Source: Cyanidioschyzon merolae
Taxonomy: Eukaryota
Assembly: GCA_000091205.1 (NCBI GenBank)
Contig: AP006500.2
Length of the DNA: 64,000 nucleotides
Strand: one strand, 5' to 3'
In this document: positions 1 to 64,000 of the stretch, in pieces
Position numbering within the stretch: position 1 is the stretch's first letter
Layout: each line of letters opens with the position of its first letter
Translations under genes and position numbers: made by a program
The notes under the pieces: generated by a model
What the model was told of the DNA's origin: nothing
What the model saw: the letters and a program-made list of their open reading frames with translations, nothing else
The model's database searches: none

Positions 1-13
1 AGGCAGTCCTCTT

Positions 14-523
14 GTGAGGCAAGTCGCGAAGATCGCGGACCAGGCATCCAAGACTCCGGGATACCGCCAGGTCGTTGCCTGGGAGCATCTGGAAGAGCTC
101 GCAGATGCGGCAACTGCAGATGGTGTATTCGGTTCGCAGTCGCGGTCGATGTCACGTATCTTACGTCGCCCAGAAAGTCGGTTTCGACTCTTGCTCACGA
201 AACTAGAGCTTGGTGAGGAGCTCTGCACACGCGACGAGCGGCGTTTGATGCTAGCATTGGATACCTCTGATGCGAGACTTGAACCCGAACGCATGCGCTC
301 GAGGAAGAGGGCACCTGGTGGAGCGCAGGATGGCGCCTCTGCAAAGCGCGACCACGGGAGGTCTGCATCCGTTTCGTCGTCGTCGTCGTCGTCGTCGTTA
401 GAGCCAGAGCACGAGGATCACGTGCACCCAGCGGCCAAGAACGCGTCTTCCGCGAGAAAGAAAAGACGACATCATCGGCGACGATCATCCAACAAAAACG
501 AAACCCTGGAGAATCCTCAGTAA
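14..523 (+). CDS. hypothetical protein with a Ser/Arg-rich low-complexity tail; N-terminus may lie outside the window
   Basis: 169-aa ORF from the supplied track; poly-Ser encoded by (TCG)n near 370-400; no recognisable domain. Confidence 0.2.
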   Translation: MRQVAKIADQASKTPGYRQVVAWEHLEELADAATADGVFGSQSRSMSRILRRPESRFRLLLTKLELGEELCTRDERRLMLALDTSDARLEPERMRSRKRAPGGAQDGASAKRDHGRSASVSSSSSSSSLEPEHEDHVHPAAKNASSARKKRRHHRRRSSNKNETLENPQ

Positions 524-1517
524 GCTAGCATTTGAGCGAGATTGCTGCCGAATCATCGCCGTGCCCTGGCCCAGTGGATATCGCATGATGCATCGTTTAC
601 AGCGTTTCAGTCATGATCCTGGGTGGTGATTATCCCCGCCGGAATACCTCAGGACTAGATCGCGGATCGTTGGAAGCTACGCTCGCGTCCATCGCGTGTA
701 CCATGCGCTGCAAAAGTGGTGCTTGTCTGCAGCTCCTCAAAGAGCACATGATCGCTTGCTGTGCTGCGAGCACCACGCCGCCGGCCTCTGTCGGCAAACG
801 CGCTCAAAGGCGTACTCGCGACAAGCATGAATTCAGCAGGAATATTGGCGCTGGTTGAGGCACTGCGACTGACTATCGAGAGACCAATCTCAGCAACCGC
901 AGCATGCGTCGATCACTGGGGCGCAGCTTAAACTCCAGCAGCGATGCGGCAGTGTCAGAGCCAGACCTGCAGACTAGTGGACAGAGCGCAGCATGCCTCG
1001 TTCTGGATTTCGCAGAAGTACCCGCCAGAGACGCTTTTCAGGGTAGCCAGTGGCGGATCGCGTCTATTTCGCTACCGGGAATTCGGACGGATTCCGCGTC
1101 CAGTCGACCGGGGACGGTTCACGCTCTCCACTCGGACGTCAACGCGTTTCACTTTGGTGATGAAGGTGCTGCATTCATCGACCGACCAGTCTGCATGACG
1201 ATTCGAAGAACATCGGGCGGAATCTTTGATGCATACCTCTGGAGCATGATTCGCAGAGGTGTACTTTTTTGCGGGTCGTCGAGGTGGAGCGTGTGGCGAG
1301 AGCCACATATTTGAGCGACCTCGCACCGGGCGTGATCCAAGTCACCATTCGGCTGATGCTCAAGCGTGCCTCGCGTACCCGACATGTCGTTGCTCACCTT
1401 CGTGATGCTGGTGTGCTTCTGTGGGTAGCGCACTTGCGCCCGTTTGCGAAGCGTAGCGGACCTTGAGGACAAATGGCACGCTCCAGCAGCCATGCGCTTG
1501 CATAGGTCATGCATTCA

Positions 1518-2177
1518 TCATGTGATGCTTTCCAAAGCAGCACCCAGGGCGTGGTCATCAAACACGTCGTGGAAATCCCAGAACTGCACATTCCAGCGGG
1601 GGTGGTAGCGCCGACACCAGCGCTCAAACCCCTGGATATATGCGGGTCGCAGGTGCGCATCCAAAGCGTTCCGGAACGCCACCATGGACTCCTCGATGAT
1701 CGAGGGATCCATGAGAATGCTCCCCGACAACGGATCCAGCATCACCTTGACCGGAACATGCTCATAACCCCAGAAAGGCAGTTTCGTCCCGATATCGCCG
1801 ACCGCTGCCCATCGGAATGAAAACGGCACATGTCGCTGGAACGCTGCAGCGAAAGCGCGATTCCCGACTCGAGGCGACCCAAAAGTCACACTCATCACCA
1901 GATCCGATGACAGACGCAACGACTGTGAATTCTCAAAACACGTCATATCGAGGGCAGCGATGCTTGCCAGAGCCCCGCCGAGAGAGTGACCTCAAAAGAT
2001 CACCGGTTTGTGGTTGCAAGATGCACTATCCAAGGAGTTCATCGCACTACACGGTTGCGCTTCGCTCGCATCTGCATCTGCTGCTGCTGCTGCTGCTGCT
2101 GCATAGGTCAGTTGAGCGTTCTGTGCAGTCTCTGCTTCCCAGCGGCTGGGGTGCCGGCTGCACTGGGGTCCGCGCAT
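1518..2177 (-). pseudogene. class-3 (fungal-type) lipase, disrupted
   Basis: ORF 1518..1946 contains the Lipase_3 motifs 'GSPRVGNRAFA' and 'GHSLGGALASIAAL'. An in-frame TGA (1992-1994) occupies the conserved position directly before GHSLGG ('KPVIF*GHSLGG'). Reading frame changes upstream around the (CTG)8 run. Confidence 0.5.
2071..2100. repeat. (CTG)8 microsatellite
   Basis: direct reading: ctgctgctg... run. Confidence 0.9.
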
Positions 2178-2680
2178 CGAGATCCTATCAGGTTGAGGCT
2201 TTCCGAACGATACCGTCCATCAGGAAGCTTATCCATGATCCACGAATGCATCCTGATGTGCTGTTCAAGGAGCAGGTTGCTTCTTTCCATGCATAGCTCA
2301 TGCACCGCTGACAGGTGCCGCGTACGGACGCACGCACGGCTCGCGCAAAGCCGCCCAGACACTCAAAGGCGTCTGCGAAACCGTTCCATCAAATCAGACT
2401 TGACGCTAAAACGACAGCACTGTTCTGGTTGCAGCGTAACGTGGACGCGTCCGTATCGGAGTCGAGGTCTGGTCCTCGGGTCCAAGCAGCGTCGGTGCAT
2501 CGCCTAGTACCTGGTTCAAACGAGGGAACACCTGCGTGGATGCGGCTTCATGTGGAGTGTCCTATTTGTACAGTATACGACAACGATGCGCTGGAGAGGA
2601 TATTTTGGAACAATCATATATATTTAGGACAATAGTCCGCCGAGCGTTTCGGGATTTCAAATGCAAACGCCTCGGAACGG

Positions 2681-5600
2681 ATGCGCCCGTCGGCCGGGCA
2701 CACTGCGCAGCTGCAGCGCGCTCCCGCTCCAAAACACCCTATCGCTCTAGTTCACAAAACACTTCAAGCAATGACGTCTGCGGAAGCGTTTCTGCTCCCG
2801 TTCCATTGGGAAGATGTGGTTCTGGATCCGGACCTCAGGAGCAAGCACCCCGCGAGAGGGCCGGTTGCTCCGCGCTACGCCGTTTCCGTGGACGCATTCG
2901 ACCTCTCCGACCCTGATATGGTACAGAGCGCTGTGGCGCTCGCCTCCGGTCACGTTTCCGACCATGCTGCCAACGCGCTGCTCATACCCGAAGACGTTGC
3001 GGAAAACGAAACCATCCAATGTTTGGACTCGCTTGCCGGTGTCGATGGCGACCAGTCCCTGTCCTGGTGGCTCGCTCCTCTGAGCGACCGAGCAGCAGCG
3101 CAACTGCGCGCTCTTCTTTGGTGCATTCATCACTGGTGCGGACTGAATGACTTCAGCATCCGGGCACAGCTTTTTACTTGTGTTCAACACGGGATCAAGC
3201 AAGCACTACACGTCATGCGGAACGCAGCCCGCGCTGAGCTCAGTGCAGACCCCGCAAACCGAACCGGTACGGATACCTGGCGCTCTATTCTTCGCTTGGT
3301 GGCGTTCGTTAGCGCCCACTGGCTGCAGGCCGTGGAGCGTGAACTTGCTGAGGACGCTGTCGCCTTAAGTCTGCCGCTTGCCGGTACCTCTGGTGGCAGC
3401 AGGGTAACTCGTCTTGAGAGCAGCTCGGCGCGCACAGGCACCAATCAAGGCGGCACACCGGCGCGCTGTCGGGCGAAGCGCCCCAACCTTCGCAAGAAGA
3501 CGTCTCGTTTCATCGTCGAGTCGGATGCTTCCGATGAGGAATCGCCAGCATACGCAGAAGACCAGGCAACGGTATGCACCGGGGACTTGCCTGGAGAACG
3601 CGAGCATGCTGGTCCAGAGAATTCATGGGCTGAGCTCTACGAGGGCGAGCGCGAGCGTCTCCTAGAGGCATTCGGTGAGCTCCTGCGCCAAGAAGGCATC
3701 ATCAAACTCGCCTTTCCCTCAGCAATTCCCGAAGACGCATACCTCTACCTGTTTGTGCGCACGTCCTGTGCCTTGCTCGAGTCGCGTCTGGTATGTCGCA
3801 AGGAGCGAGCACGAGCGCTGCTCGTTGATCTCATCGTAGAGTGCCTCTCGCGCTACGGACAAGCTGGTCGATTGTGTCCCATTCTCGTTCACAGTTTGCA
3901 ACGGTATGAGCATGTAGCCCCGGTTCTCGTCGATATCGTGGTGGTGCTGTGTCAAGATGACGCTGACAGCGGCAACACGCAGCGCCGCAGCGGCTCTAAT
4001 ACCAGGGACGCGCTCCAGGAATCGTTGACTCGTGGCGATGTACCAGCGCTCTCCGTCAGCCAAGCCGGACGCGATGACTGCATTCGAGACCTGATGACGC
4101 AAGTGACCCAGATTCCTATTAGTGAACTCGCTCGTGACAATACCTGTGCGCGTCATGTTGCACGGTTTCTCACGGAGCTTGCAGAGCGCTCTCCTGGGAC
4201 GCTGGTTCCCTATTTTGCTGCATGGATTCCGCATTTCGATGGTGAGGCATACTCCGTTCGTAACGCGCTTGTGCAAGCCTTTGGATGTGTCCTGAAGCAT
4301 CTGGCAGAACACAGGAGCCCTGAGGCTGTACAGGCGCCTCACCAGGAGCCACACGACGAGTCCATGACGCTCCAAGAGCGCCTGCTGCAGTTGCTCTTGC
4401 GACGCCTGGATGACGTGCATGCTTTGGCGCGCTCGCGGACGCTCCAGGTCTGGCAACAGCTCATCGAGGCTCGTTGTGTACCCGTCAGCTTGTATGCTAC
4501 CCTGGCTGCTCAGGTCGCGCAGCGGCTGCAAGACAAGTCGATGCACGTACGCCGTGCTGCCCTGCAACTTATTGCCGTTGCCATCCGGTTGAACCCGTTT
4601 GCTGATCGTCTGCAGCCGGCATTGTTTATACAGCGCCAAGCTCAGTGCCTCCGTATAGCGCCCGATGACCCCGCCTCAACGTTCGAGATGCCCTTCGCGT
4701 TAGCGCAAGAAGGTGCTTCTTTCTATGCGGGCGCAGCTACTTTTGCGGAAATTCTCAACAAAGCTATCCCGCTGGTCAGCAGGCTGTGTCGTTCCCGTCA
4801 GAACGGTGACGTGCTCGATGCCATTCGTGTCTTGTGCACAGCTTACCAGTTCGAGGTGCCAGCTGCTGTGGCTGAGGCACCCAAGCAGACTTTACGTCTG
4901 GGTTTATCCCGGGAGGAAAGCGTTCAGACAGCAGCGCTCGATGCCTTTTACACCATGTGCTTCGTTCTGCCGCTGGAACAGGTCTTGCGCTCGACAAAGC
5001 AGCAACAAGATATGGCACTCGCGACAGAAGCGCTGCAGACCATGGGTGTCTTGGCCATCACCAGATCCCTGGTGTCGCTGGTCGCTCGGGCTACTGTTGG
5101 CGAACTGACCTGCTTCGAGCGACTCTTGCCAGCATTGTATCGCAGTGAGCGCCTCGCTCCTTCGGTCCTGCAGTGCTGGTGGGACGTGCTCGCCGGTCGA
5201 ATTCCCGGTGCGAACTTGGAACTCATCCGTGGATGCACCTTCCTCATTCAGTGCGTCGTATCCGCAAAGCCACTCACCAAGTCGCAATGCGAGCTGCTGC
5301 GAGAGCACGCGTTTACTGATCTGGTGACTGCCCGTTGGGCCTGCGCGGCACTTACCCACGGTCTAGCAGCCCAGTCGTTAGACTCCGAAGATGGACTGCT
5401 TGTCGGCAAGGTCGAGGCGCTGCTCGTCGACGACACCAGGAGTGTGTACTGGCCAGCAGCCGCTCAGGCCGCTGTCACATGCCTCTTCCATTGCAGCCGG
5501 GATCCTTCGCAGAGCGTTCATCGGGTTCTGCAGCGCCTTGTGGAGCGGCACCAGGTTGCACAGCAACAGGCGAGAGGCTCGCAAGGCAGCACGGCTCATG

Positions 5601-7150
5601 GCGACGTGCACCAAGACAAACCGCAGGTTCGTTGCGCCAGCTCTTGGCTAAGCCGCCTCTTCACCGTGGGCAGCGCTTTTGCTGTGCACCAACTGCACTT
5701 TGCCGTGAAGAGTGTACGCGCTTGTCTGCGCTCCGAGTCGTCGACGAACCCGGTCGAGACCTGTCTCGCCGAGGCAGTTGCGCAGCTGCAACTCGACGAT
5801 GCGTCAAAGCAGGTGGAGGCAACTTTGACGACACCGGCAACGGGCCAAGCGCGACGTGCTCGTCAGTCGCACTCGAAAGCGGCCGCGTCCGTTACGGAAG
5901 CTAGCGTCGCGCACGTTGGTATCGATCCCGAGCGCCTCCAGTACCTGGAAAGTCGTCTGGATCAGCTGTGCAGCGTGCTGGAGACGGAGCTGACGGCACC
6001 GGAGGCACCTCTGGCGGCGCTGGCACCACTCGCTGCCCATGTGCTGTTACGCGCTTGTGCTTGGACACCGCAGTCGCAGTCGCAGTCGCAGTCGCAGTCG
6101 CAGCCTGCTGCATCTCTCGAGGACGACTCCAGCGTTACCGCAGCGCAGACGCCTGTGCATGGCGCCCGAGTCCAGCCTCGGTCTAGCGCGGACAATACAC
6201 TCGGGGCTGCTGCCGCCCTGTGCCTGGGACGACTCGCCTGTCTCCACGAGTCCGTTGCCGAGCGCTTCCTGCGTGTGCTCTTCACCGCCCTGCAACAAGC
6301 ATCCAGCGCTGTAGTGCGCATCAACATTGTGGTCGCACTGGGTGACCTGGTTGCCCGCTTTCCCAACCGGCTCGAGCCGTGGACAGATCAACTGTATACG
6401 GTACTGCGCCAGGATCAAGACGCTCGGGTGCGTCGCTATATGCTCATGGTGCTGACGCACCTCATTCTTAACGAAATGATCAAAATTAAGGGACACTGGG
6501 TCGACCTGGTGCGCTGTCTGCAGGATTCTGACGCTAGCGTCGCGCGACTCGCTCGAACACTTTTCACTGAAATGCAGCGTAAGCGCGTCAGTGCAGCACA
6601 AACGTTCATGCTGCTGCTTCCGGACCTGGTTTGCAGTCTGTCCCAGGAGGAGGAGGCGGAGGAGGAGGCGGCAACGCTGGTTAGCGGGCACGCACCGAGC
6701 CGGCTCACAAAACCGAAAGCTCTGCAACCGTCCATATCCACGGAAGCATTCCTGGATATGATGCAATTCCTCTTATCGTTTGTGCGCCAGGAGCGTCTGA
6801 CAGAGCACCTGCTGGAACGTTTCTGTTACCGTCTGCGGGGTGCCGCCGATGTGCATACTGCACAACGTTTGGCGCTGTGCCTGCCGCTGTTGCACTGCAC
6901 CAGCGAGCGTTGTCTCCGCCGTCTCGTGGAGCTCAGCAAGTGCTACACGCACTGGCTAGCAGACGGTGTCGTAGCGGAGGCTCTGTCCCATGTGCTGGCT
7001 CGGGTGCAACGAGCCGCCAAGCGCCCAGAGCAACGCGAACTCGTCCAAGCGTTCGCACAGTGCCTCGCACGCGGCGCACATGTTGATCAGGGCGTTGGTT
7101 GTCACGGGATCAGCACTGGCGACAATGACGACGATGATGACAAGGGTGGC

Positions 7151-7188
<38 letters not shown>

Positions 7189-7660
7189 GATGACGACACC
7201 CGCACGCGTGCCCCAGCACCTCAGCAACAGCAACAGCAGTAGGTTGTCGATGCTCAGGTCTCCAGACGCGGACTCGCCCGTACTCTGGACACCAGGAGCA
7301 CCTACAGCAACGACAAGGGCAATATCAGCGTCTACATCGACTCCGAAAAACGCGGCTGGTGTGCCTGGGAGCGCTGCACTGTGCACACCAGGCAGCGGCT
7401 GGCGAACACCGGCAAGTGCGCGGCAACTTGCACGAGCGCGTGCTCGCACTGCAATGCAGCAACTACTCCAAGAGCACCTTCATCACCGTCATAATCATAA
7501 CCATCGTAGTCATTCTCGTAAGCAACAACAGAACAGCACCAAGCTGGAGCGTTCGCCCTCGTTTGATCAAGTGACGCCTGAGCGAGGTCGCTCGACAAGT
7601 CGTCGTCGTCGTCGTCGTCGTTGTGCGGGCAGCCCAGGGGCCTCGATACGTTCGCCCTAG
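2681..7660 (+). CDS. condensin complex subunit 1 (Cnd1/Ycs4/NCAPD2-like); true start may be a downstream Met (e.g. 2771 'MTSAEAFLLPFHW')
   Basis: 1659-aa ORF. The C-terminal Cnd1 domain aligns to NCAPD2 from memory: 'ALGDLVARFPNRLEPWTDQLYTVLRQD..VRRYMLMVLTHLILNEMIKIKGHWVDLV..DSDASVARLARTLFTEMQRK'. The tail (from ~7100) is acidic/poly-Ala/poly-Arg low complexity. TAG stop. Confidence 0.8.
6071..6100. repeat. (CAGTCG)5 hexanucleotide repeat encoding (QS)n inside the condensin ORF
   Basis: direct reading. Confidence 0.9.
7153..7185. repeat. (CAG)11 microsatellite encoding Ala12 in the condensin tail
   Basis: direct reading. Confidence 0.9.
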
Positions 7661-9423
7661 ACACCTACATCAGAGGAACGAAGGACTCTTGAAAAACGCA
7701 ATCCATACATCGCTTTCGCTACGCATGTGTTCGTGGGGTTACCATACAAGCTCGGTGCGCTTGAGGCAGCGTCGTCGCTTGGCTATGGTCAGGTGTTTCC
7801 GTCTATCCAGCATCGCTCATCTTCTAAAGCCGGTACAGCGACGCAGGAACGTTCTCTGTTTCATCGCTCGGCACGTATCGTGAACCGGTACAGAGGGCTC
7901 CTTTCGATCTCCTGCTTCATCATCTGCGCCAGGTGCTGTACCAGTCGATCACGGACCGCGGTTTGGCGATCGACTTGACGAGTACGCTGGGTGCTGCAGG
8001 TGCAAGCGCACGCTATGCCGATCGCTCGAAACGACTTGTGGAGTGCGGTACTGTCCAGTATGACTCGAGTACCATACGAAAAACCCAGACCGGTGCCGCA
8101 GTCGAGATATCAGCTCGATCCGTTGGGGCTCTGGTCGGGCGGAGGAGTCACGCGCGCTCCACTGGAAGCGAACGTTGCGAGACCGCTCGCGTCCAAGAAG
8201 TTTTTTTTTTGCCTAGGACCAGAAGAGACCGGGGCCTCGCTGGGACCACAATTGCTCGTGAACGGTTCATGTTGCCGTGGAGTGTCGTTTCGTTGATGTC
8301 CATAAAAAGAAGGCGATCTTTCGTTCTAGCGAAATCGATCATTTGACGTGACAAGCTCCGTGACCATTCGGTATACGCTGGTGAGCAAGTCGTCGAAAGC
8401 ACGACGTCGTCGACGTGCTATGCTCGTCTTTCGAGTAGTGCGAACTGGTGTGCCCGCGAGTTGCCTTGAATCAGGAAAAACGAAAACGTGAAAAATGTCT
8501 GATTTCAGCATGCCATACGGACGGAGATGAGAGGAACAGGGGATTCTGCGCCTGCACTGGATCCCGGTATCGATTACCTTGCGAATGCTTCTTCCGTTGC
8601 GTTCCGGATCATGTTGATTCTGTTGACGACGACGGGAACTCTAGCGCCAAACAGTCTACGAAGCCACATCGAAAAGAAGACCGTGCATCCTGAAGCGACA
8701 TGCGAGTCCGCAAGGCCTTGCTCTTCTGCTGCGCTTCGAAATTCGGCACAATGCATATACGAGGGAACACCTCGGAGAACGTCGACGAACAGGTCCAGAT
8801 CTAGCTGTCCAGTGTTCCAGTTCAAGCTGAAACTGGTGTCGTGATGCTGGGGCATGGACGGCGAGTCAACCGCTGTCGCACGGCTCGCGGAGGACGCACC
8901 CAGGCAACCGCTATTGTCGTCCTCGTAACGATGCTGGCACGCTGGAACGCATCGGATGCGTATCGGTAAGCACGAGCACCGGTCGCTACCCGGAATTCAG
9001 AACAGGAGTGGCGTATTCACGAAGCATACGTCGTTTCACAGCATTGATCGTGTACCGCGCACACACATACACAAGCGATCCACGAGTCGGGAGCAGAACG
9101 TTACGCCCTGATACCCTGAGCTCCTGGTCATTTGCGCGCTTGCGGTAGCGCTCGACGTGACACACGAGGCCGGCGGAAACCTCACGGGAGTGCAGAGCGA
9201 AACGAGATGCCAAAGCGCGCTTACGAAGCATCCCGCACGTCTTGAACCGAGTATCGACACGCGTGACCCAGCGTCGTGCGTATTCTCCCGCTCGGTGCAG
9301 CATGACAGCTGCTCCCAGCGATACCGAAAAACGTCATGCACTCGGCGATGCCTGGTTAGGAGCGACATCCTCGAGAAAGAAAGGCGCTGAACGCAGTCGT
9401 AGCATGCCGCCTCTGGTGTTGGT

Positions 9424-12221
9424 TCAGAGGTTTAGACGTTCACTCACGTCGCTGCTGCGCCACCATACTTGCCCGTAAAACTCCCATGACGCCAGTACCA
9501 GTCGATCTGTACCTGAACTATTTCGCAGAGCTCGTAAGCGAATGTAGCGCAGCAATGGTGCCTGAGCAGCAGCACCGGCAGCATCAGAAGCACCAGCAGC
9601 ACCAACAGCACCAGCAGCAGCAGCACCAGCAACGGCAGCTTCAGAAGCACCAGCAGCAGCGCCCCGCTTGTCATGCGGATGCACACCAGTCCACGCTCTG
9701 CTTGGCTTGTTCGGCACTGCGCCCAGCGACCAGACAGCGAACGCATGTGGACTTGTCAGCCGTTCATCGTGGTGCTGGTGCTGGAGCACTACCCAGGGCA
9801 ACCCATGGGTGGCGTTCGTTTGCCGTATCCGCTGCGACGATGTCGACGGTGCTGAGCAAGCGCAGGCGACCTGCGTAGGTCCACCGGCTTGAGTGTGCGC
9901 CTTGTCAAGCTTCTGATTCTCGAAATCGACATGATCGTTGTCGTCGGGTCTGCCTTCAAGAATCCATTCACGCAGGTATTCACCATCGCGCTCATCATGA
10001 CGTAAAGCGTAATGCGTCAAGCGAACGCGACGCAAAGCACCCAAGTCAATAGAGACCCATGCAGTGTCATTGTCATTGTCATTGTCGTTCGACTCTTGCA
10101 GAGCGGTCACTGGTCCCGTCTGTGTTATCGAACCGCTGTGCTGTCGCGCAGCACGCCCAGAAGAAAGCGTCGCACGATCCACGTCGTCGTCGTTGTCGTC
10201 GTATACAGGCAACGAACGTCTGGCTGGCTCCTTGGTCCGCCTCGGAGCGACAAAGCTATGGGCAGCACGCCCCAGATGATCGCAGAGTAGTTCGCAGTTC
10301 AGGTTCAGTAACGAGGAAGCGGTGATGCGCACCATACCAGTTCGATGCGGATTTCTCCACACGCGTCCCTGGGGAAGCGTCCCGAGAAACGACAGGATAC
10401 CATTGGCTTCTGTTCCCGGTAGATATCGCACAAAGACGTGCTGCCAGTTTCGTCCGTCTGGTGGCATATTCACTGGATCGCGACTCCATGGCGACGGTTG
10501 GAGTACTGAACAAGCCACGGCTAGCGACACGTGTTCGTCCACGAATGTGTCCAGCTGCGGCGGCACACAAACTCTCGGCCTATAGAACAGATGATCCTCG
10601 TCAATGAGTTCGAGGCTCGGCAAGCAATGCTCGTCGATTTCGTGTCGTTCGATATGGTGCTCCAGACTCGAAACATCGGCAGCTGCTGCGAATGCACAAG
10701 CCCATTCCAAAAGCATATTCGCTCGCTTTGCAGCGGCGTCGGCAGCAGGCCCTACCGCAGATGCTGCTGTCCCCGGTGATCCCATGAGTACCAGCTGCTC
10801 GGGTGTGTCGACTTTCGTGCACGTTGGTGCCTGGGCGCGCGTGTCGAGCCACTGCTGCAGTAGCACGAGCGATGCCTCAGGTCGATTCCAGAACGAAAGC
10901 ATACCAAGGAGGCAGTACAAGTCCAGACGCTGCAGTGTCGCCTCGACAAGGGCGTTGGGATCCTCTGGCGGTGTCGAGGTGCTCGAGGCCGAAGCGCACG
11001 CTGCACCTCTACTCTGGCCTTCGAGGATGCCGGTCTGCACCTCCGCGGGTACCCAGGGAGGTACTGGCACGCTCGCTTCCTGTTCGTCGGGCGACGCAGG
11101 AGAATGCCACTGTGGTGACACGTTTTGTTCGGCACTTGGTACCGACGGGCGCGCGTCTGCCGTACTCGCACAACAGTGACTGGTATCGCAACTGCTCTCG
11201 CTGCTGCTGCCGCTGCTGCTGCTACTGCTGCCCGTCATGTCGGTTTGCATCAGGTCCCAGCAGTGATCCAGTGAACGCGCCATCGCTTCCCAGGCGGTGA
11301 GGAGCATATCCGAACGACTCAGTCGCAGAGCTGTCTCCGCGACAGCTGCAGTCCACGGCAAGTGATGCTCACTCAATGTGCGCATATGGTGCACCAGTGC
11401 TCGGGCTGCTTCGCATTCAAGGTGATCCCATTGAAAAGTATCAGCGAAACAGAGCAGCGCTAGGGCCTGTTCCGGAGTCCAGTGCTCTCGATACGGGGTT
11501 TTCGCTTCTCCGGGGTATCGTTCGAGGAACTGCAGCGCGGTGCGCAGACACCCTGCCGACACGCTAGGTAGCATGATGCCACACAGAGGGTCCGGCTGCT
11601 TTACCACCGTTTCCGATTCGGGTGGTGCCCCAGCACCGGGGCATGTGCTGGTGAGTGATCGGCTCTCTCGCATGCCCGAGGTCTCGAGAAGTGCCCGAAA
11701 TACCGGCGACACGGCGATGAGCTGCTGCCGTGGCGCCCATACGGGTACCCACTCGCCAGGCACGTCACTGGTGTTGGTGTTGATGTGCTGCTTCGTTCCG
11801 TGGTGACTGCTAGTGCTGCTGTTACTGTTCTTACGATTCTTAATGCTTTCATCTGTGTTTCTCAGTGCGAGTGCTTCGAGCTCCACTGACAATTTTCTCG
11901 GTGATCGATTTGCTGGAGCGGGCACAGCACCCGTCGTCCACGCAGGCACGTACACGGCATCCTTGGCACACCAGAAGAGCACCAGGTCGCTGCTCGATCG
12001 ATGCTGGGATGCTTTCTGGCCCGTGCCGTTCTCTGCATCTCCCTGATCAGGTATTGGCGGGCGTGTTGTTGAGCGCAGGGGTCCAGCCTGCCGACGAAGG
12101 CTCGCGTCTTGTGCACGTGAAGGCAGCGGGCTCGTCGCGTGCTCGCAGCGCACCCGAGCCTGCGCACTGCCATGAACGCCGTCTCCGAGCGCTGTTGTAG
12201 AGCCTTCTTCTTCCTCTTGTT

Positions 12222-12252
<31 letters not shown>

Positions 12253-12984
12253 TATCCACGGTAGCAGCCGAACCTGCGGCAGATGCAGGACATCGACTCG
12301 ATAGAAGATGACCGCGGTGTCCCAGCAAGAGAAGCCAATCCATTGAATGGGGCATGATTCGGTGAAAGCGTCCAGCACGCTTCCCGTAGCAACTGTTGTC
12401 GTTTGCTCACGCCGCATTCGCCGGTAATGGAGGTGAGACGACTCGCCCGGCCAACCGAGACCAGCGGCAACATATTCCGGCGAGAGCGCGACCCAGTAGC
12501 GTTGCCGACTTTGTCCATTGAGGAACTCTTGTGAGAGCGGGGCGATATCTCTTCCTGCATTGGTGAACGGGCCACCAGTCGCTACAGAATGCCCGGGAAA
12601 AGGCAAAGCAGCTCCACGGGGTCCAGCATGTGACTCCTGGCTCGCATTGCGTCCCAGTGCAGGACGCTCATATATGTACTCTTGGCGGACAACGCCATGC
12701 TCCCGAAGAAGCGTTCGCGTCCGTCGATGGCTTTGAAAGGATATCTCGAAGCAGGCTCGCGAGCCTTGTGCCTGTGTCTCGACCCGCGAGTCCGCATCGA
12801 CACCAGTTGAGCGGTGACAGAGCAGACAAACAATGTCGTGGTCGCCGGCAGCCTCGAACACCACCAGGCCGAGGTTCGGCACCCTCAGGCGATGGGAGGT
12901 GAGCCAAACCGGCCGACCGCGACGGTTTACCAACGCAAAGGCTCCATCAGGATACGTTACCACCGTCGACGAGGAAGCCGGCAT
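9424..12984 (-). CDS. BTB-like plus F5/8 type C (discoidin)-like domain protein (BTBD9-like architecture), tentative
   Basis: 1186-aa ORF. Central 'QQLIAVSPVFRALLETSG' is BTB-like. C-terminal 'WVSIDLGALRRVRLTHYALRH' ... 'PLLRYIRLRALRNSSGTDRLVLASWEFYGQ' resembles the discoidin-domain consensus. Several low-complexity runs (Ala, Ser/Gly, DND). Confidence 0.4.
12223..12252. repeat. (CAG)10 microsatellite, poly-Ala in the BTB-like gene
   Basis: direct reading. Confidence 0.9.
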
Positions 12985-13180
12985 TCACCACCGTGATGCG
13001 AGGAGCGTGCGGGCACGGCGTTTCTCACACGGTGGAGCGCCCCCAGCCCAGCTTTGCCACTCGCGTTTTGCTCTCTGTACCAGATCATGTACGCGTAGAG
13101 CGTACAGTTGAAAAGAGACCCGCCTCGTAACAAGGAATTCGAAGAACGGCTCGTAAACTCCAAGCGAGACAGCGTCGAGC

Positions 13181-13207
13181 ACACAGACAGACAGACAGAC
13201 AGACAGC
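13181..13207. repeat. (ACAG)6 microsatellite, intergenic
   Basis: direct reading. Confidence 0.9.
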
Positions 13208-13918
13208 GCAGCGTTGACAGTAGCTGCCAGACGCTGCACCAGAGGACACCTGGTTCCACAACCAGGAGCAACTCAGTCAGGGCCCAAGACCCTGTACGGG
13301 TACCGGAACAGCGTACTACACAGCGCTCGTAGCGTTGTGGAAATCCGTAGTGACACAGCGGCAGCAGCAGTACTGATAGTTCACCAGGTGTCGAGGTACG
13401 TTCCGTAGAGGGCTCGTCTGTACCTGGGGGCTCCACCGCCGCACCGTTTCCCGAGCCAGTCAGTCGAGTCACTCTCGGCGAAAGCGCACAAATCGTGCGA
13501 TTCTACCAGCAAGAACGCGTGTCGTAGCAGGCAACCCTACGACACCAGTCACTGTTCAGGCTGGTCCAACGCTCGAGCGCCAACACCTCCTCGATTAGCC
13601 TTTCACGCTCCGCTCCGCTACGACAAGACAAGCTACGCGCTCACAAGTCGGGAACCGTTGACCCGTAGGTATCGTGACTCGTGTCCCAAGGCAGTCCCTC
13701 ACTGAACCGAAACTGATCAGGCTACTCCCTGTCAGTGTTCTTGTTTTACGTCTGAGAAGCACTGTGACTTTTTCGCCTGTAACGCAGTCCCCGCGGTACC
13801 GGTACCGGGGCTTCGCTGCAGCGGCCGATGCTCCCCTGCCCGGTTACGACGCTGAACGCTAAACGCTTCATGCACAAGGCTACCATCGTTACTTTCGAGC
13901 CCTAACAAGTATTTCGGG

Positions 13919-14875
13919 GTGTATTCTCTGCAAGACGAGAGTCACTGCGTAACCGACATCGATGCGATGAACGGCAGTTACGCTCTGGAAGCGCTTGACA
14001 GTGAGCGTCGTTGGATGAAGCGTTCGGAACTGGTGGACTGCAGCCTGGCGGTGCTTGTCGGATGGGTGCTCCCCCTTGTCCTCGATCGATACATACCGCC
14101 TCGGGTCACTGCAGTAGCGTTGGAAGATCCCAGCGTTCAACTTCCGAAACGGGCAGAGCTGGTCCCGGCGCCGCTGCTGCTCCTTTTTGCCTACGTGGCT
14201 CCAGTGGGGATGCTTTGGTGGCAGCAGCAGCAGCAGCAGCAGCGGCTGCGCGAGTCGTTTGGAAACGGCTTCAGATCGAAGGGCGGCACCTTGCTGGATC
14301 TTTTAACGGGCGTTATCGAGGCCAATGGCCTGACACTGCTCGCTACCGTCGTACTGAAGCTGCTGATCGGAAAACCGCGTCCCTACTTTGCACAAGTCTG
14401 TGGGCAGTACCTGGACCCCGTCCTGCGTCACGAGTGTGCCGGTGACCCGTGGCAGGTACGTGAAGCGCGCAAGTCGTTCCCGTCTGGACATGCCGCTTTA
14501 GCTTTCAGTGGTGTCATGCACTGGCAGTGCTGCATCTGGTATCTCGGCATACCGCTGCCCTGGTTCGAGGCATTGCCCAGCGTAACCATGGTTCATTTGC
14601 TTTTACGCTTGCTGCCGTGGACCGGGGCGACCCTGGTTGCGGCCTCACGCGTTCTCGATCATCACCATGACGTGGTTGACGTGCTAGGAGGAGCAGTGCT
14701 GGGTTGTGCATTGTCGCACTTGGTGACCATGAACCGGTTCCTCCGACTCGAGGGACGCGTACCTGGACATCAGAGTACCGCGTCGACGGTTGGTGCACGA
14801 AGGACTGCATCCGCATCGGAGATGGAAGCGATACAGGTTTCCGAGACGACGTCCATTCCTGACGCTGTCGTCTAG
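13919..14875 (+). CDS. lipid phosphate phosphatase, PAP2 family
   Basis: 318-aa ORF with the three PAP2 motifs: 'KLLIGKPRPYF' (KxxxxxxRP), 'SFPSGHA' (PSGH), 'SRVLDHHHDVVDV' (SRxxxxxHxxxD); several TM-like hydrophobic segments; TAG stop. Confidence 0.75.
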   Translation: MYSLQDESHCVTDIDAMNGSYALEALDSERRWMKRSELVDCSLAVLVGWVLPLVLDRYIPPRVTAVALEDPSVQLPKRAELVPAPLLLLFAYVAPVGMLWWQQQQQQQRLRESFGNGFRSKGGTLLDLLTGVIEANGLTLLATVVLKLLIGKPRPYFAQVCGQYLDPVLRHECAGDPWQVREARKSFPSGHAALAFSGVMHWQCCIWYLGIPLPWFEALPSVTMVHLLLRLLPWTGATLVAASRVLDHHHDVVDVLGGAVLGCALSHLVTMNRFLRLEGRVPGHQSTASTVGARRTASASEMEAIQVSETTSIPDAVV

Positions 14876-15383
14876 GGCAGCAGGCCTGTAACCAACCGGT
14901 GTTTACCCACGATACGTTGCTCTGGGTTCGTCTGGGAGCACGGTGTGGTGAATTCGAGTCGGCGGCTTGCATGTTTCATGCTAAAGAACATTGAGCTGTG
15001 GAATAATTGTCCATGACTATCAATTGTGGATACGGAGAATCTATGAGGCATCCACACTACTGATCAATCTATGCATTGATCCGTCTCCACCGCTCTACCT
15101 GTCTATCGATGGATCGCTTCGGGGCAAGCGCCAAGGCGAAGTGCATCGCCTGGAGCGCCGACGGACGCATTGGTAGAACACCAAAACGCATCTAGACTGC
15201 TCATCAGTGATAGAGGAGAAGGCGTGGAGCCCAGTGCTCGTCGAACATGCAATGCTGCCGCACACCAGTGCGTTCACGATAACCCTGCCTCCTCTGGTGC
15301 GCTTCTTCCATAGGCAGCGCCGCGCCTTTGCATACGTTGTGCACAAGGCGTGCTCGATAGCCTCGCTCGACACCGATGCCCAT

Positions 15384-15423
15384 CATTCATTCATTCATTC
15401 ATTCATTCGTTCGTTCGTTCATC
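15384..15423. repeat. (CATT)6(CGTT)3 microsatellite
   Basis: direct reading. Confidence 0.9.
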
Positions 15424-15810
15424 CAGCATGATCTTTGTACATCATCATGCTGGAGATCGGTTTTTCCGTTGGCAACGATTACGGCCTGGCTGCACTCTAC
15501 CGCGTTACAGCAGTTCAAGCGGACCTGCAACGCGTGTATCGAGAGAAACGGGGCCAGTGGCCCTCTGCATACACTGTATCGACCTTGTCGATGTCGATGC
15601 CGCCACCCGCACGGTATCTTTGCGGCTGTATGGCGCCCACAGGTAGCCAAGCAGGGCGTCGCTGCGTCGCAGAGCCTTGCTCCCACGCGACTGCAAAGCA
15701 AAAGCATGTGTATGAATGTGTGTCTGTGTCCAGAGATGTTTTACGAATGCGTACGACCAGCATGATGTGTCCCGCTGCTTCCGCTCATACGGCATGCGCG
15801 TTTCAGAGCG

Positions 15811-18612
15811 TTATCGATCGTAGCCGTGCACCTGTGCCGCCACCGCATCCAACAGCAGAGAACGCATGCGCTCCTGGTGCTGTCGCAGCGTCGACACTGC
15901 CGCCCGCACCGTCTGAAAGCCGAAACGAGCAACCGCATGACAAAGCACTGCCTGCATGGTCTCTGGAAGCAAGCGCTCCGTTCTCGTCGTCAATGTACTC
16001 TTACCGGAATCATCGGTATGCTCAACCAAGTATTGCCAGATGTGATCCAGGGCTTGCACAACGGCAGGCGCCTCGCCGTGCTCTGTCTGCAAGGCCGCCA
16101 AACGAAACCAGACGGTAAGCGTTGGCGTCTGAGCCCGCTCTGCAACACCGAGGCAGATACGGTAGGCGCGCTCTGCCATCTCTGGTCGACCGAGTCGCTC
16201 GGCCAGTTCACCACGTCGAAGCCAATCCACTGGTGCACGTCGTGTTTCGGTAATCAACAATGATTCAGAGACCAGCGCTGGAGATGCAGCACGCTCGGCA
16301 TTCTCCGCAGCCGTCGTTTCGTTCGAATGCAGAGACTCATAGAGCGTGGATTCTTCGTGTTGCCAAATCGACCAGGCTCTCAGGTCCTCATACAAGCAAT
16401 GAATCAGCATATCCAACCACGCCGTGCAGAGCGCTTTGCTGAGCGCAGCAGGGTGCACCTGACGCCGCGCGTCCGCCAGTGTCAGGGTTGCTTTGGGTTC
16501 GCCTTGTTGGTGGCCGTCCAGGTCGCTTTGGGTAGCGCCAAGCGGTCCAGTGCCCGTGCTGTGTACTTGTGTTTCGGTTGCTGGTTCGCGTCTTGAAGAC
16601 AACGAGATCGTCTGCAGGGACGGCTCTTCAGCGTTGTCCGTACTTGAGTGCTGCGGAGGGGATTCGTGTGGCGGTGCGGGGCGAGCCTCGGCAGATGCCG
16701 TCGACAACTCGAGAGCTCCAGTACCAGCCGACTCCAAAGGCAATACATCCGACTCCATGATAAAGACTCGATTGCGAATGAGAAGGAACTCATCCCAACC
16801 GATTTGGTTGACGATCTTCACCAGGATATCGAATGCTTCCCGCTCCTCCGGGCTGAGTACACTCGCTGTGAGATCACCCAGCAGGCGATCGGCGTGGTGT
16901 TGCTCACGACCCTTGCCAAAGGCGCCTGCTCCTATACGTTCCTCCGAGAGGCGACGCGCCAGTACTCGAACACCGTCGGTTCCGGCTGCAAAGCCCGGAC
17001 GAGGCTGTGTCAACTGCCGCATCTTGCTTGTTTTCCCCTCAATCCCAGGGCTTGAATCGGGTGCTGTCACCTGCCTCAGAAACCAGTCCATCTGCGGCGG
17101 TTCCACATCTGCTATATTCAACGAGCGGAGCGCGGACTCATACTCCCCAGTTTGTACATAGAGGCGCGCGAGCAGGAAACAGGCGAGACGTCCAAGTTCA
17201 CCTGGTGCAGCGATCCGAACGTTGGCGCTCTCTTCGTCGCTTGCTTCGACGGCATCAGTCGTATTCAGGTGCTTGGTGCGTTCCTCTTGAGCAGCTGCTC
17301 CAGTAGCCGATGATTCTGGAGACGTGTGCGTACCGAAGCACTCCGGAATCACCGTACCCTGGATGCGATCCGTAGCTTCGATCAGGTTGCCAAGCTCGAG
17401 CTCACATTCCGCGAGCGTCAGTTCGAGCAGCAGTCGATCGATACCAGGAAGTTCGGCGCAAGCTGCCTGATCCAAAAGCAGCTCTTCCAGCTTTTTCTGA
17501 GCAATCTGATGTTGGCGCTGGCCCATCAACGATCGAGCGACGTAGAGCACGAGTGCCGGCTCGTGGCATGACGTCGCGAGCGTCTGGAAGAAATCCTGAG
17601 CGGCCTGATAACGAGCGTAACGTGCGAAATACTCCCAAACGCCCTCAGCGATGATAGAGCAGGTCGCCGTCGCCTGGGCAGCGTCAACAAAGCGAGAGCC
17701 TGCCAGCTTCCATTGTGGCAAAGTACGCGCCGCAGCGTCGAGGAAGAGTTGTTCCGCGTTCCACGCTACATCCAACGTAGCAACAACTTTGAGAGCTGGA
17801 TAGAGGGGATGCTCACCAGTTGCTTTCACAGAGCGGAGAACAGCACTGACGAAGAGCTGTGCCCATTGGTTCTCGTCATCTTGAGTGTCGGCGACTTGTC
17901 GCGTAGCAGGTTGCCCATTCTCGTTTGCAACGCTTTGGTGGAACGGCTCCGGACCTCTCAGTCGTTTAACCTGCGTACACCCAGGAAAGCGTGCCTCGAC
18001 AACGGTATCTTCGTTGGTGAAACAGTTGTAAGCCAGGCAGGCAGCTCGATCGATCCGATAGCTTCCAGTAGCGTACCACGAGGCGCCCTCGAGACCGTGC
18101 TTCACGAGGGAGCCCAGATAGCTCGCTGCGTCCGCAGGTGTTCGATGCCATATCCCGCGAACGAAGTGAAACCAAGCAGCCAGCTGTGCTCCACGACTTT
18201 TGAGATCTCCGGACGTTACCTCCATGGCTAGGGAGTCTGGGGTGCTCGTTGCCGGCACTTCGGCACCGGCACCGCTAGAAATGTTCACTTTGGTGCTGTT
18301 TGCACGCCCGTCGCTTCCGCTCGCAAGCACAGTCCTCCAGCTTTTGTAAACGACACATAGATCAGGTGGCCCCAGCGTACGCCGGAAAGTCGGTAAGAGT
18401 ACCTGACGTACGCGTATCGAGCGCGCTACCCAGAGGTCTTCGTTCAACGTCGACGCGGCGTCATGTGTTGCAGTTCCTGTGTTTGCGTCAACGCCTGCCA
18501 GCACCGCTTCGTGCACACCAACAAACGGATCCGACACTTCAACGGTACCACGAATGGTTTCCGTCGTCATCAAGGTCCGGACTGACGTATAACCGCTGTA
18601 CACGAACACCAA
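15811..18612 (-). CDS. hypothetical TPR-like helical-repeat protein
   Basis: 933-aa ORF; repeated Ala/Leu-rich helical pairs (e.g. 'LGRLACFLLARLYVQTGEYESALRSLNIA', 'AERLGRPEMAERAYRICLGVAERAQ'); no specific family recognised. Confidence 0.35.
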   Translation of the reverse strand: MVFVYSGYTSVRTLMTTETIRGTVEVSDPFVGVHEAVLAGVDANTGTATHDAASTLNEDLWVARSIRVRQVLLPTFRRTLGPPDLCVVYKSWRTVLASGSDGRANSTKVNISSGAGAEVPATSTPDSLAMEVTSGDLKSRGAQLAAWFHFVRGIWHRTPADAASYLGSLVKHGLEGASWYATGSYRIDRAACLAYNCFTNEDTVVEARFPGCTQVKRLRGPEPFHQSVANENGQPATRQVADTQDDENQWAQLFVSAVLRSVKATGEHPLYPALKVVATLDVAWNAEQLFLDAAARTLPQWKLAGSRFVDAAQATATCSIIAEGVWEYFARYARYQAAQDFFQTLATSCHEPALVLYVARSLMGQRQHQIAQKKLEELLLDQAACAELPGIDRLLLELTLAECELELGNLIEATDRIQGTVIPECFGTHTSPESSATGAAAQEERTKHLNTTDAVEASDEESANVRIAAPGELGRLACFLLARLYVQTGEYESALRSLNIADVEPPQMDWFLRQVTAPDSSPGIEGKTSKMRQLTQPRPGFAAGTDGVRVLARRLSEERIGAGAFGKGREQHHADRLLGDLTASVLSPEEREAFDILVKIVNQIGWDEFLLIRNRVFIMESDVLPLESAGTGALELSTASAEARPAPPHESPPQHSSTDNAEEPSLQTISLSSRREPATETQVHSTGTGPLGATQSDLDGHQQGEPKATLTLADARRQVHPAALSKALCTAWLDMLIHCLYEDLRAWSIWQHEESTLYESLHSNETTAAENAERAASPALVSESLLITETRRAPVDWLRRGELAERLGRPEMAERAYRICLGVAERAQTPTLTVWFRLAALQTEHGEAPAVVQALDHIWQYLVEHTDDSGKSTLTTRTERLLPETMQAVLCHAVARFGFQTVRAAVSTLRQHQERMRSLLLDAVAAQVHGYDR

Positions 18613-20365
18613 TACCGAGCAGTTAGGCCCGTACCAAGCCGCGTGGTATGCCGAGTCACGAGCACAGCTGCTATTGCGCTCGTCTACGACGACATCGTCT
18701 ACATCCTGTGGATGCTACTCAGAACTGGTGCATCGTTCGTGCGTTCGTTCTATGTCGATTTTCGACTAGATGGGAATGGGTTCCCAAACCAAACACGAGG
18801 CTACACACGAAAGTTCGCGTCTCTTCCCAGTGTCATGAGCGTTGGAATCTGCAGCCTGTTTTTGCTTGTGCGACTGCTTCCGTTTCCTGTGTCTCTGATT
18901 TCCGCCTTGAACGACGCCTGCCTCTTCTGTGCTTCGAGATCGGTGATCAGCAGTCATTGGATATTGATGATGGCGTTCAAATCCCGATATCGGTGCTTTG
19001 GATTGTTGCCGACGCATTTCATGCACAAGCGGTCGATACGAAATGCGCTTGGCTTGCCACTTTCATCCGCTTGGTAGACCGTCCTGTACGCCAGTTGCAA
19101 CGGTGACACTTGGTTGTGTTCTGGGATACCTGTATGCCAACTGCAGCTTCGCTTAGTGAGGTCGCCCTATGGCTTGTGTGAACGTTCGCATCATCGCCGG
19201 TCACATGTCCTTGACGAGCTCCGAGGGATGCCTCTGACGTTCGCATCAGACTCCGCACTCGGTATCGTGTCCTGGGATCAGCGGCTTCTTCTTCGTGGTC
19301 TTGTCTGCGAGTTTACGTTATAGAGCGCCCGCCGGTGCACGATGTTCCAATCGATCGAGGATTTGTGGAAGGCGCGTTGTTGTCCCTGATGAAACAGGAA
19401 TCAAAAAGGAAAATTCCAGGATGGAGAAGTGGAGAGCGTCTGATCCATCTGCGATTCCTTCAAGCAAGGCGGTGACAGTCGCTCCACTTGTCGAGATCGC
19501 TACGATGACTCGAATCCGAATCCAACACCATTATCCATGCAAACGGAAGCACCGGGAGTCTCTGGAAGCATATCCAGATAGAGGACTCATGCAGACGCGG
19601 AATGCCGTCGCCTCCATGACCGCAAAGAGAGCAGTTTTTGTGTTTGGAATGGCATGTTTTACTTGACAGTTTCTTTGAACATTGTGTAGGAGCTTGCGCG
19701 AGAATCACCAACGCACGACCTAGCGTACTTCTCCTTGTCGATCCAGAGGCGCTCATCGTTGCACCATTCGCTTACGTTGATGCACAAAAATCTAAAACTT
19801 GGAGAATGCCAGATTTTGAAGCATGCTGCACGCAAGGCAAGCAGAAGAAAAGAGACCTGCAGGTACGCATTGGATAAGGACATGGGAGAGGCTACGAGCC
19901 CGTGTTCAAGAGCGTCGCGATTGATCCTGACTCCATCGATCGAACATGTTGCAGCGGCAGAGCGTCTAAGGAACGCCCTGGAAAGGACGACTGAGAATTC
20001 TTGTAACCCACGTATGAATCCAAAATTGATTGTGACTGCAAACAGATGTTCAATGCTCAGTCTCGAAAAAAGTTCGGAAAAAAACCGAAACGCACGAACG
20101 AATCGATCAGGTTCGAATACCACGTTCATTGGACTAGGGCGTCGCAGGGACGTTCGCTCGACAAGCGCCTCACCGCCACTGCAACTGGTAGCTAGCTAGG
20201 TATTCCTTCGAGATCAAAGGCGGAATCGCTTATCATTGTGTGGACGGAAACAACTGAGCACGCCACGGGAGACTTCTGGTACGGAATCTGGGAACTCGCT
20301 CAGCGCTTCGTTTCGGGGAAGCGAGCAAGGCACGACCCCAGCCTCCTGCTCGCTGCAGCGAAGTC

Positions 20366-22153
20366 GTGTGCCCAGGATCGTATCACGCTACGACTCGCTC
20401 TGTAAATTTCCTGCATCGAAACAGTGCGTCGTTTCAAGCGGTTCACAGGACGCTGTCAGTCACCAGAATGGAGAGCGCCAACCAGCGACCAGCAGGGGAC
20501 GTAGCAACAGATGCAACGGCAACCCGTACACCGCTGTCGTCGAACCTGTCTGCGGAAACCGCGTCTCCGGGTACGGCACCAGCAGCGCTGCACCCGGAGA
20601 CTGCTGGACCAGAGTCCGCTGTTTCGGCTTCAGAAGCCCTGGACAACTGGCGCAGACGAGTATGCAAAGCACTACACAAACTTACGACAGCGGAGTCGAT
20701 CTCCTCCATAACCTCTGGGCTTCAGGTGCATAGAGGAAAGCTTGCAGCCCTCGCAGACCTACTCGAGGAGCTCCACTTCATCGAGTGCTGGGTACACGAG
20801 CTCGCCCTTCGTCGCGAAGCCGCACGCCTCGCATCCGACTGTGCTTCACCGGAGCAGTCAGCAACCCGCGAAGAACCGCTCGTTATTCCCGATATTCCAG
20901 CGTGTTTTGCCGACTCCCTCCTGAACTGGCAGGGCATATTCACGGAAACTTGCAAGCCATCACCGCTCGACATAGCCCTGTATACCTGGCGAACATGTTT
21001 CGGAGTTCTTCTGGCGGCTGCGATCCAGCATGCAGTCGCTATCGATGGCCACGCGCTGGTCCTCGATTACCTAACCTCCTTCCTGACCCGCACTGGCTAC
21101 TTTCAACAGAGCGTCTGCAGCGCATGCCTGGCGAAACAGGCCACCACAACGCACCACCGGATACACGGCTGGCAACCGCTACTCGATATGGTACCAAACG
21201 CGCTCAATCTCTGGGAGACGACGCAGCTCGTTCAGCTTCTGCTTTGTATCATGCGAGGGTTCCTTTCCCTGTTAGCCATCGAGTGCGCCGTAGCGACACT
21301 GCAGCTTTGCGAGCAAATTCTCAAGCGACTGCAGTTGCTGGCCGGAGAAACCGGTATACGCGCACCCGACACCGCCGACACCGCCCCGCGTGCGGAGATT
21401 TTCCAGGTACCCGACGAAACACCAGAGTCGATGATCCAGAGTCAAGAGCGTCCACGCGAAACGCTGCCCATTCCAGTGGCTCCCGAAATGCCGTCCAGTG
21501 CGTCCACGGGGGAAGCGCTGCCAGAGCGCACGTCGTTCGAAGCTGTCCCTGCAATGACCTCCGATATCGTCCAGGGGCAAAGTCGAATAGCGCAACCCGC
21601 TCTGGAAATGACCGTGCAAGCGTTGCGGGCATTGCTGTTGTTTCATCGCGGCCTTCTGGACGGTATGCGCGGTGCCCACGAGGACAGCATTGATGCCTTC
21701 GATGCGGCAGTGATTCTGTGTGAATCGCTCGATCATGGCGACTGGGCGTTAACCCCAGAATCCGAAGCGATGCTGCCGTCGGCAGCGGTGCCCAGCGGCC
21801 TATTCCGTACTGCACCTATTCGGGACTGGGTTCGAGTTGCCTACAACAACAGCGCCCTCTGCAGTGTGCAAGTGGAAGATCTTGCGGATGCTCTGGAGAA
21901 ACTTGATCAGGCGAAGCGTTTCTCGGTTTCAGCAGCGACGGCATGGCTATCGGATCCGTGTTCGTTAGGACGCAACGAGGACGTGGAGCGCTCTGCGGAG
22001 ATGCCGCTGCATTCCGAGGAGCACTGTGTGCATGCCCATTACGCCTGGGTTGCGGAGCGTGTGCCGTGGGAGCTGCAGCCTACCGACCATAGTGCGGCCC
22101 TAGAATGGTCCTCGGTTATCCAGCAATTCGAGGATACGAGTCTCAGACGCTGA
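20366..22153 (+). CDS. hypothetical protein
   Basis: 595-aa ORF, no recognisable motif; long uninterrupted frame in an otherwise ORF-poor interval. Confidence 0.35.
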   Translation: MCPGSYHATTRSVNFLHRNSASFQAVHRTLSVTRMESANQRPAGDVATDATATRTPLSSNLSAETASPGTAPAALHPETAGPESAVSASEALDNWRRRVCKALHKLTTAESISSITSGLQVHRGKLAALADLLEELHFIECWVHELALRREAARLASDCASPEQSATREEPLVIPDIPACFADSLLNWQGIFTETCKPSPLDIALYTWRTCFGVLLAAAIQHAVAIDGHALVLDYLTSFLTRTGYFQQSVCSACLAKQATTTHHRIHGWQPLLDMVPNALNLWETTQLVQLLLCIMRGFLSLLAIECAVATLQLCEQILKRLQLLAGETGIRAPDTADTAPRAEIFQVPDETPESMIQSQERPRETLPIPVAPEMPSSASTGEALPERTSFEAVPAMTSDIVQGQSRIAQPALEMTVQALRALLLFHRGLLDGMRGAHEDSIDAFDAAVILCESLDHGDWALTPESEAMLPSAAVPSGLFRTAPIRDWVRVAYNNSALCSVQVEDLADALEKLDQAKRFSVSAATAWLSDPCSLGRNEDVERSAEMPLHSEEHCVHAHYAWVAERVPWELQPTDHSAALEWSSVIQQFEDTSLRR

Positions 22154-23837
22154 CCTCATTCCCCAGGCCGTGACTCCATCTCTGAGACGTTCACCTCACT
22201 CGACGGGCATCAGAAGCATCCTGGTGCGCAGGGCACTTCATGTTGATGATTCCTATCGCTGTGCTTTAGGGGTCTGGATGCGCGACCGCTTCGCGAACCT
22301 GCACCGCTCGGTACCGTTTGAAATGATCACGACGTTCTGGTCAAGCAACGACGTGTGCAGCGGATCGCCAACGCTTTGGAAGAGCGAGCGAGCGAGCGAG
22401 CGAGCCAGCTACGTCCATATCGAAAGAGGGACTGGACTAGGTTCACGTGGCTGACTCTGGCGTGCACGCTCGAGTTTGGACCTATTGACATCGTTGTGAA
22501 CATCAGCATGTTTGCGACGCTTTTGTAACCGTGTCGTTTTCCCCACTCTTATATCCGACTGTGAAAACATTGGTCTGTCTTTTGACGCCAGATGTGTTGC
22601 CGTCAGTCGAAGGACGTTGATGGTCGCGTGCAAGTCCCGAATGCACCGCCATTGCCTCTTGTCGACGCTTTTTATGAACAGGCGCATGAGGAGATCTTCG
22701 CTTTGCTTGACGGTTTCATTCTGTTTGCAGACAGCCTCGGTGCACGCTTCGCAGCAGTGACACTTTGCTGCGGTCCGGTATTCGCAGGCGTCCACCTGAC
22801 CTGGTCTCTCGCCGGCCGTCATAGTTGGTGCGTAAAAGCTTGCCTCGTCGCTCGTTACGTGCCTGTGACGGGTACAGAGGGTGCCCCTTCGACGCTGTCG
22901 TCCGTTTTCCGCGCCCGTGGTGTACGCTTCGATCACCGGCTTCTTCTGGGCGATGCTCTCCGCGCGAGTACTCCGTCTGCCGCACACACGCGCACGCGTT
23001 TCCGTTCGTGAAAGGATTTGTGGAACGGAACCCGTCCGTGATGAAAGAAGAACTGGAAGCACAATCCATTCTGGAGAGCAGTCCCAAAAGTTCGAACTGT
23101 CTTCGCCACCTTGAAGCGATTGCCGTTATGACTCAAGCCCGAATGACTGCCAGACACGCTCCCATGCACACCCAAGAGCTGGGCACGTCTCGGAGCATAT
23201 CCCGTGATACGTTGCATGCTGGAGTCGAATGGCGTCTCGTCAAAGCGTAGATCCCGATGGAGACGAGTTTTACCACCAGAAGCGATTGTTTCGCAAGTTC
23301 ATTGAACTTTCCGCACGAACCTGTGAACAAGTCGTCGAGGGACAATGGCTCGTGCTTTCCATCGTGCATTGCGCGGCGAGTACTGATGCAACCACAAGTT
23401 TATTTCGAAAAAGAACGATAAAAAACTTGGAGAATGCCTGAAACAAGCGTGCTACCCGAATGGAAAGGACAAGTCTTAAACCCATTCCGAATGTATTCGA
23501 TATTCATAGATCGCATACCTTACGAAAGCTTCATTGAGAGCGTCGTAAATCATCCTGATTTCAATCGCATCACGATTTCCAGCTGCCGAGCATCTAAGCA
23601 GCCACTCCGGAAACAACTCTCAAGGAATCCGTAGAATTTGATTTTCAAATGCCGATTTTCGGCACTTTACAATTAGGAAAATACTTCGAAAACAGATATC
23701 GCAAGCCAGGACCATACCGAACACTTCACTACCCGGTTTCTTTCTCTGACACGGTTGTAGCCGCAATACTGAGGTTTCGAATATCGAGCGCATGCCTTAC
23801 TAACGTCCTCGCAGTTGCCTCCGTGCATCGATACCCA

Positions 23838-26567
23838 CTAGATGGCGAAAGCAAACCAGCGACTGAGAACCGAACGACTGCGATGCAGATGCGCTGTAAA
23901 CTCCTCGGGTTCGTGGTATTCGAATACAACGTGCAAAGGCAGGTTCGGGATCGTGTACAGTGTCAGCATTTCAAAGGAGTTTGTCGCTTGTCGTGTCTTC
24001 AGAGCAAGTTCCAGCTCTCGTTCAAGCGTCTCCCACATGGCAATTTTCTCGTGGATCGAGTCCACATAGAGGCACTCGGTTATGGCAATGTTCCACGCCA
24101 GGCGCAAGCTGGCATACAAAAGCTCCACCGGGGCACGCGAGCCACACCAGATGAAGAGACGCGTATCGCCGAGCCATTCGTTCTCCTCGGGACGCACGGC
24201 AGCCAGTGCATGACTCGGTGGATCGTGCACCATCGATTGGGTACCGACCGAGACCGAACGGCGATGTCGTACCCGATTGACTGGTTCAGCGGCGGGCTCT
24301 GGAGCTGAACCCGTGGGATACCGCTCCAGAATGGAGTCCGCCAGACGCCCTAAGAAGGTAGCGCTGAACGGTGTATGCAGCACGTAGCATCGATCGGAGG
24401 CGATGCGAATTCGTCGCTGCAGTTTGCCGGTGTAGAAGCTGTGGCATCCCGACGCTCGTCGTACGCTACGCTGCGTAGTGGCGGCGTCCTGCTGGGCGCC
24501 ACTGCCAGCATCCAGAGCACCGACGCTGTGCGGTTCCCCGGAGCGCTCTGTTTCATGCCCCGGGGAAAGCGGTGATCGGAACGAGCGCAACAGCAACAGG
24601 TATCGCATTCCGCGGTGACCTGTGGGACTCGGCATGCCGCGGTATTTTTCGAGGCGAAACAGCCGTAGCTTGAGCAGTTCATCAACCTCCTCGGGACGCA
24701 GCAGCGTGCACTTATCCGATGTATGTGGTTGCGTATCTGCAGGACACTCTGTTGATGAACCCAGAGTCCACATCGAAAGCAGGTTCGTTAGTCGGCTCGT
24801 GGAAAACTGGGAGATGCAGCGAAATGGTGCTGCGTTTGCTACCGTACTCGAAGCGCGGCCAGATGAGGCTCTCTCTCCCGATGGCATTCGTTGTGCATAA
24901 CCGCAGTTCGTCGCAATGGAGCGCTCTCTGACTTTGTGTTTCGCAGCTTCTCCGGTAGAGGCAGCGCCATCACTCGCTGTTGGCGACGCTGCAGACGTGG
25001 GCATCGAAGGCTCCAGTGCCCGATTCTGGTGATGCGTCGCCGCGAACGTGTTCTGGAAGAGAGCGTTGCGCGCGGTCATCGCAGCGTAGGCAAAGTCTCC
25101 GGTCTGGCCAAGGAGGGCGTTGCGCATTGCGGCGCGGTAGCGCCCAATAAGAATGCGAAGTTCGATCTCAGACAGTGCATCCAGAAAAGCCGCGTTCGGG
25201 CAGGCGGTTGGTCGAACCCGCAGCAGCTGGCGGACGGCCTCCTCCAAAGGCCAGATACTTTCCCTAATCAGCAGGTAAGCGAGAGCGAGTGCACTCGACC
25301 GTGAGATGCCTTGATAGCAATGAATGAGAACTCGCCCGCCTGCTACTCGAGCAGCGTCTATGAAGTCGCAAACTGGATAAAAGAGTTGCATCATTTCTTC
25401 GGTTGCGAAGCGTTCATCCCGATCCTGGATGAAGAGCGGCAGATAACGGAATTCGTTTTCAAAGAAATTCGGCACTTCGAGTCCCGAGGCGTTCACAATA
25501 TGCGTGATGCCGTGGTGCTGAAGCAGAGCCGCATTGGCAGCTGGTTTTCGCCCACTGACGCCTAGATAACTGCGAACGAACGAAATGCTCTCCGACAGGT
25601 GCTGCACAAGGCTCGATACGTCCTGCCCGGATACGGGCGTTACGGGTGGTAACGTTGCCTCCGTATAGCCTGCAGCTTTCCCTGAAGTTGTGGACGCGTC
25701 CGGTGTGAGCGATTCCGGTCGCCCCGACGCTGCGGTCGCGTGCAGCCGAAGCGGCGACCGACTGCGAAGGCGGCTCACCCAGCCCAAGGATCCAGCACGC
25801 GACCGATGGCCGACACCATTTTCAGTACCGTAAACAGACCGATTTCCAGTCTGGGATGACCGAGGCTGACCCGAGCTCGTTCCCGGAGGTGACAACGGTT
25901 GGGCTGCATCCGTGCGACGTTCAGTGCTGCAGTCAGCGTTCGCGCGCTGCGCTGCCGGGCAATCGGGACTCTCGGATCCCGTGCTGCACTTGGTTTTCCG
26001 AGTCTCGGCTTCTACCTGCGAAGCCAAATCTTGCCACCAATCGTCTCGTTCGCCATTGGATCGAGAACGGCTTCGGAACCGCCTTCGTGTCATGTTGCCC
26101 TCAATACTCCAGCCCAGTTCAGAGAGAAAATGTTTGGATTGCTGTTGTTGTTGTTGTTGTTGCTGCTGCTGCTGATCTTCTGCGGCCGGTATTGCAAAGC
26201 GTGCGAGCCCATCTTCGTTTGCAGCACACGATCGGCTGCAGGTCGCGGCGAGTTCCGAACGATAAATCGGACATGTCGCCACCGTGCTGAGATCCAAACT
26301 AGGCAGGCTTGTGGGTGTTGAGGTTCGACTCCCCAGTGAGCGCGCGCTGTTCAAGTCCTCTGCGTGTGAAGCTCTTATCGGTGTCGTCGGAATTACGAGG
26401 GTATCTGGCTTTGCATATTCGGCGGAGAAGCGCACCTCACTCCCGTGGCCTAGCTGTGGGCCAGTCCCGCGTTGCGAGCAAGAATGACAGGGTCGTGCAT
26501 GGGCGTCCGGCGTTTTCGGCAGCCCGAAATGTTTCGCGTGCTCGCCGCTCTCCAGCAAAGGACACAT
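23838..26567 (-). CDS. dual-specificity protein phosphatase (DUSP catalytic domain) with long flanking regions
   Basis: 909-aa ORF; catalytic loop 'VLIHCYQGISRSSALALAYLLI' matches HCxxGxxRS; preceded by 'GITHIVNAS' and 'DFIDAAR' as in DUSPs. Confidence 0.7.
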   Translation of the reverse strand: MCPLLESGEHAKHFGLPKTPDAHARPCHSCSQRGTGPQLGHGSEVRFSAEYAKPDTLVIPTTPIRASHAEDLNSARSLGSRTSTPTSLPSLDLSTVATCPIYRSELAATCSRSCAANEDGLARFAIPAAEDQQQQQQQQQQQQSKHFLSELGWSIEGNMTRRRFRSRSRSNGERDDWWQDLASQVEAETRKTKCSTGSESPDCPAAQRANADCSTERRTDAAQPLSPPGTSSGQPRSSQTGNRSVYGTENGVGHRSRAGSLGWVSRLRSRSPLRLHATAASGRPESLTPDASTTSGKAAGYTEATLPPVTPVSGQDVSSLVQHLSESISFVRSYLGVSGRKPAANAALLQHHGITHIVNASGLEVPNFFENEFRYLPLFIQDRDERFATEEMMQLFYPVCDFIDAARVAGGRVLIHCYQGISRSSALALAYLLIRESIWPLEEAVRQLLRVRPTACPNAAFLDALSEIELRILIGRYRAAMRNALLGQTGDFAYAAMTARNALFQNTFAATHHQNRALEPSMPTSAASPTASDGAASTGEAAKHKVRERSIATNCGYAQRMPSGERASSGRASSTVANAAPFRCISQFSTSRLTNLLSMWTLGSSTECPADTQPHTSDKCTLLRPEEVDELLKLRLFRLEKYRGMPSPTGHRGMRYLLLLRSFRSPLSPGHETERSGEPHSVGALDAGSGAQQDAATTQRSVRRASGCHSFYTGKLQRRIRIASDRCYVLHTPFSATFLGRLADSILERYPTGSAPEPAAEPVNRVRHRRSVSVGTQSMVHDPPSHALAAVRPEENEWLGDTRLFIWCGSRAPVELLYASLRLAWNIAITECLYVDSIHEKIAMWETLERELELALKTRQATNSFEMLTLYTIPNLPLHVVFEYHEPEEFTAHLHRSRSVLSRWFAFAI
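26142..26175. repeat. (TTG)7(CTG)4 microsatellite, poly-Gln/Asn antisense in the DUSP gene
   Basis: direct reading. Confidence 0.9.
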
Positions 26568-29264
26568 TGTGCTGGACTAGGCGTCTGTGAGCGACCACGC
26601 AGAACTCTATCACCAGCGCAAGATCCGCGCCAAGTATCTGGCCCAGCGCTGTAGCAATTATATCCGCAAGAAACACCCTCAAAAGCTCGTTCAACCAGGC
26701 TCGGCTGGGTGCCACCTCAAGAGCGCCCTGTGAGCGTGTACTGCCGTCGGTTCGCACGGCACCAATTGCCCCTCTACCGCGGGATCCCGTGTCTCAGAAT
26801 AGGGTCCGAAGTACCTGCGTTGAAAAGTCTGAGGTTACTTTCACCTCAGCGCTTCGCTAACTCGGTGAGCGCTCAGAAGAGGCGCTGCGGCGTTACCGCT
26901 ACGAACGTGGTCCACCGCGAGGTTCGTGTTCCCCCTGAAGACCGTCTCGACGAGCAGCCAAGCTCGCGTTTTCGTCTCTCCAAGCAACGTAAAGTTTCGC
27001 CCTCCAAAACAGACAGAATACCTCTGCAACGAGGCTTTGGCACGTTGATGAATTCCTTCACGAGCGTTTGCGTTTCAGAGCGTTCTGCACAGCACCAGCG
27101 CTATGCCCCGGAGTACTTACACCACACGAAGGCGTTTGAGCAAGCGCGAGCACAGTCCAAAACTGGATCAGGCACTGCTTCACCTGACAACTCGACGATG
27201 CGCGAGATGAAAACGCTCGGTTCCTGAGTCGATACCAAACGAAAACAAAACCTGTACGCGTTGTGCTGCCTTGCCGCGCTACAAACAGTTTCGGATGCGT
27301 GTTATTCGGGGCGAGGCGTCGTGCGCCCAGCGTGTGACACGTGTCCGTACACACGCATCATCGCTTTGGCATGGACATGCGCGAGGTACGATGCAACTGG
27401 GCGAATTTTTTTTTGTTTCACGGAACGTTTCCATGGATCAGGGATTCCAGATTGCGGGATGCGTATTGGTATTCGGAAAATGAGGGAAAATGCTGCATTC
27501 TACGTCCAAGTTCCATGACCAACACTTCCTCTAGGATATACTGGTCGTTTCGTACGTTCTATCGTGCACCGTGTACCTGCCTTGCTGCACGCGCCTTGGC
27601 GCGTATACCGTTGGTGCGGATGCAGTACGGAGACAGAACGGGATTGGCGTGCCGATGAGGGCTTCCGCTCGAGGAATGTTAGACCCGATACGGAGTCAGA
27701 ATTCATTATGATTCTGGGGGCCTGCAAGTTGCGCAGACAGAAGTACTTTATGCGACAGCGCGAAGCGAGATACTAGGACTCAACTGCGACCGGGGCGACG
27801 TCCAGACGCAAGCTACCCGCTCCTAGTCGCAGAAAGAAGTGCATTTCAGACGAGTTGCTGAGATACCACCAAAGTACCCGCCATTTGTGGAGCATGAAGC
27901 ACTCCACAGACAGACTCGTGCGGCTCGCGGGACTTTCCATTTAAAAGGTGAATCTTCGACAATACGGGATCCTTTTCTTCCCTGCAACGCTTGCTGCAGA
28001 GCTGGGAAGAAATTGCTCTCTCGTTGCTAGGTAGTAGTTCGGTTCTGTTTGTTTTTGCCAGTTCTTCGACATGGAGCGCAGCCCTGATCGCACATCGCCG
28101 ATGGCAAGAGGCGGTATCTGCGCGACCAGGTGTGCCTCTGTGCTGCATGGTTAGGGATACTGGTTGCGCAAATGGCAAGCAAGTTGTTGTCGCTGTTGCG
28201 TTCAGACCGACGTCTGCGTGCTCGCACTCCCACACCGGCGCATGGGTATGGTAGAGCATTTTCCAGTTCCGTGCGTTTGGAATCAACAGTTGATTTAGGA
28301 AGTCGTCGCAAGTACCTACATTGAATGCAGAAGCAGGAGCAGGTGTTGCTGGTTTTGGGAGCCGCCGTCCGACTCCCGCGAGCGCCTCGTAGCACCAGGT
28401 CTTGGACCGTTGACGCAAAGGCACGGCGTGATTTCTCTGCGGCAAGAGCTGTCTGTCGGGTTTCGGCATGCCGGGCACACTGGACCCTAGCCAAATCCGG
28501 ACCGGGTCGGGACGAAGCTCCCGTATGGCGCACTTGTGTCTGAAACGGTCTGCCTGCGCATCCGGAAACGTTCTCGTTCAGCTGCGCGTCATGTCCAGAT
28601 GATACCGGGCACCCGTCGAGCCGCCACAGAAACACGTCGTCCATCTGGGCACGCTTCAAGAGAAATGGGAATGTAGAGGCTGCTAAATGCCAGAGATAGC
28701 GCGCATTTACGTCCTGTTCCCACGAAACCGAGATCTATGCCGCGTCTTTTCCTTCTATCTCACCCGAAGGCACAACGTTCCAGCGGGTCGGATACGTCCG
28801 TGATACCTCTATCGACAAAGAGAACGCGCGAGTGCCACGGTAGGCGCGTATGAACCGTCCGGAAAAGAAGATGCGGACCATCCAGTGGCAGTCTGGAGCC
28901 TAACACCCACCACCTCAATTGCATACAACGACGATGACGGCTGCCAGAGGCACCCCGACCGAAACTACTTTTCATCAGTGACATTGCAACAACGTATTGG
29001 CCGTCCCCAAGGTATGATACAGCAGCAAAGCGGGTCCATTCGCAACGCGCACACGTCCTGCACGCACGATAGCCACGCATCGCCCGTGCGGCAACGGCAT
29101 CGGATGCCCGCAGCAGCGCCTCGTTTGCCGGATCGCGCGAAACAGGCCCTGGTGCACTCCCATATTGTTCTATTTTGTCCATGCGATCCTATGTGCGTGC
29201 GTGCGTGCGTGCCGCTCGACCTTATCCATGCGATCGGATTCGTGTGCGCGCGTGTATGTGCGGC

Positions 29265-31655
29265 TCACGCCCGCGTCCGCAGTGCAGATGAGGATGACGA
29301 TTCCGAAGTGCTCGCGCCCACGCTGCGTTCCTGATGCATAGAGACTGTTGCCGTAGAGTCTCTGTGGCAGGAATGTACCGGGTGCAGTTGGCACACGGTT
29401 CGATGCTTCGCGAGCGCTACCCGCGTATCATATGCGAACACACGAACGAACTCGTCGATCGCAAAAGTATTCAGTTCGTTGAGAGCGTACATGTTCCGAA
29501 ACGCAGCAACGGCCCGACGGTAAGCGCACGGGTCATAGTAGAATCCCTGCAAGGCCAAGGAGTGGGCTCGTTGCATATCCAGCCTACCGTGCACGGCAGC
29601 AGCAGTCTGTGCGGAGCAGATTGAGCATGAAGCCTGGTCTGCCACAAAGGCACGAATGTAGGCCTCCTCGCCGATGCCGCAGCACACATCCGGTGGAAAT
29701 CGAGCCATTAACGCAGCCAGTCGATAGACACCAAGGGCGTACAGCTTTGACAGCGACTGATGCGCATTGCGCACCAGCGCAATGATTCTGCTGATGCTCG
29801 GAATTTCACGCGTCAGCGGAAGTGGCGGTATCGAAGCAAGCAACTGTCCAGCATGTTTGATTTCCCGAACGGTTGGCGCAAGCTCCTTAAGATCGGTCAA
29901 CACGGGGCGCTCACCGTTGGTCCGCAGGGACGGGTGCGTCCACAGCGACGCGGCAGGCGCACTGCCGTCCGCCAGCGGGTGAGCAACAGCATCTGCAACT
30001 GACAATGCAGACGGCGCATGAGGTAAATCCCCCTGGTGATGCGACGCTTCGGATGCAGCGGATGCAGAAGCATTGGTCCTCCCTACAACCTTTTGTATTC
30101 CGGGTGTTTGCTGCGCAAACTGCTGGCAATGCGTCAGCGATCCCCTCTTCTGCTCAGCCTCGGTGCATTCCAGATGATTTCCTTGGAGCATGCGCTCGCC
30201 GCTGCGATTCCGCGCTGCTGAGCGCGCTGCCGGCGCCATAAACAAAGGTGACCAGGCCTCCTCTGGTTCAGTGCCCTGAGAATCGGTTCGCGAGCACCGC
30301 CGATCAACCGTTGCCGTCGCGCTTGTCTTGAGGCATACCCGCGAATACGGGTCCGTCATGTCAACAACGCTCGATTCCAGATTGGACGCATTTGTACAGA
30401 ATGAACGATCGTTCTCTTGAACACAGAATCCGTGGACGGCGGCGACCATGAAAGCCTCTTCAGAAGCGCTCATCAACCCCTGTTCGCGTGGATGCGTTCC
30501 ATGCGATACCGAAAAAACGGAACAGGCAGGATCCCCGACGTTTCCGGCATAGATGCGCGATAAATCTTGATCCATGCGGTGCGTGCTTTCCCATCCGGGG
30601 TATTCGCCAAGCACAAAGTTTGCGTCCGTGGACGCAACCCGCTCGTCTTCGTTATCTTCGGCGGCGATCGTGCGATGGCTCACTTCACCGTAACCCGAGC
30701 TGGCCAGGGGCCATGCTGAAAGCATTGGCATCCGCTCCCCCAGCCAGGCATCCTCAACATTGTCGTATAGCGTCTGATCCGCCATCAGACGATGCTCGCT
30801 CGACACCCCAGAGTTCGTGGTATTCGCCTGGTCATCCACGACAACGCTGTGGCAGCGATCCCTTGGCGATGAGTGCTCACCTTCATCGGCATCGTCCCCT
30901 TCTGAAGGAAAACAAGTCCAGAGATTGGCTGGGAGTCTCGCAGATGCGTACGTTGTTTCTGATTGGTCCCCTCCCGGTACCGCCTGCTGATACTCGTGTA
31001 ACGGTGCGAGACTGACTGCCGATGCGGAGCGCTGGAGTCTCCCGAATCGAGCTTGCTCGCCGCTGACGATGGGGCCCCTGCGACGCCGACCGCGACCCGG
31101 CTTACCCACGCCGCTGAGAGACCATGAAGCATCTCCAAACTGTGCCCAGGAAGCGCTCCGTGGAAGCGTATGCGTCGCACCGCGAACAGATACCCTAGTC
31201 TGGCTTCGGCTACGGGCCAGCGAGCGCTCGCGCCCTTGAGGCTGCGTGATGCGGCGGTTCAGTGTTGCAGGTGTCGCACGACTACGACTGTTTTGAGCGC
31301 CAGTGCCGAACTGGCGACTTCTCCCAGCAGCGGATCCACGATCGGCTGCTTTGCGCACCTCATCTGTTGTCGGTGCTGAAGACGTTTCTTCCCCGTCCAC
31401 GATCGGTCGCCGGTTCGTGGACGCACCCTGCGCGAAGCCTTTTCCGAAACCCCGGGGTGCCGCACTGCCACGGGTTGCGTTCACCGCCAAATCTCCGTAG
31501 GAGTAGGTCACCCCGTCGATCACAAGCGCAAGCTTCCCCTTCTTCCACTTGACCCCACAAGCGTTGCACAGTGTCTTGGCACCCGTAGGTCCCGCCCGCC
31601 ACAGGGGCGTGTCGTTCGTCGAGCACGATATGCAACGCAAACTGTTCGAAACCAT
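29265..31655 (-). CDS. GATA-type zinc-finger transcription factor
   Basis: 796-aa ORF starting 'MVSNSLRCISCSTNDTPLWRAGPTGAKTLCNACGVKWKKGK', the canonical GATA finger (CxxC-x17-CxxC with TPLWR and LCNACG). Confidence 0.7.
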   Translation of the reverse strand: MVSNSLRCISCSTNDTPLWRAGPTGAKTLCNACGVKWKKGKLALVIDGVTYSYGDLAVNATRGSAAPRGFGKGFAQGASTNRRPIVDGEETSSAPTTDEVRKAADRGSAAGRSRQFGTGAQNSRSRATPATLNRRITQPQGRERSLARSRSQTRVSVRGATHTLPRSASWAQFGDASWSLSGVGKPGRGRRRRGPIVSGEQARFGRLQRSASAVSLAPLHEYQQAVPGGDQSETTYASARLPANLWTCFPSEGDDADEGEHSSPRDRCHSVVVDDQANTTNSGVSSEHRLMADQTLYDNVEDAWLGERMPMLSAWPLASSGYGEVSHRTIAAEDNEDERVASTDANFVLGEYPGWESTHRMDQDLSRIYAGNVGDPACSVFSVSHGTHPREQGLMSASEEAFMVAAVHGFCVQENDRSFCTNASNLESSVVDMTDPYSRVCLKTSATATVDRRCSRTDSQGTEPEEAWSPLFMAPAARSAARNRSGERMLQGNHLECTEAEQKRGSLTHCQQFAQQTPGIQKVVGRTNASASAASEASHHQGDLPHAPSALSVADAVAHPLADGSAPAASLWTHPSLRTNGERPVLTDLKELAPTVREIKHAGQLLASIPPLPLTREIPSISRIIALVRNAHQSLSKLYALGVYRLAALMARFPPDVCCGIGEEAYIRAFVADQASCSICSAQTAAAVHGRLDMQRAHSLALQGFYYDPCAYRRAVAAFRNMYALNELNTFAIDEFVRVFAYDTRVALAKHRTVCQLHPVHSCHRDSTATVSMHQERSVGASTSESSSSSALRTRA

Positions 31656-31949
31656 AGCCGCCGTACACGCACAGACTCAAACAAACGCTTCGTTTTGATC
31701 GCACGCGGTACGGCAACGGCCGAAGCGAGCCCAGCTTCGCACGAAACGAAGAAGTTTCGGTGGCGTCCGCCGCTTACCAGCGAGCAGCTCCGCCCCCAGC
31801 AATAACGGACGAGTGTTCGTTGCGGCTTGTAAGGTACTTGTTAGCAATAACGACCGCAGCAACACAAGGATTGCGCAAAACCCGGGACCCTGAGCAAGCA
31901 CAACGCTACCGGCAACGAGAAGGCCGCGAATCCGACGCCGCCACGGGCG

Positions 31950-33830
31950 ATATTCGGAGGTGGTGGCGGCTGCGGCCGCCCGCCGTTGCCAGGATTTCTG
32001 GCGGTACGCCTCCCGGTCTACTTGGACTAGGCACCTGCTGCTGATTTTGTTTTCTGCTTATATGATATCACCTTAAGAGGTTGCCCGACAAAGCTGGCTC
32101 TCATTAGCTCCGGGGGTCGCTTAATCATCAACACGCATCTTTCTATATTGATAGCGGCGTTAAAGTCTCGGTTCACAAACTCTATACGTTGATTGCCGTC
32201 GGTAGTTGTACTCACCAGTGCGAGTAGTCCAGGAACTTTTGCCCTGCTTTCCATTTGCTGTTTGGTCAGCGCTCCGTACTTTTTTATATCCTCAGAGTTC
32301 CACTGGCACTTTTGCATCTCGACCCTTTGGATTGTACACCTCGGCTCGTGGTGTGTATGTATGACGTTCGGAACTCATCTATCGGTATTGTGAGAAAACG
32401 GTGTGCGTACTCGTTGTACGCTCGTGTCGACGGAGCGGGCGTAGACTCTTTTTCGGACGCCCAGTGCCCTGATCCGTACGCTACTATAAGCCTTTGTCTC
32501 TCGTCTTCGTTCAGGGCACTCAACTGGTTGAAAAAGTTGGCAAATGCACGCTGCTTCCCATAGTATAAGTTCATGTGCTGACGAGCCCACCGGGCGGCTT
32601 GGTATACTCCTTTCACAGCTCCTCGTCATGAGCAGCGCGAAGTGGTATGAATTCTCAGAGGGCTCGAAAGTTCGCTCCGCGACTCGTCATTTTGCTGAAC
32701 TCCTCCCTGCTTACATCGAACTTCGGACTGATCTCTTTCATGATGCCGTAAAGGGCTGCGGAGTCGATTGTCACAAAATGTGCATTGATCTCGCATAACG
32801 GAACGACATGGAAGCGCTTACCCGGAAACGCAGCCATTCGTTTCTCCGACTCTTCATTTGCTTGCACACCTGGTTCCATCTCCGCCTTGCGTTCGAGTTC
32901 TCGGTCCAAAAACACGAAAGGGCGCAGGATTAGGCGATAGCATCTTTCTTCATCTTTTTTCAACGCTGGCATCTTTTTGTGCTCAGTTGACAAACCCTAG
33001 GACCGTGCGGCGCTCTTGGATGGCCACATGGAGTAGAGAAGCTTCATTCCTTCTCCTGCGTGACGTCTTCCTGTCGACGAATTCGATCTTCTGTTCATGC
33101 TGGCGATCGTCCGAAATGCCATTGATGATGGTCCGTATCCTTTTGCGAGAGAGGCGCGGGTAGAGTCCAAACATGGAACGTATCATGAAACGTTCGAGGT
33201 TCATGTTCAAATGGTTTTTCAGATTCGTGAGACACTTTTTAGACCCGTATTCATACATATTATCGTGACCCCTGTATCGAGTACTGTTGGAGCGGAATTT
33301 GGCGTAATTTTCGTGGAGGCCCTGCACTCGCTCATTTCTCCTCGACATTTCATATGTGCCCAGTATCAAGTGGCGAATGAAGGTCTTGTTGAAAAATTCC
33401 TTCGGAATCTCGGTTGTTTCCATATGCGTCACGTCGCGATTCGTCTCCCACACCAAATGCACGAGTCCTGAAGAACCGTTTCGAATGCTACTGGAGTAGG
33501 ACGCCACACGCTTTCTGATAGTCTCGTCCATCCTTGTCTCGTACGGATCCTTGCAATGTCCAAGAAGACAGGGTTTCACTACCATCTCGATGCACTGTCG
33601 TCTTTCTTGCAGCCATTGACGTCTGGCCTCCTGCCTTAGCTTCTTCGTGTTGTCTCGTTCATCCGGGATCGGCTCTGTTTTCGTTTCTTTCCGTCAGCCG
33701 GCGACAGTGGTCCTCCAGGATCCTCCACTTCCATGTCCATAGCTTGCCTTTTTACTTTTGAAAAAGAACGCACTTTAGACACTTCTGCTATAGACCCCGG
33801 AAAATCACTTGAGTAGACTATACTGGAGAT
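31950..33830 (-). mobile_element. old, internally deleted copy (copy 3) of the Fanzor/TnpB-like element
   Basis: Four -strand ORF fragments in different frames (32027..32317, 32284..32616, 32655..32993, 32983..33585) are homologous to the N-terminal, central and C-terminal parts of the nuclease in copies 1/2. RuvC-III 'FVNRDFNAAINIERC' and 'IPIDEFRTSYIH' are present. The RuvC-I region is deleted. Flanks show diverged homology to the copy-1 termini. Confidence 0.55.
32027..33585 (-). pseudogene. TnpB/Fanzor-like RuvC nuclease gene remnant (frameshifts plus ~250-aa internal deletion)
   Basis: see mobile_element 31950..33830. The N-terminal 200-aa ORF is ~50% identical to ORFs 49441..49707 and 48676..49398 of copy 1. 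Confidence 0.55.
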
Positions 33831-35541
33831 TAAAGTACAATGGAGATGAAAAACTATGCTTCGATATGACTTTAACGCGTATGCACCTTGTACGTTAGAT
33901 AAACACGCTAAGTGTAAGGATCGCATTTCCCTTCAATCACGAGATGCGCTTCCTATCTCACGCCTGCCAGATATGATGCTGCGAGTATCGACTGCACTAT
34001 ATAGAAAATAGAACAGAAATTATCCAATAACTAGCAACGAGATTGGGATTCCTTTCCGTCTCTACGATAAACGTTAAAAGGAGGAAAACGTTTCCACACG
34101 TTCAAAAGTCTACCGTATAGGCGGAAGGTCCAGCGACCCGGAAGAGTGCGCCGGGCTCGTGCTCCATACCCCCAATAGCAGGTGCTTTAGAGCGATCTGA
34201 GCAGCTCGTATCGAGCGCAATTCATTCTGGGATTCGAAGCGGGTAGTACGCGCCTGCGCGTCGCCCTGGTCTCCTTAGATATCGATTCGCGCTGTCGCAG
34301 GCAGTAGGTCCGTCTGCGCAGCTTGCAGGCTCCCAGCATGATCATTAGCCCTGATCCCGTGTCAGGTGTTGCGTTATTCGAGTCGACACCCTCAGTGGTA
34401 TGGCGAAGCCGTTTTGTCTCCGTGCAGCACCCGCTCCAGCGATATAGGCGCTATGGTAGGTTCCCAGGACAGGCACTTGGCTTACGATAGAACGCAAGAA
34501 ACGACCGGTGCGTCCGAAAGAATGCATAAGTAATGGAGCTTGAAGGTAGATGCTTCATGATGGACGCTTTCCAGATCATCAATACCCGTCCCGCAGCAAG
34601 GGATCCATGGTCACGATAAACGTTTCGTCATCTGAAAAAATGACAGCGGCTGCACGAAAGATTGCGCAAAGCGTTGGCTGATCGCCGCATATTGTTTGTT
34701 GGATGCGAGCATGTTGTCGATGCGTCTACATGGGTACGGCAATGGCAGCGCCTATTTGTTTGAACGCACTATGATTCCTGAAAGCAAGTCTGAGCGGCTA
34801 GTCGCACGACCTGTGGACTTGTGCAGCATGACGAATGCTGGTCTTGATACTGATCGTCATCGCACCGTTGGGGTTCCCAGGCTCGGTTCAACGATCCCAC
34901 TCGATTCGAAAAATCGATTCTGGAGCGTCCAAGCAGCACGTGCCTACTCAAGAAACCCTCATGGAAGGCACCAGCGCGCTTCTTCGCTCCACAGAGCCGA
35001 CGAAGGTCAGTGGCAGCAAGGCGGTATCGATGCTGATATCACGGGCGGAAGATCTCACGAACGTAAACAGCCCCCGTTTAGCCATTTTTGACACGGAGGA
35101 AGCCCTGTCACAACGCCACGGTTCCGCCCAGTGTGCCAGTGAAACACGGAAACCGCGATGCATGTTTCCGAGCTTCGCACATCTCATCAAGGCTTTCACG
35201 TTTGTTCTGCGTAGTCCTCTGAAAAATTTCCGGTGTGCCTTGGAGCCGGCCCCGGTTTCCATTTACAAAATAGAGGATTCTGTAAGCCAAAGGTCTTCCT
35301 ATGCGTACAACAGCGCTGCTGGTCGGATGTGTTTCAGCAGTATCGAACACCTTGCGCAGCGTTGCGAGGCGAGAGCCCCGTTCACGGCACCCGATGCGGT
35401 CGATAGCCCTGTATCATCATCCACGTGAGCATCCCGCACAACATTAACCGGCTTCGCAAGGCAGCACTAACCGTGGAATACGCACCGGCATCCGGTTCAC
35501 GGACTCTGCAAGATACATTCACTGCGCGTCAGTGCAGGCCG

Positions 35542-36720
35542 TTACACGGTTCCCGTCGGAACTGCGGCACTGTCATAAGCGCCGGGTTCGACGCTACCCA
35601 GTATACGGCCACGGCCTCGCGAGCGACGCGTTGTCGCTGCTCGATCTGGTCGATCGTCTGGACATCGCAATCGGGCAAGGAATACGTGGCGTTCTAGGGC
35701 ATCATCTTCGTCATCACCGCTTTGCCTGTATATTCGCGTCGAGTCCCGAGTCTCCGAGTCCGTGTCGGGCTCCAGCAATGGATCAGTGTAGCTGACTCGG
35801 GGCAACGTAGCAACCGCCCGGGGTTCGCATCGTCTTGTCGGTGGCTCTGGTTGCTCCAAAGACGATTTTTCATCGGCCTTGCGTTGGGCTTGCCTCCTAC
35901 CAGGCACCCTGGGCAGATGATCATCAATCGATCGCGACCGCAGCGTCTGCCTTGCGCGTGCTTGAACCGTATCTTGAAGCTTTTCGTGGTCCCCGGACAT
36001 CTCCATACGAGACGCACGCTGCAAATCATTCGTTCTCTGATGCATCCGACTGCGTATGTCACTTCGAAGCGACGACACAGCGTCTGGTGGAAGGACAGCA
36101 CCAACCGCATGGGAGCGTTTGCGCATGCCGCTGCTTGCAACGTTATGCGGGGCGGAAAAAGCATGCCTGGGTCCCTCCAGTGCCTCTGTGAGTTTCTCTG
36201 GGCTCTTGTCTGGAATATCAGCGGCACCACTGGACACTTGTTCCCGAAGCTGTCGCGCTATGCGGGCACGAAAACGCCTGATCAGTTTCAGAGCGCGCGG
36301 TGAGTGACCACCTTTCGGAAAGAGTGCCACGTATTTCACGCCCGCCGGAAAGTGCCGCACGTATTCTAGGTCTCGCTCCAGCTGCGCCTTTTTCGAGTCA
36401 TAGTCCGGAACGTCCTCCGGTCGTTCTTCCAGCAGGCGCTGAAGCTCGTTGCAGAGCTTGCGCTCCTCTCGCTTACGAATAGGAAGGTACTTACGCGTAA
36501 TAGCATCCTTTTCGGACTGGCGTTTTCTTCTATGAAGTAGACGCTGCAGACTTTCAAGTTCTTGGATTTTGGCTGCCCGCGCACCGGTAGCAAGGTTCTC
36601 CCAGCGTAGGAGACGCTCAAGTGCCCGAATGCGATTTCGAAGCGAGCGCGACCTCCGCTGAACCCCTTCCTCCAGTGCAAGAGCACCATCTTCGAAGAGT
36701 CCAACCATATCTACCTTCAA
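35542..36720 (-). CDS. rRNA-processing protein EFG1-like coiled-coil protein, tentative
   Basis: 392-aa ORF; N-terminal basic coiled coil ('RNRIRALERLLRWENL...IQELESLQRLLHRRKRQ...DYDSKKAQLERDLEYVRHFPAGVKYVALFPKG') resembles the Efg1 family; the C-terminal half has no recognisable motif. Confidence 0.35.
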   Translation of the reverse strand: MKVDMVGLFEDGALALEEGVQRRSRSLRNRIRALERLLRWENLATGARAAKIQELESLQRLLHRRKRQSEKDAITRKYLPIRKREERKLCNELQRLLEERPEDVPDYDSKKAQLERDLEYVRHFPAGVKYVALFPKGGHSPRALKLIRRFRARIARQLREQVSSGAADIPDKSPEKLTEALEGPRHAFSAPHNVASSGMRKRSHAVGAVLPPDAVSSLRSDIRSRMHQRTNDLQRASRMEMSGDHEKLQDTVQARARQTLRSRSIDDHLPRVPGRRQAQRKADEKSSLEQPEPPTRRCEPRAVATLPRVSYTDPLLEPDTDSETRDSTRIYRQSGDDEDDALERHVFLARLRCPDDRPDRAATTRRSRGRGRILGSVEPGAYDSAAVPTGTV

Positions 36721-37104
36721 CTGACGGACATAGTATGCATCCCAGCAGAGTCTTGTAGTTAGCTAAAAAGCGTCGACGCAAGGGCCCACAATCCCCCCAG
36801 TCCGCTTACGTGCTGCTTCGAGCGCGCTCGCAGATGGATACCAGCGAAGGGGTTCGATGTCCACGACCTGCCAAAACTTACCCTAATCTAGACTTCATTT
36901 GATGCGCACCGCGGCATTTTCTTCCTGTTTGCGATCAGGCCGCTTCCAGTTTTTAGCCTATACTCCTAGGCTCATTCATCGAGCCATCTGGACTTTTGCG
37001 AGCAGCCCGGTAGCGCGTGCCGTGCACGCGTGGATTTGCCAAGTGCCGCGTCGTCTCTGCAAGGAGAGTCGGTTGCGCTCCGGTTTATAGAGGCGAGGAA
37101 TGTC

Positions 37105-39720
37105 CTATGGCTCCTGGAAAGAGACTCGTTGGCTGCGTCGAGCCGTTCCAATATCACAGGCGTTCACCTTGGCAGCGAATCGCAGACTGCAGAGCGACTC
37201 GGGGAAACTCTCCGCTGTTGGGCTTATATTCACAAACATGAGTGTCTTTGAGTCACCGCCAAGCGAGTCTTGGAGCAAAAAAGTCAGCTTGCTGTTGCGA
37301 AATGGTACGTGTTTGTCCTTGTTCGCCAAGGCGGCGATCACATCTCCCAAGGCGCTCAGTGACTTGTTGATGTGCTGGGTCTCGCGAAGACGTTCGCCCT
37401 CGCTGCCGCTGCGCGCAAGCCGTTCGCTTCCGGCTAGATCGATCAAGTTCAGTAGACCGTGGATTTTCTGCTGCATTTCGCGATTCTCTCCCCGAATGTA
37501 CAGGCGAAAGACGGAATGCGAACGCGATGAGCGCTCGTTCATATTTGTTGAGGCGGTCATACGGTTGCGGGCGCTGATCGTCAAGAGGCGTTCTACGTCG
37601 TCAGCATTGCGGACTTGCACCATTTGCAAATCACTAACATAGGTACTGCCAGTGGCTCGATCCACCTTAATGGTGTATTTGTTCGTTTCGGAAGTCTCCG
37701 TCGACGCGGAGCCGTTGTCTTTCGCAAGCAAATCCCGAATATGCTCGTTATAGATCTCCAAAAAGCAAGCCTCGAAGGAGAACGTGAAGCCTTGCTCGGA
37801 GAGCCTAGCAGCATGGGCGAAAACCTGGCGCACCGAGAGCGGAATCATGCCCGGATTTTGCCGATCACCGATCATCGTGAACGTCTTCCCGCTCCCCGTT
37901 TGCCCGTACGCGAAAATGCAGACTTTGTAACCGTCCAGAGCACTCTGAACAAGTTGAGATATCTCTTCAAATACCTGGACTTGAGTGGAAGAAGCATCGA
38001 AAACTCGATCAAACTGGAATACCCATCTTGGTCGATCGTGCGTTGCAGCAGTGGATGCTACCTCTCCGCCGGACGACGGGCGATCAGTCCGGAAGCAGCT
38101 GCCACGCTTCTGATCACAAGGCGCATACACTTCGAGGCCTCTACCGGAAGAGCGCGCAACCGGTTGGAAGAGTACATCGGGGTTGCATTGGCGTTCTTCA
38201 GACAACAATGGACGTATTCGACAGAAAACTCGTATATTTCCCTTCAGTTCTTGAACCATGTTGTGGAGTTCTCGTCGAACCTTTTCATCTTCCCGAGCTT
38301 GCTCCTCAAGCTCCCGGACCATTTGTTCCCGATCCGCAAGCTTTGCGCGAAGTTCCATGATCTCGTTGTCATTCTGTTCGAAACGTTGTTCATGCGAACC
38401 CAGCATGGCTTCCATAGAGAGCTTCTCTGCTCGTATAGTTTGCAACGCAGTCTCGAGACTTTGACAAGCCGCTTTCAACGCAGCATTATCTTGACGGCAC
38501 CGTTCGAGCGCTTGCTCGATCGCTTGTTTGGCCTCCTCTGCGCTGCGAAGTTCGTTGCGCAAACACAGCAGATCACTGTCAAGCTGCCTGCATTTTTGCT
38601 CGTGCTCGCTTTGACGCTCCAGATTCTCCCGCATTTGAGTCTCTAAGAGACGAACGCGATCACGGAACGCGTTGGCTTCCGATTCTTTCTCAGCCAAGTG
38701 CAACCGTAGACGTTCGCATTCTTGACGCACTTCATCCGCATGGACTCGCTCCTTATGGATGGATTGGCGGATTTTTTCGGCAGACTCCTCCTCTAATTGC
38801 AGACGCACTCGAGCAATTTCAGCGTCTTTTTCCTCAACGATTCGCAACCGCTGCCGTTTTTCTGCCGCAAGAGCCTCCTCCAGCTCGGCACAGTCGCGCT
38901 CTAGCGCACGCAGTTTCCCCAGCTCTTTCTCGCTGAGGTGCTGCTGTTGCGAGCGGGCTTCCTCGAGTTCCTTTGCTAGTTGCCGCATGCGCCTTTCAGT
39001 CTCCTGCAGAGCATTTTTAAGCTCCATGACTTCCCGCTCTATCATTTGTTTTGCCAGACGCTCTGTTTGCAAAGCGTTCACAACCTGAGCCTTTTCGAGC
39101 TGTAACGAATCGATGAGGTGCTTCTGCGACGAGATCATGGTATGCAACGCCTCCATCTCCGCCGCTGCAGCGCCTTGGCCGCGGTTATATCCCGCTGGCG
39201 CAGCACTGCTCGAAAGCTGCTTCTGGTGTAGACGGATCATGGCTTGCAGACGTCGTTCCTGCTCTTCCATTCGCCGCCGTGTCTCCTCTATAAACGTCGA
39301 CAGCTGCGATGGCCCCGATTCACTCGGGAGCGACGTGTGAGGGAGACTGGCGGGAAACTGAGACGTTAGTTGCAAACCGGAGGCCGCAGGGCCGGCACCC
39401 TTACCCGTGTCTTCCGTCACAGGCGTTTCTGATCGAGACTCAACCGTTTGCCCGACTGGCTCCTTAGACGCGGCCGGTGCCGACCCGGCTGCCTTGCAGC
39501 CACCTTCGCCGTCACTGTTTCCGGGGGCCTTATTCTCACGCTCTACCACAGTGCTCGCAGCACCAGTGCGAGTCAAAAGCAGGCTGCCTACGCCCTCCAG
39601 CGAAGTGTTGATCGGGGTTGGTGGGCGCAGTCGCGAGGCTGGAACCCTGTCTCGAATCATTGCGCAGGCGCACTTGTGACGAGACCTTTGCCTTGCGGCT
39701 TTAACAAGAAACTTTTGCAC
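37105..39720 (-). CDS. kinesin-14 (C-terminal motor, KIFC1/Kar3/Ncd-type)
   Basis: 871-aa ORF: N-terminal Ala/Glu/Arg-rich coiled-coil stalk, then a C-terminal motor with 'NIRVFCRIRPL', P-loop 'GQTGSGKT', switch I 'SSRSHSV', switch II 'LIDLAGSE' and 'HVPFRNSKLTFLLQDSLGG'; TAG stop. Confidence 0.9.
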   Translation of the reverse strand: MQKFLVKAARQRSRHKCACAMIRDRVPASRLRPPTPINTSLEGVGSLLLTRTGAASTVVERENKAPGNSDGEGGCKAAGSAPAASKEPVGQTVESRSETPVTEDTGKGAGPAASGLQLTSQFPASLPHTSLPSESGPSQLSTFIEETRRRMEEQERRLQAMIRLHQKQLSSSAAPAGYNRGQGAAAAEMEALHTMISSQKHLIDSLQLEKAQVVNALQTERLAKQMIEREVMELKNALQETERRMRQLAKELEEARSQQQHLSEKELGKLRALERDCAELEEALAAEKRQRLRIVEEKDAEIARVRLQLEEESAEKIRQSIHKERVHADEVRQECERLRLHLAEKESEANAFRDRVRLLETQMRENLERQSEHEQKCRQLDSDLLCLRNELRSAEEAKQAIEQALERCRQDNAALKAACQSLETALQTIRAEKLSMEAMLGSHEQRFEQNDNEIMELRAKLADREQMVRELEEQAREDEKVRRELHNMVQELKGNIRVFCRIRPLLSEERQCNPDVLFQPVARSSGRGLEVYAPCDQKRGSCFRTDRPSSGGEVASTAATHDRPRWVFQFDRVFDASSTQVQVFEEISQLVQSALDGYKVCIFAYGQTGSGKTFTMIGDRQNPGMIPLSVRQVFAHAARLSEQGFTFSFEACFLEIYNEHIRDLLAKDNGSASTETSETNKYTIKVDRATGSTYVSDLQMVQVRNADDVERLLTISARNRMTASTNMNERSSRSHSVFRLYIRGENREMQQKIHGLLNLIDLAGSERLARSGSEGERLRETQHINKSLSALGDVIAALANKDKHVPFRNSKLTFLLQDSLGGDSKTLMFVNISPTAESFPESLCSLRFAAKVNACDIGTARRSQRVSFQEP

Positions 39721-39921
39721 AAGTAGCCAGATTTGTGTCTGTAAATGTCACCAAGAAGTAACTATATGACGCGAAAAAGCGCGGACTGTGTCTGCGTCGT
39801 TTTGGAGGCCTGCTTTGTGGTGCGCTGTATGCAGAACAACGTGTCGCTGAACCCCAGCGACTTCCAATGAGGCATTCAAATTGCGCAACGGTTTCATGGC
39901 CGGACACACCGGCGTCGCTGC

Positions 39922-40053
39922 TGCAGCGCTGCCGGATAGATTTCTCACGAGAGGGACATAGATAGATAAATATGTATAAAAGGGTTTTTATGACGTAGGA
40001 CGGCGCCCGCAGCGCTGCCGGATTGATTTCTCACGAGAGGGCCATAGATAGAC
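39922..40053. repeat. pair of ~46-bp direct repeats 86 bp apart, upstream of the kinesin-14 gene
   Basis: 'gcagcgctgccggatagatttctcacgagagggacatagatagat' (39922-39967) and 'gcagcgctgccggattgatttctcacgagagggccatagatagac' (40008-40053). Confidence 0.8.
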
Positions 40054-43000
40054 AATTAGTCAAAAAGGCGTACTTATGCAGCGGGGCGGTACCTGGATCG
40101 CTGCAGGATCGATCCGCTGCGAGCTGTATATCATTAGATAACGTGGACCTATGTGTGTTCGCACAACGCAGCGTCGAGGATTCGAAGATGCCGTCCGCGC
40201 GGCTTTTTACGTCGAAACCTAAGGAAATACGAAAGGCGATTCCCCGCGATAGCATACACGCCATCTCGACTCACGTCTTGTCATCCAAATATCTCTCAGG
40301 CACTTGTGCAAAGGCTACTTTACAACCAGCCTTAAAAGATATACCCTCAAACTTACAAAGCGTAGAGCGGTGAGTGCAATCTACCCGAAAAGGGAGAACT
40401 GCAGCTCTACAAATGGATTCCAATTGGTGCTTCTTCATTATTTGTAGTATCCTCCGGTTGTTGAGCTATAGGCGGCGAGTACTTCCTCAAATAAGATTCA
40501 TCAAGATTAGAGATGCTTTTAACGCTCAGAGGCAAGAGAGTCCAAAGGCCGACTTGGCGTCCGCATCGAAGTCGGACACCTAAGTGAGAATGAAATGAAA
40601 GCGGTCCCCTCACTGAACGCGACCGTGCACGCTGAGGTTCATGTCTCTTTCCAATGTAATCAACACCAGCAGCTGCAGGCTTTTTGTTTGACAGCTTCCT
40701 TTTCCTCCCATTTGTATCCAGCTTTGAATATGCCAGTCTCTCCTTCCAGATCACTTGTTTGCTGTGGAAGGACCTTGACGGCAGCATTAAGGTCCCACTG
40801 ATGCTGTTTCCCGAGGCTTCCAACGCATTTTATGCAAACCCTGTGGTGTTGACGCACGCTTCGGTGGCCGTGCCCATCTTCTTTGTGTCGTGCATCGATG
40901 CGCCTTTCGCACGGTAGCACTCGGCCGTGGTTAGGTGCCCCAACGTGACCATCACAGCTCGTCTTCCGAGGGCCACTCTGTGGCGCGTGATCGCTTGCGA
41001 TAGCGCTAGGTTTATGCCCTTGTCGAGGACAGATGGCAACCCTTGATGCTTTTCTCCATTTCCGCATCCGGTTCGGCACCCTAAGATCACGGGCTCCTTC
41101 TTTGAGATCTTCTCAATGCGTACGCTGACGGCTGCACGGAGAAGCGCGCGATTTCCATTCGAAAGAGAATTTGTGGAACGCAGTCTTGTCCGAGATGAAA
41201 AAAATATCGGCAGGAAAATCCAGGCCAGAGAACAAATCTAGAAACTGTCATTCGTGCACATTCCTTTTCTAAGACGGAGCGACACGCGCTTCACATGACG
41301 CGATCTCTACGATGACCAGAGTTTGGCTCCAAGAATCTTTTCCATGCAAAAAGAGCAGAAGAGATGGGAGCATCTGTAAGCATATCCCGTCGCAAATGCT
41401 ATGCTGCTGTCGAATGGCGTTTCTTTGATGGATACAAAGGGCGGTGGATTTGTATTTCGATCAGCATTGATACTTTGACGTGACAACTACAATGGATTTT
41501 CAGTGTACGCTTGTGAAAAGCCTTAAGTTCAGTGGCTCGAGTAGGCGCGCTCACAACTCGTCTCGAAACGGGAAGATCGAGAATTTTAAGAATGCGTGAT
41601 CTAGGCATACACCGCCTAAGGGCAGGAGAGGGAAGGAGGCATGTACACATGGACTAGATAACACTATCAGTTTTTCCTCAAACGCATGTTCGATGGCATC
41701 CCGGATCATCTTGATTCCTGTACCCAAATGAGCTTCGGCGGCAACGATATGAGGGACCAACTCCGAAAAGACGACCGAGAACCATGAAAATAAGTCTAAA
41801 TAAGTTGACCCTCCTTGTTACTCTTCTATTTTCAAGGCGACATACCGAAGGAAAACTTCAGGGAAAAATCGAAATACAGGAACGGAACGAGAAGTTCGGT
41901 GTTCTCATTCACTGCGACACGGGTGTGGCTCGTCACCTCAAAGAGCATTGAAAACGTTTCTATCCTAAACGAAAACGTTACCTGCAGGGATACCATCGAC
42001 GATTCGTCAACTACGACTGGCACCCGCGAAGAACTACACCATTCATGCTCCTGCCAGTGAATTGCGCTATCGCTGTCAGGAATTCAGGGAAATGAGCTCC
42101 AACTGAACTCGCCCCAGCAGCCTGTGACGCGAGTTTCGCTGCTTGCATAAAGTTCGCTGACATATGCGTTCCTATATCCAGATGGGCTGTACATATCCCC
42201 CGAAGGCGTACCATCAGGAAAACAAAATAGGAAACTTGTCGAGCTACGGCACTGGGCGATCGCAAAGGTCTAGCGAGGCCGCCTAACCTAAAGCAGGCAC
42301 TCACAGGCGTAGGTACGGGACAGAACCTCTATTCTAGGGGATCGCTAGCGAGCAGACGCCCTCCAGAGCGACCCCGCGTCATCGCAAGGTCTCGGCACCC
42401 GGTAGCGTTAGAACAGAGCACAATCTCAAGTAGCCGACGGGGGGCAGGGTATCTGTAGCAGTAACGAACGCTCGTGAGTCCTAAACTTGAGTGGTTCAAG
42501 CTCCATCGTACTTGAACAACAGCCTCAACACGTCCGCACGCTGAACCACGACAGGAACCTAGTGCACCGCTCGGCCCGCGCTGCGTTCACTCGACCTCTC
42601 CAGCCGACTGCAAGCTCCAACGTTAGAAAGCAGCCACGACGCCAAAACGGTTCCGTCTCGGTGTTCGTGTTGATCCCGACGCGCACCACAGCCTTGGAGC
42701 AGTGCACGGTTAGCAAACTGCGCAATGTCGCTTGCGGCTGCCAGTGTTTCTGATCTCACCGCTTTGCCTCACTGGAGAGGCCAGGCTACTGGTCGCCCTC
42801 CACGGTGTCGATACGTCCATCGCATTGTTGGTTCGTTCAGGTTCACGAGAAACGAGATACAGCGTCAGCAAAGGCTCACGTTCGATAATCATAACTGGCT
42901 CTGACGATAACAGAGTTCACCGTACGGCCTCGCTCTAGAAGTCGCCTGCTGCTCGAACGCCACCGTTTGCCGAAACATCTATATGATATTCCATGTAGAT

Positions 43001-43324
43001 ACTCCAAAGTTTCCTGTCATACTAGAGAGTCCAAGGAATATAACGTACGTTTCCACGTCTTCGTCGATTTGCTGCTGTACGCTCGAAGGCACAGCGTCTA
43101 TACAGAATAGCTTTGAAGCGCGGTGTACGCACGCGCGATGCGCTGCGCTGCGCGCCCAGATGGCACCCGGGTTCGGATTCGTTCGCGTTATCTCCCCGAA
43201 CGTTGCCGGTACGCGGCAAACGTGTACCATAAACCGCACTTGGGAGGCTGTCACTACGATTCGTGACTGTGAGTGCCACTGATAGAACCGGAACGAGTTT
43301 GTAGCGAAGACCAAGGTTAGTGCG

Positions 43325-46300
43325 GTGTCGTTCGCGGTGGCAATGGCGTTCGTTACTTTCGGGGTCGTGTCTGGAGGCACCGGGCGGCAACCGCTAGCTG
43401 ACAGGTCACCGGCGTTCTTGAATCAGCACCCAAGAAAGACAAGCCGATCGGTGCGGTGTCGACGGCGAAGATTCTCGCGTAAAGTGTCTCGAAGATGTCT
43501 GCTGAAGCTCTGCAGCGTTGCTGAACGACAGTCATCCGACTCGGTGCGACGAGAGCAGGGACAGAAGCGGGGCAGCAGTAGCAGCGCCAGCAGCCGTGAT
43601 GAGCGCTATGCGCGGAACGCAGCGGAACAGCGCCAGGCAAGCGACTCTGTATCGACGGAGACGCGAGCCCGAGTGTCTCGAGCGCTCCTACAGGGCGCGC
43701 AGGGGGTGGGCCTCGGCCTCTACTGGATTGCTCGGCAAGCGGTGCGTGTATGTGTGCCGATGGCTCGCTCGGCGTTTAGCCAGCTGTCAACGCTTGTGCA
43801 AGACCATTCCAGTCGCGCGTTCACCTCAGTGGGGGTCCAATCACAGCCAGAACCGCATCATAAGCCGTACGTTGCATCTGAAGCGGACGAGGCAGCGCGG
43901 GCGCGGCCTAACGACACAGCCGTTGGTGCGGATCGTGCTCAGCGGCGATCTAATCATAAGAAACGGGGGCCACGTTCAGGTCCACCATCGGGAGCGAATG
44001 CTCCAGAGCAAGCAGACGAGATGTCAGCTCGACTGCGGAGAAAGTACCTTCGATCGTTTGGGAGCATTCCGGAAGTTGTACTCTTTGACCTTGTCGCCGA
44101 ATGTGAAATGCGAAAGCAATTTGCGCTACCAGAGGAGACTCCATCAAATATGTCGCTTTTAGGGCAGCGAGCCTGCTATATCCCGTATGAGCTGCAGCGC
44201 ATTATTTTCGACGAAATTTTGACGCCAGATTTTGCCGCCTCTGACGCTGACCGCGATCTGTTTCAGAGCAGCAATACATCCATTCCGCTCGGCGCCAAAC
44301 ACACGTTGCGAGCTACAGACGGCTCAGCGGCGTCCACCCCGAGAGCACCCGAGGTCGCTGTGCCGGTTCCCGTTCATATCATGGATTCGCTGGTGGCGGC
44401 TGTGGCACCCTGGAGCGCCGGCACTGGGAGTCCGGGGAGCGCACCAAAGGCGGCAAATTCGCCGAATGATTGGAGTCAAACTGCGACAGCGCCTCGAGTC
44501 GGGGTCCAGGGCGAGTCGCCGGCATCTACTTCCAACCTGGACGATATGGTACCTGCAGCAGCAGCAGCAGCGGCAGCAGCAGCAGGGCAAGTATCCGTGG
44601 ATTCTTCCGCCCGCAGGGGCAGCATGCTGTACATCCCGATATCGGCGCTCGGGAGCTTGTGGCAAGCCATCTCGGCAATGAGTGCGGGCGGACGCAAACG
44701 GCGCGAGGAGGCGCAACGTATTCGTACGTACTCGAATGCCGCCGACGCTATGGCTCGCGAGGATGCCGTTATGGCGGGTCTCGCTGGCGCAGACGGTGGA
44801 AGCACCATGGCCTCGGCATTTGCAACAGCGAGCGCCATTATGGCGAGCACACCGACGCGATCGCCATCGATACCCGTGCAGGGCGCCGAGGCTGGAACTA
44901 CCGCTAGTACGCGCGAAACGGAACAGAAGGCCTCGCGTCCAACAAATGGATCCGTGGAATCAATCGAGGTATTGAGCAGACCGCAGGCATCGGCTGCCAA
45001 CTTGGGCAATCAGCAGAAGCGAGATCGCACGGAGTCGAAAGAGGGGACGGGTGCGAAGCAGAGCGCACCAGTGAACCCGTCATCAGCGTCTGCTGCATCC
45101 GCTGCAGCTACCAGTACAGAAGTAGCTGCAGCGGATGCAGCAGAAAGTCCTCTGTCGAAAGACAAGACGAGAAACTGGTGGTCGACGCTTTTCTCGTTTA
45201 CTTGGCCACGCCCGCGGAACGCTGTCGACTCGGGATCTGCGACTGCGACTAACTCGGAGGATCATGCAATTGAATCCATCCAGCGCCTGTTGCTTTCACG
45301 ACATTACGGGGCAGGCGCTGGCCATGGCCCTGTGGATGCTGCCGTCTTCGATGAGCTCGTCGATCGAGTGGAGCAGCTGACGCTTCGCGCTGCAGCAGAA
45401 GCGGCCATGGCGATTCGCACGCGAAAACAAGCCATTGCATTTCTGGAAGAGGTAGGTGTGGCACCGTTGTTGAATGCACTGAGCATGACGGACTCGCTGC
45501 AGCTCTCGAGGCCGGATGCTGGACGCCGCAGGAACAGCAACAGCAACACCAACCTAGACGATGAAACCGCATCACAGAGAAAGCGCCCACAACAAGAACA
45601 GCAACGTGAAGCCGCCTTCACGGTATCCCTAGCTGTGGCTGCACTCGCAAATCTGACCAACGTCTTGCCTCGCTGCAAACCGCAAATCCTTCGTTATCCA
45701 GGCCTCTTGGATGGTCTGTTGCGTATCTTGGAAGCACCGGTAGCCGGAGAGTCATGGGAGATGCAAGGCAAGTGGAGCGCATGTATGCTCATCGGCACCC
45801 TGATGATGGATGCTGCCACGAGCGATCGTGCCCTCTTCTTCCGGAATCGTCGACTGGTTCGCGTGCTCGAGTCCATGGCAGGCGGCACACGGGTCGGCTA
45901 CCCGGAGGATGTTGCACGGGCATCGCGTCGGGCGCTCGCTTGTCTGGGCGTGCATCACTGGAGGCCGCGCGTTCGAGGCCAGCGCGGTTTGCGCATCCTT
46001 GCACTTGACGGAGGTGGCACTCGGGCGCTCATGTCTTTCGAGATTCTGAAGCACCTAACCAAATTGACTGGCTGCCAGTTGCATGAAATGTTCGATATCA
46101 TTTGCGGAACCTCGACGGGGGCGATTATTGCCGGCTCGTTGGGGATTCGCCGGCGTCCAGTTGAGGAGGTCGAGAGCCTCTACCGTGAACTAATCGGCAA
46201 AATTTTCGCCAAAAAGCTGAGCAGTGCGCCGAAAATGTTGCTCACTCGGGCCTACTACGATACGGACTTGTTTGAGAGCATTCTGAAACGTGAGGCAGGC

Positions 46301-47197
46301 TCATTGCGGATGATTGATTCCACCATGGACCGGGATATGAACTACGTGTTCTTCGTAAGCTCCGTGATGAATCGACGTCCGCACCAGCTGCATCTGTTTC
46401 GAAACTATTGCCACGCACCAGGCCAGGAGTCCAGATACCCAGGGACTGTGGATGCAACCCTATGGCAGGGTATGCGGGCCTCGTCGGCGGCTCCGACGTT
46501 TTTTTCGGAAATTGTATTGAATGGACTCATTCACGCAGATGGAGCTCTGGTTGCGAATAATCCCGCAGGGGTGGCAGCGCACGAGGCACGCCGCTTGTTC
46601 CCGAATGTGCCTATCGAGCTCTTGGTGAGCGTGGGAACCGGAGTCGCCGAGAAGACTAGCCCTCTATCGCCGCTAAGCACCACGGACAGTGGTGTGTCCA
46701 CGGGCACCAGAGAGGGCAGCGGTGGCGACGGCGGTGCCTCAACCGAGAGCGAAGCTGCGAGTGCGCTTCGTGAAGCTGCCACGACTTCGGCGATTTCCGC
46801 AAGTGGTGGTGATGGTGCAGATGCCGCAGCTGCTGCCGTCCCGAGCCGAATGAGCTGGAACGACGTGATCAACTCGATTGTGGACTCTGCAGTCGGCACC
46901 GAGAGTGTGCATCACATCCTGGAAGATGTGTTGCCTGCAGATGTTTATTTTCGATGCAATCCAGAGATCAGCGTGATGAATATTGATGAGGTTCGTCCCG
47001 GCAAGCTCATGGAAATGATTCGATGTGCACAGGACTACATCGCCGCGAATGCTGATCGCTTTGATGAGTTAGCGGCACGGCTGCGCCCGAAAATGCCCCA
47101 GAATTTACTAGAACGGATCCGTTTTGAGCTGCAACAGGAGGCCAGTCTGATTCTCGACTTGGACGATGCACGGGAAGGGCCACTTCCTGCGCTTTAG
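43325..47197 (+). CDS. patatin-like phospholipase with an N-terminal armadillo-like helical region (iPLA2/PLAI-like)
   Basis: 1290-aa ORF; patatin motifs 'ILALDGGGTRALMSFEILKHL' (GGGxR), 'ICGTSTGAIIAG' (GxSxG) and 'DGALVANNP' (DGA/G dyad); preceded by ARM-like repeats ('LANLTNVLPRCKPQILRYPGLLDGLLRILE'). Confidence 0.75.
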   Translation: MSFAVAMAFVTFGVVSGGTGRQPLADRSPAFLNQHPRKTSRSVRCRRRRFSRKVSRRCLLKLCSVAERQSSDSVRREQGQKRGSSSSASSRDERYARNAAEQRQASDSVSTETRARVSRALLQGAQGVGLGLYWIARQAVRVCVPMARSAFSQLSTLVQDHSSRAFTSVGVQSQPEPHHKPYVASEADEAARARPNDTAVGADRAQRRSNHKKRGPRSGPPSGANAPEQADEMSARLRRKYLRSFGSIPEVVLFDLVAECEMRKQFALPEETPSNMSLLGQRACYIPYELQRIIFDEILTPDFAASDADRDLFQSSNTSIPLGAKHTLRATDGSAASTPRAPEVAVPVPVHIMDSLVAAVAPWSAGTGSPGSAPKAANSPNDWSQTATAPRVGVQGESPASTSNLDDMVPAAAAAAAAAAGQVSVDSSARRGSMLYIPISALGSLWQAISAMSAGGRKRREEAQRIRTYSNAADAMAREDAVMAGLAGADGGSTMASAFATASAIMASTPTRSPSIPVQGAEAGTTASTRETEQKASRPTNGSVESIEVLSRPQASAANLGNQQKRDRTESKEGTGAKQSAPVNPSSASAASAAATSTEVAAADAAESPLSKDKTRNWWSTLFSFTWPRPRNAVDSGSATATNSEDHAIESIQRLLLSRHYGAGAGHGPVDAAVFDELVDRVEQLTLRAAAEAAMAIRTRKQAIAFLEEVGVAPLLNALSMTDSLQLSRPDAGRRRNSNSNTNLDDETASQRKRPQQEQQREAAFTVSLAVAALANLTNVLPRCKPQILRYPGLLDGLLRILEAPVAGESWEMQGKWSACMLIGTLMMDAATSDRALFFRNRRLVRVLESMAGGTRVGYPEDVARASRRALACLGVHHWRPRVRGQRGLRILALDGGGTRALMSFEILKHLTKLTGCQLHEMFDIICGTSTGAIIAGSLGIRRRPVEEVESLYRELIGKIFAKKLSSAPKMLLTRAYYDTDLFESILKREAGSLRMIDSTMDRDMNYVFFVSSVMNRRPHQLHLFRNYCHAPGQESRYPGTVDATLWQGMRASSAAPTFFSEIVLNGLIHADGALVANNPAGVAAHEARRLFPNVPIELLVSVGTGVAEKTSPLSPLSTTDSGVSTGTREGSGGDGGASTESEAASALREAATTSAISASGGDGADAAAAAVPSRMSWNDVINSIVDSAVGTESVHHILEDVLPADVYFRCNPEISVMNIDEVRPGKLMEMIRCAQDYIAANADRFDELAARLRPKMPQNLLERIRFELQQEASLILDLDDAREGPLPAL

Positions 47198-47228
47198 GGG
47201 ATGGACAAGCCACCACCGCCGTTCTAAG

Positions 47229-47396
47229 TCGAACGACGCCAACGGTATACAGTAGTGGCGACCGGCGCCCTAGACGAAACGTCTCCAACTGACGTGCAGA
47301 CGCCTCCCCGCCTTTTTGGACCGGCCACCTACTACTGCTTCCAACTTTTTCTCGTATAGTTCGACTTTGAGAGGTTGTCCAATAAAGTTCCCTCTT
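47229..47396 (-). ncRNA. candidate omegaRNA scaffold region (overlaps the 3' end of the ancestral nuclease ORF plus a short flank)
   Basis: The 3'-terminal block is far better conserved between copies 1 and 2 than the upstream coding sequence. It ends in a hairpin with an 8-bp perfect stem in the solo copy at 54379-54401. The position matches where TnpB/Fanzor omegaRNAs are encoded. No direct evidence of transcription. Confidence 0.25.
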
Positions 47397-49707
47397 CATG
47401 ACTTTGGAGGTGTTTTCTCCAGCACCGCACATCTCCGTATATTGATAGCGGCATTAAAGTCTCGGTTCACAAATTCCATACGTTTCTTCCCATTGGTAGT
47501 TGTACTTACTAGTGCACCTAGTCCTCGCACTTTCGCTCTACTTTCCATTTGCTCCTCCGTCAGCGGTCCATACTTTTTCATATCCTCAGGGCTCCTCTGG
47601 AAATTTTCCATATCCACTCTCTGAAGTGTACAACCCAGCTCATGGTGTGTGCAGGACGTTCGAAACTCATCTACAGGTATTGTAACAAAACGCCTTGCGC
47701 ACTCCTTGTACGTTCTTGTCGTTGGAGCTGGCGTAGTTCCTTTTTGGGTCTTCCAGCGCCCTGCTCCATACGCTATTACGAGCCTTTGAGTCTTGTCTTC
47801 TTTGAGGGCGCTCAACTTATTGAAAAAGTTCGCGAATGCCCGCTGCGTCCCACCGAATAGATTCATTCGCAAACGAGCCCACCGGGGCTTGATATACCCC
47901 TCCCACAGCGCATCCCAATGGGCAACACGAACTTCCATGAATTTCCGAAAAGCTTCAAAGTCCGCGCCTCGGCTCGTCACCTCGCTCGAAGATTCCAGGT
48001 GATCCTTCATTCCTGCATTCCATGCAGCAATTTTCTTCCTTGCATTCATTATACCGGACTCTCGATAGTATCTTGCTCTCGAGAACCTCAACAAATGCAT
48101 GTCTTTCAGACGTAAGTTGCCGTCAATGCAATCTTCCGCACACTTTGGTGCTGCGATGGTAATGATATTCGTGTTCCCAGGGTCCATGCCAATGACAAAG
48201 TCGTTATCCTGCACTTTCTGCGCCGCAGGACCCGCCTCGTTCTTTTCTTCATGCTTCGTCGCGTCAAGCATAAAGGCGTTATCCTGCACCTCCTGCATCA
48301 CAGGATCCGCCTCCTTCCCAACTTCATCCTTCGTCACATCAACGATAAAGTCGTTACCCTCAATCTCCTGCGCCACAGGATGCTCCTCTTTGTTTTCTTC
48401 ATGCTTCGCCGCGTCAACGACAAGCTTGTTATCCTCCACCTCCTGCGTCGCAGGTTCCGCCTCCTTCTCATCTCCATCCTTCGCCACGTCAACGAGAAAG
48501 TCATTATCCTCCACCTCCTGCGTCGCAGGATACACCTCTTTGTTTTCTTGATCCTTCGTCACGGGTGCAGCCGAGTGAGGGACTGGCCGATCTCTCTTCA
48601 ACCGCCGATAGTGTGCACACAAGGCTACTCCATCGGTTTCGATCATCCCAGTGAACAACTTTTGCTTGCTCACTCTCAGGCGTTTGAAATCGAAGATGTT
48701 CTTCCAGTACGTCTTCCGGTTTTCACCGGAGAATTCCTCCCTGCTGACACTGAACCCCGGACTGATCTCCTTAAAGATGCCGTAAAGGACGCCGGAGTCG
48801 ATAGTCTCAAAACTTGAATTGATCCTGGACAACGGATCAGCGTGGGAGCGATTCTCCAGAAGCGCAGCCTTCCCTCTCTCCGACTATTCGTTTTTTCCAC
48901 ACCCGGCTCCATGTCGGCCTTGCGTCCGTGCTTTCGGTTCAGAAACATGAAACAGCGCAGGATTAGTTGATAAAATCTCTCTTCGTGTTTTTTCATATTA
49001 GGTAATTTTCCTGTTGGACTGAGTAGCCCCAAGACCGCACGGTGCTCTTGAATAGTCGCGCGGATTACGGAAGCTCCATTTGTGCTCCTGCGTGATGTCT
49101 TCTTATCGACAAATTCGATCTCATCTTCATACTTTCGATCGTTCGTGATGCCGTTGATCATCCCCCATATTCCTTTGCGAGAGATGCCCGGGTAGAGTGC
49201 AAACACGGCGCATATCATGAAACGTTCCGGGTACATAGTTAAATGGTTCTTCAGATTCGTGAGGTACTTCTTCGGCCCGTAGGCGTAAATACACGAGTCA
49301 ACCCTGTATCGGGTACGCTCGAAGCGGTATTCGGCGTAGTTTTCGTGGAGAGCGTGCACTAGCACATTTTCCTTCCGCGCTTCCCCTGTACCAAGCATCA
49401 GGTGACGAATAAAGGTCTTGTGGAAAAACTCGTCTGGAATCTAGACCGTTTCCATGTGCGCCACATCGCGATACATCTCCCTCGCCAAATGCATCAGTCC
49501 TGACGACGTCTTGACAATACTCTTGGAGTACGAGTCGACACGTTTTTTGATAGCGTCCCGCAACTTTTCCTTGTAGGGATGCTTGATATGTCCAAGAAGA
49601 AAGGTTTTCACCACCATCTCGTCGTACAGCCGTCTTCCTTGCCGCCTTCGACGTAGGGCCTTACCGTTTCGGTCCTTCTTCTCTTCTTTTTGTTCTGGAC
49701 TCGGCAC
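47396..49707 (-). pseudogene. TnpB/Fanzor-like RNA-guided-nuclease-family gene (RuvC-I, Zn-finger-like, RuvC-III), disrupted
   Basis: Three collinear -strand ORFs (49441..49707, 48676..49398, 47396..48832). RuvC-I '[21 protein letters not shown]', 'LVIAYGAGRW', 'VTIPVDEFRTSCTHHELGC' and C-terminal 'FVNRDFNAAINIRRC' match the TnpB D...E/ZnF...DxNAAxNI layout. In-frame TAG at 49441-49443 ('METV*IPDEF' where copy 3 has 'METTEIPKEF'). Frameshift near 48700-48830, where copy 3 reads straight through. Stop is premature relative to copies 2 and 3. Confidence 0.7.
48197..48565. repeat. ~72-bp minisatellite (5 units) inside the copy-1 nuclease ORF, encoding 24-aa repeats directly N-terminal to RuvC-I
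   Basis: Units 'gtcgttatcctgcacNtcctgcgccgcaggacccgcctc...catgcttcgtcgcgtcaagcataaag' repeat head to tail. Protein repeats '[25 protein letters not shown]' etc. The last unit becomes '[14 protein letters not shown]'. Copy 2 has a single unit. Confidence 0.75.
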
Positions 49708-50151
49708 TATATTTGGGTTTTTTTGGCAGCCGGCGACACTGGGCCTCCAGGATCGTCGACTTGCTATTTACTAGCTTTTCCGTTTTTTAGTTTTTTTTTG
49801 AAAAAGAACACTCTTTGAACGCTTCTTTTATATTCTACGAATAAACACTTGACTAGACTTGTTTGAGGGCTGGAACAAAAACGAACTGAAAGACTGTACC
49901 TGGCTAAGACCTCAACAGAAAACCAACTTTTTACAGCTGAACACCACGCTATTGATACCAATCGAGTTTCCCTTTAACGGCGACGCGGCGCTTTCGGAAC
50001 TCGATCCGCCGCATCTCCCGGCTGGATCCTGCTGCGGTTCAGAGACCGCAAGTCGAAAAGTGTGTGGCTGTAGTTGAAGGCAAATATGGTGCACCACGCG
50101 GCAGTAAACAACAGAAATAGGTTGTGAGACGCGACAGTCGTGCGATGAAGT

Positions 50152-50943
50152 GTGTGGCGGCTTCTGCAGCGCTCGTCGTCAGCCACTCTTTTAAAACATA
50201 TTGTCGTTCTTCTATCAACTGTGTTTGCAGAAGACTCTACTGTAAAACGTTTGACCAGGTGTGATTCGAAACGATCGGAAATGTTGCGCAAAGTATCCTT
50301 AGTGTTCCTGGTGACCCTGCTCTACGTGCTCGCTGCAGTTGTGTCGAAGCCGGTGCGTGGGCTCTCTCAGAGCAGCACGATTGCCGAGCTGCTCGCTGCG
50401 TCTCCAAGCTCGTACCTGCAGAACGCGCTCACAAGCGGTGCGTTTCTCGTGAATAACTCAGCCGGAAGTATTCAGTTGTTTGACGTTACACAGAACTCGT
50501 TGTTAACGAGCGTGGGCCTCTCTACCCTGATATCCACGTTGAACAAGTGCGGTATCCAGGAGCTGCACGTGCAGACGGACGCGATCGAGTACGCGTACGT
50601 TGTTGAGGGTGAGGGCACTTTCACGCTGTGGTCGTCTAACGGCTCGGTGGTATTGTTGAAGGCCCCCTTGAAGCCTGGCGACGTGGCGATTATTCCAGCC
50701 GGCTGGCCGCACTTTTTCACCGGGTCCGAGACGTCCACGACGCCGCTGGTCTTTGTCTCGACATTCACCAGCGGAGAGCCACAGGTTTATTTCCTGGCTG
50801 GTGCTGGGAATCTATTCGCGAACGTGCCATCCGAGGTCGGTAGCAGTCTGTTTAATGTTACCGCGTCGCAGTACGGATCGTTTTTCAGAGCGGAATCGAC
50901 TGTGGGTGTCGTCTTTAATGAGACCTGTTTGGGGAATGCCTGA
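50152..50943 (+). CDS. secreted cupin (germin-like) protein, tentative; probable start at the Met near 50282 (signal peptide 'MLRKVSLVFLVTLLYVLAAVVS')
   Basis: 263-aa ORF; 'PGDVAIIPAGWPHFF' resembles germin motif 2 (PxGxxHxxxN-like) and 'ELHVQTDAIEYAYVVEGEG' motif 1; N-glycosylation-like sites; lies between the two young Fanzor-like elements. Confidence 0.4.
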   Translation: MWRLLQRSSSATLLKHIVVLLSTVFAEDSTVKRLTRCDSKRSEMLRKVSLVFLVTLLYVLAAVVSKPVRGLSQSSTIAELLAASPSSYLQNALTSGAFLVNNSAGSIQLFDVTQNSLLTSVGLSTLISTLNKCGIQELHVQTDAIEYAYVVEGEGTFTLWSSNGSVVLLKAPLKPGDVAIIPAGWPHFFTGSETSTTPLVFVSTFTSGEPQVYFLAGAGNLFANVPSEVGSSLFNVTASQYGSFFRAESTVGVVFNETCLGNA

Positions 50944-51094
50944 ACGATTTGAAATCGGGAGATATCAGTGCTGCTTGCGAATGCTGTCGGGGATGTAGCT
51001 CTGCTGCGCTCCGTTGGTTACATGGACAGGAAATTTGCGGATTCTTAAAAGATAGATACGTGACGCCGCTGCTAGCGAGCCCCTTTCAAAACAA

Positions 51095-53523
51095 AAACGC
51101 TGCCGCTATCAGTACAAAAGTGGCTACCAACGCGCCCTAGACGAAACGTCTCCAACGGACGTGCAGACGCTTCCCAGTCTTTTTGGACCGGCCACCTACT
51201 ACTGCTTCCAACTTTTTCTCGTATAGTTCGACTTTGAGAGGTTGTCCAACAAAGTTCTCTCGTGTCCACTCTGGAGGTCTTTTCTCCAGCATCGCACATC
51301 TCCGTATATTGATTGCAGCGTTAAAGTCTCGGTTCACGAATTCCATACGTTTCTTGCCATCGTTCGTTGTACTCACCAGTGCGAGTAATCCCCGAACTTT
51401 CGCCCTCCTTTCCATTTGCTCTTCCGTCAGCGGTCCGTACTTTATTATATACTCAGGGCTCCTCCGACGCTTTTCCATCTCAACCCTTTGAAGTGTGCAC
51501 CCCAGTTCATGGTGTGTAAACGATGTTCGGAACTCATCTATTCGTATCGTAACGAAACGCCTTGCGCACTCCTTGTACGTTCTTGTCGTTGGAACTGGCG
51601 TGCTCCCTTTTCCGGGTACCCAGAGCCCTGCTCCATACGCTACTACAAGCCATTGGCTCGTCCCCTTTGAGGGTGCCCGACTCATTGAAAAAGTTGGCAA
51701 ATGCACGCTGTTTTCCGCAGTACAGATTCATATGCAGACGAGCCCACCTGAGCTTCGCGTACTCTTCACACACCTCCTCGTCATGAGAAACGCGAATTTT
51801 CATGAATTTCGGAAGAAAAAAAGAAAGTTCAATCGACGGCTCGTCACGTGCCTGATCGCTTCCAGATTCTCCTTCACTCTTGCGTTCCATTTCTCACTTT
51901 GATTCCTCGCATTCATCATTGCTTGTTCTCTGTACTAACTCTCTCTCGAGAACTTTAAACGACGCATGTCGCTCTGGCATAAGTTGTCGTCAGCGCCATC
52001 TTCCAAACGTTTGGGTGCTACGATGGTTATTACATTCGTGGTCCCGAGGTTAAGGCCGACGACAAGATCGTTATCCTGGGGATTATACGTGCCAGGGCCC
52101 GTCTTCTTGTGTTCGTGCTTCGGCAAGGGCGACAATGTAGATGAGGTAGGACGATCTGCCTTCAAGCGCTGATAGTGTACACATATGGATTTCCCATTGT
52201 AATCGATCGTCCCCGTGAATGCCATTTTTTGCTCGTTTTGAGGCTCTTGAAATCGAAGATATTCTTCCAGTACGTCTTCCGGTTTTCACCGGAGAATTCC
52301 TCCCTGCTGACACTGAACACCGGACTGATCTCCTTAAAGATGCCGTAAAGGACGCCGGAGTCGATAGTCACAAAACTTGAATTGATCCTGGACAACGGAT
52401 CAGCGTGGGAGCGATTCTCCAGAAGCGCAGCCTTCCCTCTCTCCGACTATTCGTTTTTTCCACACCCGGCTCCATGTCGGCCTTGCGTCCGTGCTTTCGG
52501 TTCAGAAACATGAAACAGCGCAGGATTAGTTGATAAAATCTCTCTTCGTCTTTTTTCAAATTAGGTAATTTTCCTGTTGGACTGAGTAGCCCCAAGACCG
52601 CACGGTGCTCTTGAATAGTCGCGCGGATTACGGAAGCTCCATTTGTGCTCCTGCGTGACGCCTACTTGTCGACAAATTCGATCTCATCTTCATGCATGCG
52701 ATCGTTCGTGATGCCATTGATAATTGCCCAGAATCCTTTGCGAGAGATGCCCGGGTAGAGTGCAAACACGGCGCATATCATGAAACGTTCCGGGTACATA
52801 GTTAAATGGTTCTTCAGATTCGTGAGGTACTTCTTCGGCCCGTAGGCGTAAATACACGAGTCAACCCTGTATCGGGTACGCTCGAAGCGGTATTCGGCGT
52901 AGTTTTCGTGGAGAGCGTGCACTAGCACATTTTCCTTCCGCGCTTCCCCTGTACCAAGCATCAGGTGACGAATAAAGGTCTTGTGGAAAAACTCGTCTGG
53001 AATCTAGACCGTTTCCATGTGCGCCACATCGCGATACATCTCCCTCGCCAAATGCATCAGTCCTGACGACGTCTTGACAATACTCTTGGAGTACGAGTCG
53101 ACACGTTTTTTGATAGCGTCCCGCAACTTTTCCTTGTAGGGATGCTTGATATGTCCAAGAAGAAAGGTTTTCACCACCATCTCGTCGTACAGCCGTCTTC
53201 CTTGCCGCCTTCGACGTAGGGCCTTACCGTTTCGGTCCTTCTTCTCTTCTTTTTGTTCTGGACTCGGCACTATATTTGGGTTTTTTTGGCAGCCGGCGAC
53301 ACTGGGCCTCCAGGATCGTCGACTTGCTATTTACTAGCTTTTCCGTTTTTTAGTTTTTTTTTGAAGACGGACGCGTTTCTTACGTGTCTACTATAAACCA
53401 CGAAAAACACTTGACTAGATATGTTTGAGGTGTGAAACAAAAACGAACTGAAAGACTGTACTTGGCTACGACCTGAACGGAAATCCAACTTTTTTCGGTA
53501 GAACAACACGCTACTGATCAGGA
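51095..53523 (-). mobile_element. Fanzor/TnpB-like element, copy 2 (~2.4 kb), more decayed
   Basis: Six -strand ORF fragments in shifting frames (51137..51706, 51534..51890, 51935..52225, 52162..52395, 52368..52595, 52662..52961, 53004..53270). 5' half nearly identical to copy 1 (ORF 53004..53270 = ORF 49441..49707, 88/88 aa). 3' half about 80-85% identical, with the full-length C-terminus '...FVNRDFNAAINIRRCAMLEKRPPEWTRENFVGQPLKV...RFV'. Confidence 0.65.
51137..53270 (-). pseudogene. TnpB/Fanzor-like nuclease gene, copy 2, with multiple frameshifts and the same in-frame TAG as copy 1
   Basis: RuvC-I 'DNDLVVGLNLGTTNVITIVAP', 'LVVAYGAGLW', 'IRIDEFRTSFTHHELGC', 'NRDFNAAINI'. TAG at 53004-53006 identical to copy 1. 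Confidence 0.65.
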
Positions 53524-54333
53524 TGGCGTTCCCCTTCGACGAAGGCATGCGCATCGTGTCAGTTGACTGACTGATCTCCCAGTTGCGCTCATTTAGCGCA
53601 ATGCATCCACTGCGCGCGACGCTACTCCGATCGATGAAGGACACGTGTCCGATACCCCGCCTTGGCACATGCGTGTTCGCATCCCACTGCAGCCAAAATA
53701 AAGTATCGTAGATCGCAAACTCACGTAGAATGATCTCTTGCTACAGGCTCTGTCGCTGGTGCCCATTGCAGTACCGCCCTGACATACGTGGAGATGTAGG
53801 GGCCTGGCACGATACCTCGCGATGCTTCTAACAAAAGCATCGCGTTCTCTGCGGCTTACACTTGTGTGGATAAGGTACACAACACTGTACTCAATAGAAA
53901 TTTCGTTAATTTTATTGATCGTATATAAACAAGACACGGAATGATTCCTGACCAAGGATATTCGTTTAATCAATATGCTTGTTATGCATGCCGCACCGAC
54001 ACTGGAATAAGGACCTGAACTGAAATTTGCATCTATCCGGCGTCATGGGCTGGAACTGATACCCGTTCAAGTCATTGCCATCCTGCCGTGGTTGTCCAAG
54101 TAATGGTGCCTGCTTCGTCCTCCGGATCCGGCGATCTTGGCAGAGGCAGAGCACGTAGGTAGCGTCCAAGTCTGCCACGAGGTTTGAGCCTTGCATCTCG
54201 CCTGGCACGATCGTGGCACTTGACAAAAGCGCATACTGTATTCTGGTCTACTCTATCAGATTATTTTCAAGAGCCTAACCCGTACATCGAGCCCGAACGA
54301 GGCACCCCTGGAAAGAAACGCCTTTCGAAAGTC

Positions 54334-54400
54334 GAACGGCGCCAGCGGTGTACAGTAGTGGCGAGTGGCCCGCCCTAGAAATGACGTCTGCAACTGACGT
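54334..54400. repeat. solo 3'-terminal fragment of the Fanzor-like element (~65 bp) with a perfect hairpin
   Basis: 'agtcgaacggcgccagcggtgtacagtagtggcgagtggcccgccctagaaatgacgtctgcaactgacgtgcagacgc' aligns to 47229-47290 and 51095-51170; stem 'cgtctgca'/'tgcagacg' with a 7-nt loop; homology stops abruptly after the hairpin. Confidence 0.5.
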
Positions 54401-54793
54401 GCAGACGCATCCAAAATAAGATACCACCTCAGGAAATTTCCTTATACCTCCTCTACGGTATTCGTCGGCGAGCTACGTGGAAGTTCGTCTACGATTGTTG
54501 TGATCTCTGAGCGCAGCACTGCGGAACCCTTGGCACCAATTACTGATGAGGTTGTTGATGGGAAGCATAGGAGTTCTGTCTAGTTTCTGAAAAAGACACT
54601 GAGCGCTTGTGCTAGATGTGCTCAACGCTAGACAGTCTACGGGAGATTTAGGTCGGACTCTGGACAATTGACGGGCGATCACTCGTGCAGCTACGCAAAA
54701 GAAGTTTTTTGCTGGATACGCACACCTATGCGAGCGATTCTAGCCGGTGACGTGATCGGCAGCTTTGCACCGGAGAAAATCTAATCCAAGAAA

Positions 54794-55869
54794 ATGCAAG
54801 CCCTATTCGTTTCTGTTCCGCTGTACCAGGAAAGACATATTGTTTGCGCGCGCGCTGCAACTCGAGCACCGTTCCCGCTGTGTACCGAACATGACAGGTG
54901 CTTCGCAGCTCGATACCGTCACCGCTGTCACCATCCGCTGCCCGTGGGGGTGCAGCGTTCGCCTGTAGTGCGCCGGCATCGTATGCCGCATCTTCGTATG
55001 GGCCCGAAACAGTCGCAGATCGCCGTGATCACTGGCTCGTCCTCTGGGGTCGGTCTGTATGCAGCTCGCGCTCTGATCAACAAGGGCAACTGGAACATCG
55101 TCATGGCATGTCGTGACGTCGACCGGGCGGAACGTGCAGCAAACAGCGTGAACCTTCCAAAGGACGCCTATACAGTGCTGCATTGTGATCTGGCAGATTT
55201 CGCCTCTGTGTTGAAGTTTGTGAGAGCGCTATCGAGTGTGGCGCGCATCGATCACCTGGATGCCCTGATCTGCAATGCCGCAATATGGCATCCGCAGGAC
55301 AAGAAACCGCGTTTCACGGTGGGCGGCATCGAGGAAACCATGCAGGTTTGCCATCTGAGCCATTTGCTTCTCTGTGGGGAGCTGTTGCCGAAGCTGAAAA
55401 AATCGCGCAGGCGCATTGTGTTTCTGACGACTCAGACACACTCGCCGAATTCGTTGCCGGGAAAGATCCCCCGCTGGCTCGTCTCGGGGATTCGTCTAGT
55501 CTAGCCGCGGGGCTTGGTCCGCAGACGACGGACATGGTAGAAAGTGGCCCGTTTGAGCCCACAAAAGCTTTCAAAGACGCCAAAGCCGAGAACGTGTTGA
55601 CAATGAAGGCGCTCAGTGATCGATACGGCCGCGACGGGGTGACCTCTGTGGCGATTTTCCCGGGATGTGTCGCCGACAGCAACCTCTTCCGCGAAAAGCG
55701 TGGCTGGTTCCGCTACGTATTCTTCCCGATTCTTCAGAAGTACATCACTCGGCAATACTTTCCCAATGATGAGGCCGGACGCCGTGTAGCCGAAATGGCG
55801 ACCCAGGGACAGTTCTCGGACTCGGGCTCGTATTATCAGTGGCGTGGCAAATATACGGATGGGGGATAG
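54794..55869 (+). CDS. por: light-dependent NADPH:protochlorophyllide oxidoreductase (POR), with a +1/-1 frameshift at a C5 run near 55475-55480
   Basis: ORFs 54794..55504 and 55285..55869 together align to POR from memory: 'IAVITGSSSGVGLYAARAL..WNIVMACRDVDRAERAA..LPKDAYTVLHCDLADFASV', 'ICNAAIWHPQDKKPRFT', 'YKDAKAENVLTMKALSDRY', 'FPGCVADSNLFREKRGWFRYVFFPILQKYITRQYFPNDEAGRRVAEM..SDSGSYYQW'. Frames switch exactly inside 'aaagatcccccgctg'. Confidence 0.75.
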
Positions 55870-56350
55870 AAGACGAAACCGCAGGTTATTGAACCAACGT
55901 ACGAAATCGACAAGGCAGATCAGCTTTACGAACTGAGTCTTGATCTGATCGACCAGGCTTTACGGAGGCGAGGCCTCAAGTCGACTACCTTGGTCCCTGT
56001 CTAAGGTTTGTTAGTGATGAATATGGGATGCGCCTTCGAAGCGCAGACCGCTGCGTCAAGGACGCATGTGGGAGCAACAGCGTAACGATGAAACGGCAAC
56101 CCACTGTTACGATCGGATAGTGATCGGGTGAAAGGGCACTCCTCCTGATGTGGAGAACCAAAATTGCTTCGCAAGTCATAAAGCGTACTGCAGTAGTGAT
56201 TAATATAGCTATAGCTATGACCTACTTCGCATCGAATGCGCCAGAGAATGCTAACTGCGGTCGTTCAAGAGGGCAGAGCGCGTTTATTTGGGTAATCTGT
56301 AACTCTTTTTGCCATAAAGGATACGGCAATAGAGGCGAACTTGCAGACGT

Positions 56351-57670
56351 TTGAACAATATGTGGGTATTCGATATCAAACTGGGTCAACGGGCATGGAT
56401 TAATGGAAGCTCGGTAGTGAATACTCCAGCAAGATATGGAGCATTGAGCGAGTCAGGCCCGAATAGTGTACCAAGTACTCGCTATGGATCAGCTTTCTGG
56501 AACATCAGATGGACCGATTCGATCATATTTGTTGGAAATGGATACATAAACACGAGCGGCAGTTACTTTCTCAATGATGTGTTTGCATTGAGGAAAGCAT
56601 TTCCTACTCCAACACCAAAACCTACGCGGACACCCACCCCCATCTGCACCGATGAGCTCTGCGGATCTCCAGGACAGTGCATCAACCAGGACGCTTACGA
56701 GCGAGTCGGGTGCTGCTTCAACGCCCAGACAAACGCGTGCACCCTGAAGAGCGTCTCAGCGGCGTGAAGCGCTGTTCCAGTGACGCAGCGCGTCACCTGC
56801 GGTTGGAGCTACATCTACCCTGATGAGTGCACTGCGATACCGGGATGCTGCTGGCAGCCCACAGCGAACGGCATCCTCGCGCCCTGGTGCTACTACGACA
56901 TCGACCATGCACCCCAGGCTTCTGTAGCGCTGCAGGAGGTGCAGGCACCGGTTCCCGTCTGCCCGTCACCGGGAGCGCAGCGCCAGCCGTGCGGCAACGC
57001 GGGTATCAACCAGTTTACCTGGTATGCCCAGGGCTGCTGCTACGACTCGCAGGCGCAGAACCAGTGGGTGCAGAACGGCAAGCAGCAGAGCGACTTTGCG
57101 TCGAACCCGTACTGCTTCCAGCCCGAGAAGACGTGCGCGGTGGGCGAGCTTGAGCGCCAGCCGCGCACGAACGCGCTGAATCAGAACCAGCAGCTGACCA
57201 ACAATAACATCAACAACAATAACCAGTTTGTGCGTCTGCTGAACACGCTCCAGTGCGGAGAGCAGCACGGGACGCAGCGCACGAGCTACGCGCCGTAGCA
57301 GTGTCTGGAGGCTGGTTGCTGCCTGGGGCTCGGCAACGAGTGCTTCCAGCCGGTTACTGAGTACGTGTGCCAGACCTACGGGTACGTCTCGAACTCGCTG
57401 AGCGGCACGACCGGCAACGTGTCGAACTCGACGTATATTCCGTGCGGCCCGGAGTGCTGCAACGCCGAGATAGAGAACTGTACGTACAACCCGTTCAGCA
57501 ACAGCAAGAACCTGCGACAACAGCAGCAGCAGCAACAGGTGCTGTTGCCGTCATTCTGTGTATGCAAGGACCCTACAAAGCAGTGCGGGACGTACCTGAT
57601 CCCTTCGGACAACCTTGTGAACAAGGTGCGTTCCTGCCGCTCTGATCAGGAGTGCATCAGCAACGAGTGA
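56351..57670 (+). CDS. secreted Cys-rich protein with several trefoil (P-type)-like domains; exon/frame structure unresolved (three ORFs: 56351..56767, 56780..57298, 57365..57670)
   Basis: Repeated motifs 'CxxxPGQCINQDAYERVGCCFNAQTNAC', 'CTAIPGCCWQPTANGILAPWCYY', 'CGNAGINQFTWYAQGCCYDSQAQNQWV...NPYCFQP' match the trefoil pattern (R..CG..gIt...C...GCCfd...pWCF.p). Gln/Asn-rich linker. Confidence 0.4.
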
Positions 57671-58426
57671 TTGTTGATTAGTCCTACTCCGACTCCGAGT
57701 GCCGTTATTTCGACTGGAACTGCGTCTCCAGGTGCGTCGGTATTGGTGTCGACCTCGACGCGTGCCTCAGCAAGTGCTTCAGTATGAACCACTGCGTTGA
57801 CGCCAGCTATCTGTACGGCCCCGCGCGCGTACACAGAACCAAAATATGTTTCAGTTATTGATATACTCATTCCATGAGGATCTTGGTTGTGCAATATAGT
57901 TCGCACGTGCATGCACGCAACCTTTCAGTCCGGGTTGGGGGCCCATAATTTAATGTTGAGGGTATCTGGACACCAAACATACCCCTAGACGGGATGTCAA
58001 CAAATATACAGATGGCGTGCGGAAAGAGGGAGTTTTTCGTACTGGGGCACAGCAGGCCGGGTCCGAATGTGCGACGGGCATGCTATTAGACCTTTTGGGT
58101 GTTTGGACTCTGCATGTGTATCTGAAACACGACTGCGGCGTAGACGACTATCTTGCATTGCCATTACGAGAGCGCCATCATGAAACTCAGTAGCAGGCGC
58201 TGCAAAATATCTTTGGCCGTTTATTATAGAAATGTCGTGTTGTGGGAGCGCCGTGCGCAGATCTGCGTCATTCAGACGGCGGTGCTTGACGCGCTCCCGT
58301 GCTGCTTACCTCAGAATACTTCGTGGAGCCTGGTGGTGGTAAGGACGGAGACAACAGTGACAACAGTACCAGCAGCTGGAGGCTCTCCTATCCCTGTAGA
58401 TTCTAAGCAACTCGTTTCCCTGGGAG

Positions 58427-60667
58427 GTGTTTTCTTTTCACTGGTGCAGAACCCCTTTCGTATCCTATATGCGAAAAAGATATTTTTCCATAGTGAGACT
58501 CCTGGTGGTAGTATTGGTTGTGTCGAGTACACACACAGTTCGTGGAGTTTTGTCCTCCGAAGATACTTTTTTATGGACCTGGATCGGTGGCAGTAACTCT
58601 ACCGGCAGTTCAGGTAGCTACGGTGTTCAGGGTGTGCCGAACACCAGCAACGTGCCTCCGGCGCGGTACGGTGCGGTCTTCTGGACCGGCGCTGACGGGG
58701 TGCTCTGGTTGTTTGGTGGTGGCAGCGACTTGAGAGACGTCTTCGGTGATCTCTGGAACTACAATCTAAGCACGTTCTCTTGGACCTGGGTTGGAGGCTC
58801 TGCATCCCTCAACTCTGCAGGGGTATACGGCTCCCGCGGAGTTCCCAACAAGAGCAACAATCCGCCTTCGAGGACGGAATCCGCTTCATGGAGCGACAGC
58901 TACGGAAACCTTTGGTTATATGGAGGCTGGAATTTTATCTCGGCCTATAGTGATTTGTGGATGTATAATGTATCGTCGGGCGAATGGACATGGGTGCAGG
59001 GATCCAACGAGACCAATGTTCCCCCGACATATGGTCCTCTTGGGAAGTCGGCTTCAAGCAACACGCCTGGCGGTCGTTACCAACCCGCGACCTGGGTTGG
59101 CCTAGATGGCCAGTTTTATCTCTTTGGTGGATTTAATCCTAGTGGATCTACTTACGGTGACTTGTGGCAGTATAACCCAGCGAACAACGAATGGAGCTGG
59201 ATAGGTGGCACTCAACAGCAGAATCCCTCTGGAAGCTATGGTAAGTTTCGCCAGGCATCGCCGAGCAATTATCCCGCTGGACGTCTCGGAGCCACATCGT
59301 GGCGAGACCTTGATGGGAACTTTTGGCTCTTTGGAGGTTTCGGACAGATTGAAACATTTGGCCGTCTCAATGATTTATGGCTGTACAATATCAGCTCCAG
59401 AGAATGGACTTGGATGTCTGGAAATGACAGTGTTGGTTTGGATGGGGAAGTATACGGCGAGAAAGGAGTGCCGTCATCGAGCAACACTCCGGGGTACAGA
59501 TCCTTTTCCTCTGGATTCCTAGATTCGACAAACACCCTGTATCTCTTCGGTGGTGTTTCACGCGCTGTCTGCAACGACCTGTGGACGTTCAATATAACGA
59601 GTCTTGAATGGACTTGGGTAGACGGTGACAATACAACGGATGGAGCCTATAGTTACGGCGAGCTTAACAAGACAAGCAATACAACGCTTCCACCTCCGCG
59701 ATACGGTGCAGTTCTTTGGGATACCTATCAAAACGACCCGGTCCTGTTCGGAGGCCTAGGCAACTCAGGTCTCCTTAACGACCTCTTCACATTATACATC
59801 GCAACACCGACGCCTGCACCGACACCAACACCGACACCAACACCGACTCCAATGGCATCACCGACGCCCTCCGTTACTGCAGAACCGTCGGCAACGACAA
59901 ATGTGACGCAGACCGCTGTAGGCGAAGGCTCTGCGGTCTGCTTCCCCGCGGATGCCTCGGTGCTGATCGATGGTCTGGGCAACCATCTGCAGATAAGCGA
60001 GCTTCGATCAGGTATGGCCGTAATGGGCGTCAATGGGCGCGGGCAACTGGTCGAAGATAGTGTACTAGGATGGTTGCATAACGAGGCCGGCGCTACTGCA
60101 GAGATTCTGGCGATCAAGACGCTTTCCGGAAAGCAGCTGCGTCTGACGAGACAGCATCTGGTATATCGAATGATCGAACACTCTAGAGACTTTTACGGTA
60201 TGACGACCGCTTTCTCGTGTATTTCACAGAAGCAGCAGCAGCAGCATCAGAAGCACATACGTCAGAGCCTTGAGTTGGATACCTCCGCCGTTGAGGCAGT
60301 TTTCGCGGAAGAAATCAGCGTTGGCGACGCTCTGCTGGACGTTGCTGCGCACCTGCCGGACCCCGTAGTGGCAATCGAGACCTTCGTTACGCACAATGGT
60401 CTCTATGCGCCGTTGACTCGCTCAGGGCGCTTTGTGGTCGACGGTGTTCTCGTGAGCTGCTACGGGACGTACGCATCGCATGCTGTGGCCCATGCAGTGT
60501 TGTGGCCTGCGCGGGTCAATGCTCTGCGCAAGGTATGGGGATCAGGGCTCGGCACAGAGGGTATTGTGGGTATCATGCCGTATGCAGAAAGGCTCTATCA
60601 CATTTGGACGAGTGCAGCACGTGTTTTAACGGAGGCTCGCATAAGTGTTGTAGTTGCAGCCTGCTGA
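58427..60667 (+). CDS. Kelch-type six-bladed beta-propeller fused via a (PT)n linker to a Hedgehog-type Hint (Hog) autoprocessing domain
   Basis: 746-aa ORF. Signal peptide 'MRKRYFSIVRLLVVVLVVSS'. Six repeats with 'W.W.GG' and 'LWLFGG...DLW.YN' Kelch signatures. 'TPTPAPTPTPTPTPTP' linker. Then 'AV|CFPADASVLIDGLGNHLQISELRSGMAVMGV' ... 'TRQHLVY' ... 'YAPLTRSGRFVVDGVLVSCYG', matching the Hint start (Cys-Phe), TxxH and terminal SCY motifs. Confidence 0.7.
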   Translation: MFSFHWCRTPFVSYMRKRYFSIVRLLVVVLVVSSTHTVRGVLSSEDTFLWTWIGGSNSTGSSGSYGVQGVPNTSNVPPARYGAVFWTGADGVLWLFGGGSDLRDVFGDLWNYNLSTFSWTWVGGSASLNSAGVYGSRGVPNKSNNPPSRTESASWSDSYGNLWLYGGWNFISAYSDLWMYNVSSGEWTWVQGSNETNVPPTYGPLGKSASSNTPGGRYQPATWVGLDGQFYLFGGFNPSGSTYGDLWQYNPANNEWSWIGGTQQQNPSGSYGKFRQASPSNYPAGRLGATSWRDLDGNFWLFGGFGQIETFGRLNDLWLYNISSREWTWMSGNDSVGLDGEVYGEKGVPSSSNTPGYRSFSSGFLDSTNTLYLFGGVSRAVCNDLWTFNITSLEWTWVDGDNTTDGAYSYGELNKTSNTTLPPPRYGAVLWDTYQNDPVLFGGLGNSGLLNDLFTLYIATPTPAPTPTPTPTPTPMASPTPSVTAEPSATTNVTQTAVGEGSAVCFPADASVLIDGLGNHLQISELRSGMAVMGVNGRGQLVEDSVLGWLHNEAGATAEILAIKTLSGKQLRLTRQHLVYRMIEHSRDFYGMTTAFSCISQKQQQQHQKHIRQSLELDTSAVEAVFAEEISVGDALLDVAAHLPDPVVAIETFVTHNGLYAPLTRSGRFVVDGVLVSCYGTYASHAVAHAVLWPARVNALRKVWGSGLGTEGIVGIMPYAERLYHIWTSAARVLTEARISVVVAAC
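59818..59848. repeat. (ACACCG/ACACCA)5 repeat encoding the PT linker of the Kelch-Hog protein
   Basis: direct reading. Confidence 0.9.
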
Positions 60668-63600
60668 TCTGGCAATCTGCGCGCAGGACAGGGGTGAACA
60701 GTACCGATGGTACCACTCTAGGTGCCGCTTTTTCTGCCATAGGATAATGTTTGAGTAATGATGGTAAAAAGCGCTCTATTGCGAAAAAGCATCCCGCAGC
60801 ATATTGTCAGGCATTTCGGTAAGGCACACAACCATAGCAACTTATACGAACGAGCAAAGTTGCATACAAGTATTGGTGTGTGCAATCGTGGAAAGCCGCG
60901 GAATACAGTTTTATGTGCGAAGAAGTACAGTAGCGCCAATGCTTCCGGAGAGCAAAAGCAGCAGCTGTCGGTTACATGAGAAAGAATGAGCAGAGGTTTG
61001 CATGGATCTATGCTTCGAAATAGTATGGTGGCTGGGGAGTTGTGGAGCGCCCCGCTCGAACATACATTCAGATATGAAAATTGGCTGTTAGCACTGTGGC
61101 GTGGTGCTTGGAACGGTGCAGTGAGAGCGATAAGGATTTGACAGTTGGGAAGATACGAGAAAAATCTATGGAAATTATTTCAAAAAAAAACGAAAAGCAA
61201 TATTGGATGCAATATGATCAAGATTCGCGACTGAATGTGGAGAAATAGAATTGGTTCTAGTCGTACAATTCTACAGCTCCTGCAGTGGAAAGCATGAAAA
61301 CGGAAAGTTATAAAGCCAAGGAGTAAATATCTCACGGTTATTCCGTTGATGCACTGCAGATGAGAAGGACTGCCAGGAAAAATATCGGCAGTGAAATGAC
61401 CCTGGCTGTCAGTAGATTTCACTACAAAGAACGTAACCACAGCCTGATCCCCATAGTTATAAAGGCAGAGTGTACTGTGCCAGAGGCTCTGCACACTGCT
61501 CCAAACTTTGTGTAGAACGATGTTTATATTTATGTTCTGGTGCCCTGGAGGGTGCACAGTATGTATATACTTCATAATTAATGCAAAGCAAGTTCCCGTG
61601 CTCATGAGCACAGTCGTGCCAGTCCTGCTGATCGCACAAGGCAGCCTACTGGTAGCAACAAACCGGTGCTTATGGAACGATCGACCTGATTGGGCCTGTC
61701 GCCACGACTCCGACCGACGAGGCGTACCCCAGAGCGAATCCTGCATACAGTGGAGCTAGTCAGAATGTCCATGATGTAAGTCTAGATGAAGCTCAAGTGG
61801 ACGCGCGACATTCAACTGGTACCTTGGAGTTTGCTACAGTCTCGTCCTGACAAGCTCCGAGTCTGCCGCGGTACCCGCGTTTGGAGTTGTTCGAGTACTG
61901 GCTCTAGTGCGTTTATCGGCATAAACCGCTACATGTCCGGAGTGAGCTAAAGGTGAAGCCAGTCTGTGCTTTGTGGATACGGAGCAGCCAGCATGTGCCA
62001 GGAGCTGCATCCGGTAAACTCTGGGTCATAAGGAATGAAGGCGAGACGCCAAGCAGCAAGCTTTGAAAAATAAACAAGAAGCCAGGACGCTAAGGTCAGA
62101 GTTTGGGTGCTCGCGATTTTTGCCTCCAACCAAGCATCCCTGAAGCAGCCGCAAGCAGACTTGTATGGGCGAAAAGCTCATTGTCATATCGGGGCCAGCT
62201 GCTCTTTGATGCCGAGGCGGCGCGGTGGCTGATTCCGCCTTCCAGGAACGGTAGCGCGGAACATTGCTATTGCTACTCTAGAGATGTGTAGGGGCAATAG
62301 CTAGACAGATTAGTGAACAGTGGTGCGTGAATTCAGTGTACGCGTACAAGAAAGAGCATAGGGAACAGTGTTGTGCGTGAATCCAACGAATCAGAATACA
62401 GACCAGAAAAAGAGGCCTCGATCATGGTCTGTTTCTAGTGCACATGTAGTTCCCTGCATGCTGCCCTGCGACAAAATGTGTTCATTCCTATAAACAATCT
62501 ATATGGATGGTAAACAATGTTGGATCTCAGCTTGTATGAAAATATACCTGGTACCGCAAGCACTGCCAAAGCGATAGACTGAGGTGCCTTGCTAGAGCGT
62601 ATTGATGGGCACGGGGGAGGGTAATCAGCGGTACTGGATCTTCTCAACTTCACAGAAAACGGTATCCGAGTCGGAATGCTGAATACGGGTCGGCAGCAGA
62701 GAAACAGATATAACGTACGCTTAGCGCCTGTGGATGCTTATGGTAAGGACGCGAAGCTAGACGTACATTCAAATCCTGAATGGACCCAACAAATTATATC
62801 CATGTACCTTGTCTGAACAACCACGGCACGCGCATCGATACGTAGGGTCCGTTTCCTGTATCAGACGCTCACTCCAGAAACGAGACCAGTCGACGTGCGA
62901 CGCACAGCTGCTGTTCGCAGTGGCGCCTAGTCCGGTGTGCTGCGTGCTGCATAGCGACCGCGCAAAGTGATTACAAGCGCCTCCTACACAATGATCGGTA
63001 GGCCGAAAAGGAGATTGGAGCTCCTAATAGAAGTAACGTGCCCACCGCTACTGTATTGCTGCCAGAGAATTTAGGGCCACGATGTAATTTTCCTATTTTG
63101 CTCTCGGATCCTCCGTGCAGTGGATCATTACGCAGGCAACAAAAGGTCCCGGACCTACAAGCTGTCGACGAAGAAATCGCACCAGAGTCGCCTGGAAGCT
63201 AGCCACTAGCAAAATTGAGCTTGGTTACGGCTAGTGCTAGGAACGCTGAAAGAGAAGAGATAGAATTCCAACTGAGAATATGATCCAAAGAAAATAAGTA
63301 GCTTTGTGCTTGCAGCTGAGTAGGGAGACTTAGAGCAAGTTCATAACCAAGAACGAAATACGTACAATGAGGACTACTGTGGATATTCGGAGATCTCTGA
63401 GACCGGTGGATATGAATGTATGGAAGAAGGGCTTGCAAACAAACATCAAAATCGTGCGAAGAAACACGATGAGGATAGCAGAGTTACAAAGCGGAGCAAA
63501 CAACACACACAGCCAATGGGCTGCTCTGAAGTCGTAGATAATTGAAAGCTAAACAATATCACGCCATGTGCAGATTTAAGGCCATTCATTAGGTACGATG

Positions 63601-63982
63601 GGAAAACGATTCGACAAGAATATAAGCAGAAATATATCGAAAATAACATAAAGTGAGCATTTTTTTTTTGTTCGGTTAAGATATTTGTGTTCCAATGGAG
63701 ACAACCTGGCACCGAGAAAGCAGCGTTTAAGTACTGTGAGATGTTGAGAGTAAAAAAAAGAAAACAAAAAATGGTGAAGAACAACACACACAAAAACAAC
63801 ACAAGCGAGCGCGCGATTCAGACCATGCGCGACGGCCAGGGCCAAAAACATAGGAAACGGCGAGGCGGTCACGCTAAAATGCATCGATACTACTGCGCGT
63901 ACAGGAGAATCCAGGTAGCCAAAAACAGAAATATGATGAAAAGGATTCCCCTCGGACCCATCGCTAGAGACATAATTACTGG

Positions 63983-64000
63983 AATGGGGGGAATGGGGGG
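63983..64000. repeat. telomeric repeat (AATGGGGGG)2 at the window edge
   Basis: Two perfect tandem 9-mers end the sequence. This unit is, from memory, the telomere repeat of Cyanidioschyzon merolae. It is preceded by a 3.3-kb AT-richer ORF-poor stretch typical of a subtelomere. Confidence 0.55.

Follow-up and report, generated by a model that had tools for sequence, protein, structure and literature searches.

A Kelch propeller joined to a complete Hedgehog-type Hog domain in a subtelomeric gene of Cyanidioschyzon merolae

The stretch of DNA analysed here (the window; 64,000 nucleotides of Cyanidioschyzon merolae contig AP006500.2, assembly GCA_000091205.1) was found to contain a complete gene for a Kelch+Hog protein. 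It is the annotated gene of BAM82656.1 and belongs to the subtelomeric Kelch+Hint ('K+H') genes already published for the Cyanidiales. In its product a signal-peptide-like N-terminus precedes six Kelch blades, and a Pro/Thr linker joins these to a complete Hedgehog-type Hog domain (Table 1). The gene, the fusion of Kelch and Hint parts, the linker and the subtelomeric amplification are already known and published, the gene having carried its annotation since the genome papers on C. merolae, and the value of the locus is biochemical rather than the discovery of a new gene. The most likely reading of the protein is that, on its way through the secretory pathway, it cleaves itself between Val490 and Cys491 and passes its glycosylated Kelch part on to a sterol, which would then serve as a surface tether.

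Table 1. Features of the Kelch+Hog gene and its surroundings (positions in the window; residues of the 732-aa product)
Feature	Position	Strand	Residues	Basis or remark
Upstream neighbour, decayed Kelch+Trefoil gene of the same subtelomeric family	56354..57670	+		Pfam Trefoil, 2.2e-12
Complete intron-less CDS, Kelch+Hog protein	58469..60667	+	732 aa + TGA stop	ORF call and translation
Signal-peptide-like N-terminus, MRKRYFSIVRLLVVVLVVSSTHTVRG	58469..58546	+	1-26	Cleavage point approximate
Six-bladed Kelch beta-propeller	58559..59803	+	31-445	Pfam Kelch families and repeat dissection
Pro/Thr/Ala-rich linker, TPTPAPTPTPTPTPTP...GEGSAV	59804..59938	+	446-490	Ends at the predicted scissile bond Val490-Cys491
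Hint module	59939..60469	+	491-667	Pfam Hint, SHH match, AF2 model, Foldseek
Cys491 (Hedgehog C1), nucleophile for the N-to-S acyl shift	59939..59941	+	491	Alignments; followed by Phe492
His537, column of the Hedgehog general base Asp46 (Dm D303, human D243)	60077..60079	+	537	Alignments to SHH, Dm Hh and relatives
TxxH motif, Thr560-Arg-Gln-His563 (Hedgehog T69, H72)	60146..60157	+	560-563	Alignments
Cys664 in 'VSCYG' (Burglin motif J; Hedgehog C143)	60458..60460	+	664	Alignments
Adduct/sterol-recognition-like tail (ARR/SRR-like)	60470..60664	+	668-732 (~65 aa)	Alignment, conservation, model
Two telomere repeats, AATGGGGGG	63983..64000	+		Window end

The preliminary description of this DNA had placed an open reading frame at 58427..60667 on the plus strand. 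The frame exists, but its coordinate 58427 merely reflects a GTG, the first one that the bacterial code would allow as a start; the true start codon is the ATG at 58469, from which residues are numbered throughout. An exact-sequence look-up matched the 732-aa product to BAM82656.1 / XP_005538692.1, a protein from a 1.25-Mb chromosome (1,253,087 bp) of C. merolae 10D that is annotated as "similar to hedgehog protein". The Hedge domain that marks a bona fide Hedgehog ligand (PF01085) gave no match in a Pfam scan of the protein, and the N-terminal 445 residues consist of Kelch repeats, as had been claimed. The annotated name therefore fits the C-terminal half only, a restriction of the likeness to Hedgehog also made in PMC13353863, and the reading of the gene as a bona fide Hedgehog was rejected. 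The family is called 'hedgehog protein' by Nozaki 2007 (PMC1955436), 'K+H' by Cho 2023 (PMC9812998) and 'K + Hog', that is, classified with the Hog proteins, in Plant Cell 2026 (PMC13353863).

The first 26 residues, conserved in the paralogs, contain the only strongly hydrophobic 19-mer of the protein on the Kyte-Doolittle scale, in agreement with the secretion-type N-terminus proposed earlier; the signal peptide was assigned by eye and hydropathy only. The propeller comprises six regular Kelch repeats of 67–71 aa apiece, and W[TS]W and (L/Y)FGG motifs occur in every one of them. Its Pfam scan returned PF24681 (1e-40) and Kelch_4 (3e-31), with Kelch_3, Kelch_6, Kelch_1 and Kelch_2 likewise above their cutoffs, so that the proposed Kelch identity is borne out by the profiles and the blade count by repeat dissection. 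The protein carries 13 N-x-S/T sequons, all except one of them (12/13) inside the propeller. The (PT)n linker that had been described is present, beginning at residue 446, and a Thr/Pro/Ala linker of the same type has been described for the K+H family (Cho 2023, PMC9812998).

The assignment of the Hint module, like that of the Kelch part, is far beyond chance, with a PF01079 score of 110.3 bits (cutoff 29.7; E = 1.3e-31) over profile positions 10–207 of 213, which settles the profile check proposed beforehand in favour of the assignment. Among solved structures the best sequence match is SHH (7e2i, E = 1.3e-8). A Gln-rich insertion of 30–40 aa, modelled at low confidence, lies within residues 567–612. 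The predicted start of the module, 'SAV' followed by CFPADASVLIDG with an initial Cys-Phe, was located at residues 488–502. Cys-Phe opens the module in every one of the 83 relatives with coverage here. The residue at -1 is Val490 where Hedgehog has Gly, making the site a variant of Gly-Cys-Phe; Gly occupies -1 in 47 of the 73 relatives covering it, and one Cyanidiococcus copy has Lys.

Catalytic columns were read from a profile-based hmmalign of the top 150 relatives. The TxxH motif recognized earlier proved to be the 'TRQH' of Table 1; its Thr and His are invariant in all cyanidialean copies, and the His is found in 125/125 covering relatives. Cys664, invariant in the family and Cys in 141/150 relatives covering the column, corresponds to the Hedgehog residue C143, which is required for autoprocessing (PMC12054796). 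Both the sequence and the structure comparisons show the catalytic Cys and His in place, and the second refuting condition named beforehand, their absence, does not apply. In the alignments to SHH, Dm Hh and the 150 relatives, Asp was not found at the general-base position 46 of this protein, which has His537 instead, a detail missing from the preliminary description. This His is nearly invariant in cyanidialean proteins, and the same column holds His in 67 and Asp in 50 of the nearest 150 relatives. Engineered D46H/D303H Hedgehog retains cholesterolysis and accepts more sterols (Zhao et al. 2019, cited in PMC9163320; PMC12054796), and His537 plausibly serves as a working general base. No change is seen in the equivalents of C1, TxxH and C143 between species whose Hog domains are only about 52% identical. 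This invariance, the frequency of His at position 46 in relatives and the activity of D46H Hedgehog together argue for Hog-type catalytic competence.

The string 'VDGVLVSCYG' had been given as the end of the Hint module. The string is there (residues 657–666), but the protein continues beyond it with a conserved tail of ~65 aa resembling a sterol-recognition region (SRR), which the earlier reading had overlooked. By the motif definitions of PMC2362128, motif K is represented by 'AHAVLWPARV', and the Hedgehog motif L, 'G[IV]HWYAxxL', has an altered aligned counterpart in 'GIMPYAERLY' (GIMPYA vs GIHWYA). When the tail is aligned with the SRRs of Hedgehog and related Hog proteins, a Pro, an Arg and a Tyr are invariant. 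The tail is predicted to be helical (model helices 192–252) with moderate model confidence (pLDDT 55–79) and has a conserved ...AAC at its end. Within the Cyanidiales its conservation equals that of the Hint core, at 51–54% between genera and 89–97% among paralogs.

An AF2 model of the Hog half reached a pLDDT of 82, with the Hint core above 90. It was built on a 79-sequence alignment; the eight cyanidialean sequences alone gave a pLDDT of 35, and that model was discarded. The top Foldseek matches were the Hedgehog autoprocessing domain structures 6tyy and 1at0 (TM 0.89, rmsd 2.1 Å, E = 2e-11), while the best intein reached only E = 1.5e-7, the E-values of inteins and bacterial-intein-like (BIL) elements being larger by several orders of magnitude. 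A word-seeded search with the Hog half returned seven cyanidialean proteins only, whereas an exhaustive profile search reached other Hogs, with 3077 cluster representatives at E<=1e-3. The nearest named relatives outside the Cyanidiales are animal Hedgehog and Hog proteins. The earlier statement that Hog proteins are rare outside animals does not agree with this number, nor with Burglin 2008, where they are recorded across eukaryotes.

The telomere repeats at the window end, AATGGGGGG being the C. merolae telomere unit according to PMC1955436, place the stop codon of the Kelch+Hog gene 3.3 kb from the chromosome end, and the subtelomeric position given previously is therefore correct. Other K+H copies also lie at chromosome ends (Nozaki 2007, PMC1955436; Cho 2023, PMC9812998), and a Cyanidiococcus homolog sits 4.1 kb from the end of its own contig. 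The upstream neighbour retains the last Kelch blade only, followed by a PT linker and trefoil domains, and is interrupted by in-frame stops at 56765–56767 and 57296–57298. The Kelch+Hog paralogs are 88–91% identical, with the Kelch half the more divergent part (85–89%, against 92–97% for the Hint module). In one relative, P0007, the similarities of the Kelch and Hog parts are discordant, which suggests that recombination among subtelomeric cassettes may diversify the exposed Kelch face. Hog genes of the Cyanidiophyceae are reported to be mostly haploid-expressed, with proteomics support in Cyanidiococcus (PMC13353863). Genes of the family, loosely termed 'intein-containing' in PMC5405695, carry H3K27me3 and are moderately repressed according to the same source, an observation that speaks against the mechanism proposed below.

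In the proposed mechanism, the Hog domain would fold in the ER lumen and Cys491 would attack the carbonyl of Val490 in an N-to-S acyl shift assisted by TxxH. A sterol in the membrane, bound by the C-terminal tail and with its 3-OH activated by His537 in place of the Hedgehog Asp, would then resolve the resulting thioester. Once the Hog domain is released, the Kelch propeller and its PT stalk would carry the sterol as an ester and be held by it at the outer surface of the plasma membrane, where they would contribute to the coat of the wall-less haploid cell; the multiple diverging subtelomeric copies would supply variants of the exposed Kelch face. A sterol adduct is favoured by the alignment of the tail with SRR motifs K and L and by the prediction that C. 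merolae makes sterols through cycloartenol (PMC2817430). The same source gives the sterols of C. merolae as lacking chemical characterisation, which counts against the sterol step. A surface role is favoured by the hydrophobic N-terminus with no other hydrophobic segment, the 13 sequons, the haploid Hog expression and the divergent Kelch half. Another point against the mechanism is that Val (or Lys) at -1 could slow or alter the acyl shift. The literature searched yielded no experiments on the cleavage, adduct or localisation of any cyanidialean Hog protein.

The changed motif L and the confidence range of the modelled tail mean that the adduct could be a non-sterol, or simply water. If the thioester were hydrolysed or met by a small soluble nucleophile, self-cleavage would proceed without lipid transfer and the Hog domain would act as a built-in protease freeing a soluble secreted Kelch glycoprotein. 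This would need the same catalytic residues as sterol transfer, and Burglin coined the name 'ARR' for the very reason that it is not known what non-Hedgehog Hog domains attach (Burglin 2008). The tail is however conserved at the level of the Hint core and retains motif K together with the Pro, Arg and Tyr that are invariant in the SRR, which is hard to explain without adduct recognition. A residue is also retained at the general-base position, which is needed for the transfer step and not for thioester formation (PMC9163320). Cleavage without lipid transfer is accordingly considered a serious alternative, though a distinctly less probable one than sterol transfer.

It is very unlikely that the Hog domain is catalytically inactive, leaving the protein uncleaved, or that the gene represents a silenced subtelomeric copy decaying towards a pseudogene. 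The Val for Gly at -1, the H3K27me3 mark with its moderate repression and the visible decay of the adjoining family member would suit such a state, but the frame is unbroken across 732 codons, the five active-site positions (Cys491, His537, Thr560, His563 and Cys664) are conserved across genera, and transcript and proteome evidence for Hog genes exists in the group (PMC13353863). An intein or BIL element that splices or rearranges its host protein would share the Hint fold with the Hog domain, such elements appear among the lower-ranking structure matches, and PMC5405695 loosely names the genes after inteins, but this reading is effectively refuted by the sequence, since there is no C-terminal splice junction or C-extein (the protein stops 68 residues past Cys664), motif J 'SCY' is followed by SRR motifs K and L and not by an intein motif G with terminal Asn and nucleophile, and both the best structural matches and the nearest sequence relatives are Hedgehog or Hog proteins.

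Self-cleavage with transfer to a sterol, if it takes place, may be part of a wider picture, which we put forward tentatively. The cyanidialean K+H proteins might form a natural Hog system with a swapped general base (His for Asp), in which plant-type sterols, rather than cholesterol specifically, are joined covalently to a variable Kelch glycoprotein. The product could be a lipid-anchored, Pro/Thr-stalked coat of the wall-less haploid cell, its Kelch face diversified by recombination of subtelomeric cassettes and its Kelch module possibly acquired from acidophilic bacteria. If true, protein sterol-esterification by Hog would be an ancient and general eukaryotic membrane-anchoring device, testable in a genetically tractable unicell. 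An adduct has apparently been identified in the literature for no Hog domain outside animals. The system is well suited to this question because the Hedgehog catalytic positions (with a natural His at the general base) and the SRR motifs are kept and the host can be manipulated genetically. The family is thus a good place to ask whether protein sterol attachment predates animals, and what role a Hog-processed surface protein has in a single cell.

The closest relatives of the Kelch half outside the Cyanidiales are secreted Kelch propellers of prokaryotes, with 35–43% identity over ~410–450 residues and the same long-blade repeat. Their hosts are Acidobacteria such as Terracidiphilus, Bacteroidota, with T9SS sorting domains, and Asgard archaea (MAGs), and a search with the locus against a prokaryote-only contig collection returned both bacterial and archaeal Kelch genes. 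These proteins are often automatically named 'N-acetylneuraminic acid mutarotase'. Where the cyanidialean protein has its Hog domain, they have C-terminal modules of other kinds (PF18962, PF18998 and others).

Other eukaryotic Hog proteins, namely Hoglet, the nematode warthog, groundhog and quahog proteins and those of red algae, mosses and alveolates, likewise combine a secreted lineage-specific N-terminal domain with a Hog domain. The motif-J Cys is replaced by Ser, Thr or Asp in Hogs of multicellular red algae and mosses (Burglin 2008), so that the cyanidialean protein, which keeps Cys664, is closer to the animal consensus at this motif. Kelch is not mentioned in the text of Burglin 2008, and a Kelch cargo is therefore not described there. 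With the HhC/Hog of animal Hedgehog (1AT0, 6TYY; PF01079) the protein shares the fold, the C1-F2 start, TxxH, C143 and the K and L-like SRR motifs, and it appears to enter the secretory route as Hedgehog does. It differs in its cargo, a Kelch propeller on a PT stalk instead of the Hedge signalling domain, in the His general base, a natural counterpart of the engineered D46H, in Val at -1 and in the Gln-rich insertion of the Hint module.

The gene does not differ in kind from the published K+H genes of the Cyanidiales, with which it shares the Kelch part, the Thr/Pro/Ala linker, the Hint module, the subtelomeric site and the trefoil-family neighbour. To the descriptions of the family in the available text of Nozaki 2007, Cho 2023 and Plant Cell 2026, the present analysis adds a residue-level reading of the active site (His as general base, Val at -1, C143 retained, SRR motifs K and L), together with the match in structure and the discordance between the histories of the Kelch and Hog parts.

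The gene studied was found to encode a Kelch propeller joined by a linker to a Hedgehog-type Hint module, and this overall reading, given in the preliminary description from the sequence alone, was correct, with Pfam, alignments, structure and the published family all in agreement. The open frame assigned to it, 58427-60667 on the plus strand, does appear in the six-frame listing, although 58427 is merely the first GTG under the bacterial code and the true start is the first ATG at 58469. Translation from this ATG gives a product of 732 aa (N-terminus MRKRYFSIVRLLVVVLVVSSTHTVRG), which is used here for residue numbering and which contains all the strings quoted from the Hint module and the (PT)n linker. 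The N-terminus is the sole strongly hydrophobic segment of this protein, and 13 N-x-S/T sequons are present. Pfam analysis identified Kelch families (best E = 1e-40) and the Hint family on whose match the reading had been made to depend (PF01079, E = 1.3e-31, 110.3 bits against a cutoff of 29.7), with no match to the Hedge domain (PF01085) in the 732 aa. Repeat dissection of the N-terminal part gave six regular repeats of 67-71 aa, with W[TS]W and (L/Y)FGG in every one.

By exact-sequence look-up the product is BAM82656.1/XP_005538692.1, 'similar to hedgehog protein', of C. merolae 10D (contig of 1,253,087 bp), and the Kelch+Hint gene is already known. The C. merolae genome holds at least four more paralogs, 88-91% identical to the window protein. 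Two AATGGGGGG units, reported as the telomere repeat of this species (PMC1955436), lie at the window end (63983-64000), which places the stop codon 3.3 kb from the chromosome end and bears out the subtelomeric location originally proposed; a Kelch+Hint gene of Cyanidiococcus (P0059) is 4.1 kb from its contig end. Genes for 'hedgehog protein', trefoil factor and protochlorophyllide oxidoreductase have been mapped to C. merolae chromosome termini (Nozaki et al., 2007; PMC1955436). Cho et al. (2023; PMC9812998) reported 11 copies in Cyanidioschyzon and three in Cyanidiococcus, with a Thr/Pro/Ala-rich linker connecting the modules, and described these genes as the commonest subtelomeric duplications of Cyanidiales. 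The Hog-domain genes of C. merolae are H3K27me3 targets and moderately repressed (Mikulski et al., 2017; PMC5405695). A 2026 Plant Cell paper (PMC13353863) reclassed them, after Burglin (2008), as non-Hedgehog Hog proteins, counting 17 in C. merolae, and found that the majority of Hog genes are expressed mainly in haploid cells, with proteome support in Cyanidiococcus.

Features of the Kelch+Hint protein and of other genes in the window (aa, residues of the 732-aa product; other positions in nucleotides)
Feature	Position	Strand	Remarks
(PT)n stretch	begins aa 446
SAV followed by CFPADASVLIDG	aa 488-502	+	Cys491 codon 59939-59941
TRQH	aa 560-563
VDGVLVSCYG	aa 657-666
Hedgehog C1	Cys491		then Phe492
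Hedgehog D46 (general base)	His537		substitution
Hedgehog T69	Thr560		TxxH motif
Hedgehog H72	His563		TxxH motif
Hedgehog C143	Cys664		motif J
Two related ORFs	47396-48832 and 51137-51706	-	ends '...DEFRTS...NRDFNAAINIRRC'
Cupin/germin-like ORF	50152-50943	+	Pfam Cupin_1 4.9e-18
Short-chain dehydrogenase ORF and overlapping second-frame ORF	54794-55504 and 55285-55869	+	Pfam adh_short 1.7e-16
Decayed Kelch+Trefoil family member	56354-57670	+	directly upstream of the Kelch+Hint gene; Pfam Trefoil 2.2e-12

The catalytic Cys and His positions, the second point on which the reading had been staked, are present in alignments to human SHH and Drosophila Hh (residues as defined in PMC12054796). A profile alignment of the best 150 of 3077 representatives at E<=1e-3 (exhaustive search) gives an agreeing placement of the active site. 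The five positions are invariant or nearly so even between cyanidialean proteins with only ~52% identity in the Hog domain. At the D46 column the best 150 relatives carry His in 67 cases and Asp in 50, so that in these alignments His is not unique to the window gene; Nematostella Hint1 is one of the relatives with His. Engineered Hedgehog D46H/D303H has been reported to keep its structure and cholesterolysis with a wider sterol range (PMC9163320) and autoprocesses in human cells (PMC12054796). Since this variant is active and His is common in relatives, His537 could credibly serve as the general base. Immediately before the predicted scissile bond the protein has Val, where 47 of the 73 relatives covering the column have Gly, and as judged from the alignment this is a real deviation.

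The AlphaFold model of the Hog half, built from a 79-sequence alignment, has a pLDDT of 82 (above 90 in the Hint core). Its best solved-structure matches are 6tyy, a D46H mutant, and 1at0, both of the Drosophila Hedgehog autoprocessing domain (both TM 0.89, rmsd 2.1 Å), and outside Cyanidiales the Hog half has its closest named relatives in animals (Hedgehog, warthog and Hint1 proteins). Intein identity was excluded by membership tests, Hedgehog structures outscoring inteins and BIL domains by at least four orders of magnitude in E-value in the structure search. A Gln-rich, weakly conserved insertion (aa 567-612, window 60167-60304; ...SQKQQQQHQKH...) interrupts the Hint module after the TxxH strand, before the second half of the fold begins; its pLDDT is ~60 and its length varies across the cyanidialean copies.

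The protein extends past VSCYG (motif J), previously described as its end, in a conserved tail of ~65 aa. In alignments with Hedgehog and Hog proteins this tail matches their sterol-recognition region: AHAVLWPARV is the counterpart of Burglin motif K and GIMPYAERLY lies opposite motif L (G[IV]HWYAxxL), with invariant Pro, Arg and Tyr residues. Its last residues, ...A-A-C with a terminal Cys (aa 730-732, window 60656-60664), are conserved in every cyanidialean Hog protein that reaches the C-terminus, being common to Kelch+Hint and Hog-only proteins and mostly absent from the aligned animal Hog domains.

Beyond the observed architecture, active-site inventory, fold and genomic position, we infer the processing steps from those of Hedgehog, whose mechanism is established (PMC9163320, PMC12054796). 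The protein would enter the ER, where Cys491, helped by Thr560 and His563, would carry out an N-to-S acyl shift at Val490-Cys491, and Cys664 may join in as a branched thioester. A sterol hydroxyl, placed by the tail and activated by His537, would then resolve the thioester, freeing the Hog domain, so that the glycosylated Kelch propeller with its Pro/Thr stalk would end up ester-linked to a membrane sterol. Self-cleavage appears highly probable on this analysis, and it is unlikely that the copy is inactive or decaying. A sterol adduct on the Kelch part is considerably more tentative, standing at or just short of an even chance. The main and still plausible rival is cleavage of the thioester by hydrolysis, giving a soluble Kelch protein, against which stand the retained general base and the strongly conserved tail. 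A lipid-tethered surface coat is a coherent reading of the Kelch protein, as sterol synthesis via cycloartenol is predicted in C. merolae (PMC2817430), strain 10D is described as wall-less, and Hog expression is mostly haploid (PMC13353863).

Apart from a few JGI metagenome proteins, the homolog search found Kelch+Hint fusions in Cyanidioschyzon and Cyanidiococcus alone. The Kelch half has its best matches beyond Cyanidiales entirely among prokaryotes and metagenomes (Acidobacteria, for instance Terracidiphilus, as well as Bacteroidia and Asgard MAGs); these are 35-43% identical to it over ~410-450 residues. With the Kelch half taken as window 58559-59803, and the loci compared with it (L001-L017) coming from a prokaryote-only contig collection, there are hints of a possible bacterial origin by horizontal acquisition. 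The C. merolae paralogs share 92-97% identity in the Hint module and 85-89% in the Kelch half. The metagenomic homolog P0007 is mosaic in the alignment of cyanidialean homologs (A1), its Kelch half sharing 69% identity with Cyanidiococcus P0044 and 41% with the window protein, against 53 and 73%, respectively, for its Hog half. The two halves are therefore discordant in history, which suggests that Kelch and Hog cassettes have been swapped independently of each other, with the repetitive PT linker as the presumed site.

In the Kelch+Trefoil remnant, a single frame carries the final Kelch blade, followed by a PT linker at 56600-56641 and then by trefoil domains, with in-frame stops at 56765-56767 and 57296-57298; blades 1-5 and a signal peptide are absent from it. 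The subtelomeric protochlorophyllide-oxidoreductase gene of Nozaki et al. (2007) may, as a guess, be represented by a frameshifted copy in the dehydrogenase region. Inside the cupin ORF a Met precedes a stretch that resembles a signal peptide (MLRKVSLVFLVTLLYVLAAVV...), and this ORF, which also lies in the chromosome's distal 14 kb, probably encodes one more secreted protein. The two minus-strand ORFs have ends resembling the RuvC end of TnpB/Fanzor proteins, with a sub-threshold Pfam match to Cas12f1-like_TNB (E = 0.02-0.2) and no match in the PDB sequence search. They are probably copies of the Fanzor1 element CMe-1A, as this has ~150 copies in C. merolae (Bao and Jurka, 2013).

The classification is unchanged by what is added here, namely a natural His at the general-base position that is frequent among Hog relatives, Val at -1, the retention of motifs J and K with an L-like motif, and the mosaic Kelch/Hog histories. 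These four additions are possibly useful for planning Hog biochemistry, and the interest rests on the question of which adduct non-animal Hog domains attach, which a tractable alga could reveal. The Hog domains of multicellular red algae and moss are without the motif-J cysteine (Burglin, 2008; PMC2362128), whereas the window protein keeps the residue that those domains have lost.
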